From Eledone cirrhosa (Eukaryota), in contig OZ024745.1 of NCBI GenBank assembly GCA_964016885.1, positions 17,918,001 through 17,982,000 on the forward strand: DNA of 64,000 bases. The letters are read 5' to 3'. The position numbers were made by a program, and so were the translations under genes. Under the pieces are notes generated by a model, which saw only the letters and a program-made list of their open reading frames with translations, had not been told where the DNA came from and did no database searches. Positions 1-64,000 of the stretch are shown here, piece after piece. The stretch's first letter is position 1, and the number at the start of each line of letters is the position of its first letter.

Positions 1-307
1 TACGGCCACTACTTTAAATCCATGTAGGAGAATCCCTACCGATGCACTGAATGAGTGTGACTTTTTAGTCCAGCCAGCGACAAGTGCAGAGAGATCTCCA
101 GATAAAGCAATGCCTGTGCCGTGAAGCTTTTATAGTGAGCAAAGGCACTGCACAAAGCCATTTCCACTCTCTTAACCAAAATGATATTTACCAAAAAGAA
201 GAACATACATGCATACATGCATAATACATACATACATACATAAATAGATAGATAGACAGGTAGAAAATAGATGAGATAGACAGGCAGACAGGCAGATAGA
301 TAAATAT

Positions 308-349
<42 letters not shown>

Positions 350-582
350 TTCTTTATTAGCCACAAGGGCGCAACAAGAAAGGGGACAATACAAATACAT
401 GCCGGGGATTTTACATACAGTCGTGTAAAAAATATAAAAACAAACAATTTCAACAATCGAAATCCCCAATAGGGGGGAGGCGCCACAAATGGGTTGTTTA
501 ATACCCCGTCGATAGAACAACCCTCAACTCAAGGAGCGTGTTGTGCAAGTGCTCCTTTCTTCCTGTTGCTCTCTTCCTCAAC

Positions 583-3500
583 CTACAGGCTTATAAACAG
601 AGAAGGCCCAATCACTTGGGCCATTTTCGCTTCATTCACCCACCTTTCAGTAAATTTACTGGGGTGCAGTGCCTCTCTCTCCACCCTGATTCTCCTTCTA
701 AAGTGATACTTAAAGAATGGAATCAATTGTTGTCCGGAGAGAAAGGCATCTGTCCTCAGTCCTCTCAACCTCGTCCACCATATAACTTCTTTCACCATAG
801 CCACCGTACAGAGGAAAACCGCCTCTCTTTCGGTTTTGAAAGAGTCTGGCGGTTTGATCCTTACTATGGACTCGGCAGTCAACTGTATTTGTCCCATACG
901 CGACAGCAGTTGTTCTGCATAGTTCCACAGGTCGCTTACGCCCGGGCAGTGTACAATTGCGTGCAGAACTGTTTCAATGTCCTGCGCACATCTTGGACAC
1001 GTCCTCTTGGAAGGATCCCTGCCAGGGCGTCCGTGCCTGTAGATCTTGTCACGAACCGGTAGAGCTCCTCGGTAGCACTGCCAGGCCAGGGACCTCTGGA
1101 AGTTGTCCATAGGTCCCGGGCGGAAAGTCCTACCAAACATATTGGTGAGCTCATCGTCTTCGACGCCCAGAGTCTCTCCGAGCACGTCGTCGCCCTTGTA
1201 ACGTACAATCCCTCTATAGAATGTCGAAGTGGAGTCTCCACTGATTGCTGCGCCCGCTTGCCAGAGGACTGTGAGCGCCTGAGCGCATTCAATGTGCCAG
1301 GCGCCCATCGTTTTCGGTCTTTTCTTCATCCAGGACTGCAGCTCCGTTAGCGAGACGAGCTGTGGGAAAGCCTGTCTCACAAACGGTGCCCACACCCGTT
1401 GGGGGTCGGTGAGGAATACCTGGAGATGCCGCAGCCTCAGCGCATGTTTGCGCATCATCAGCCACGGCAGTCCCAGCCCTCCGTTGGAAGGGTGCTGACA
1501 GCAGACGGATCTCCTCACCAGCGGAGCCTGCTTCTTCCACAGAAACTGGAAGAGCATGCGTTCCATCTTGGCGAGGTGTTCACGGGGACAAGGCACGACA
1601 GTCAAGCGGTAGTAGATGACGGACGCTATGAAAGTGTTCGCCACCTCCGCTCGACCTTTCAAGGACAGTTTGCACTCTGCCCACTTCTGAGTGAGTGCAA
1701 ACACCTTTGCCGTGACCTCGTTCCAGTTTTTCTCCACCTGGAGGTCTGGACCGAACCAGACCCCGAGCAATTTCACCGGTCCGTCCGTCCAGCGTCCAAC
1801 GACGCTGTCGGCCGTCATCGGTTTGCCTCTCCACGTACCGAGTTGCAAACCGACAGACTTGTCTGGGTTTAGTTTTGCTCCCGTCAGCGTTTCGTATTCT
1901 TTCAGTATGTTGCCGATCACCCCGATTTCTGAGGTGCTCGACACCATTACTGTCACGTCGTCGGCATAAGCCGACGCCGCTTTGCGCAGTCCCGGTTCTA
2001 GGGGGATGCCCTGCAACAGCTCCAATTTCCGCAGTAGTGGCTCTAGAGTCAATACATACAGAATGGAGGAGAGAGGGCATCCCTGTCGAATGGAACGCGT
2101 GATTGCGAACGGCTCCGATAGGTAGCCGTTCACCTTGACCCTCGAGCAGATGCTGGTGTGCATCACCTCGATCCATCCTCTGAACACGGGACCGAAACCG
2201 GCCGCCTTGAGAACCGCTTCCAAGTATCGATGGTCGACCCTATCGAATGCCTTAGACTGATCCAAGTTGATCAGAGCCCCACCGAAGCCGGGTTTACTAC
2301 CCACCCTCTCTATGATGTATCGCATGAGGTGGAGGTTGTCGTGTATGGACCTGGTCGGGATTGCACACGTTTGCGCTTTCCCTACCAAGTTCTCGACGAC
2401 AAGCGCCAACCTCGTCGCTAGCACCTTGGCCAAAATCTTTAACTCTGTGTTGAGCAGAGTTATGGGCCTGAAGTTGTTAATTTCATCCCCCTTGTTCTCG
2501 TCTTTCCTGATAAGCGTTACTACGCCCTTGCCTGCAGAACTGGGAATTCTCCCGTTCTGCTGCCAATTGCAGTAGACGGCTTCAAGGACGCCAGAGAACA
2601 AGTCCGGCATGCCTATGTAAAATTCGTAGGGTAGACCATCTAGACCGGGTGACTTGCGTTTCCCGCAGCGGCCCAGAGCGTCCCGTATCTCAGTGTCTGT
2701 GATCGGTCTTTCGCAGAACTCGGCGTCCGTGTTCGAGAGACGCGGCAGGCCGTCGAGGTATGAACTAAAGTCCATTGCCCCGTTCGGCTCACCGTCGTTC
2801 TGCTCAAACAGTCGCGCAAAGTGCCGCTGAAAGGCCGCGCACATTTGCTTGGGGTCAAGTAGCACGCGTCCGTTTTGGTCTTTCAAAGACCGAATCGTGG
2901 ACTTGTTGCCACTTTTTGCCTCCGCCACTCGGGCCCAGCTGACAGCTTTCGCTCCTTCGTTTCCTAGAGCTCGTGTTTTGCTTCTGACCACGCAGCCTTC
3001 GTGTTTCGCATCGAAGAACTGGTCCAGTGCCGTTCTCGACGCTAACACTCTAGCCGCGTTGCCACTTCTAAGTGCCTCCTCTACCTTGGCTACTAGTTCT
3101 CTTTCTATTCTGTTTTTCTCTAAGGCTAACTCTCTGCTATACCCTATCGATTCTATTCTAATTGCTTTCTTGAGAGAGTACCACCATCTATTGTTGACGA
3201 TGGCTCCCGTTAACTGTTGCTTGACTAGTTTACTTATCCGTTCACTGTAAGCTTTACGTGCCGGCAACGACACGTTCAGCTTCCAGTATCCGGGACCCTG
3301 TCTATGTATTCTATCACGGTTGACTAAGCAGACGACTAACTTGTGATCTGAATAGGCAACCATGTGCATTCGTGGACAGCTTAACATATCCTTGTCCCTT
3401 TCTCTAATGAAGAACCTATCTAAATACGATCTAGATGTCCCACTGCGGTTTACCCACGTCCACTGTGGTGCAGTCGGGAAATCCAGTCGATACCTATCGG

Positions 3501-3860
3501 CCAGTTGGAATTGGCCGATTAAAGTTTTGAGGCTGTTGCACCCCGCTCTACTGGGACATGCTCCCACATAGTCCCATCGTGCATCTAGGATACCATTCAA
3601 GTCCCCCACTAAAAGTAAGGAGCGAGACGTTCCCAGAAAAGACTCTAGACGCTTAAAGAAGTCTGGCCGTGATTGCGATTGCCCGGTCGGGGCATAAACG
3701 GCCACCAGTCTGAAGGCTCCACCTCCGATACTGTTCACGTCTAGGACTACCAGTCTACCCTCCGGGTCCAAGTGTACTTGCTGTACTCCGACGTCAAGGT
3801 TCTTCCGAAACATAACAGCCACTCCACCTCCACCTCCTGGCTGACAGAGAGATGCGTAGA
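583..3860 (-). CDS. Tx1 ORF2 (AP endonuclease, reverse transcriptase, C-terminal CCHC finger); uninterrupted but missing the first ~55 APE residues
   Basis: Motifs VYAP, GDLN, SYLDR, SDH (APE); KSPGLDG, FRPITLLN, LDQSKAFDRV, RQGCPLS, YADD (RT); CPRC-x8-HAIVHC. Homology to the copy-2 APE starts abruptly at YASLCQ. Confidence 0.9.
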
Positions 3861-5237
3861 TCAACTGTGGTGTTGTTTGTATTGTTGTTTGTGTCTGTGG
3901 TTGTGTGTTGGTGTTGGTGATTGGAGTTTTGGGGGTTTTGTGGTGTCTCTTTTTTTTGTTTTTTGGATTTCCGCGGTTCTCCCTCTTCTTCACTTAAATA
4001 AGGAGAAGCAGCTTCATCCGTCGATGAATAATCATCGTCAGGTGTGTGGGGTAAGGGTATGTTGTGTGGTGGTGGTGGTGTTTCGGTATGTGTGTTTGTG
4101 GTAGTGTTTGATGGAGTGGGATGGAGTGGGGATGTGTTCTTCAGGGGTGTTGTCTCTGTTTTTTCTGTTGTTGTTGGTTGAGTGTCTGTTTGTTTTGGTG
4201 TGGTTGCTCGTTTCGTCTGTCGTTGTACTTGTGGTGGTGGTGGTGGTTGTTTTGGTGTTGGTGTTGGTAATAGCGTTTTTTTTATGATGTTGCTGTTGTG
4301 TGTTTGTGGACAAGAGGCTTTTAGGTGAGATCTGCTACCACAGCGAAAGCAGTGAAATTTTCGTCCTTCTACCGAAATGTTTATTTTGTTGTTATTATCA
4401 ATAACGACTCTTTCGGGTATTTTGGAGATTCTCTCCGGTTTCATTTGCAACAGAATCTCCAAATCGGTGCCCGCCCACCTTTGTCGAATGGATTTTCGTA
4501 TCGAAAGTATTATGTCTGTTTCTGGCTCTACGAAGCCAGCCAAGATCCACCAGATGTTAATGCTTGGAGGTATGTTTTTTATTTTTATCTTTTGTGTCCT
4601 TTTCCCCATGTATGTAGGGAAAAAGGTGCATGCTTTTGACACTATTGGTGTCACAGAGTTTTTTGGGGCCAGTGACTCGCTTTTAAACAGTACGGAAACA
4701 CTTCCGTACTGTTTTCCTCGCTGGAGAAAATCGACATTTCCTAGAATCTCCTTGAAAGAATCTTCTATATCTGACTGATTAACAAATGTCGGTTTTCTTG
4801 ACGAATTTGACACAGTCCTAAAAGTGACTGATCGGCGGTTTGTGTCTTCCTTTATTTCAAGGGGTGAGTTAATTCTAAACCCACCTCTTTCTTCGAAAGT
4901 TACACATTTTCTCCCTTGCTGGAGCATATCTCTTGCGTTGGAGATATCAAGATTTATAAAATCTTGTTTCTTGTTGACTGTGTCAGCAAAAGACATTTTC
5001 TTTTTTTGTGTAATGTTGTTGTTAATAATGATGTTATCGTTGTTGGAAATTTTATGTGTAGATGTATCTGTAGAGTTGTTGATGTCTTTTTCATGTGTAT
5101 GTATGTCAATGGGTTTTTTTGCCGTGTTTTCCCGTGTGTTATTGTCATTTTTCTCCGCTTCGGCGGTAGAAATTGTAACATTTTCAAATGTTGATATATT
5201 TTTTTTCTTTTGTGACAGTATCTATGGCAACGTCCAT
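3794..5237 (-). CDS. Tx1 ORF1 (gag-like nucleic-acid-binding protein)
   Basis: ORF 3794..4996 has the zinc knuckle CFRCGSRSHLKASC and a Pro/Thr-rich tail. The frame stays open upstream; the probable ATG at 5237 is offset by one base in an A-run near 5200. Confidence 0.75.
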
Positions 5238-5543
5238 AGCAGCAGAAGCAGATATAACGTTAATATCTGCCTCTTTCTCTCTCTTTTCACTATTAACGTT
5301 CTCCAGCGTTCTAGTGTTGCTCAAGTTTTTTTTTACTTTGTAAAATTGGATATTTTAAGACAAACTTTTAAATAAAATTTTTGCCCCTACAGGGGCGAAA
5401 AATGGGATTACCACCCAGCTGACAATTCAGCTTGGGGGTTAATCTACAAAGTGTTGTATTTTTTTCAAACAATTAGATCGGTTTTTTGCATAGAAATTAA
5501 CAAAAAACTTACCGGCGATATTCCACACGTTAGACAGAAAGAG

Positions 5544-5621
<78 letters not shown>

Positions 5622-5859
5622 CTTTCTATTTATTTGCCACCAGGGCATCAAAGATTGGGACAAATACAAGGGGGGGAGTTTACATACATTTCAAATTAGG
5701 TGTAAAAACATATAACAAATCAAATTCAACAATCGAAGTCCTCAGTAGGGAGGGGGGCGTTGACGTGGGTGGCACACACCTCCGAAAAAAATGTGCAACC
5801 CTCCTCATGAGCAAAAGAGCGGGTGCTCCCTTCCTCTCCTCCTTCTTCTCCTCTCTCAC

Positions 5860-8800
5860 CTACAGGCTGATATAGAGAGAAGGCCCATTCAGTCGGGCCA
5901 TTCTCGCCACTTTCACCCACCTTTCATGAACCTTGCTGGGGTAGAGCAACTCACTCTCCATTCTGATCCTTCTTCTAAAATGTTACTTGAAAAAAAGGAC
6001 CAGTTGTTGGCCGGAGAGAAAAGTGTCTGACCTCAGCCCTTTCAACCTCGTCCACCATACAAACCTCTTTCGCCATAGCTATCACACAGAGGAAAACCGC
6101 CTCTCATTCGTTTTTGAAGTGGGGAGGCGGTTTGATCGTGACAATATACTCGGTGGTCAACCGGATTGGTCCCACCCGCGACAGTAGTCGTTCCACATAA
6201 CCCCACAGGTCAGCAACGCCCGGGCAGTGTACGACGTGTGCGCAACGGTTTCCTCGTCGCGCACGCATCTCGGGCAGATCTTCTTCGAGGGGTCCCTACC
6301 CGGGTGCCCGTGTCTGTAGAGCTTGTCCCGAACGGGTAGAGCTCCTCGGTAGCACTGCCAAGCCAGGGACTTTTGGGAGTTGTCCATCGGTCCCGGGCCA
6401 AACGTCCTACCAAACAGACTGGCTAGCTCGTCTTCCTCCATGCCCAGAGACTCTCCGAGAGCGTCGTCGCACTTGCTGCGCACCAACCCTCTATAGATTG
6501 TTGAGGTTGAGTCGCCACTGATTGCTGGATCCATTTGCCCGAGGGCCGTGAGCGCCTGGGCACATTCAATGTGCCAGTCACCCACTTTTCTCGGTCTTTG
6601 CTTGACCCAGGATTACAGCTCGGTGAGTGAGACGAGTCTCGGAAAGGCTTGCCTCACAAAAGGGGCCCACACCGGCTCTCCGGTCAGGAATACCTAGAGG
6701 TGCCGTAGCCTTAATGCGTGTCTACGCATCGTTAGCCACGGCATCCACAGCCCTCTGTTCGAAGGGTGTTGACAGCAGATATTTCTTCTCACCAAAGGGG
6801 GCCGCTTCTTCCAAAGGAATCGGAAGAGCGCGCGCTCCATTTTGGCGAGCGTTTTCGCTGGGCAAGGCGGTAGTAAATGACGGACGCTATATAAGTGTTC
6901 GCCACCTCCGCTTGACCTTTCAGTGATAATTTGCACTCGGATCACTTCTGGGCGAGTGCAAACACCCTGCCCGTTACCTCGTCCTAGTTTTTCTCCATCT
7001 GGAGGTCCGGTCCAAACCAGACCCGAGCAGCTTCACCGGTCCCTCCGTCCAGCGTCCGACGACGCCGTCGGAGGGCATCGGTTTGCCTCTCCACGTTCCG
7101 AGTTGCAAACCGACGGACTTGTCCCGGTTCTTCTTGGCTCCTGTAAACCTTTCGTATTCCTCCAGTAATGTGCCGATCTGCCCGATTTCCGAGGCGCACG
7201 ACACCATTACTGACACGTCATCGCTGTAGGCCGACACCGCTTTCCGCAATCCCGGTTCCAACGGGGTTCCCTGCAACAGCTCCAACTTTCGCAGTAGTGG
7301 CTCGAGAGCCAGCACATACAGAAGGGAGAAAAGAGGGCATCCTTGTCGGATGGATCGCGCGATTTGGGACGGCTCCGAGAGGTAGCCTTCACCTTGACCC
7401 TCGAGCAGGTGTTGCAATCCAGGCCCTGAAAACGGGTCCGAAGCCTGCCGCTGCGAGCACCGCATCCAGGTACCGATGGTCGACTCTATCGAACGCCTTA
7501 GATTGATCCAAGTTGATCAGAGCCCCACCAAAGCCGGGTCGTTCCCTACCCTCTCTACAATGTATCGCATGAGGTGGAGGTTGTCGTGCATGGACCTGGA
7601 CGGGACTGCGCATACCTTTACTTCTGCCTCCAGGTTCCCGACGACAAGCGCCAACATCTTGGCTAGCACCTTGGCCAAAAGCTTAAACTCTCTGTTTAGC
7701 AGGGTTATGGGCCTGAAGCTATCTATGTCATCCCGCTTGGTCTCGTCCTTCCTCACCAGCGTAACTACGCCCTTGGTCACAGAACTGGGAATATTCCCCT
7801 TCTGTTGCCAGTTGCAGTAGACCACCTCGATGAGATCGGATAACAAGTCCGGCATCGCTACATAAAGTTCGTATGGTAGACCATGAGACCGGGAGATTTG
7901 CTTTTGCCGCATTGGCTCAGCACTCCCCCTATTTCAGCGGCTGAAATCGGCCTTTCGCAGGACTTCGCCTCCCCGTCCGAGAGCCGCGGCAGACCGTCGA
8001 GGTATGGACCGAAATCCATGGACTCACCCGGCCCGCCGCCCCTCCCGAACAGTCGTGCAAAGCTCCGTTGAAAGGCCACGCACATCCACTCAGGTTCAAG
8101 GATCACGCGTCCATCCTGGTCCTTCAAAGACCCAATCGTAGACTTGTTTCCACTTTTTGCCTGTCACTCGGGCCCAGCTAACAGCTTTGGCTCCCTCGTT
8201 ACCCAGAGCACCTATTTTACTCCTGACAACGCAGCCCTCGTGCTTCGCGTCAAAGAACTGGTCTAGGGCCGTTCTTGACGCCAGCACGCCGGCCACGTTG
8301 CCACTCCTAATCGCCTCTTCTACTCTATCTATCAATTTTCAGTTCTATCCCTATCTGATGCTAATCCCTGACTAAAACCTATCGATTCTATTCTAATTTC
8401 TCTCTGGAGAGAGCCCCACCACCTGCTGTTGAAAATTTCCCCCGTCAACCGCTGCTTGACTAGAGTGCTAATCCGTTTACTGTAAGATTGTTTGTCGGTA
8501 AGGACAAGTTTAGCTTCCAGTAACCGGGTCCTTGACTATGGGTTCTATCAAGGTTTACCACTCCGTTCACCAACTTGTGAACCGGATAGTCAACCATGAA
8601 CATTCGTGGACAGCTTAATATGTCCCTATCCTTATTTCTAACTATGAACCTATCTAGGAACGACTTAGATGTTCCGTTGCGATTAGTCCACAGCCACAGT
8701 GGCACAGTCGGAAAATCTAGTCGATATCTATTGGCCAGATCAAATCGGCCGATTAACCGTTTGAGGCTGTTACACCCCCCTTTATCGGGACATGCCCCTA

Positions 8801-9257
8801 CATAGTCCCAACGTGCATCCAGGATACCATTCCAGTCCCTCACTAAAAGCAAAGAGCGAGACGTTCCCAGAAAAGTCTCTAGGCGCTGGAAGAAGTCCGG
8901 TCGCGGTGTCCCAGATGGGGCATACGCTGCCACCAGCCTGAAGGCTCCGCCTTCACTACTGACGACATCTAGAACGACCAGTCGACCCTCCGGGTCCAGG
9001 TCTACCTTCCGTGTTGCGAGGCACAGGTGTTTTGGCAGCAGAACGACCACCCCGCCCCCACCGCCCTGCTGACAGAGAGATGCATAGGTCTCAAAGTCGT
9101 CGAAGATGGGGGCCAGTTGGTGCTCGCTGCTGATCCTGGACTCACAAATAGCTATCACATCCATTCTGTGCGACCTGAGGTCATTTAAGAGTTTGCCCTG
9201 CTTCCAGGTCATACCCAGGCCGCGCACATTTAAACATCCAACTCTTATAACAGCCAT
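5860..9257 (-). pseudogene. Tx1 ORF2 pseudogene (APE-RT-CCHC) with multiple frameshifts
   Basis: Collinear ORF fragments 8460-9257, 8096-8335, 7858-8127, 7517-7912, 7389-7613, 6974-7465, 6694-6945 and 6157-6585 all align with copy-1 ORF2. Confidence 0.9.
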
Positions 9258-9289
9258 GTTGGTGGTGAAGAGTCTAGAGTGGAGAAAAA

Positions 9290-11126
9290 AGAAGACACCT
9301 ACCTGTCCTTCTCCTGGGGACCAGGCTGCACAATTTCCATGGGGGTGTCGGCGCGGTTGTTTGGTGTGTGGGGGATGGGGGGATCAGTGTGTGGTGGGGT
9401 GGGGGTGTTTGGTGGGGGAGGGGTGTCTGGGGTGGTGGTGGGGAAATATTTCAAGAGGACGTGGTTGCTAAGTCTAGTACAGGGGTGCCCCACGTCCTCG
9501 GGAAAGTTCTGTTTGAGCATTGCGTAGGTGTCCCTTGGGACCCTAATCATTTTTAAATGCGGTTTAGTCGCCGCGTTGGTGAACATTTTCCCTTCGGTTT
9601 CTACCGAAGGGTCTTTGTCTATTGTTTTCACAATTGTTTTGTTGTTTATGTTGATGTTTGTATCCTGTTTTTGTTGTGTTCTGTTTGTTTTTGTTTGTTG
9701 TTCTTGTGTGTGTTTGCGTTTTGTAGTATGTGTTATGTTTTTGGGAGGGGGGGGGGTTGTGCTGGTGGTTGTGTGTTTGTTGCATTTTTGTTAATGTGGT
9801 GCCTTCTTTTGTTTCTTTTTGTCGGTTGAAAGGGTTCTCCCTCGTCGTCACTGGGTGAGGTTGATAAGGGGTCCTCGTCCGTGTTGTTGGGGAGGGGTAT
9901 ATTTGGGGGTTTTGTTGTGGTTGCTTTTGTATTTGTTTTAGGTGGGGAGGGCTTGGGTGGGACAGTGTCTTGTGTTGTTATTCGTTCGTGTTGTTGTGGT
10001 TGTTGTTGTGGTGGTGGTCGTGGTGTTGGTGGTGGTCGTGGTGGTGTTGGTTGTGTTGTTGTGTGTGGGATGGGCAGAGCGTCTTTCTTTTTTTGTTGGG
10101 GTGGGGCGGGGGGAATTTAAAAGGGGACAGGAAGCCCTCAGGTGACCACTTCTTGAACAGTGGTAGCATGCAGGCCGCCTGCCCTCAACAGAGATGTTTA
10201 TGAAGGCGACTCCAACCAGGGACACACGCTGCGGTATTCTTTCTATCTGTTCTGGTCTCATTTGAACCAGAACCTCAAGGATATTGCCGCCGAATACGCC
10301 CCCGGTGGATTCGTCTATCGAAAGGATTGTGTCCTGATCTTCTAAGAATCCTGTTAGCACCCACCAAATGCTCGCATCTGGCCTGATGCCCGAGATTCTT
10401 ATCTTTTGAGTTCTTTTCCCCCAATATGTGGGGAAACAGGTGTATGTTTGGATACAATTGGCGACACAGAATATTTCCGTGCCACCAATTCATCTTGCAT
10501 TAAAACAGATATGCCTCCATACAGTTTCCCTTTCTGTATGAAAGCGATATCCTTCCAGGCACTACTTAGGACCACAATTTCGCTTTGAGACAATTGAGCC
10601 GGTTTCCTAGTCGTGTTCGAAACTGCCCTAAAGATTACGGTCCTGATGATTGTGTCCCTTCTAATTTCTTCGGGGGAGGTACTTGTGAATTCCCCACCTT
10701 CCCCAAAAGTTACACAATTCCTTGCTTCTTTCAGCAATTTCTTGGCATTCGAGATGTCCAGTGCTTTGTATGTCTGCGTTTCTCGGACCGCCTGTGCGAA
10801 GGAGACTGCAGCTGTGGGTCCGTTTTCTTTCGTGTTGTTATCATTGTTGTTGTTATTCGTGTTGGCTTGCTTTTTTCGTTTGCTGGTGTTGTCATTATTG
10901 CTGTTGTTGATTGTGCTGTTATTGTCATTGTTGCTGTTGTTGGTTGTGTTGTTATTGTCATTGTTGTTCTTGTTTGTGTAATTGTTACTTTTGGGGTTTT
11001 CACCCATTTCCACAATTCTTTTTTATTCCGTGGTGTCTTTTGCGGGAGTGAGGAGGGAAGGCTTACAGCGTTGTGCTGCTACCCTCTCTCTATCACTTTC
11101 CGGGGGGGGGGGGGACATGCGTCATA
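9290..11126 (-). pseudogene. Tx1 ORF1 pseudogene
   Basis: SFAQAV...LDISNAK...CVTF matches copy-1 SFADTV...LDISNAR...CVTF; INISVEGR-x3-C-x2-C-x4-H-x4-C knuckle present. Confidence 0.8.
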
Positions 11127-13239
11127 TTAATGGCGTCTATTGTCACTAAACGACTTTTTATCGACAACTTATAACTATCAAATTTCGCCCCAAAAAGGGG
11201 CGAAATTTATTTTACCCAACGTCTGCAGGCCCAGGCGAGGGGTTAAACACAACAAATAACAAGTTACTTAAACAAACCTACCGTTTCTCGTAATAAATTC
11301 CGACAAAATGCAGGAGCGAAACAAAACACGTCTATCTTCTCCGAGATAGATAGATAGATAGGTAGATAGGTAGATAGATAGATGTACATGCATTAATACA
11401 TACATACATATGTACAAACAGATAACGATAATAGTTTTAAATTAATTCCGCTGGGAATGAAGTATATTTAGTCTTTGCAGAAGACAATATTGAAAAGTGA
11501 CAATACGAAGATCGTTAAACTATTTTGAATACTTATACGTCTTCTCCTTTATATTCTATCACATTCTAACACTAGGTAGCTATCTTTCTCCCCCTCCTCT
11601 CTTATATCGACATCTACGTCTTTATCTTTCCTCTCCCTAACTCTGTCGTCTCTTATTCAATGTCTCAGCTGTATGATTTACTGCATTATACTTAATATTG
11701 TACAGTCCGAGATAATTTTGCAGCTGGAATATAATCAAAATTTGGTGGAAATCCAAATTAGAAAATTCATGAGGAGAGCTTCTCAAATTATGTAGACGAA
11801 ACTAGTTTCTATTTTGAAATATAAAGATATATCCATCATTTTCTGTCCTTCTGTTATATGATATTTCTAATTTAAGGAACGTATACCAGGAAGACAATTA
11901 GAGATTGTATTTATATATTATCATTCGACTCAATCGACAGAGAATAGGAGGTGATTGAAGCAGAATTTACAAATGTGAAGGAAGTCAATATTATGACTAT
12001 TAAAATATACTTTTAATTCCCTCTGTTCAAGTAGGAGAAAGATGGGTGGCCAGCGTGTGGGGCCCCATTTACTTATAATAGTGAGAGATGATTAGAGCCA
12101 GAGAGACGGATACAGTGAGTGAAAGTGAGAGAACCTCAGCACATATTTATTTAATAGTTGATCGCAGGTGACAGCAAGTATAACTACCTATACATATGTG
12201 CGTGTGTGTTAATCTCCACTACACCTAACCAAACATTACACTATTTCTCTAATAGAACAGTTGACTTTCAATGTGCAAATGATTGGAAATTCTTATACTT
12301 CAATGTAATAGAAGTGATTCAACAAGTAAAAGAATTAATCCAAGTTTAAATAGTTAAATGAAGTTTGAAAGCATTGATATATACGATGATATTTATCATA
12401 TATATTATTGTTATATCGACTGTTTTCTCATTAGTGATATCCACTTTCCTACTCATTCACTGTGTTAATTGTTGCCTTGTATCGTCAGTAATAACTAAGA
12501 TATGGAAAAGATAGCAGTAAAGATCCATTTAATATATTACTTAACAGTATATATTCTTATGTTACTGAGTTTGTGTTTGGATAGTGCCATCTGAATTATG
12601 TATTACTCTTGAGATGAAGGTACATATACCACTATTTTGATGAATTTCTACTCCTTGTGCTAAGTACAATTTCATTAACAGAATATCCTCAATTTATTGT
12701 CTCCTCAAAGTAAAATGTAACTGTTACTTAGATGATGTTTAGCAACTAAATAATTGTACCATTTAGTTGGAAATTATATAATGATTATAATTTCCTTGAA
12801 TATGTTAAAGTATATAGAAAACTTTATATTACAACTAATTAAATATAAATTTTATATATTCTTAGTAAAATATGTGTCACCTCCCAGGATTCCGTCTCCA
12901 GCAAATGCTATTTTATAATGCATGCGTTTTACAGAGTAACAAGATCAATAGTTATTTGATATTATGTATAATACACTGTCTTGGGCTTGATGATGAATTC
13001 TATCTGGATTGGCTTGAATTCTATCTATGTAGCTTTAACGAATCGCATCGGGAGCGGACTTTGATATTCCGGATGCAACAACTTTAATTATCTTGGGAAA
13101 TGCATGTCACATTCTCTGACTACTTGTAATGCGTCATGCCTTAAGCATACGTTATAAATTATGCCGTTATGATTATATTTAGTTATATTTCTTTCAATTG
13201 TCACGAACATATATATATATATATATATAAATATACATA

Positions 13240-13285
<46 letters not shown>

Positions 13286-13296
13286 CAAACACACAA

Positions 13297-13367
<71 letters not shown>

Positions 13368-13870
13368 CCCACACACACACATATATATATATATCATTTT
13401 TGCATCATTAAATATACTGAATTTATTTGCCAGAATTTGGGGTTTTCTCCCCTGTAGAGTTACACATGTGCTTTCAAAAAACTGAGCGATTCAGAACGCT
13501 GGCATAGAACAAATTACCTGTTGAGAAAGTGACATCCTTGTTCGATCATTATAACAAAGGCTTATTTCTTTTAAGCAGACGGTATTATTGATTTAGGTGT
13601 CGCAGAAACACTGTACTCGATTATACCATCATTTCCATGGGGTCCGGGTAAATTTTCTTTCATATTTTGTTTGACCCGCTAAACTTGCTTCTTCTTTTTT
13701 GGTTTAGGTAGTTTATAGCTTATTAACCGCCGTCTCAGTGTGTATGGCATTTATAACATATATTTATTGCTCTGGTCTTTTTTGGTCCATGGAGCGCTTG
13801 CCACACAAATCGGAAATTGAGTTTGGGTTTGCTTATTTCTACCAGCCGAAATACGATTCTCGCTGAATTT

Positions 13871-13996
<126 letters not shown>

Positions 13997-14063
13997 GGAA
14001 CAAAACTCTAGTAAGTGAACATCGTTAATTTTTCTCCCTCATATCAAGAATTTGAAGACAATT

Positions 14064-14150
14064 CATTTTCACCTGACGAGATCAGTGATAATCGATCATG
14101 GCCGCACGATCGATCTATCTCTTATTGAAACATGTGTCGTGATTAAAATG
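14064..14150 (+). ncRNA. Type I hammerhead ribozyme motif with long stem II
   Basis: tcac-CTGACGA-(stem II containing atcgatc..gatcgat)-GAAA-catgtg-TC-gtga; stem I extends via catttt/aaaatg. Confidence 0.7.
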
Positions 14151-14179
14151 ATTGGAAATTTATACCATGCCTTCGGATC

Positions 14180-14218
<39 letters not shown>

Positions 14219-14270
14219 ATCCGAAGGCATGGTATACACACAGAGCTGGCATATGTAAGAACTGACACTA

Positions 14271-14326
14271 ACTGCCTGATGAGGTCATAGCCATTCAATG
14301 GCTATCATCGAAATATATATACCAGT
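14271..14326 (+). ncRNA. Type I hammerhead ribozyme motif
   Basis: actgc-CTGATGA-ggtcatagccattcaatggctatcatc-GAAA-tatata-TA-ccagt. A homologous degenerate copy lies at 31174-31228 on the minus strand. Confidence 0.7.
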
Positions 14327-14584
14327 AAATAAAGGATTATGAGATCATGCAATTGACTTATGTTTCGTCACTATATATATATATATATATATGTATATTA
14401 AAGAAACTATCAATCTGAAGAGCTAATAATTCCAGTGTTGTGAGCGATGATACTGATTGTACCGTGAGCTGAGCCATCGCGATAGGTGCGTCAGTCGTGA
14501 ATAAACAATGACATTTTGAAACCTTCTTCCTACTAATTATTATTAACACTCTGCTTATACACACACACGCACGCGCGCACACAC

Positions 14585-14644
<60 letters not shown>

Positions 14645-14690
14645 ACACACACACACACACACACAGACACACACACACACACACACACAG

Positions 14691-14735
<45 letters not shown>

Positions 14736-14736
14736 C

Positions 14737-14890
14737 AAGGAGCTTCTACAGGACTAGTACTGTTTCATTCAGATGGATGAAACAGTACTAGTCCTGTAGA
14801 AGCTCCTTCTATAAAATAAAAAAATTTACTCTGCCATGTATTGAGTACCTTACTTACTGTGGTTATCCCCGACTCAACCCGGGACCTACG
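14737..14890 (+). mobile_element. Short PLE-type terminal fragment with a perfect 32-bp hairpin, in (TA)n
   Basis: Arms 14737-14768 and 14777-14808 carry an HHR 3' half (GAAA-cagtactag-TC-ctgtag). The tail contains GTATTGAGTACC. A related copy lies at ~55030-55220. Confidence 0.55.
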
Positions 14891-14971
14891 TATATATATA
14901 TACATATATATACTTGGTATAAACCATATTGTACAGCCGCTCCGTGTTATTCTTCACTCCTTTATTATATA

Positions 14972-15025
<54 letters not shown>

Positions 15026-17581
15026 GTCAAAATCTACATATTCGTTGAAATACATCTACAAGACCGTCGTACATTCTATATTTATAGAGCTCCGTGTCTG
15101 ATATTCCACAGCCCCTATGCAACATTGTCTTTGGTGAACTACTTCTGAAGACGCATTACTTTAGTTGTATACATTTTATGTATTAAATCAATAAGTTCAT
15201 ATATTTATTTGCTAATTCAATATTCCATAATATTAGATAGAGTAATATGAACCAATTTCCAATTTGAAATGTAGTTAATTACTTTATTCGATATCTGATT
15301 AATTTACCATTTTCGTGAGATTAAATATTATTCTTCATTAGAGGATAAAAAATAATACTCGAAATAAATGTACAGCAATTAAGGCAATAAACACTTTGGA
15401 AATAAAATATAGACCTTTCATTTTTATTTTATTGTTTTTTCATTAATTTATTATATTGCTATGTTCTTAATTTGTCAAAACATTAAAGAGAATATTTGTT
15501 GTTTGAAATGTGTTTTACTTTCGTGTAACTTCGATACGTTTGTTTATTTATGTTTCTCATTTTATTTTTTTTCATTATGCCGATGAAATTTGACGAAATG
15601 TGATTATGGTTGATTTTGAAGTGGCAAGAAAAAAAACATTAAATGTTTGTAAAATCAAAAGCTTGAAATATCACCATCCTATTCCTCCCCTTTCTTTCAG
15701 GACCCACACGGACATAATTATATTCCTGCGAGGTTATAAATGAAGACACAAACATCGTCAGAGTTACTGAGATTATTATATCGAGTGGACCGTGCCGCTT
15801 CTTTCAATAATGAAAATGGTAATTGCCTTTAACTAATTGTTGCATCAGTCGTTGCTATAACTCTAGGTCAAACACGTCCATAAAACAATCCACAGCAACA
15901 GATTTTAAGACCATTAATTCGTTAACGTTGCTAACCTGAATGATTTAAGATGAGTAACCTTTTTTTGGCTTTCATTGATCATAAATGAATGTTTCTTTTA
16001 TCGTGTATTATGTTTTCAACCATTTCTTGTTAGTAGCTTTGTCAGAGACCATTCATAGAAGATCTCTTCAAATTTCTGAATTTCCCCAATAAACCTCAAT
16101 TAAAACATGGAAATCAAATGTAATTTCTAAACGCCGATACTCTTCACTTAGAAAATCATAGACCAATATTGTACAATTTGCTATGGTAAACTGTCGTTAG
16201 AAATATTATTTCATATCACAACTGCTGCATGAGTCAAGATAAAAACAAAATGTTCTTTAAATTAGATTATAAAATAAATTTAATTTTATATGCTAGAATT
16301 AGTAATGTTAAATATTAACACCAGTAACGTATAAATGTAAAATTAAAATGCTTTAATCAGAATTAGATTAAGATGACAAGTGCCTTACTAAGATGAGTAG
16401 ATTTTAATGAGAATGATTTCTATGTTGTTCCAACATTTATATTACATTTCTACATTGTATCGACAACAGCAATGACTAATTAGAGCAGAATTCAATATCC
16501 CCGTCACCCAACAGGAATTGAATTGGTTTTTTTTTTATAGGTTACGCTGGGTACTTCGGCTTATCTGAAGAGTTTCGAATTCTTGTTGTTTGTCAGTAGG
16601 CGGATGATAGGACAACGTATTAGAATAAAAGTGACGCTTAATCTCGCTCGTAGAAAGGTATAACCGATACTTCTTCTTATCGCCTTTTTGAATAGATTTC
16701 CAGCTCCTTACTTGAATTGAACGTTCTTTATCGCTAGTTGCTTGCAAAATAAAACATAACCTCTCTTTGGTAACAACCATCATCAGTTGTTATTCAGGAC
16801 CCATATTTATTACAAAATAACTAGCTTGTTATACAATGCGCTGAATACCTTCATTTCCAGTGTATATATGGATATCCTCCCGTAAAAGGTAATCCATTAA
16901 CTGACTGCTCAGAATATCAACCCAGATTCTACCCTCTTGGTGGTCTTGAGCAAAACAAACTCCAAGAATGTTAACAGTGGCATTAGACCACAACACTACT
17001 ATCAATATAATAATTGTTGATGTTTCGTTTGCTGTATGGTTTTTATCTGCGTTGGTATTGATTTTTCTATATTGTATAATTACGCCTCCAGATTAACGAT
17101 GCGTATATGTATAGGTACACATTATTTCTGTAGCTAATTCTTTTTTCCATAAAAGTTGTTGATATTTAAATGAAGCAATAACAAATATTACAGCTGCCGG
17201 ACAATTCCTATTGCCGATTACAGTTCATTTATTTCGAAACATCCATAGTCTCTTTGAATACGGAATACTTTGTAATCTTTCCGGTCAATAAATTCCTTGT
17301 ATTTACGCGAACGTCTTCACATACAAATTCACACGCACACATGCACATACTTAACATGGGTATATACCATTTATGTGTGTTTGTGTATATATATATATAT
17401 TGATATATAAAAATAGAGAGAGGGAGAGAGAAGGGAAAGAGAATAAGTGGGTGAGTGAGTGAGAGAGAGAGTGTGTGTGAGTGTAAGAGAGAGACTTCAT
17501 CAAAATACTCATTCTGCATTATAACTTGTATTGAGCACTACTCTGATTTGGAGTTTTCCCAGTCACTACACCGCAGAGTAT

Positions 17582-17811
<230 letters not shown>

Positions 17812-18139
17812 CGTATATATATATATACGTATTTGTGTGTATTTGTTTGGGTGTGTTGTGTGCACGTATTTCTATGCATGTTTGGAGATCTTACTAATTA
17901 AAGAATACCACCTTAACCACACCAACTCATACACAGAGAGACAATGATCTCAAACTCTATTACATTTAATACAAGCACGGTAGAAAATTCCCATGTCTTA
18001 CACACCATACATAAACTACATAAAATTCAAATCTCTTGTATATTCTGGTAGAGAACTGTTGCAGTGTGGATCAATGTGTAAACATTTAAACTTTATCTGA
18101 ATTTTTAATGACGAGATGCAGTAAGAATAAGACTAATAA

Positions 18140-18280
18140 TGATTTCTGATTTAGGCAAAAGTTTGAAGCAGGAAAATTCGACTAAAGTGACCCCAGTGCA
18201 TTACTGGTGCTTTATTTATCGACCCGGTAAGCATGAATGGCAAGGCTAACTAAAGCAGGATTTGAACTAAGAACGTAAAG
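18140..18280 (-). mobile_element. Degenerate SINE of the family at 24130-24320
   Basis: actggtgctttatttatcgacccgg..gcatgaatggcaagg..gatttgaact matches the reverse complement of the family core. Confidence 0.6.
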
Positions 18281-18379
18281 GTACAATGCAAAAGGGAAAT
18301 GACATTGTGGATATCCATATTATTATCCGTGTAAACAAAGAAATTGGTTAACAAAATAATGAATTAAAAGAACAGAATT

Positions 18380-19100
18380 CTCCCTTAGGTGAAGGAACAT
18401 ACGAGGGTTATTTAGGGATTCCAGAGATCCGAAAGCGTCCTAACACCAAATACATCATAGAAATGGGCTCTCTTCTCTCTAAACTCTTCAGTCAGTAGGT
18501 ACATGGTTGGATAAGGCCCATTCTCTTGGGTCGTATTCATTACATTCACCCACTTTTTAGCAAATCCAATGGGCTAGGATCTCTCTTTCCAACATAACAC
18601 TGTTTTCCGAATGGAATTTGAAAGGGTATATGAGGGCTCGGGGGAAGACGGGTGTATTTGGTTTCAATATTAGTCCTGTCCACCAGAAAACGTGTTTCGT
18701 CATAGCCACCAGATAAAGAAGAATTGCTTTCAATTCCTCTACAAAGGAAGGCTGTGTGGCGAGCTTTACAATGAAGTCAGCTGATTCAGGCAAGGCCCTA
18801 TATGTTAGCAATGCCCGGACATTGGAAGAATGCCTGCAGAACAGTTTTATCCCTCTTTGCGCCACTCGCACGGATCTGTTTCACAGCACTTCCATGCCAG
18901 TAGACATTGTCTCAGTATGGCAGTACTCCCCGGTAGCACAAACAGGCCAGGCATTTCTAGATTTTGTTCACATTCCCCGGACCATAGCTTCTCCTGAACA
19001 GACTTATTCTTTCTTATAGATCCCTAGATTTTCACCTTCATTTCCCTTTAGCAATCTTTGCAGATCTCATAGCCTCGGGCCATGCAAACTGAGGGGAACG
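18380..19100 (-). pseudogene. Old Tx1 ORF2 3' fragment
   Basis: ESADFIVKL..AILLYLVAMTKHVFWWT..FKFH..LEREIL resembles copy-1 ESIVRIK..AVFLCTVAMVKEVIWWT..FKYH..VEREAL. Confidence 0.7.
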
Positions 19101-19304
19101 AATAGTCACAAAATCATACTTGTAGGAGCGGAGTTTCAACCATTTATCTACATGCTTCAATATCAAAGTTATAACAATTACATGATACAAAAGGTTATCA
19201 TATTTTCTGCTCGTATAACAGACGTTTCGCTGTAATCAATGTATATTATATATATATATATAGAAAAAAAGATGAAATAGGAAATGCAACTGGAGTCTTA
19301 TTTA

Positions 19305-19356
<52 letters not shown>

Positions 19357-19716
19357 TAAATAAGACTCCAGTTGCATTTTCGATTTTATCTTTTTTTCTT
19401 TATACTTTCACTCGTGTAGGACACATCGGCTACTTTTCATTTTGTAAAAAAAAACCTCACTTTCTAATATATATATATATGAAATAAAATATGTTGAAAG
19501 GGTAATGCGCTAGAGAGAGAGAGAGGTCGTGTGTCATCAATAAAACAGGGAAATCCACCAGTGTATGGAATATATAACCTATGAAAGGCGGGGTAGACAC
19601 ACATTAATCAAAAATAATTTTAATTTATATTTTTAATTATTGTGTGTCTAGCTTGCCTTCTATAGGTTATAGATTCCATACACTGTTGGTTCTCCCTGTT
19701 TTATTGATGGCACACG

Positions 19717-19783
<67 letters not shown>

Positions 19784-19793
19784 TCTCTCTCTT

Positions 19794-19844
<51 letters not shown>

Positions 19845-19967
19845 AGTGTGTTACCCCTTCAACATATTGTATTTTAAAGAGCTCAGGATACTTTTCTTTG
19901 AGCACATTATTTACAGTGATATATATATACATATATATATATATGTATATATATATATACATACATG

Positions 19968-20033
<66 letters not shown>

Positions 20034-20539
20034 AATTAGTATATCTACTAACATATATATACAGATGCATACCTATGCTAGCAAATATATAGGTTTTGTT
20101 TTAGTAACTTTGTGGTTCAATGCATGGGGATGCAGAAAAAAAAAATATATATATATATCATAAACCATGTCCTTAGAATTATTAAATAAAATATATACCA
20201 TTTCCTCTCCCAATTAGCATAATTAACCATATAAAAAATCAATTAGACCAAGCTATAAGAATAAAGGCTCCTATGAAGAAATTTCCGACAAATAACCGAA
20301 AGCGGCCTCTTCGCGGTGACACCAATAGAGTATTTATCCAACATTTCAACATCATGTAGAAACTGACTAAATATACGGTCAAGCATACACAATTAGGTGT
20401 AAATTCAAACTATGCCTCGGACAGGCATAGCCTACATTTTCTATTTCCAGCCGAATATCCATTCGCGTGCCGAACGATATATATATACCAAAACAACGAT
20501 ATATACATACCCAAAACAACTGTACACGTAGATCCTAAA

Positions 20540-22755
20540 AAAAATTAAGTTATCCAAAAGAGATCTTGACAATGATGAAATGCAAATTCTGTCAAAAGGA
20601 CTGAAATTCACACCGACTCCAACAGTCAACCACCAAGAACTGAAGGAGGATACCCAAGAATTCTGTCGAAAATTACGTCTTGTAGAATTCTTCGCTGATA
20701 AAAGTAATGAGAGTGATGAATCACTAGTAAAGAATAAATCAAATTTCACTCCGCCAAAAGGAAGAAATATCTATCTCGACCAATACATTGACATCCTGTC
20801 TAAATTTCCTCTTAGACGTAATACTAATGTTAGGCCAAACATTAACAAATCAGAAATTTCTGCACTTAAACGTATACAAAATAATAAAACAATAATAATT
20901 AAACAAGCAGATAAAGGGGATGCAGTTGTTATAATGGATCCTGAATACTACAAGGATTTGGTTGAGGAACAACTGTAAGACATAACATTCTATCATGAAA
21001 TACCGTCAAATATAGACCACAACATCACGAAGAAGATCAACAACCTGGCTTCAAAATACCACAACTCACTTACTGATAAGGAAAGAGACTACATCACCAA
21101 TTTTGAGCCAAAACCCAGCAACCTGTATGGCCTACCGAAAGTTCATAAGTCAAAGAAATACAACCGGCAGTAAAAGAACAAAACAGTGGGTACATTAAAT
21201 TACTACACCCCAAAGACTTAAAACTTAGACCTATTATAGCTGGTCCAACATGCCCCACCCGCCGTCTAAGCAATTTTGTTGACATTATTTTGAAACCACT
21301 ATGTATTCACATACCCAGTTTCATCCTGGTGATATCGACTTCCTGTCCCATCTTCCCAAAACCACGGAAACGAATTCACTTCTACTTAGTTTTGATGTGG
21401 TAAGCCTTTACACCAACATTACACACGGTTTAGGAATAAAGGTGGTTAAATACTGGGTGGAAAACATAGAGATGTCATTCCCACCAGACTCACAGCGCCA
21501 TTTATATTAGACGCAGTGAACCTTATTCTAGAAAACAACACTTTCTTCTTCAATGGAAAGAACTACATCTAAATTAGAGGCACAGCGATGGGAACGAAGT
21601 TTTCTCCCGTTTACGCGACCTGTGTAATGGGATACTTAGAACAACAACTCTACCAAGAAATAGAGGAAAAATATTGCACTGGCTTTAGAAAGTACATTGA
21701 AAAATCTTGGAAGAGATACCTTGACGACTGTTTCATCATATGAACAGAATCTCTAGATACTCTGGATGATTTCAATATCCTCCTGAATAACCTACACCCA
21801 TCTCCCCAATTCACAAAAGAGATGAGTAGTACCAAATTACCATTCCTAGATATAATGGTAATCAAAAACGACACCACCATTACCACGGATATATATATTA
21901 TAAACACACTGACACCCATCAATATCTGAATTTTAAGTCGTGCAATAAACCTCATACAAAACGCAACATCCCATACTGCCTAGCCAGAAGAATTTTTACC
22001 ATTGTAGAAGATACGAATACCTGGAACAACCGCCTAACAGAACTGAGAGAATTTTTGCTCAAACAAAAATACCCATCTCTACTTATAGAAAATGGCATAC
22101 AGTGGGCTATAAAAATACCTATACAACAACTTAGAACAACCCAAGGAAGAAGAAACCAAGAACTGGTCATACCATTTATAATGACACACAACCCATGTCA
22201 CCAGAATATATTCAACACTACCAAAGCAAACCTACCGATCATTGCTCAAAGTAATGAATTAAAAGGCTTAATCACAGATTGATCTTTGACTCTTAGTAAA
22301 AGACAGCCGAAACATTTGAAGCAATTACTAACAAAGGCAAAGTTTGACAAAGACCAATCATTCACTGTATCTAAATGCAATGATAGTCGATGTGTCACAT
22401 GTCAATCCATACACGCCGGTCAATATATGAACACAAAAACTGGAAAAATATTCCCAAATGCAAATATAACTGCAAAAGCAGAAATCTAATTTACTGCATT
22501 AAATGCCCGAATTGTGAAGAACTATATGTCGGTCAAACTGGAAATGGACTATCGGAACGTGCACGGGTACACCGACACCAAATCAGAGATCCAAATGTCC
22601 GTCATATACCCCTAAGTAACCATCTAGCAACATGTGGTCAGAGAATATTTATAATATTTCCATTCTACAAATTACACAGCCCAAGTGAAATCAAGAGAAA
22701 AATCAAAGAAAAGAATGTTATTGATAAATTCCAACCCAAGCTAAATGAACAATAA
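20540..22755 (+). pseudogene. PLE reverse transcriptase / GIY-YIG endonuclease with stops and frameshifts
   Basis: LSKGLKFTPTP, KQADKG, YGLPKVHK, RPII, FDVVSLYTNI, GTAMG, RYLDD, LPFLD; linker CNDSRCVTC; GIY-YIG as LIYCIKCPNCEELYVGQT..ER..H; ends KFQPKLN. Confidence 0.92.
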
Positions 22756-23114
22756 TAATGGGATATTAATCCTACTATGACTATGACAACGACCACTAAC
22801 AACAACAACAATAATAATAATAAAAGTGATGTTGATGGTGATGATTACTAGAAATTGCTATTTTCATCATTTCTAAAAATAGCAAAACAATTGATGCTTT
22901 TGATAGGGTCAATTATTAGTCGCTAGACATGCTAAACCAACCGTGACGCCTAAACCAATCAGCTTTAGTAATCCAGTGAAACTACACACCGATAGGTCGA
23001 AATACAGTTTGCAGAATCTAGCATTCTGTAGCTGCTTTTCACTGTATATAAGGCACAACATTTACCCATCTCATTACAGTTTAAAATTGCAAAGTTGACT
23101 GTCACGACAGAATG

Positions 23115-23153
23115 TGAACCTGAAGATTGCGAAAGCATGAAAGTACTTGTTCA
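23115..23153 (+). ncRNA. Minimal type I hammerhead ribozyme in the PLE pseudo-LTR
   Basis: tgaac-CTGAAGA-ttgcgaaagcat-GAAA-gtac-TT-gttca; palindromic GTAC stem III, typical of PLE minimal HHRs. Confidence 0.8.
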
Positions 23154-23295
23154 ATTAACAATTAACATTTAATATTCCATCATACTATTTCATTCTAATA
23201 CCATTATGAATTTTAAAGGATTGTAAATAAAACGAGGAAATCATAAAAAGTTGGAATTCCTTTTATAGATATATATATATATATATATATATATC

Positions 23296-24040
23296 CTGAG
23301 GTATATGGCCTTTAAAGCGACGAAATGCCTACGACGGTTGGAAGGCCACTGATGAAGGACAAACTTTTTCATATGTAACCCATTTGCAACGCCGCAGCTC
23401 CATTATTATCATATTTACACATATATTTTTTCCTCCGCTGCCACCAGTCTGTTTCGTTCTTTGTATCTTTACCCTTTCTAGCAGTCTCTCTCTCTCTGTT
23501 AGCCTCTTCCTCACCTTTCACTTACTCACTCTCTGTCACTACCTCTCCTCCTCCCCTTTCTTCCCGTTTGACCTGTCCGTAATCCTTTTCTCGCGCGCTC
23601 TTGGCCAAGCCGGTATGAATTTTTTTCTCTCTCTCTCGTCTGCGACTTCACAGAACTTATGTTTACCGAATTCGCAGACCAGACCCCTTCTTCCTCCCGT
23701 TAGACCTGTGCGAAATTCCTTCCTTGCTCACATTTCAACCAGGTTTGATGGTCTTTATTCTCTAGTTCACGATTCCACTGAATTTATATTCATAGAAAAA
23801 TCTGGGACTTGTTTCTTTCTTCTTCATCACTTTCTGTTGCTTAAACCATTTTGTTTGTTTACCCTAGCGTCCCCTTTATTTACGTGTCCCAACGACTTTT
23901 TTTAGCCGTTGCTCGCACCAACCTGAGGTATATGGCCTTTAGAGCGACGAAATGCCTACGACGGTTGGAAGGCCACTGATGAGGACAAACTTTTTCATAT
24001 GTAACCCATTTGCAACGCCGCAGCTCCATTATTATCATAT
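23296..24040 (+). repeat. ~745-bp non-coding element with ~120-bp direct terminal repeats, in (TA)n
   Basis: cctgaggtatatggcc...cagctccattattatcatat occurs at 23296-23415 and 23922-24040. Confidence 0.75.
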
Positions 24041-24045
24041 ATATA

Positions 24046-24119
<74 letters not shown>

Positions 24120-24129
24120 GAGAGGGGGG

Positions 24130-24320
24130 GGCGGTGGATTGGCAGTATCGGTAGAGGGTCGAACGCCATGCTTTGCAGCACAGTTACGTCCTTTTACGGA
24201 CTGAGTTCAAATCCCGCCGAGGTTAACTTTGCCTTTCATCCTTACGGGGTCGATAAAATAAAGTACCAGTAATAGACTGGAGTAATTGCTGGCCTTGTGC
24301 CAAATGTAGAACCAAATAAT
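24130..24320 (+). mobile_element. tRNA-derived SINE; further copies ~31710-31892(-), 43930-44120(+), degenerate 46440-46790(-), 60440-60590(-)
   Basis: B-box-like GAGTTCAAATCC followed by the shared core gccgaggttaactttgcctttcatccttacggggtcgataaaataaagtaccagt; resembles octopus SINEs. Confidence 0.75.
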
Positions 24321-24556
24321 ATATATATATATATTGGAAAATGTGTGAGATCCTTGATACAGTTAGCCATATTTGTAAAAAAGGAAAAGAATGACTTCTC
24401 TTGTATATCTAAGTAATTTGATTTAATTTGATATTATAATATTTTAAAATATTGTAAAATATGATGTTAAATCAAATTATTTAGAACTACAAGTGAAGTC
24501 ATTCTTTTCCTTTTTTATAAATATATATATATATATTTATAGATAGATATATACTT

Positions 24557-24626
<70 letters not shown>

Positions 24627-25739
24627 ATAATAATAAATTTGAAGACTAAAATCCAAAGAGGGCTCGATAAGGATAAATATATATCAAATATATGAGAACC
24701 GTAGAGTAAGTATTTATTAAAATAACTTTAATCTGTTATTTTAATATATATATATATATTAAGGTTTGTTGGTTCACCACTGGATAGAACTGGTCATTCC
24801 GTATGGTCAATCCGGGTATAATATTGTGAAGAGTACTCAACGCAGTGCAGTTCACCCATCTTCGTTTGTGTAGTTGATGGTGCGAATACGGAGTTAATTA
24901 TAAATGAAGTAACAGGAGGCTGGACTGGTGTAAATCCTTGAAAGCTTTATTATACTATGATCATTTCAATGACCGGGTTCCATATGAATCTGGTGATATC
25001 ATCAGGTATTGGAATATAACAAAGGAATATGTAAAAAGCCATGGGTCCGAAAAATCATGGGTCCGAGAAACCAGAGACAGAGAATATATATATATATATA
25101 TATATTATTATTACTATATATATATATATATAGTAATAATAATAAATTTGAAGACTAAAATCCAACGTATTTATTTATATATATACGTTTATACGTCTAC
25201 ACGCACACACACACACACATATTTATATGTGCGTGTATTTGTATACCTATCGCGAGCGTTTTCGCGTATGCTTGTGTATGTACGTATACGGATGCGTGTA
25301 TGTATTTATTTAATTTCTATTACCTCTGTATTTTATTTCCTTTATTTGTAACTCTGAAGCGGAGAATCATTCGGTTTCCTAGTTAGAATTTTAGTCTACG
25401 ACTTTAGTTATACCATTTACGTGGTTTTGACTTTGCGTGCAATTGTTCTCTCCGCTCCACATATGACGTATTATCTTCATTTTTTCCGTTCATTGCCAGA
25501 GAACGTCTCCATGAACCACCTAATAGAATATTAGTCTACGACTTCTTTTATACCATAGACGTGCTTCTATCTTTGCGTGTAATTGTTTTTCACTGCTCTA
25601 AATAATGACGTATAATCTTCGTTTTTTCCCGTTCTTTGCCAGCGAACGTTTCCACGAACCAAAGTATCGTCTTCCTGTCTTCCTCCGGTTGCAACGTTTT
25701 TTGAAATATTCACTACTGCGTTCACAGATTGACTTTGTT

Positions 25740-25790
25740 AGTTTCAGAAGATCCCGTTAAGGGTGAAAGCAGCGATTCTTTGCTAAAACT
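25740..25790 (+). ncRNA. Hammerhead-like motif (core CAGAAGA) at the end of a dispersed repeat (related: 24624-24750, 25130-25810, 39092-39246)
   Basis: agttt-CAGAAGA-tcccgttaagggt-GAAA-gca..tgc-TA-aaact. Confidence 0.6.
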
Positions 25791-25874
25791 TTAATCTGTT
25801 ATTTTAATACATATATATATGTATGTATGTATATATATATATATATAAATATATATACTTACACACACACACAC

Positions 25875-25953
<79 letters not shown>

Positions 25954-26233
25954 TATGTATGTATATATATATATATATACATATATATACTTACATATAT
26001 ATATATATATATCTTCAGTTATACCATTTACGTGGTTTTGTCTTTGCGTGCAATTCTTCCCCACGCTCCACATATGACGTATTATCTTCGTTTTTTCCGT
26101 TCAATGCAAGAGAACGTCTCTATGAACCACCTAAGAGAATATTAGTCTACGACTTCTTGTGTATGACACACAAAAACAAGATGGCGTAGGACAGAACAAA
26201 GGAGAGGCAAAAAGACAAAGAAAAGAATCCCCA

Positions 26234-26277
26234 GTCACTGAAGAGCGTCACAGAATGTGTGACGAAAGAACTTTGAC
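26234..26277 (+). ncRNA. Degenerate type I hammerhead motif
   Basis: gtca-CTGAAGA-gc-gtcaca-gaatg-tgtgac-GAAA-gaac-TT-tgac. Confidence 0.5.
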
Positions 26278-26640
26278 AATATATAAACAATCATCTGGTT
26301 GTCGAACCAACCAACCAACCGGAAATTTATTAATTCCTAAATTTATAAATTTATTATAATAAATTGAAGTGAAAGCGTTTGGTGCGTTTGTTTCTTATTG
26401 GCAACATGACCCTTCCAAAGTATAACAATATCGGTTTCAACACACGTTTTCAGATAAAGAATCTTGCTAAACAAATTCAGAAACGAAATATATATATATA
26501 TATATATGATATATATATATATATATATTTTTTTTTTTTTCTTATATTTATTTGCGTGTGTGAATATGTAGAGGAGTGCATTTATGTATGTGTATGCATG
26601 TACGTGTGTATATATGTTTGATTGTGTGAATGTATGTATG

Positions 26641-26701
<61 letters not shown>

Positions 26702-26917
26702 GTTAAAGATGTACATCCATATATGTATACTGAAATACTAGTATGTATATGAATACACACACGTATACATATGTAGATGTACCAAGTTTTTTCACTGGTC
26801 ACTTTACTGTGAGTGGCCAGCTATTCTGTATGTAAACACACAGACAAACCGGTTTTTAGAGTCATACTGGTTTTTGAGGAAACACCTTTCCTCTATTCTC
26901 CAGAAAGCCAGACAAGG

Positions 26918-26962
26918 AATATTGAACTAGTTTCGTTGTTGTTACAACTCATCAGCAATATT
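26918..26962 (-). ncRNA. Type I hammerhead ribozyme (identical copies at 27385-27429, 27852-27896)
   Basis: Reverse complement reads aatattg-CTGATGA-gttgt-aaca-acaac-GAAA-ctag-TT-caatatt. Confidence 0.88.
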
Positions 26963-28506
26963 TACCCATCTTCCGGCCTCTCTAGAGAATCGTAAAAGCA
27001 CATATCGTTATATGCTTTTTCTATGAAAATTAGTAGTGGGCAGACTAATTTGCATAGAGTGTGAGTAAGTACCGGTTCAACGGAGACGATAAAAACAAAT
27101 AACGAAACGAAATTAAATTTCGTTTCGTTTGTAACTCACTTTTGTATGACTGACGCTTAAACAATTAAGTTAAAGATGTACATCCATATATGTATACTGA
27201 AATACTAGTATGTATATGAATACACACACGTATACATATGTAGATGTACCAAGTTTTTTCACTGGTCACTTTACTGTGAGTGGCCAGCTATTCTGTATGT
27301 AAACACACAGACAAACCGGTTTTTAGAGTCATACTGGTTTTTGAGGAAACACCTTTCCTCTATTCTCCAGAAAGCCAGACAAGGAATATTGAACTAGTTT
27401 CGTTGTTGTTACAACTCATCAGCAATATTTACCCATCTTCCGGTCTCTCTAGAGAATCGTAAAAGCACATATCGTTATATGCTTTTTCTATGAAAATTAG
27501 TAGTGGGCAGACTAATTTGCATAGAGTGTGAGTAAGTACCGGTTCAACGGAGACGATAAAAACAAATAACGAAACGAAATTAAATTTCGTTTCGTTTGTA
27601 ACTCACTTTTGTATGACTGACGCTTAAACAATTAAGTTAAAGATGTACATCCATATATGTATACTGAAATACTAGTATGTATATGAATACACACACGTAT
27701 ACATATGTAGATGTACCAAGTTTTTTCACTGGTCACTTTACTGTGAGTGGCCAGCTATTCTGTATGTAAACACACAGACAAACCGGTTTTTAGAGTCATA
27801 CTGGTTTTTGAGGAAACACCTTTCCTCTATTCTCCAGAAAGCCAGACAAGGAATATTGAACTAGTTTCGTTGTTGTTACAACTCATCAGCAATATTTACC
27901 CATCTTCCGGCCTCTCTAGAGAATCGTAAAAGCACATATCGTTATATGCTTTTTCTATGAAAATTAGTAGTGGGCAGACTAATTTGCATAGAGTGTGAGT
28001 AAGTACCGGTTCAACGGAGACGATAAAAACAAATAACGAAACGAAATTAAATTTCGTTTCGTTTGTAACTCACTTTTGTATGACTGACGCTTAAACAATT
28101 AAGTTATAGAGGAAAGGTGTTTCCTCAAAAACCAGTATGACTCTAAAAACCGGTTTGTCTGTGTGTTTACATACAGAATAGCTGGCCACTCACAGTAAAG
28201 TGACCAGTGAAAAAACTTGGTACATCTACATATGTATACGTGTGTGTATTCATATACATACTAGTATTTCAGTATACATATATGGATGTACATCTTTAAC
28301 TTAATTGTTTAAGCGTCAGTCATACAAAAGTGAGTTACAAACGAAACGAAATTTAATTTCGTTTCGTTATTTGTTTTTATCGTCTCCGTTGAACCGGTAC
28401 TTACTCACACTCTATGAAAATTAGTCTGCCCACTACTAATTTTCATAGAAAAAGCATATAACGATATGTGCTTTTACGATTCTCTAGAGAGGCCGGAAGA
28501 TGGGTA

Positions 28507-28551
28507 AATATTGCTGATGAGTTGTAACAACAACGAAACTAGTTCAATATT
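28507..28551 (+). ncRNA. Type I hammerhead ribozyme (identical copies at 28974-29018, 29441-29485)
   Basis: aatattg-CTGATGA-gttgt-aaca-acaac-GAAA-ctag-TT-caatatt: 7-bp stem I, 5-bp stem II, palindromic CTAG stem III. Confidence 0.88.
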
Positions 28552-29774
28552 CCTTGTCTGGCTTTCTGGAGAATAGAGGAAAGGTGTTTCCTCAAAAATC
28601 AGTATGACTCTAAAAACCGGTTTGTCTGTGTGTTTACATACAGAATAGCTGGCCACTCACAGTAAAGTGACCAGTGAAAAAACTTGGTACATCTACATAT
28701 GTATACGTGTGTGTATTCATATACATACTAGTATTTCAGTATACATATATGGATGTACATCTTTAACTTAATTGTTTAAGCGTCAGTCATACAAAAGTGA
28801 GTTACAAACGAAACGAAATTTAATTTCGTTTCGTTATTTGTTTTTATCGTCTCCGTTGAACCGGTACTTACTCACACTCTATGCAAATTAGTCTGCCCAC
28901 TACTAATTTTCATAGAAAAAGCATATAACGATATGTGCTTTTACGATTCTCTAGAGAGGCCGGAAGATGGGTAAATATTGCTGATGAGTTGTAACAACAA
29001 CGAAACTAGTTCAATATTCCTTGTCTGGCTTTCTGGAGAATAGAGGAAAGGTGTTTCCTCAAAAACCAGTATGACTCTAAAAACCGGTTTGTCTGTGTGT
29101 TTACATACAGAATAGCTGGCCACTCACAGTAAAGTGACCAGTGAAAAAACTTGGTACATCTACATATGTATACGTGTGTGTATTCATATACATACTAGTA
29201 TTTCAGTATACATATATGGATGTACATCTTTAACTTAATTGTTTAAGCGTCAGTCATACAAAAGTGAGTTACAAACGAAACGAAATTTAATTTCGTTTCG
29301 TTATTTGTTTTTATCGTCTCCGTTGAACCGGTACTTACTCACACTCTATGCAAATTAGTCTGCCCACTACTAATTTTCATAGAAAAAGCATATAACGATA
29401 TGTGCTTTTACGATTCTCTAGAGAGGCCGGAAGATGGGTAAATATTGCTGATGAGTTGTAACAACAACGAAACTAGTTCAATATTCCTTGTCTGGCTTTC
29501 TGGAGAATAGAGGAAAGGTGTTTCCTCAAAAACCAGTATGACTCTAAAAACCGGTTTGTCTGTGTGTTTACATACAGAATAGCTGGCCACTCACAGTAAA
29601 GTGACCAGTGAAAAAACTTGGTACATCTACATATGTATACGTGTGTGTATTCATATACATACTAGTATTTCAGTATACATATATGGATGTACATCTTTAA
29701 CTTAATTGTTTAAGCGTCAGTCATACAAAAGTGAGTTACAAACGAAACGAAATTTAATTTCGTTTCGTTATTTG

Positions 29775-29822
<48 letters not shown>

Positions 29823-30486
29823 GGTATGGCTATGTGTATGTATGTGTATGCGTGTACACACGCGCATATATATATATGTGTGTATATATATGCGTGTATA
29901 TATGTGTGTGTGTGTGTATGTGTGTGTATATATGCATGTGTGTGTGTGTATGTGTGTGTGTGTGTATATATATATATGTATGCGTGTGTGTAGATATGTT
30001 TGTGTGTGTGTGTGTGTATGTGTGTGTGTGTGTGTGTGTATGTATGAATGTTTGTATATGTTTGTTTTTAGAGGAACAAGGCAGACAGATTTCTGTATTC
30101 AGATTGGAGCCAATCCTTATCATTAGGTTTCTCTTTAGCTTACATGTGTCTGTAAGATCAGTATGGGGTCAGTCATGGTAGATAGATTTGGAGGAAGGGG
30201 AGATTCCTTAAAAGCTAAATTCTTAAAGGTTCTAGTAAATTGACGAAGGTTTAGGGAATTCTGTAGACAATTTCTAAGTATAATCTATACAACTGTAGCC
30301 ATAAATTCACGAGACACTTTCAACAGAACATACCCACTCATACAATCGCGCGCACCCATGGGCACGCGTACGCATGCGCGTATGCGCGCATGCACGCACA
30401 CACATGTGTATGGGGGAATATATTTATATTTGTATACGCGTGCGTGCGTGCGTGCGCGCATACACATGCGCGCGTGTGTGTGTGTG

Positions 30487-30532
<46 letters not shown>

Positions 30533-30645
30533 TGTATACATATACAGATTCTCATCTATATTAAAACTTCCAGGCTCTGCGGTGTACTGAGTGCCTTGCT
30601 TACTATGGCTGCCTCCGATTCAACCCGGAATAACGTGTGTGTGTA

Positions 30646-30700
<55 letters not shown>

Positions 30701-30927
30701 CTTTATGTTTTTTCGTGTATGTGTGGTTGTATGTGTAGTCTTATTTTATTTTTCCTTTCCTTCTTCCTTCTCCAGCCTCACTTTCATATAGCTTGCTTTT
30801 TTTGTTTTTAAGATCCAAATTCAATAAACAAACCAGGATTTTTTCATTCTGAGGATTGAAAGCAAAACCTTTTGCTTTTAAGAAATCACTGGTAAATGGA
30901 ATAATTGCCTTATGTTGTTTATTATAT

Positions 30928-31002
<75 letters not shown>

Positions 31003-31023
31003 CATATATAAAGTATATACATA

Positions 31024-31098
<75 letters not shown>

Positions 31099-31173
31099 CT
31101 GTGTGTGTGTGTGTGTATAAAATGATGTAATTAAGTCAAATATTTAAGATTTGGCTTCGTTTATTAAAGATGT

Positions 31174-31228
31174 ACTGCTATATATATTTAGGTAACAGCC
31201 ATCATTGGCTGTGACCTCTTCATGCAGT
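31174..31228 (-). ncRNA. Decayed hammerhead motif, same family as 14271-14326
   Basis: Reverse complement reads actgc-ATGAAGA-ggtcacagccaatgatggctgttacc-TAAA-tatata-TA-gcagt (two core mutations). Confidence 0.5.
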
Positions 31229-32533
31229 TCGAATAGGTGTGGTAGAGACAGGTACACTTGTTAAAGTGTTTTACTCGGTCAATACTCCGATATGTCCAGC
31301 TCCTGGTTGGGTTGTTATTTCTCAGAGGAACTGGAATCATATGAATCCAAACGAACGAATTTTGGCATCATAGGACACGCTCTCCTCCCATTGGTCAGTT
31401 GTGAGAACATTCCTCAGTCAAAAGTCTATAGAAATGTTTTTCTCGGGCAAGACAATCTGTTGTGGTTGTTTTTGTTAAGTACAGCTGACCTCCTCCCTTG
31501 TGTTTATTGGTGTTAGGGGGTCAGCTGGCAGGTCAGCCTTAGTTCTACTGCTGCTGTCTTTAGAAGAATGAGTGAGTGTGGGTTGGCGTCAATACTTCCA
31601 CCCTTTCACGTGGTGGGGGGTGCCAAACAGATAATGGAATAAGATAAGGTAAAATGAAGAAATAAAATATAAAATAATAAGTTAAAATAAATAATAAAAT
31701 AATAATTGTTTCTACTTTTGGCACAAGGCCAGTATTAACAGTGTATTACTGGTACTTTATTTTATCAACCCTATAAGGATGAAAGGCAAAGTTAACCTCG
31801 GCGGGATTTGAACTCAGAATGGCAAGGGCCGTAACTCTATACGTCAAAACATGGCGTCCGACCCTCTACCGACACTGCCAATCCACCGCCCTATAAATAA
31901 TAAAATAATAATATACGATACAATAAAATGAAGAAGTAAAAAAATAAATAAATAAATGAATAACATAGAACAGAATGCGTGTTTGTCATAGCCAATATCA
32001 AATATCAAAGAAGAATAAAGTGCGTGTGTGTTATAGCCAATATTAAAGTTTGAAAGATTTGGAAAACATTGACTGAAGTATAAAGGCTATGTGTCAGAAT
32101 CGGGAAATGCAAAGGATCACAATCTTTACACTATCATGGGGTGGTGCGTTTTAAGAGCAAATGAGGCAAGAGTGGGGTGCAGAACACCATAAACTGAGTG
32201 TCAAATTCCGAAAATTCAGCGGACTACATTTTTTAATTCGGCATAGAGTACATATGCGTGTATGTCAACCCACATCGTTGCAAGCCCACATGCACCAACA
32301 CGGGCCCAGGTGCATCCCATATTTACATACACCCACACACCCACATATATATATGTATATATATATACACACACACATATGTAAGTATCAGTGCATGTAC
32401 AATCTTAAATAACAGGATTTATGTATGGACATATGCATAAGTCTGTGCTGCCATAGGAGTCAATCGAGGCAGGGGTAGGGGTGGTGAAAGTGTAGGGGGT
32501 GGTTTACCGTGGGCTTGGTGTGGCGGGGCTACT

Positions 32534-32830
32534 GTCCCTATAGCTTGAGGGGAGTTCCCTTCCCAATGCGTTGTTGTTGCCCATATAGCTAGGGGAAGGT
32601 CCCGGCCCTAGGTGTCTACATATCCCGGGAAAGTCCCTATAGCTTGAGGGTAGTTCCCATTCCAAAGTGTTGTTATTGTTCATATAGCTTGAGGAAGGTC
32701 CGGGCCTGGGGTGTCTACATGTCCCAGAGAAATCCCTATAGCTTGAGGGAAGTTCCCCTCCCAGTATGTTGTTATTATCTATATAGCTTTAGGAAGGTCC
32801 CGGCCCTGAGGTGTCTACATGTCCCGCAGA
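32534..32830. repeat. ~100-bp tandem repeat x3 at the 3' end of the second PLE ORF
   Basis: tccctatagcttgagg recurs at ~32535, 32634 and 32733. Confidence 0.8.
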
Positions 32831-33350
32831 AATCAGTGCTGAGGTTTATCAGGCTGCTTCCACCGCTGAGTATCTCGAGGGTCTCGCTCAGACATAGTTT
32901 GCAGATGCCAGATCCCCTTTATCAGGTGGTACTTTCCTGATTTGGGACCAGGCCAGAGAGTACGGAGTCCTATCCAGCTTGAGCTTCCAGATCAGTTCGG
33001 AAAGAGCCGTACTTTTCCTTTTGTCCTCCCTGCTAAAGGAAATGCGATGGTTATACCATCGGTCCTTAAAGCTCGTTGATGTGGCTCCTATGGAAATGTG
33101 TTCAGAGTTGGGGGTTTTTACTCTACATCCGTGTATTAAGTCCTTCCTTAGGCATTCATTACTAAGGGGGCATAATGCTGGGTTTCTGCAGTTGCAGGAG
33201 ATGGTCGACCTCCGCGTGCCTAATGTGGGGTTCACGTTGCGTATTATATGGTGGTCCTCCGCGTGCCCGGGGTGGGGGGTCCCTGGTTCTGTTTGGGTTA
33301 CTGGGTGCACCCTTCTTTCCCTCTACATGGTTCTGCCCTCCACATGGTTC
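32810..33350 (-). pseudogene. PLE GIY-YIG endonuclease fragment (Nematis-like signature)
   Basis: CNCRNPALCPLSNEC..LIH..SIGAT..FKDRWYNHRISF..STALSELIWKLK, followed in another frame by a C-x2-C...LN...CRH-like terminus. Confidence 0.8.
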
Positions 33351-33395
33351 ATATTAAAATATATATATATATATATATAAATATATATGTGTATA

Positions 33396-33712
33396 TCTAG
33401 GGCGGGTAAAATTCCCGAGATCCATGGACGAGTTCTCTCCAGCGGTCTCTGTCCCTCATTATCGCTGCCATGCCTTGCGTCTCCAACAGACCAGTGTCTG
33501 TCCTTAGGGCATCAACATACTTTAACCTTGGTCTTCCTCTTCCAGTGTGTCAGAGCAGGAGAGTTAAGGCTAAAAAGGTATCAGATGCTGAATATGCAGA
33601 CAACATAGTTTTGGTGACAAATACAGTGAAGGAGGCAGAGGATTTGATGCGGGAGGTTGAGACTGTGTCGATGAGTGTGGGGCTGAGAATGAATGAGACT
33701 AAAACAAAATAT
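33396..33712. mobile_element. RTE-like LINE fragment with internal inversion
   Basis: 33396-33548 minus strand: GRGRPRLKYVDAL..MRDRDRWREL..* (RTE C-terminus). 33549-33712 plus strand: DAEYADNIVLV..GLRMNETKTKY (RT core). Confidence 0.7.
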
Positions 33713-33726
33713 GTGTATATATATAG

Positions 33727-33778
<52 letters not shown>

Positions 33779-33779
<1 letters not shown>

Positions 33780-35258
33780 TGTTTCTTTTATTTGCCACCA
33801 GGGCATCAAAAGTGGGACAAGTACAATGGGGGGAGTTTACAAAACAAGGCGTCCTCAATAAGGAGGAGGCAATAACAATATATAAAAATAAAATAAAATA
33901 TAACAATAAATAAAATTTATAACAAAGTCCTCAATAGAGAGGAGGCGCCTTGGGGAGTCGCACACACCCCCGAAAAAAGTGTGCAACCCTTCTCCTCAGG
34001 AGCACAGAGAAGGGGTGCTCCCTTGGTCTTTCATCTTCCTCACCTATAGTCTGATGTAGAGTGAAGGCCCATTCACACGGGCCATTCTCGCCACTTTCAC
34101 CCATCTTTCATAGAAACGGCTGGGGTGCAGCACCTCTCTCTCCATCCTGATCCTTCTTCCGAAATGATATCGGAAGAAACGGACCAGTTGTTGGCCAGAG
34201 AGAAAGGTGTCTGACCTCAGTCCTTTCAGACGCGTCCACCATACAAACTCTTTCGCCATGGCTATTACGCACAGAAACACCGCCTCTCCTTCGTTTTTGA
34301 AGAGGGGAGGCGGCTTGATCGTTACAATAGACTCGGTGGTCAACCGGATTGGTCCCACCCTTGACAGCAGTTGTTCGACATAACCCCACAGATCGGCAAT
34401 GCCCGAGCAGTGTACCAATGCGTGTGCAACGGTTTCCTCGTCGCACACGCATCTGGGACAGATCTTTTTCGATGGGTCCCTACCCGGGCGCCCGTGTCTG
34501 TAGAGCCTTTCTCGAACGGGCAGAGCCCTTCTGTAGCATTGCCAGGCCAGGGACCTCTGGAAGTTATCCATGGGTCCCGGGCTGAATGTCCTACCGAACA
34601 GGTTGGCTAGTTCGTCTTCCTCCATGCCTAGGGCTTCTCCGAGGGCGTCGTCGCACCTGCTAACCACCAGCCCTCTATAGAATGACGAGGTGGATTATCC
34701 ACTGACACTCGGGTCCGCCTGCCAGAGAGCCGTGAGCGCCTGGGCGCACTCGGTGTGCCAGGCGCCCAGTTTTCTCGGTCTTTGCTTGACCCAGGATTGC
34801 AGCTCGGTGAGTGAGACGAGTCTGGGAAAGGCTAGCCTCACAAACGGAGCCCACACCGGTTGACCGGAGAGGAATACCTGGAGGTGCCGTAGCCTTAATG
34901 CGTGTTTACGTATCATTAGCCACGGCATCCCCAGCCCTCCTTTCGAAGGGTGTTGACAGCAGATGGATCTCCTCACCATAGGAGCCCGCTTCTTCCAAAG
35001 GAATTGGAAGAGTGCGCGCTCCATTTTGGCGAGCGTTTCCCTTGGGCAAGGCACAACGGTCAGGCGGTAGTAGATGACGGACGCTATATAAGTGTTCGCC
35101 ACCTCCGCCCGTCCTTTCAGGGACAGTTTGCACTCGGCCCACTTCTGGGTCAGTGCAAACACCCTGTTCGTCACCTCACCCCAGTTCTTCTCCACCTGGA
35201 GGTCTGGTCCGAACCAGACCCCGAGCAACTTCACCGGGCCCTCCGTCCAGCGTCCGAC
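33779..35258 (-). mobile_element. Tx1 copy 3, 5'-truncated (1.5 kb), in (GATA)n
   Basis: ORF2 C-terminal part (VGRWTEGPVKLLG...CPRC...GPSLYIRL) and 3' UTR are similar to copies 1 and 2. (GATA)n at 33726-33778 and 35259-35326. Confidence 0.93.
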
Positions 35259-35326
<68 letters not shown>

Positions 35327-35893
35327 TAGAAAAGAATGAAATGAAATTTCGTGTCTCTCTCTTAGTAGGGCTGATACTTAAATATAAGTATGTATACCTA
35401 CATACATATATGTATACAGACGTACAGTAGTATGCATATATATACATACATGCACCCATATCTATATATATATATATATGTACGTATGGGTTTACCGAAC
35501 ATTTATTATAATGCTCTGTTTGTCTGTAAACAAACAGCCCGCATTAAGCCGTACAGTGTTCGGCAACCATCGTTGCCCTTTTGTTCAACACTGACAGACG
35601 AATGATGTACTAGTTTCAAGCTTATTAGCTATCGTCAGCATCGTATATCTTCCTGTCAGATGATTGAACGTTTGAAAGTATATACTTTCCTTATGCATAT
35701 TAACGGCAGAGCAGCCTAATTTGCATATCGAGGGCGTTAGTCGGCTGGGCACACCGAAAACGATAAATGGAAAAGAATGAAATGAAATTTCATTTCTCAC
35801 TCTTAGTACGGCTGATACTTAAATATAAGTATGTATATGTACATATATATATGTATACAGATGAACAGAAGTATGTATATATATACATACATG

Positions 35894-35900
<7 letters not shown>
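35327..35900 (-). mobile_element. ~1.3 units of a 440-bp HHR-bearing element related to the 467-bp array
   Basis: Direct repeat aaagaatgaaatgaaatttc at 35331 and 35771. HHR at 35604-35642(-): gatg-CTGACGA-tagctaataagctt-GAAA-ctag-TA-catc. Confidence 0.8.
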
Positions 35901-35926
<26 letters not shown>

Positions 35927-36027
35927 CGCTGTACCCGCAACCGCTCTGTATAATCAGTTCCTGATTATTACTGGAATTCTATAAGAATTCACCATCTATA
36001 ATTTTCAACAAACATCGGAGAGTACTA

Positions 36028-36069
36028 AGCTCTGATGATCACCAACATTGTGAAACAGGGCTGTCAGCT
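36028..36069 (+). ncRNA. Type I hammerhead motif
   Basis: agct-CTGATGA-tcaccaacattgt-GAAA-cagggctg-TC-agct; stem II is weak. Confidence 0.6.
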
Positions 36070-36182
36070 GATCTCCCTTTGTTTGTTTGAAAAACGAAAT
36101 AAGAGACATAGGCACTACTTTTGAATAATAGCGCAAGGTCTTCACAATGTTTTTAATTAAGCATACAGTATATTGCCAAATA

Positions 36183-36228
<46 letters not shown>

Positions 36229-36311
36229 TATTTACGTATCGAGAGAGAGAAAAAAGGGGAGGATTGGTGATACTTATAGTTATATGTATCGATTTCTTAC
36301 TTTCCCACGTG

Positions 36312-36359
<48 letters not shown>

Positions 36360-36779
36360 TGTAAATGTGTGGATGTGCATGTATGTTTGCATACATATGT
36401 ATTATGACTATACTATTTTCAATCTTCAACAATTATTTTTTCTTTTCATATAATCTAAAATATATGTGAATTGAGATTTGCGAGTATTATACCCTACTGA
36501 ATAAAAACGACATTTCGTATCACTACACATACTTCATTCAGCAACTCGATATCAATAGGGATATTAGCAGAAACATACATATATATATATGTATATATAT
36601 GTATATATATGTTTTAACGGTTTGTTCTCCTATATTTATATCTCCACGTGCTTACGCTCTGCTAATTCTCTCGCCCACTAGATATTAACACTTCTAATAT
36701 TTAACACTACCGGCACTAGCATTGAGCACCCTTTGCATTTGCTATTGGCAAATAACTACATGTATCGCCTATCCCTCCT

Positions 36780-36855
<76 letters not shown>

Positions 36856-37065
36856 AGAAAGTATGACCCGACGGCAGAGATCGAGCCGTTTCGACGGCTA
36901 TTTAATCCAGAAATACCCACTCTACTACCCTAAGTATTCAGTACTCTGGTGCGTTATGATCCATCTGGTTCCTTACCACAACTCCTTCGTTATATATATA
37001 TATATATAGAAATATATAGAACTATATCTATATATCTATCTGTGTCTATCTATCTATCCGTCTCC

Positions 37066-37119
<54 letters not shown>

Positions 37120-37190
37120 GTATATATAGAATATATGTATATATATTTATATATATATATACGCATGTAGGTGTGTGTGTGTGTGTGTGT

Positions 37191-37248
<58 letters not shown>

Positions 37249-38078
37249 ATATATATATATATATTATGTGTGGTTCCTTGACATTACTATCCTTATTATA
37301 TATATGTTTCTTCAAACACGTATATATATATATATGTATGTACAAATGGATCACATAATCACACTGATATATATATATATACCCACGTTGGCTACAAATA
37401 CATGCACGCACACACAAATTAAAATATGTATATGGATGCATACATATACATATATATATTTATAAATATATGTATGTATATGGATGCATACATATACATA
37501 TATATACTTATAAATATATGTGTGTGTATGTTTCATAAGGTGCAGGTTATATTTTCGCATGTATGTGTATGCTGATATGTGTGTATGTTGTGCTCTTATT
37601 ACACTTTTTAAAAAATGATTCCCCAAACATATATTTAAAGTTCAATAAATTAGATAAATACATAAGATTCCATTAATGATGGAAGTATATGAAAAACAGA
37701 GAGGAGAAGCAATTTTATATGACAGCAATCACTACATTGAACATTGATGGCTGAAATGTGTGTCATTGTACAGGATTCTGTGTACACAGTGGAATATTTT
37801 TCTCTGCTTCAACATGAATATTCCTTAGATGGAAAAACAAATAAATTTCTATTAAGTGATTAAACGACATCAACATTCACCATTCATAAAAACACGTGAT
37901 GATGTAAGTACATACACACGCATCCCTCCGTAAAACAATACACCCATATATATATACATTGCTGATATATTGTTGGAAAAATAAAAATAAATAATTTTTT
38001 TTCATTATTGCAATAACCAAATCAGAACCCTTTAAGCACATACATACATACAGAGGCACACACATACACACGCACACC

Positions 38079-38185
<107 letters not shown>

Positions 38186-38834
38186 CCCCTCCCCCCACAC
38201 ACAGATATATAGCGAAACATTCCTTTATAGTTACAATATCAGAAGAAACTTCTGCAGATTGAGGTTAAAACATAAAACATAATAGAAAGAACGTGAGGAT
38301 TGTGGAGTACACAGGAATATAATGAAACAGGTTTCTAATGGTTTGTGATTTCGAGTCTAGGGGCTCTTCAGGCCAAAATTTATGCCTTAAGAAACTGAGA
38401 GTACACTGCTGCTATTCACCTTCCATGGTTAACAATGGACTGAAGCACCTGGTATTCACCATTTGTTTCATTTAACTAGACTGGGGCTACGTTAAATGAA
38501 ATTAATTTTGCTATGATACAACACACCACTGACTACGCATTGCAAAATCATCACATTTGCGTCTTGAGTTCATCAAGCGCACATCGAGGCCCTTCTTCAA
38601 TCGATCTAGACAGCTTCATTTATAAGATGTTGCCCTATTGCCATATTCAAATATATGAATATTGTTACACCTTTCAGAATTGAACCGTCTGTTGTCAATT
38701 GTATTTAATCTAATATATCAACTGTAATATGTTGAACAAACAATTATTTATAAGTATGGAATTGTTCTCATAATACCTAAAGGAATATGTACTTTTTCAG
38801 AATTTGTAAATTGTATATGCCACATGGCTATATG

Positions 38835-39085
38835 AGGAGGCGTGTTGCCTAGTGTTAAGTGTGTTGGATTAACCATCATATCGGGTTTCGATTCCTTGAC
38901 TGGATTTTGTTTTTCAGCAAAACACTTCCTTTCCCCCTACTCAAGAATAATCAGCGGAGAATGAGTACCAACAAGAACTGAGGGTATAACCCTGCGATGG
39001 ACTGGCATCCTGTACAGCAGGCAATTTTGTAATCTCAATCACCTACCGCCAAGGAAACCGGCCGATTGAGATTGCGAGCTTGAGA
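38835..39085 (+). mobile_element. tRNA-headed SINE of a second family (possible relative ~52490-52620, minus strand)
   Basis: A-box-like tgttgcctagtg, B-box-like ggtttcgattcc, body with aaccctgcgatggactggcatcc. Confidence 0.5.
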
Positions 39086-39242
39086 CAGATTTTAGAAGAT
39101 CCCGTTAAGAGTGAAAGCAACGATTATATGCTTAAACTTTAATCTGTTATTTTGATAAATATTTGCTCTAGGGTTCTTATATATTTGACATATATTTATC
39201 CTTATCGAGCCCTCTTTGGATTTTAGTCTGCAAATTTATTAT

Positions 39243-40855
<1,613 letters not shown>

Positions 40856-40984
40856 ATATATATATATATATAACGAAGGAAATATGGTAAGGAACCAGAT
40901 GGACCATAACGCACCAAAGTAGTTTTAGTCCATAATTAGCCGTCTAAACGGCTTGAGCTCAGCCGTCGGGGTTCTACTCGTTTC

Positions 40985-41098
<114 letters not shown>

Positions 41099-43511
41099 TG
41101 AATATGTTCAACTGATATTGAAATAGTTACGTGTCTATAGAATCTCGACCGAACCAATCAGTTTCACTATTAACCAGCTTATTCATCAATATATATTTCA
41201 GGCCAGCTGCTTCGAAATTACTAGGTATTCATACGTTTTTCTTCTTTCTATATATGCCATGTAAGCGATTAAGCGTGGATTTGATGTCGATCAATGAAGA
41301 AATCTGGAGGGAATATTTCATATATGCAAGGTATCATTACCTAGAATGGAAACTTGAAGCCAGTAAATGTCAGTCCATTCATATAGCGACTTCCGATAGA
41401 ATTTCTTTGATACCGTATGTAATTACTTACAATTGTTTGCTACAGTCACTGCTGATTGTAAATATATAGAAGCTGGTTATTCTATGGGAAAAAGTTGAAG
41501 ATCAAACGGTAATGTTTGACGAAGTGAAGTGCTATACATTCCAAGCGAAGATAATCTATAATGGTTTATAAACAAAAGAATCGCATTTATGATAGATCAG
41601 GCGTATAAAGGTAGGCATGACAAGCCTTAAAATATGGTCGCCTTTGTTCCTCTTTTCGCTGGGTTGTTGCAAACTTCTAATGTAAAATGACTGCGCATTT
41701 TACAGTGAATTGCTTTTCACTGGATAGACAAAAAAACGTTTTACCTTCGTATAAAAAGAGAAAAGATATGAATGTCGGATCAATATTTTTCAGAATTAAA
41801 CAACAAATAAGACTCAGGTGTAGGCTAAGATTGGTTTACTATATTTCCTGGTAATGGGAGAGCTGGGGAAATATTTATTTTAGTTTAGGACAAGAATATT
41901 GTGGTTCGACTTCTCAATTGAAAGCGATTTTCTTACGTAGCTATGATCCTCCAGAGATATATGCCTGTCAGAAATACACTTATTGTATTGGTAGAAGTAA
42001 TAGTAATCGAATGATTTCCAGATTTCTCTTGATACTGTTTTATAAAGGGGCGCAAATATGTCTGTACAAATAAAAGCTGTACATTACTGTCACGTAGTGT
42101 CGAGATAAAACCTTGTGAGAAACTGTAGAATCCTATAAGAAGTGTTTCTTCTTGGAATATAGAGTTAATCCATCCCTCGCATTAAAACCACAACCTGACT
42201 CTCATGTATCATTAGTGGAATCCACTCTGGTTCTTGCGTTTTGGCCTGATAATTTGTCAAATGGTAGCTTCCTTTCTTCTTTCTTGGATCTTCTGAAATA
42301 GTCATATATGCTTCCGCCCTATGCGAGGCCACGTACCGGCGCGCACGGACGGATGTACGTGTGTATGTACGTATTTATGTGTGTGTGCCTACGTGTGTAT
42401 TTATGTGTGTGCGTGAGTATGTATATATATATGTGTGTGTGTATGTATATATGTATGTGTATATGTGTGTATGTATGTATGTAAGTGTGAGTATGTATGT
42501 ATTTATGCATGTGTTTTTATGTATGTATGTATGTATGTCGGGTCACTCTTGAGTGCTACTGGTAACATGTAACCCAGAACAACTTGTCGCGTGGTCGGAT
42601 CTTAGGCGACTAAACAGGCAACCCCACCAAGTTTACTTGGTGAGGAGGGTGATTTTGGACACCCCGCAGGACAAAAAACAAAACTTGACAAAGGGCGGAA
42701 GAACTCATAACAGTCAACGTCCATCCAAAAATGTGTAAATATGTATATACCTATATGCATGTGTATATATGTATATATGTATATGTATATGCAAGTATAC
42801 ATATCTATATATATATGCGCGGGGATATAGAAATAATCGGGCTGGATACCCAATCGCGCGATTAAACCACTGGGAGTGAAGGATCCCTAACCTTTGTCAG
42901 GGCATTCTTCTAGGAGAAGGCAACTCAGGAAACTGGCATAAGTCTTACATAAAACCTGAGACTCAGTAGTTATCGACCATGTTGATCTTTTCTTCTTTTC
43001 GGGTTATAGCTACTGTCGCTCAGAGCGTGGGATTGGCTCAGTGCACAGTCTTTCCTCACTTAAAAAAAATCTTTATGCTGAGGCATTACATGATAGCATT
43101 AATTAATAATTATTAATAATGTTATATCATGCAATGGCCATACTCGATAACGAGGGTCAGCCATCATCTATGTATGTATGTGTGCTCAGATATCATTTAA
43201 TCCAAGCCTTATGAGTGAAATTCAATTGGTAGAAATATTGTAGAATTACTTTGGATAAATTATACTTTTATTTCAACTATTCAGGCGTGTTAGTGCCTCA
43301 CACACATTGAACTTTAAACTTACATTTCCGTTTACACGTGCCATGGAATAATTCAGCAATTTACATGTTAATTCAATGATAAGTTCGTTTTGTTGTTCAA
43401 AGAACTGGACTACATATGGTTGTTTGACGTTATGTTCTATATAGTTATTATTATTCGATAAGACTAATGAATGCATTTACGTATCAGCCAATTCTATTTT
43501 GAAGATTCGAA

Positions 43512-43702
43512 TACGAGGTTCGACTGGAAAGTTCATAGGCTGACTATGTAGGAGTGTTGCTAGAGCTGTGAAATATTGCATGCATTAATGTCAGCTCATG
43601 TTAACGGCTGCGTTGCTTATTTCAAGTGTCAATGTTGAAAAGTACACCACATTTGGTAATTCAATGAGAGTATCTTGATCAGCTTTTCAACCGACACATG
43701 TA
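43512..43702. mobile_element. Possible decayed mariner-type MITE
   Basis: Left end TAcgaggttcgactggaaagtt versus reverse-complemented right end TAcatgtgtcggttgaaaagct; TA at both ends. Confidence 0.4.
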
Positions 43703-46700
43703 GTAAACTGAGTTTCTCAATATCAGCAGTTTGGTATTTAGTGATAGATCTGTTTCCATCAAATGTTACCCAGCCTCTATCAACTCATTTCCATATACAC
43801 GCATACATTTTACAACTATTTTAAAAAACATAGTGTGTGAGTTGCGGTAATTTAGGTACTTTTTCTATCATGTCACCTAATGAGGCAGCTTCTACAATTC
43901 TTCTTCATATAATATTTCTTGCTGACTAGTGGTTGTTATGATAGTATCGGTAGAGGGTAGGGTCCCATGCTTTGCAGCATAGAGTTATGCCCCTTTATGG
44001 TCTGATCTCAAATCCCGCCGAGGTTGACTTTGCCTTTCATCCTTACGGGGTCGATAAAATAAAGTACCAGTAATGCACTGGGATAATTGCTGGCCTTGAG
44101 TCAAAAGCAGAAACAATTATTATTTTTGCCTATATTCAAGATTAACTCTGAGCAAATCTATGTTTAAAACAATGCAACATCATATTGTTGTTATTGTCTT
44201 TCATCGTTCAGCCATACTGCAGTCCAGATTGCACTCTCCAATACCATGATTTTAAAAATGGAGTGTGGCTTGAAGGATATTTGACTGCTATATCTAGAGG
44301 GTGGAGCAACCTTGAATGTGATATTTAATGTTTTAATTAATAAGTTTAACTACTGTGTGGGTGTTATTGTGAGCTTGTATTATAGACAATATTCCCATAA
44401 CTATATGCAGACACATCTAAAGAATTGTAGAACGATGACGAAATAGATATAAAAATAGAGAGCGCGCGAAGAAAATCTTAATGCAAAGGGATATTGTTTT
44501 CTTTAGTTAATGGGGTAAGAGCAGAGCCTCTCTATATAACAGATATAGGACATGTGCCTTAGATGACAAATTTGACCGGGTTACTTGCATTTAGACTGGC
44601 CTCGACTAAATGCATAAAATGAGATCATACTAAGATCTGAATATAGAAGCCAAAGAACTGGATCAAATGGTGCAAGGCAATCTGACGTTCTATAAACCTC
44701 TATAATTCACCGCCCCAGAATGGTCTATAAATATAAATGATAAATTGACTACGGCGAGTCTTGACCTCAAAACGCAAAAATAAATAAGGCAAAATCCACG
44801 AGAAATTTTACAATAATTTACATTAACATGAATAATTAGCACTGGTTTTATGTATTCTGCTACTTTAGGAACTTTTTATTTCATAACCGAAGTGCCCTTT
44901 AAAGAAGAGTAATTAACAATTCAACAATCTATCAACGAATGTTAATTGATTAGAACAGATTAAAAGTGATTATACATTCATAAATTCCTGAATTTATTCA
45001 ATGGAAATGATAAGACACTTCCTAATATTAACAAATATTTCGGTAAGCTTTTCTCTAAAGCATTCCAGGAATTAATCTAAAGAATAATAAATAAAATTTC
45101 TCTATTGAATTTACATTTTTGTCTCATATATTTTTAATTATATTTAATTCCTGAAGAATAGCCTTCATGTACGTTTGAGCTGAAAGTGAGCTCCAAGATG
45201 CCAATCATTGCTTCATTAGTTCCTTCAATTTAATTCTATATATTTCAATAATGCCTTAAATAGATTTACATTTGGTGTATGCAGATACTGTGGTCGCTGT
45301 ATAATCTTTAAATCGTTGCATGTCAGAACATAATCAGACACACTTGAACATACCATTACTGCGATATAATTTAAATTAATCACTTCATGTAACGCTGAAA
45401 TGTAGAAGTATAAATCGGGGTGAAAAGGAAACAAAAATTATTAGCTGAACATATAAAGCATTCCTCTGAAAAACGTGACGTGAAATTAATTTTAAGTAAA
45501 ATATTTAAAAGCTGCATTATGTTTGATTTGAAGGCGATAATTACAACTAAATTAATTGCTTTCCACAGTGACATATGATCATTTATATTATCTGAAGCAT
45601 TAGGGTTATAACAAATCCAATAGAATTGATAGGATATTCATAATTACAGGAGCAAAACAGGTGTAGCTGAGTCATACTGCAATTATGTTCTATTTAACTA
45701 TTTTACAGTGTATTTAAAAAACAAATAGTTTTAAACTTATTATAAACATGTAGTATATCAAATGATATATGAATTGGTAATATATATTATACGATATGTA
45801 TAAGATATATTTATATTCAAATAAAGAGCCTGGAATATATTAAGATACACACATTTTCATGACTTGCAATAAATACTGTTTTGCAGTTTCCATTCATGCT
45901 TTGTGCTTTCTGAGTTCGAATCCTAGCCTCTTTCACTGAACAAGATATAACGCTTCTCCCAGAAGTTGTGATACGCAGAGAGCGTACATGGACCAATTTG
46001 ATAATCAGCAACTTTTGTTTTTATTTTAATTCTAAATAATCTTTTTCAAGACAATTCTCATTTTTGAATGCAAAAGTAATACATATTTATCTAACATTAC
46101 ATGATCGAACGAGTATGATATGTAAATGAATATATTTAAATGAAAGTTTTAGCTTCTTGCCTGACACTTGCCTTACTATGCACAATATGAAATGTATATT
46201 TCCGAAGGAGATTCGATTTTCATCATGTATCAAACGTATACTCCTCAAACATATTACAAGCTGAATATAATGTATGTCATGAAAGAAAATCTAGGTCACT
46301 ATTTAAACTAATTTCTTAATATTGTTCATTTTAAAACATTCGATATCTAAATACAAATTCGTTCATTGTGTTCAATATAAAAAATGAAATATAAAAAAAT
46401 GAAAAAAATAATCAAAAACACGCAATTTACGCCTAACAAATTATTGATTTGAAATTTAAGCACAATGTCATCAATTTTTGCAGGAAAGAGAAATGTCAAT
46501 TAAATCGATCCTAGATCTTTATTGATAATTCATTTCATTGACACCAGGAAGGTTTAAACGCAAGGTTGACAAGGCGTCATTCAACAAAGAAGCTAAAATT
46601 CGTAACAAAATCATTTTTCCAATTTTAAAATTAGACCAGTAATTTTAGGGAAGGAAATACTTGATTGTTATTTTATTTTAATAGTGCCGGAATAATGATG

Positions 46701-47916
46701 ATAGGCTCTACTGAAACTGGCGGGTTTTGGAGTTATAATGTAAAGATCCAGAACAAATACCGCTTATGCATTTTATATGACGTTGCATATCCACCAAACT
46801 TACCTCCAACTTATTACTGAAGTAGCTGTGTGCCGTGGAAATGTGTACATTGGTTATTGCTCTTCTTTCACAAAGCACTTCCCAGGGTTACCTTTTGGAG
46901 TGCAAACAGATATTCAGCCAGTCGTAAGCACATAATACATGCCTTACCCTGAACGAAGAGTGTTCTTTTCTTTCTATTTAACTTAATGTAGTTGGGTTGA
47001 GCACAATTGCAAATGAGAAAGTATTTAGGAGCTCTTTCAATGTGATATTCAATAGAATCAAACATTATATAAATACTTATGAATTCGATCGCATTCGCTA
47101 CTAATTGAAACTTGCATTGCAAGTAACTACAAATTACAAAACCTAGAAATATTAAAGACCAGTCAATAATGAATATAGTCAACTTTAATGTTTCAAATTT
47201 TCTTCCATTTAATTATTCTATTCTAAATTCAATTTAATTTTTCAGTAAACGACATTATTCCATCATATCAAATGAGATATTGATTTTCATATTCTACCAA
47301 TTGTTCACCGACTAAAATATTGGCAAATGCTTTCCGCACAAATTTCAATATTAGTTTATCTAACGTTTCTATGTCTTTGTTTTTATCTTCTTTACCTCCT
47401 TATCTTCTAATTGAAATGACAATGGACACTTATTCACTAACATTGTTCTCCAGTTCTTGATTAGATATTACACCATGGAAGAAAACGACAGCATCTAGAA
47501 TAATATTCCATGTCACAATTGATATTTCAGATAATTATTCTAATCTTTTTAGACATCGTATTATAAACATTTCTTTTATTCCGCTTCTCTTAAGTCCCTT
47601 AGCTGCAGCAACCCAAAGAGATGAATTTAATACATCAAGTTAAGAACAACTATCGTTAAATCTGTTGCCTTTTATTATGATAGTGTTCCGTGCAAGTGTT
47701 TAGTCATTCCTAATTTTCAAGAAGCTAAGCAATTATATTATGTCATCTCTAAACTTTCACCATTGTGATTCTGATTATTTATTAATGATATCACCTCTAT
47801 CCGAAACTATAATCGACAAATTTTACAGCCAACATATATAATCACTTCCTTTACTAACACACCATGAAAAATTAAATTTCACATGAATGAAATCCCATAC
47901 TTAAATTTATTTAGTA

Positions 47917-49483
47917 CTAGTAGTAAAGCCCGGCGTTGCTCGGGGTCGCTCAGTAGCTGTGTTAAAGTTACAATGTTAAGTTTCTTTTTTGGCTTAAAAA
48001 CTGTAGTGTCTACTGTGCAGACTTGCATGTGGTGTTTTTGATTAATATTCCCTCAACCAACAATATGCCTTATGAAGTTAAGAAAACATAACGATAACCC
48101 GAATGTTATAACAAAAGAGGATGCTGGGGATAAAAACTGCACTGGTTATTTATTAACAAAGATCGAAAATGTAAACACTGCAACGCAGAGAAAAACATTA
48201 GCGTAACCAAATTATCAGTTATGTCTGTCTGCACGCCTATATCACCTCTCTGCACGACTGTCTGTCTGCACGCCTATATCACCTCTCTGCACGACTGTCT
48301 GTCTGCACGCGTATATCACCTCTCTGCACGACTGTCTGTCTGCACGCGTATATCACCTCTCTGCACGACTGTCTGTCTGCACGACTGTCTGTCTGCACGA
48401 CTGTCTGTCTGCACGACTGTCTGTCTGCACGCCTAACGAAATTTACAGATACATATATTTTAAATAAACTTATATAATTTTTGCTTCTTTTTACGAAATA
48501 TTTGCTTGTTTTACGTAGTCTTTAAATAGACTTTTTTTCAAGTAAAAATATTGTTTTAAAAGGCTTTTAAATGGAAATGAAGCAAAACGGAAGCTTAGTG
48601 TTCGAACTGATGAATTTTGCAGGTCAAAATTTTGCTGGCTCGACAACTGTTCGTGTATTGTGTTAATGTCATTTTAAACGCTGAGAAAGCCAGCGTAATT
48701 TTTTTTATTTTTGCACGCAGAAAATGTAAGACGCTCAATGTAAACAGAACAAAGGGAAATAACTCGTCACTTACGCTCAAAAATCGATACATTAGATTCG
48801 ATTTCGTCACATAGGGTGGGTCAATTTGAAATATTTCTTTTCTGATGTCTTCGCTAGGGCTCAATGTACAAGTATAGCAATTTCAGTGCAATTCCGTCAG
48901 AGATTCTAAGAGGAGATGTGTGCCAAAAATCGATAGACAGACAGAAAACCACAACTTTATATATAGATGACATAATCAAAAACAAGAACTTATTTGAAAA
49001 TTTATTTGACCGATGGTTCCGCCGGACCTTCATCTATAAGTGTAGCAATTTCACCGAAATTTGAACGTACGGTTTAAGAGGAGATGTGTGCCGAAGATTT
49101 TAGTAGACAGACAGACAACCTCAGTTTTATATATATAGATGACATAATCAAAAACAAGAACTTATTTGAAAATTTGTTTGACCGATGGTTCCGCCGGACC
49201 TTCATCTATAAGTGTAGCAATTTCACCGAAATTTGAACGTACGGTTTAAGAGGAGATGTGTGCCGAAGGTTTTAGTAGACAGACAGACAACCTCAGTTTT
49301 ATATATATAGATGACATAATCAAAAACAAGAACTTATTTGAAAATTTATTTGACCGATGGTTCCGCCGGACCTTCATCTATAAGTGTAGCAATTTCACCG
49401 AAATTTGAACGTACGGTTTAAGAGGAGATGTGTGCCGAAGGTTTTAGTAGACAGACAGACAACCTCAGTTTTATATATATATA
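47917..49483 (-). mobile_element. Non-autonomous Helitron with internal minisatellite and tandemly reiterated 5' end
   Basis: Minus-strand 3' end: hairpin cccgagcaacgccggg, then CTAG|T. 5' TCTATATATAT termini at ~48967, 49139 and 49311 (172-bp period). ctgtctgtctgcacg minisatellite at 48225-48432. Confidence 0.75.
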
Positions 49484-52400
49484 TTTCATACAACGGCGCC
49501 AGGTTCAAAATTCCTTGTGACAATTAAAACAATGGAAGCTATGAATGAACATGATTTATCTTTCCTTATTTGCATGCACAAAGAATATTCTTTAGGCGTG
49601 AAATAGATAATTACACTCTACTCTCTGAAATGATTTTTAGTATCCAAACCATATCTCTGTAATAAGATGTGTTATATTTATGTGAGTTCCGAGAGCCACG
49701 CCATGTATTTTCAACAAAATATACAACAGTAAACGTGCATACATTGGGCTAGCCCCATCCATTACCTAGTATATTTTAAATGATTGATCCATGAGGAATG
49801 CATCGTACATGTGAATTGAAAGCAGCTACGTTATACGTTAATTTATTAATTTCATAAAGTTGTTATAGCTATGAGCAAAGAGGTAAATGTCATTAACGTT
49901 CATTTTGTTATTTGTAAGAACCGTTCGCTAATTTGGAATCGCAGAGAATTGAGGGTTTTGAAGAAGTAGGGTAAGTATTTAGAGCCCGATTTGCAGTGTA
50001 CACATAGCATCAGTGACAAGAGAAAGAAACGGCAGTTTGTAATGACGACACGGAAATGATGAGAAACAAGTTAGCTCTATGCATATGAAACCTATGTAAC
50101 AGCAAATATGTCAATCTGATTAGATAAAACTTCTGTAGACAATTCCAATGCCTATATGAGTGATAGGATGTTATTTAGCCAAGTCAGCTTTCTTTAAATG
50201 TGATTTAGAGTATTTGTGGATGTCGTAGAAGCAACATCCCAGATGTTGAAGTATAATATAATTGTACTGATCAACGTAACTTTTTAGGATGCTAGTACTT
50301 ATTAGAAAAATGCGTATTGTCTAATTCTGAATGGCACGTGTAGTCGTTACGTTTGTCTAATGAGGTCAAACAGTAAAGCATATATCATGGTAGTAGATAC
50401 TTGTTTCTACTTTTTAAGAGGAATATAAGATCTTTGTATTTTTGGAGAAAGTGATTAAATATATTGTTAGCCTCTTCTCTTGTACTCCACAAATACTGTA
50501 ATAACCAAGCCTGTGTTTATGAATATAAACCACTTATATTATATGGGATTTATATAAAATTGCTATTTCGTATCATGAGGATGTTCATAGAATATATGTA
50601 GGTGTTTACCTTCAGTCAAGACATGATTGATATAAGGATAGTTTGATATAAGTGGTATGAGAAGATAGCCATGGAAGAAAAGAGATATCATAATAAATAC
50701 ATCAAACCGCACTCTACGAAAAGTTATATTAGGTTCCTCGTTACATAACGTATAATAATTTTAGACTCCGAGTATCTTGAATATAAATCAATGCAAATAT
50801 AGTTCTTCCTCCGTAATTTACACAGAATATCTTCAGATTTTGTTTCCTTACATCTATGTATATACCTAAATATCTATATATGATAATGAAATTATAAAAA
50901 AAATAATGGATAGACATCGAACCTTGCAATGTTTAGTTATATTTTGAGGTTTGTGATACCACACATCTTAAGTGATATATGCAGATAAATGGCCACATAA
51001 AAACAGACAGAAGAATGCAAATAAGCATATACAGTGACAGAAAGACACACATACATAAATACACATACAGCAAACCAAATCATAATATTCAAATAAAATA
51101 CACACATTCAGAGACATATAATGTAATTTTAAAATATTGCCGACTTCCTGTCTATTCGTCTTTCAAAGTATTTTATAGTTAGCTATAAAATATGTCAGAA
51201 TAAACACAACTTAAAGTCTTTTACGTTGTTCGAACGTTCATAAGTAAAAATGTGTGTTTGTATTCAACAAATTAGTTTTTAGTTTTCATTTATATTTTCC
51301 TTTATGCGTCATTTTTTGACGACTCATAAAGAGCAATTTTATTGTCTGGAATTTACTTGTTTCTGTTTTATTTCAAAGATTGGTATATAATGTAAACAAC
51401 ATGACAAAGAGCAATAAAATCTACAAGAATATGTTTTGAAATGTGAACAAACAAACAAAAAAAATTAATTCTCAGCAGCAGATGGGGATCAAGAAATAAT
51501 TATCATGAGTTATTATTTTAACATGGGAATAGACAAGTAAATCGATTTGTATTTTATTTCAAAGCAAATGCTGGAACATAAAATAAACAGCCATTGAATT
51601 TTGAACAATGCAGTCGGTGATGTAAACAAAAAGGTTTCTTTGTGTTACATGAAGGAAATTTATAGACCTGTCTACAAAAAGAAAACAGAAAACTAAACAT
51701 ATGATTCAACAGAAAACCCCGAGGGATTTGGTGAGAAGCGCGGCATATAGTTAATCATTTTTATAGGACATAAATATATGTACGTAATCTAATAATTAAT
51801 TACCAGTGGGAGAATATTTGTTAATGGATTTTCAGTTGTTTCCTCAATGTGACTTAACTTTATAAAAGTGTTTAGGAATATGAGATTTTTAAAAGACTAA
51901 TATAGATGCACTCATAGGTTTCATTTTAGAACTTTTAGTAATTTCTCTCTTTTGCTCTCTACTGTAATAGTTTAAGAATCACAAATAACTATTAGAATTA
52001 GTAATATGCTATTAGCAAATTTATAATCGGAAGAAACATTAATGCTACTGATGTGAAAATATAAGTTATTGCTTCAGTAATATGAAGTTGAAACGATCTT
52101 CTGTACTATTTATAATTTCGGAGGCGTTGTGGGAAATTGCTAACTGTATTTAATAGAAAAATCCATCTTGCACGAGTTTTATGGACGGAGAATCTATACA
52201 AGTAAACACAATCCTTTCTTCTCAGAACATCGGATTTCTGGAGTACCATCTCTAGTTATGTCTTTCCTTCAGTTATAGACATTCAATAATGTAAGCGTAT
52301 CAGAAACATTAATTTTCACAGACACGTGACCTGTAGAAAATGTAATTGTAGGAAGATGATTAATTGCAATTATAGCTGAAAGTTGGGACGGCTATGTTCC

Positions 52401-53213
52401 AAACTAAACACAGTATAAAATGTGTTTCAAGCCGTTAAGTTAAATAGGTCACTGCTTATCTCGTTTCCATTGCGTTACCACTTGAGAGTACTAGACCCCG
52501 CAATGGACACCAGTCCAGCGTAGGTTTAACCCCCAGCTGTTGCTGTTACTAATTCTCAGCTGAGTATACTGGAGTAACCTGAAATGAATTGTTTTTCCCA
52601 ATAAAACATTACCCAACCCAGTCATGCAATCAAAATAATCATATTATATTCATACGTCAAACACTATAAATGCAGGAAAACCTACCTACAGTACTTGCAG
52701 ATTGGAGCAGAAATATTCATCCTACCAAAGTAACATTTTGTTCGTCAGAAGATAGGAATCGTATCCCCATTATAAATTATAAAGTTTAATGAAGTTATTC
52801 GATGGGGACTACATACAAATGTCCTTTAGATAGGATGAATGAAACAGTCTTCGAAAACTGTTCATGTTAGATAGCAGGTGTCCATTCATAAATCACGGGT
52901 ACCGCTGTACATTCCATCACGTCCAATGGGTTATGTGCCAAACGGATTATTTTTCATGGTCAAAAATGTATATTGAATCTAGGATATTTAAAATAGATTT
53001 AAACCCAAATTTCCTATCCCACTGGACAGTTGTGAAAATAGATTTTTTTGTTATATTCTGCCTGATTGGTATAATTCAAGTTAACGGGAAAAACGTTCAG
53101 TTTCACTTCGGCGAACCGAACGGTAGCACAGGCTCATAGTATACGGCAAATATGATTTCGTATCCCATGAATAACGTTGTTCAATTTTCAAAATCAACCC
53201 ATCACTCAGACAC

Positions 53214-53264
<51 letters not shown>

Positions 53265-53979
53265 TTACATACGTGAATGTATACATACAATAGATATGTG
53301 TATGTGTTTGTGAATGTGCATTTATATATGTTTCTGAGTATGTAATATACAACACAGTTTTGTTTCGTTCGAGCCCTCCATGTAATTGCAATATTTATTC
53401 TGAATATCAAATCAGATTCTTGAATTCCTCTGACACTCAAACGACGTACTGTGCTTTACTATCTCAACATTAATATTTTGAATTTGGAGAATTTTCATGA
53501 AGATGTTTCGACATCGAGCCAATTATAATCACTTATAATTATGAATATTAAAATATGGATTCATATGTGAGGATTGCTTATAATTACGTAAGCTTGTCAT
53601 TGAAATCCATTTAGAATTTAATGGAAATCCGTTTTGTATTTAATACGATATAAATATTTAAATCCAATTTATGCCTGTATTCATACAATTATTAGATATG
53701 CAAATAACTGCATATTTACAGGACCCTGACTAATGTTGGAACATTATCGATTAAAACCATGATAATATATTGCAATTATGTAACAAAATATTTGCAAAAC
53801 AAATTTATTGACATTCTGCGATATGAGGTACACTATCGCACCAGGGAATACGGTGAGCTTAGTGCTTCCGATCTAACCATACCCAGATCCACATCACAAG
53901 GTGTGTAACGGGTGAATCAGTTGATGGGAATCTGGTTCTGCTGTCTAGAACTAGAACGCTACTGATCAATGTGTGCAGG

Positions 53980-54023
<44 letters not shown>

Positions 54024-54046
54024 CCTGCACACATTGATCAGTAGCG

Positions 54047-54089
<43 letters not shown>

Positions 54090-54117
54090 CGTATATATAT
54101 ATATATGCATATACATA

Positions 54118-54150
<33 letters not shown>

Positions 54151-54185
54151 GTATGTATTATCTATATATATATATATATAGTTAC

Positions 54186-54260
<75 letters not shown>

Positions 54261-54285
54261 CATATATATATATGTGTATGTATTA

Positions 54286-54330
<45 letters not shown>

Positions 54331-54943
54331 CCGGAAAAAATGAAACGAAATTTCATTTCCCACTCTTAGTGCGGCTGTTACTTAAGTATAACTATGTACA
54401 CGTACATACATATATGTATACAGACGTACAGTAGTATGTATATATATGTACATACATGCACACATATATATATGCACGTATGGATTGACCGAGCATTATA
54501 ATAAATGTTCGGTGAATCCATACGTGCATTTATATATATGTGCATGTATGTATATATATATACATACTACTGTACGTCTGTATACATATATGTATGTACG
54601 TGTACATAGTTATATTTAAGTAACAGCCGCACTAAGAGTGGGGAATGAAATTTCGTTTCATTTTTTCCGTTTATCGTTTTCGGTGCACCCGGCCGATTAA
54701 CCCACTCGATATGCAAATTGGGCTGCTCAACCGTTGGTATGCATAAGGTAAGTATATACGTTCAACAATCTGACAGGAAGGTATACGTTGCTGACGATAG
54801 CTAATAAGCTTGAAACTAGTACAGCGTTCCTTTGTCAGTGTTGAACAAACCAGCAACGATCGTTGCTGGACACTACGGCTTAATACGGGATGTTTGTTTA
54901 TAAGCACACCGAGCATTATAATAAATGTTCGGTGAATCCATAC

Positions 54944-54946
<3 letters not shown>
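54331..54946. mobile_element. 420-bp HHR unit (+) preceded by an inverted terminal segment; same family as 35327-35900
   Basis: 54331-54490 is the reverse complement of 54510-54669. accgagcattataataaatgttcgg repeats at 54488 and 54908. HHR at 54785-54827: acgttg-CTGACGA-tagctaataagctt-GAAA-ctag-TA-cagcgt. Confidence 0.85.
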
Positions 54947-54980
<34 letters not shown>

Positions 54981-56223
54981 CATACACATAGACATATACA
55001 TACATATACACACTCATATATATATAACATTTTATATAGAAATGATTTGTACAGGATAAAACTGTTTCATCAGGAAATATTTCCTGATGATTTCTCTTGA
55101 ATGAGACAGTTCTAGTTCTGTAGAAACCATTTCTATATAACATTTGATGTTTCCACTCTTCCGATGTATTCAGTACCTTACTCAATCTAGTTACCCCCGA
55201 TTGAACCCAGGACTCACACACATAATATATGCATATATAAAAATAATCTAATTCCTTCGGATATATCAAACTTCATGTGAAAGCCATAACACTATTTTAC
55301 ATGGTGGTTGAAATGTATAATGTATGTAAGCTACTCATGTAGATTGATAGCTCAATGAAGCATTATTCTAATATTTACGTATTCTTTTATTGTCATTCGC
55401 TCTGCCATCCGTTTATAAATCTCTAGAGTGTGATTAGAACGTGATTTGTCTACTTCTATGAAGGCAAACCACCACATACACGCATTATTCTAGGCTCGCT
55501 GAACAATGAAATTTATTGATGCAACTCGTCCATACAGTTAATACTAACACAACACAAATCCAATAAAATTGTGAAGAAATCGTTAGGAAACAGAAATATA
55601 TATGTTTTTCTTTTCTTACATCTGTCTTCCTTTCACATAAACAATATGCATTCTATAATTATGTGCACAGTAGAAACACTGCTAATATCCTCTTCCAAAA
55701 ATGAAATCACGAAATAAAGTATAATACACGCCCACGAAATATAGTTTTAGAATTCACAACATCGCCAGCATATCATATAATACGTACAATTTATCTTTAT
55801 ATTTATTTAGAGAACGGAAACTTTTAGAATCCTGTGGATATTTTTTAATAAGTTTCATGTCGATAACAAAAGAGATATCTGCGATTGTTGCAATTTTAAA
55901 TATATTTTCTCCTTGAAATTTCATTTTAATATAAAGAAAGTGCAGTGAATTCCCATTAAAATTCTTTTTAATACATTATTTTCCCTTTGTGAACGTGCTT
56001 GCTAAATATCAATTCTAATGGACAGATTGTTTTACAGATATCGATTTAAGCAAAGCTATGCAGTGTTCGTGTAAAGAAGCTAATAATAGTTATTCTATTT
56101 AAATAGCAGGTGTCTCAGTATAAGCGTGTGTGCTTGTTACTGGACAAGCCATCTGTAACCGGGACATGATTCTCAAACCAACTACTTGCAAATGTGACTT
56201 AACCATTTAATTCTCATATATAT

Positions 56224-56337
<114 letters not shown>

Positions 56338-56402
56338 GTGTGTGTGTGGACAAATACGACTATTTACATATACATATACAAACATATATATATATACATA
56401 TA

Positions 56403-56961
56403 TATAACGAAGGAAATGTGGTAAGGAACCAGGTGGACCATAACGCACCAAAGTACTCAATACTTAGGGTAGTAGAGTGGGTAATAGGAACAAGTAAGAC
56501 CACGACGGCTGAGCTCAAGCCGTTTCGACGGCTAATTCTGTACTGAATGAAAATTTATTCTGGTATTTAAATAGCCGAACTTATCAAGGGGTAATTCCAT
56601 ATATGGTCAAAGAGATAATCACCAGGATTGGTCACATCACAAGTTAGTAGTAAATCTGTGATGGCAAGTTGGTGGGGGAAGGGGTAGCTAAACCTGCCGG
56701 TATGAGAAAAAGGGAGAGGGGTGGAGTAGACCCATTCATGCGTTGGTAGTGCCAGCTACAGTGGGTGTGAGGTCAAAGAGGATACTGGGGAGGGGGAGGG
56801 GGGAGGTCGAAACGGTAAGTAGAACAATGAAAGGTAAAACTATAAAAGGTACTGAGAGAGAAAAAAAAATAAGCAAAATCTGGTTACTAAGACATAAGTC
56901 TCTCGCTATAGCTAGGCTAAAGAAATACATAAATAAATAAATAAACAAATAAAGAAATACA

Positions 56962-56992
<31 letters not shown>

Positions 56993-58008
56993 GTGAATAA
57001 AAGAATAGATAAATAAATTTAAAAAAAAAAAAATATATATATATATAATGTAGAATAAAAAAATAAATAATAATAATAGGAATAAACTAGGTGGGACGGA
57101 AATAAATGGACCCGTATAAGTGCGTGTATCGTACGGTGACGGGTCAACAAAGGGGGGGGCCAGAATACTAAAGAGACTACCACGAAAATAATAAAGGTTT
57201 CTACCCCAATCACAGGGCCAGCAACCACCCAGTGCAAGAACCTGAATTATATTCTCGTACTAGTTTTTTTTCTTGCACTGGGTGGTTGCTGGCCCTGTGA
57301 TTGGGGTAGAAACCTTTATTATTTTCGTGGTAGTCTCTTTAGTATTCTGCCCCCCCCCCCCCTTTGTTGACCCGTCACCATACGATACACGCACTTATAC
57401 GGGTCCCTTTATTTCCGTTCCACCTAGTTTATTCCTATTATTATTATTTATTTTTTTATTCTACATTATATATATATATATTTTTTTTTTTATTTATTTA
57501 TCTATTCTTTTATTCACTTATTTGTTTATTTATTTATGTATTTCTTTATTTGTTTATTTATTTATTTATGTATTTCTTTAGCCTAGCTATAGCGAGAGAC
57601 TTATGTCTTAGTAACCAGATTTTGCTTTTTTTTTTCTCTCTCCGTACCTTTTATAGTTTTACCTTTCATTGCTCTGCTTACCGTTTCGACCTCCTCCCCC
57701 TCCCCCTCCCCAGTATCCTCTTTGACCTCACACCCAGCTGTAGCTGGCACTACCAACGCATGAATGGGTCTACTCCACCCCCTCTCCCTTTTTCTCATAC
57801 CGGCAGGTTTAGTTACCCATTCCCCCACCAACTTGCCATCACAGATTTACTACTAACTTGTGATGTGACCAATCCTGGTGATTATCTCTTTGACCATATA
57901 TGGAATTACCCCTTGATAAGTTCGGCTATTTAAATACCAGAATAAATTTTCATTCAGTACAGAATTAGCCGTCGAAACGGGTTGAGCTCAGCCGTCGTGG
58001 TCTTACTT

Positions 58009-58011
<3 letters not shown>
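56403..58011. mobile_element. Divergent inverted pair (~750-bp arms) of a non-coding PLE-type terminus, in (TA)n
   Basis: 56489-57240 is the reverse complement of 57270-58011, with a ~30-bp spacer. The left arm has an extra ~85-bp tail (56403-56488). Confidence 0.88.
57908..58001 (+). ncRNA. Hammerhead ribozyme with variant core UUGAUAA (mirror copy at 56499-56592, minus strand)
   Basis: acccc-TTGATAA-gttcggcta...tagccgtc-GAAA-cgg(c/g)t-tgagctc-agccg-TC-gtggt; other family copies have ggggt in stem I. Confidence 0.65.
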
Positions 58012-58085
<74 letters not shown>

Positions 58086-58088
<3 letters not shown>

Positions 58089-58783
58089 TATTTTACGTTG
58101 TGTTGTAATATAAATATTACACACAGTAGATTATCAGCTCACGTAGAGTTTGCTCGACGGTTCCAGTTGTAGTTCCAAAAGTAATCCGGAGAAAAATAGA
58201 AAGTTTTGAATGGATACAGTTTAGTTGAAAGGAATTTATTGACACGTGTTTCTATAACAGTTACATAACCTAAAACAGCTGCTATCTACAAACTTTTAGT
58301 TATGCAGACATTCAATATTTCAATGTTATTATTTACTGTCATTTCATCAGAATAATATTACTGAGGACCTATTTAGTTTTTATAGAGAATATTAGGAGGG
58401 AGGGGTGAAGTTGTTAGAAGAATAGTTGAAGGAGTGGTTTTTCGATAGCAGTGAGAATTCTTGGTGGCAGTGAGTAATTAGATTCCCATCTGTTGTTTTG
58501 ACATTTTTTATAGAATATATTATTGGTTATTTTTCTAAATCTATAGAAGGATTAGAGATAGTAAAGATATGCGTGGTTGGTTTTGTGTTTGCACTTAATT
58601 AACATTCAGACTTAAATTTTTCTTTCAAGTCTTTCTGATGAAATGACAGTAAATAATAACATTGAAATATTGAATGTCTGCATAACTAAAAGTTTGTAGA
58701 TAGCAGCTGTTTTAGCTTATGTAACTGTTATAGAAACACGTGTCAATAAATTCCTTTCAACTAAACTGTATCCATTCAAATCT

Positions 58784-58787
<4 letters not shown>
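58086..58787. mobile_element. PLE-type terminus (minus strand) plus inverted partial copy, in (TA)n
   Basis: 58201-58352 is the reverse complement of 58633-58785. On the minus strand, TATAAAAA..TCAGT precedes the HHR. Confidence 0.8.
58236..58355 (-). ncRNA. Type I hammerhead with ~90-nt extended stem II
   Basis: Reverse complement reads ttatt-CTGATGA-aatgacagt...actgttata-GAAA-cacgtg-TC-aataa. Confidence 0.65.
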
Positions 58788-58876
<89 letters not shown>

Positions 58877-58999
58877 CATTCATATATATATATATATATA
58901 TATGTATGTCCCCCACTCTCAGGCGTGAACCTAATATTAACACTTTGTACTGCCTCTCCGCTTCGTTTTTATTTTGTTTTTTGTTTTCTGTATTAACTA

Positions 59000-59065
<66 letters not shown>

Positions 59066-59531
59066 AGATACATACATTAAAAAAATACATACATATGAAT
59101 GCAAAAAGCAAACAGAAATAACAAAGCAAACGACAGAGTACAGTGAATAAATATGTTATTGATTTTACGCTTCATATAGTAGGAAAAGAGTCTTTACGTT
59201 TCGCACGCTACTCCTTCGCCAGATAAAGGAATAAGAAATTAAAGAAGTAATAGAGAATCTAGGACACTGGGCAATGTGAGAAACGAAAAAATATTTTCTA
59301 GGGGAAAAGCAGGTCGATCAGTCCGGTATAATTTTCTACTCACACAAAATCGTTTTTATCACTATTTAACGTATTATTGTGCACTCAGCTTTCCTTTGTA
59401 TAGTAATGATACTGACTTAAGTAAACCATTGAGTGAGTGGGAAAATGAGCGAAAGTAGATGTATATATATATATATAGTTCGGATCTAGCTGCCGAAACG
59501 GCCGGTGATCAGCAGTCAGAGACCTGGAACT

Positions 59532-59595
<64 letters not shown>

Positions 59596-59982
59596 TTATT
59601 TATATGGATGGATTTATGTATGAATGTATGTATACATATCAGAGAATGAACGGTTATCAGTATGTGCTATATTCCTATATATTCCTATATATTCCTAAAT
59701 GTAATATATTCCTATATTACATTTCCAGACCACATGGTCAGCAGGCAATGGAAACTTACATTCGTTTCTACCTAAGATCCATTGGAAGATAATGTGAAGG
59801 AAAGGGAATTACATTATGAGTCGAATATATTATTATTATTCTCAGATTTATCTGACGGTATTCATTAGTATATAGATAAATATGTGAGGTTGGCTGGTTT
59901 ATTTACGTATATATCCGTGCTTATATTGAGATTGATTGCAGCACCACGTCTATATCATGAATAAATGTTTCATGAAATATAT

Positions 59983-60032
<50 letters not shown>

Positions 60033-60242
60033 CATAAATTTCATTTGTTTTCTGATCGTTCCGATCTTGATGTTGGATTGAATTTCTATCATACGTTTTT
60101 AATCAGATGTGGTTTTAATTTCTCACTACGATATTCATTGTAATATTGAAGCATATTATTGCGAGTTCTGTGTATCAGAAGAAAATGAAAAACCAATTTC
60201 TTTGGCAATGTATAACTAAAAGTGAATCGGAATGTATATATG

Positions 60243-60275
<33 letters not shown>

Positions 60276-60383
60276 GGGGGAGAGAGAGAGAGAGAGAGCC
60301 AGAGAGGGGGAGAGATGTGTTTAACTCCGACCGTGATGCCAAGCAATTATGGCATGTGTGTGAGTGTATACATAAATATAAAT

Positions 60384-60419
<36 letters not shown>

Positions 60420-62121
60420 ATTGGAAATATAGTGAAAGAATCAACAGTACTAAACTGATACTTATTTCATCGAGATCGAATCTAGGGAAGTCAAAGTTGA
60501 CCATGGCGGTATTTTAAGGCAGGGGGCAAACAGCCTGAACGAATACCACAAACTAACCGACGTTCTAGCGACTTTGACAATTCTCCTTATATATATACAT
60601 ATATATTCTTTGGGTCAACAAATATTTTTGTTCCTTGGCGTATTATTAAGTAATGTCTCATAAATATCATTAGTTATTACATTATCATTCTAGAAAGAAT
60701 TGATAAATATTACCACCGTTTTATTAGAAATTTATAATTATCAAACTTACCTGAATATGTAATGATGTATACCGAAAATATGTTAATTATTCGGTTATTT
60801 TTTATTAATTTTTCAATTCATTTGGCATGTAATTTTAAAATTGTTTACAATTTAAGATATTGAGCAGACTTTGGAAATGCTCTTCATTAAGCTACTGTAG
60901 GTTCGGCACAATTTCCCTCCAACCAATATTTCACATTTTAAATAAGTTTTAATTGATTCAAAATACTGCAGTAACAATTCTATTCAATAGAAACCGCTCT
61001 TAGTCAAGCTTCCAATTTGGTTATACTGAACACGATGAAATATATTTCAATGGCACCGGAAAAGCACCGATAGCTGAGTATTATGCATAGAAAACAGAAT
61101 TTAAAAGAAATATTTAGAGAGCTCATAAAAATGTAAGTGCTCGCTACTGATGGTGATTTGAACTCAGGAAATGGAAATTAAAATTCCATGGCTATTCATA
61201 TCTTTAATTTAGCTATACTAGAGTAAAACTAATCAAATTTTATACAATCAGTTAACTGAAAATAACTACAAATATATAGACAATTGGAAAATATTGGGAG
61301 ATTTCATATTAAAGTAGAATTCCAGTCCAGAATGCGACAAAAAACATTTATTTGATTAGAAATGCAGCGAAGGGTAAAATTTATGACGAAAACTTTCTTT
61401 GCAATGACTTCAAAAGCGCAAATAATTAATAACAAACAAGAATATAAAAGCTCTGATTAAATCTATTTATGTTTAACATTAAATAAATGCGATTATATTT
61501 ATGTTCATTGAATACATACGTGTTTCAGCATATAAAGAAATTCGAATTTTGTTGCTAAATCGTATAAATGAATACCAAGAAAAACGCAACAAGACATGAA
61601 CAAGCTACTACCAAACAAACAAACAACCATTGTGCATTACTTATGATTTACAATTCCTGACCATATAGATCTTAGCTGTTTCAATTGAATTATTATTCCC
61701 ATTTATATAATGAACATAGAAAAGCCAAATTGTTCAAAACCACAATACTTTTCAATAGTTCATGATTATTTTCATTTTCGGATCTTGTAAATGATTTCTA
61801 GTTATAGGAAAAAATATTCCATTCCCTATTTTACTTTACATATGCAATTCTTTAGTTTTCAAAGGCGTTTTCTCTGAATACAATTGAAGGAATCATCAAT
61901 GGAGTGTCTTTTTGTTGTTTGGATTCTTTTTACTTTTTTGGTTTTGTGGTTTTAGACATAGTATTAATAAATTAATTTATTAAACTTGGCACAAATCCGT
62001 TTAATATTTACTTCTTTCAGTAATGATTAGAGAAATTTTATTAGCATTAACTAAGGAAGAAATACAATTGAACATCGCTAGATGTTTTATTTATTTTCAA
62101 TGTAAACAACACCTAGATACA

Positions 62122-62717
<596 letters not shown>

Positions 62718-63291
62718 CATATGTACATGTAAATATATAAATGCGTCTGTATCTATGTGCATTTGGCTATATCTGGAGTTGTCGGTGTCGCTATGTTTGA
62801 ATATATATTACTGTAAATTGAACAAGCGATGCATGTTCAGAAACCAAACAATATATGTGTATGCATATGTATATCACCTTCATATATATATAGGTTTAAA
62901 TATAAATCATGCGTGAGTATGAAGGTTTGTTAATACTTTTCAATAGATATAATTATTGCTGTATTTGCATATAGCCAAAGAGATTCTTTAGATAATTTTG
63001 TAAACAGATCATCTTTCAATATTATTTTGTAGCTACTTGTTTCAGACTCCAGGTAAAATCCTTATAAATGCTATTTCTTACTGATAATAATGGAATGTTC
63101 GTTTCTTTATATTGGTTCCTCTTGTGGTTCGTTTCAAGAAACTATATATTAAATATTACTTTATGTTTTTATCCATATCCAATTACGATTGCATTCGTAA
63201 ATATGTGACTGGACAACCTTTATTTTAATATAATATTTGATTCAGTAAGCGGAGAGTTAAACAGCCGGTTTCATTTATAAAATATATAATG

Positions 63292-63451
63292 GGGAGTAAT
63301 GTAATAATAGCATGAATAAATATAAATGTTCATGTATGTATAATCGCACACAAATACACACATTATATATATATATATAATGTGTGTATTTGTATGCGAT
63401 TATACATACATGAACATTTATATTTATTCATGCTATTATTACATTACTCCC
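63292..63451. repeat. Near-perfect 160-bp palindrome centred on (TA)n
   Basis: gggagtaatgtaataatagcatg...cacat-(TA)n-atgtg...catgctattattacattactccc. Confidence 0.9.
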
Positions 63452-63456
63452 ATATG

Positions 63457-63557
<101 letters not shown>

Positions 63558-64000
63558 TTAGTTATACTATTTATGGTTATGTAAACACAAAACCTTAAGC
63601 AGTTGTAAGCATTTTACACACACCCTAAATAGTGGTAGGCAGTAATGTATTACTACCTTATTACCAGTAAGTTAAGTAGCTCAATGTAAAAACATCAGAT
63701 GATTTACAGAGCAGTTATATGAAATATAAGAATCAAAGAACTGTTCAAAACATTATTGTGCTTACAGCTGTTTCCTCCAAACCGAGGTTTGGATTCTTCG
63801 GAGCAATTTATTAATGCATGGACAGTTATATGACCTCCTTTTCAGCCGAGAGACATACCAAATACATATTCAAACATTGATACATATTCAAACATTGTGG
63901 GTCAACATTCATTACAGAATTTAGAGTGGCAGTACACACTTCGAGATTACATTTATATTACAAGCAAAAATCAAAGATATAGGTTAAAGTACAACATGAA

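What the first reader, a model, noticed from the sequence alone, without database searches (positions are those of the whole stretch)
26696..29779. Very young palindromic array of hammerhead-ribozyme units: candidate retrozyme / circular-RNA replicon
Seen: a non-coding 467-bp unit carries one intact type I HHR. It is arrayed as 3 units in one orientation, beginning and ending in the same register (aattaagtta), then ~3.6 units in the other, all inside a (TA)n tract with only a handful of substitutions. The unit is packed with local hairpins (aacgaaacgaaat/atttcgtttcgtt, aaattagt/actaattt, ctggtcac/gtggccag, gaggaaa/tttcctc, aaaagca/tgctttt). Known: tandem HHR repeats in animals (non-LTR retrozymes, PLE pseudo-LTRs) self-cleave into monomers that can circularise, and palindromic stem III motifs such as CTAG work as dimers. 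Inference: this is an active non-autonomous element whose multimers arise by reverse transcription around a 467-nt circle by a PLE RT, with both target ends primed to give the inversion.
Basis: partly seen in the sequence, partly recalled or inferred. Interest (0 to 1): 0.9.

Follow-up and report, generated by a model that had tools for sequence, protein, structure and literature searches.

The report
Edited RNA circles copied into DNA
This is one of thousands of back-to-back arrays of a small self-cutting RNA repeat in an octopus-type genome, and their fixed ends and shared A-to-G changes suggest that each array was likely copied from a single edited RNA circle by a borrowed jumping-gene enzyme, which would make RNA edits heritable in DNA.

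Summary
Observation confirmed: a 467-bp hammerhead unit, 3.0 + 3.6 copies head-to-head inside (TA)n, three substitutions. It is no artefact. The genome holds 2,080 exact copies of one end junction, and most sampled copies are head-to-head. Their outer ends sit at two fixed unit positions about 70 nt apart (A = 303, B = 229-234), not at the ribozyme cut: A+B in 66 of 82 A-selected insertions, A+A in none. This is the Penelope-like (PLE) 'tail' signature. Autonomous PLEs here show it too, and two insertions are retrozyme/PLE hybrids. New: every unit of both arms carries one haplotype (0 arm-fixed differences in 10,404 positions). Locus-fixed changes are A>G-biased on the ribozyme strand (49 vs 10 T>C), clustered and UAG-enriched, while unit-private changes are symmetric (40 vs 36). 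The ribozyme core is spared by lineage changes (0 of 208). Best reading: a non-LTR retrozyme whose ADAR-edited monomer circle is likely reverse-transcribed from both target ends by a PLE enzyme. Cleavage, circles and editing were not observed in RNA. One scan note describes a ribozyme-free analogue in another genome.

The parts
26633..26696 (.). left (TA)n target tract
   Evidence: TRF
26696..28106 (-). left arm, 3.02 units; outer end is the family's short (B) start site at unit position 229 (unit position 1 = first base after the predicted ribozyme cut)
28105..28107 (.). central head-to-head junction (unit 220 joined to unit 29, 1-nt shared A); position differs between loci
28106..29781 (+). 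right arm, 3.59 units; outer end is the long (A) start site at unit position 303
26918..26962 (-). type I hammerhead copy 1
27385..27429 (-). type I hammerhead copy 2
27852..27896 (-). type I hammerhead copy 3
28507..28551 (+). type I hammerhead copy 4 (predicted cut after 28544)
28974..29018 (+). type I hammerhead copy 5 (predicted cut after 29011); stem II pair covaries U-A/A-U across the family
29441..29485 (+). type I hammerhead copy 6 (predicted cut after 29478)
28859..28977 (+). unit 315-433, the hairpin-rich segment richest in A>G events; the two hottest sites (unit 346 = 28890, unit 425 = 28969) are UAG triplets in the inferred ancestral state
29708..29781 (+). PLE-type 'tail' (unit 230-303) between the two start sites, with the 12-bp hairpin at 29741-29767; terminal only on this arm
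29779..29815 (.). right (TA)n target tract
   Evidence: TRF

Best explanation
This is a very young insertion of a non-coding hammerhead-bearing repeat family (a non-LTR retrozyme, over 2,000 insertions) that likely spreads as a self-cleaved, circularised and ADAR-edited 467-nt RNA, which a Penelope-like element's enzyme would copy into (TA)n tracts from both cut target ends. SHOWN in DNA: head-to-head arrays in (TA)n; two fixed outer ends about 70 nt apart, nearly always one of each; variable central joins; one haplotype in all units of both arms; an A>G excess on the ribozyme strand among locus-fixed but not unit-private changes; a ribozyme core spared by lineage changes; the same two-ended layout in autonomous PLEs; two hybrid insertions with one PLE family (PLE-c). 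INFERRED: (1) arrays are transcribed, and the hammerheads, probably as dimers through the palindromic stem III, cut out monomers that are ligated into circles; (2) ADAR deaminates A's in the circle's hairpins; (3) a PLE RT/GIY-YIG protein cuts both strands of a (TA)n tract, and the two 3' ends prime on the same circle at sites A and B; (4) each RT runs round the circle for an independent distance; (5) the two cDNA ends are joined by microhomology or short templated fill, and every inosine is fixed as G in all units; (6) long arms are later further expanded by DNA-level duplication.
For: Ends: A+B in 26 of 33 similarity-selected loci, B+B in 1. A+B in 66 of 82 resolved A-selected insertions, A+A in 0 (63 automatic plus 3 by eye). 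For B-selected sites, 36 of 65 had an exact A partner, and 15 of 20 fetched others had a variant A end, 2 were B+B and 3 single-armed. Arm lengths are uncorrelated (rho 0.15, n = 82; B longer in 30, A longer in 52). PLE families a, b and c (RT + GIY-YIG) have long+short head-to-head ends in (TA)n. Hybrids with PLE-c: L115 and L155. Two RT start sites bounding the tail were shown in vitro for a PLE (PMC11167929). Single template: 0 arm-fixed differences in 10,404 positions over 33 loci. Editing: terminal-branch fixed changes A>G 49 vs T>C 10 of 108 (p 1e-7; 36 vs 9 without the hyper-edited locus). The strict both-arm set gives 24 vs 4 of 49, and a tree-free count 28 vs 7 of 72. Unit-private singletons give 40 vs 36 of 319. 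16 of 70 A>G events fall at UAG (8 of 151 A's; p 6e-7). 13 of 32 neighbouring events lie within 6 nt against 2.9 expected. L149 carries 13 A>G changes on one branch. The neighbour preference matches the metazoan ADAR motif (PMC9989829). Ribozyme core: 0 of 208 lineage changes vs 10 of 319 private (Fisher p 0.008), with stem II covariation 41 A-U / 38 U-A.
Against: Cleavage, circles and inosines are inferred from DNA alone. On internal branches there is no asymmetry (A>G 21, T>C 19, G>A 19 of 89); polarity at recurrent sites is uncertain there. The UAG excess rests largely on two recurrent sites (13 of 16 events; 5 distinct sites). Four unit-private A>G at UAG sites against no T>C at the mirror context, and one unit with two private A>G (L039), hint at some non-monomer templates. 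Inner ends are enriched just downstream of the cut site (unit 1-30: 25 vs 12.8 expected; unit 1-5: 5 vs 2.2, p 0.07), so some templates may be linear or stalled. Long arrays (L183, L100, L156, L046) share variants among a subset of units, i.e. DNA-level duplication also lengthens them. No sampled PLE shares clear sequence with the unit. PLE-c's tail is about 40 nt against about 70 here, and one of the two hybrids is long+long. The monomeric hammerhead is not the predicted minimum-energy fold, and GUU is a weaker triplet than the GUC of 35 of 80 haplotypes (triplet ranking recalled). A PLE hammerhead was dispensable for insertion in vitro (PMC11167929).
Confidence: 0.68

Rival explanations
1. 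Same PLE-driven double priming, but the template is a long linear read-through transcript of an existing array, and arrays are homogenised or lengthened later by DNA-level duplication and gene conversion; no circle is needed.
For: Long arrays show variants shared by subsets of units. A PLE used unprocessed RNA in vitro (PMC11167929). A few unit-private A>G at UAG sites exist.
Against: Stochastic editing of a linear multimer should give unit-private A>G. The excess is about 4 among private (40 vs 36) but about 39 among locus-fixed changes (49 vs 10). Edits are shared across inverted arms in short young arrays (24 of 49 strict). The ribozyme core is spared in propagating lineages.
Confidence: 0.12
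2. The template is one ribozyme-cut linear monomer that the RT re-enters repeatedly by jumping from its 5' end to its 3' end, or a DNA circle made from one monomer; the multimer still descends from one edited RNA molecule.
For: It explains single-haplotype arrays equally well. Inner ends are enriched at unit 1-30, and five end at unit 1-4.
Against: Unit joins at the cut site show no recurring indels or added bases in the alignments (33 loci), whereas end-to-end jumps are usually imprecise (recalled). Related animal retrozymes accumulate as circles (PMC7229834). The fixed PLE-type start sites point to RNA-templated priming.
Confidence: 0.1
3. The A>G bias comes from polymerase errors (PLE RT or RNA polymerase II) rather than ADAR; the rest of the model stands.
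For: Only DNA was examined. A>G is a common RT error (recalled). Internal branches show no asymmetry.
Against: RT errors would first appear as unit-private changes, yet the 29 youngest arrays (113,838 bases) give A>G 9 vs T>C 6 of 57. Clustering, UAG preference, location in predicted stems (mean pairing probability 0.75 vs 0.60 for all A) and a 13-change branch are ADAR hallmarks.
Confidence: 0.08
4. The palindrome is a long-read fold-back or assembly artefact, or a single cDNA folding back on itself.
For: No listed contig was seen spanning this exact junction (most pieces not shown).
Against: The arms differ in phase and end at two family-wide fixed sites at about a hundred loci with different central joins. 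Either arm can be far longer than the other (e.g. 3,629 vs 19 nt; 76 vs 1,641 nt), which a fold-back copy cannot give. Four other head-to-head joins stand in the contigs of run X1 (possibly the same sample as the assembly).
Confidence: 0.01

Closest known systems
Animal non-LTR retrozymes (coral, mussel, axolotl: PMC7229834; vertebrates: bioRxiv 10.64898/2026.07.22.740005)
   Same: Non-coding tandem units (467 bp lies within the 51-972 bp reported), low GC, one type I hammerhead per unit with a weak palindromic helix III, a highly structured unit, co-occurrence with PLEs. Reverse transcription round a circle by a PLE is the hypothesis of these papers.
   Different: In the parts read, neither paper describes head-to-head arrays, two fixed start sites, (TA)n targeting, hybrids with a PLE, or editing footprints in genomic copies. 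PMC7229834 only raises editing as a possible cause of circRNA heterogeneity. No pLTR homology to a sampled PLE was found here.
Penelope-like elements with C-terminal GIY-YIG (Neptune-type; PMC8557442, PMC3846280) and the anole Poseidon in vitro system (PMC11167929)
   Same: Inverted 5'-truncated copy, a tail on one end only, microsatellite or AT-rich targets, microhomology 5' joins, two internal RT start sites bounding the tail, both target strands cut and extended.
   Different: No ORF; the tail is about 70 nt rather than 30-40; both arms are multimers of one monomer haplotype; long and short sites are almost strictly paired within an insertion, whereas in vitro no strand difference in start site was seen; the ribozyme appears selected here but was dispensable in vitro.
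L1 twin priming (recalled)
   Same: Both target ends prime cDNA on one RNA, giving a head-to-head inversion with a microhomology join.
   Different: In L1 the second priming site is variable and adjacent to the join. Here both sites are fixed, and the join is independent of them.
A-to-I editing of young repeats by ADAR (PMC9989829) and of HDV-like or viral RNA genomes (recalled)
   Same: Clustered A>G in double-stranded RNA, 5' U favoured, 5' G disfavoured, 3' G favoured.
   Different: Here the changes are fixed in chromosomal DNA, in every unit of a new insertion, and pass down the element's lineage.

Membership tests
Non-LTR retrozyme | Short non-coding tandem repeat with one type I hammerhead per unit | tested here: met
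   (no ORF of 200 aa or more in the array)
Non-LTR retrozyme | Dispersed multicopy family, multimers at many loci | tested here: met
   2,080 exact A-end junctions, control 0; arms up to 19.5 units
Non-LTR retrozyme | Highly self-paired unit | tested here: met
   z = -12.6 on the ribozyme strand
Non-LTR retrozyme | Hammerhead is functional (self-cleavage) | not testable with these tools
   Indirect only: core spared (0 of 208 vs 10 of 319) and stem II covariation
Non-LTR retrozyme | Expressed as monomeric circular RNA | not testable with these tools
   No RNA run could be examined; single-haplotype arrays are indirect support
Non-autonomous PLE | Inverted truncated copy plus one-sided tail (two start sites) | tested here: met
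Non-autonomous PLE | Microsatellite or AT-rich target shared with resident PLEs | tested here: met
   (TA)n at both ends; PLE-a, -b and -c end in (TA)n with long+short ends
Non-autonomous PLE | Sequence homology to the pLTR of an autonomous PLE | tested here: inconclusive
   None with four sampled families, out of 10,597 GIY-YIG candidates; the link rests on two hybrids with PLE-c
Non-autonomous PLE | Target-site duplication | tested here: inconclusive
   Cannot be read inside (TA)n
ADAR-edited substrate | Strand-specific, clustered A>G in stems with UAG preference | tested here: met
   not met on internal branches
ADAR-edited substrate | RNA-DNA mismatch or inosine in transcripts | not testable with these tools
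   needs matched RNA and DNA
Viroid/HDV-like RNA replicon | Ribozyme or RNA intermediate of the opposite polarity; RNA-to-RNA replication | tested here: inconclusive
   No hammerhead core on the opposite strand and no T>C excess on terminal branches; other ribozyme types and RNA were not tested beyond the Rfam scan

The most novel reading that the evidence does not exclude
One ADAR-edited RNA circle is copied by two PLE reverse transcriptases at once, one from each cut end of the target and each from its own fixed start site, so that RNA edits are written into germ-line DNA in every unit. ADAR would then be the main mutagen driving this element's evolution (about 45% of new locus-fixed changes), and the edits serve as molecular barcodes showing the rolling-circle step that has only been hypothesised for animal retrozymes. 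Clonal sister circles made by RNA-to-RNA replication are not excluded.
Probability: 0.6. Interest if true: 0.88.

Novelty: new variant of a known kind. Interest (0 to 1): 0.76.

Why it matters
Two open points become testable with a genome alone. First, the retrozyme literature assumes but has not shown that circles are reverse-transcribed into multimers by PLEs (PMC7229834 Discussion, PMC7761336). Here stochastic edits shared by all units of both arms act as barcodes of a single template, and hybrids name a candidate partner. Second, the origin of PLE tandem/inverted structures is called undefined (PMC8557442). About a hundred insertions show near-strict pairing of one long and one short start site, which refines the two-site result from the in vitro Poseidon system. 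It would also be a natural case of A-to-I RNA edits becoming heritable DNA changes, in a lineage known for heavy editing. The same fixed-versus-private A>G test can be run on any retrozyme-bearing genome.

Tried and rejected
Rfam at gathering threshold found nothing; only sub-threshold HH9 hits. The look-up of sequencing runs: no RNA holder listed. The six holders are of unknown kind and kept as contigs, so they say nothing on expression. Laying four of them showed unit-to-unit joins in all four, a closed 467-nt loop of one haplotype in X4 and probably X6 (equally given by a tandem array or a circle, so not used), and no listed piece across the exact junction at 28106. A search with Pfam PF26215 was not possible (family not in the library); PF01541 was used instead. 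No sequence homology between the unit and 30 GIY-YIG loci or 12 long-ORF PLE loci beyond TA-rich noise. Ends at the ribozyme cut site: rejected, since outer ends lie at unit 229-234 and 297-303. 'Same register' of the left arm as a mechanism clue: rejected as coincidence. Fold-back synthesis: rejected on arm lengths. General selection on base pairs outside the ribozyme: not supported (non-A>G changes at strongly paired sites keep a pair in 6 of 30 fixed vs 24 of 130 private). The lack of fixed changes at the A site was not used, because loci were chosen by that motif. A scan look-up by sequence found nothing.

Full report
OBSERVATION. The array is as described. A 467-bp unit runs 3.02 times on the minus strand (26696-28106) and 3.59 times on the plus strand (28106-29781), between (TA)n tracts, with 3 substitutions in 3,087 nt. 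Each unit has one type I hammerhead with a palindromic ACUAGU stem III and a GUU triplet. Rfam HH9 gives E 1.1e-6 at 36 bits, below the gathering score of 52. The ribozyme strand folds far better than shuffles (z -12.6; other strand -5.1). Unit positions below count from the first base after the predicted cut.

FAMILY AND HOST. A DNA search of the own genome (3.0 Gb) scored 40 of 91 candidates, and the listed matches fell into 33 loci, including this one. A 21-nt pattern for one end joined to (TA)n matched 2,080 times, reversed control 0. A pattern for the other end gave 802 forward matches (reverse counts are inflated by overlapping hits). I fetched 88 stretches covering the first 89 of the 100 listed A-end places. 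All belong to the family, in subfamilies about 88, 94, 97 and 99% identical to the window's unit. A haemocyanin exon scores best on the single-unit chain 1js8 (855 bits, against 734-738 for the matching squid units and about 500 for gastropod units). I recall 1js8 as octopus, so the host is likely an octopod. ADAR-type deaminase loci are present.

TWO FIXED ENDS. Nearly every insertion is head-to-head with both 3' (ribozyme-sense) ends in (TA)n, at two fixed positions: A = 303 (variants 297-303) and B = 229-234 (some 222-228). Similarity-selected loci: A+B 26 of 33 (20 automatic, 6 by eye), B+B 1, interrupted or single-armed 6. A-selected: 89 insertions, 7 running off the stretch. Of the 82 resolved, 66 are A+B (63 automatic, 3 by eye; two are one duplicated locus), 0 are A+A, 2 are PLE hybrids and 14 are single-armed or truncated. 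B-selected: 36 of 65 sites had an exact A site head-to-head within 20 kb. Of 20 stretches fetched for the rest, 15 had a variant A end, 2 were B+B and 3 single-armed; 5 sites were not fetched. Arm lengths range from about 10 nt to 19.5 units and are uncorrelated (rho 0.15, 82 pairs), and either arm may be the longer. This excludes fold-back copying and assembly artefacts. Central joins vary, mostly with small overlaps or short fills. Inner ends are mildly enriched at unit 1-30 (25 of 227 vs 12.8 expected; unit 1-5: 5 vs 2.2, p 0.07).

PLE LINK. An inverted truncated copy with a tail at one end is the PLE signature (PMC3846280, parts 1-2 of 5 read; PMC8557442, passages). The tail was shown to lie between two internal RT start sites, with both target strands cut and extended (PMC11167929, parts 1-2 of 4 read). 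The genome has 10,597 GIY-YIG candidates. Four families were read: RT plus C-terminal GIY-YIG, with a CxxC motif before the nuclease, which I read as Neptune-type (Pfam hit GIY-YIG in three of the four proteins). Families a, b and c end in (TA)n at long and short sites about 65, 55 and 40 nt apart, paired head-to-head. None shares clear sequence with the unit. However, two of the 89 A-selected insertions are hybrids, both with PLE-c. In L115 a retrozyme A arm is joined to 2.4 kb of PLE-c ending at its short site. In L155 a retrozyme A arm is paired with an arm that ends in PLE-c's long end. PLE-c is therefore a candidate partner, on n = 2.

ONE TEMPLATE PER INSERTION. All units of both arms carry the same haplotype. 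There are 0 arm-fixed differences in 10,404 positions covered at least twice in each arm, over 33 loci, although the family has many haplotypes. Very long arrays also show variants shared by subsets of units, so DNA-level duplication adds length later.

A>G FOOTPRINT. From 122 insertions, 81 gave haplotypes with at most 120 unknown positions; one duplicate was dropped, leaving 80. On a maximum-likelihood tree with parsimony states, excluding the two root branches, terminal locus-fixed changes were A>G 49 and T>C 10 of 108 on the ribozyme strand (p 1e-7; 36 vs 9 without L149). Unit-private singletons were symmetric: A>G 40, T>C 36 of 319; in the 29 youngest arrays 9 vs 6 of 57. The result holds for changes seen in at least 3 passes on both arms (24 vs 4 of 49) and without a tree (28 vs 7 of 72). 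Events cluster (13 of 32 neighbours within 6 nt, 2.9 expected), favour UAG (16 of 70; p 6e-7; 13 of them at two recurrent sites) and 5' U (34 of 70; p 0.004), and lie in predicted stems. One branch carries 13 A>G changes within unit 315-433. This matches the metazoan ADAR preference (PMC9989829, passages). Against: internal branches show no asymmetry (A>G 21, T>C 19, G>A 19 of 89), and four private A>G lie at UAG sites. The logic is as follows. Editing is stochastic per molecule. If linear multimers were the templates, edits would enter single units; they enter all units of both arms at once. So one edited monomer, or clonal copies of it, was copied repeatedly, and a circle is the simplest such template.

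RIBOZYME. The 16-nt core took 0 of 208 lineage changes but 10 of 319 private changes (Fisher p 0.008). A stem II pair covaries (41 A-U, 38 U-A), and the triplet is GUU in 44 and GUC in 35 of 80 haplotypes. Copies that propagate thus keep an intact hammerhead, as expected if cleavage makes the intermediate. The monomer does not fold into the active form in the minimum-energy prediction, consistent with dimer action through a palindromic helix III (PMC4209133, passages). Activity itself is untested.

COMPARISON AND NOVELTY. By the testable features this is a non-LTR retrozyme. Circle-templated reverse transcription by PLEs is the stated hypothesis in PMC7229834 (passages and Discussion) and PMC7761336 (passages). 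The PLE origin is argued in bioRxiv 10.64898/2026.07.22.740005 (parts 1-3 of 5; supplements not seen). I found no report of head-to-head retrozyme arrays with paired start sites, of cephalopod retrozymes, or of ADAR footprints in retrozyme or PLE genomic copies. The searches were made, judged from listings except for the papers named. The library lacks most subscription papers, and Repbase/Dfam were not available. A scan note on another genome describes a ribozyme-free tandem element with Penelope-type ends (unchecked).

VERDICT. Real, young and part of a large family: a known kind of element with a known PLE layout, carrying new genomic evidence for how it is copied. Confidence: PLE-mobilised retrozyme about 0.93, double priming at two sites 0.85, ADAR origin of the A>G excess 0.8, circular monomer template 0.75, whole chain 0.68. 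No RNA-level step was observed. Interest 0.76.

Noticed in passing
window 39357-40852: Head-to-head insertion of the 3' non-coding end of PLE-c in (TA)n, with the short end on the left and the long (tailed) end on the right: the candidate partner family showing the same layout inside this window.
   Followed up: partly
L050 127-2577, L065 8427-10000, L035 7110-8155, L091, L101, L153, L169, L199, L202, L216: A sister retrozyme family (about 423-bp unit, 62-69% identical) with the same ACUAGU stem III, a homologous short end and a long end about 50 nt further on, also in (TA)n. The A>G test was not run on it.
   Followed up: partly
L193 4277-6998 and L187 4947-6264: A further related hammerhead-bearing repeat with a longer period, head-to-head, about 75-83% to the sister family.
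   Followed up: no
window 583-3993 (-), with ORF 3794-5221 (-): Apparently intact LINE ORF2 of 1,136 aa (endonuclease, RT, zf-RVT) with an overlapping upstream ORF; degraded relatives at 8460-11022 and 34044-35543.
   Followed up: no
window 26226-26290: A different hammerhead-like motif (CUGAAGA, stem, GAAA) about 400 nt left of the array, with a near-identical copy in L119; probably the end of another PLE family.
   Followed up: no
window 48907-49481: 172-bp tandem repeat, 3.4 copies, 96% matches; not examined.
   Followed up: no
unit pairs 33-48 and 36-45 (window 28577-28592): Compensatory A-U to G-C changes. At 33-48 the tree puts U>C first and A>G second, i.e. an A-C mismatch repaired by an edit-type change.
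   Followed up: partly
runs X4, X5, X6 on window 27831-28296: Near-identical unit sequence under three other organism labels at low depth, in X4 as one closed 467-nt contig loop; kind of run unknown.
   Followed up: no
L097, L102, L132, L198, L200: Minimal insertions with one or both arms only about 10-65 nt long still show one A and one B end.
   Followed up: yes
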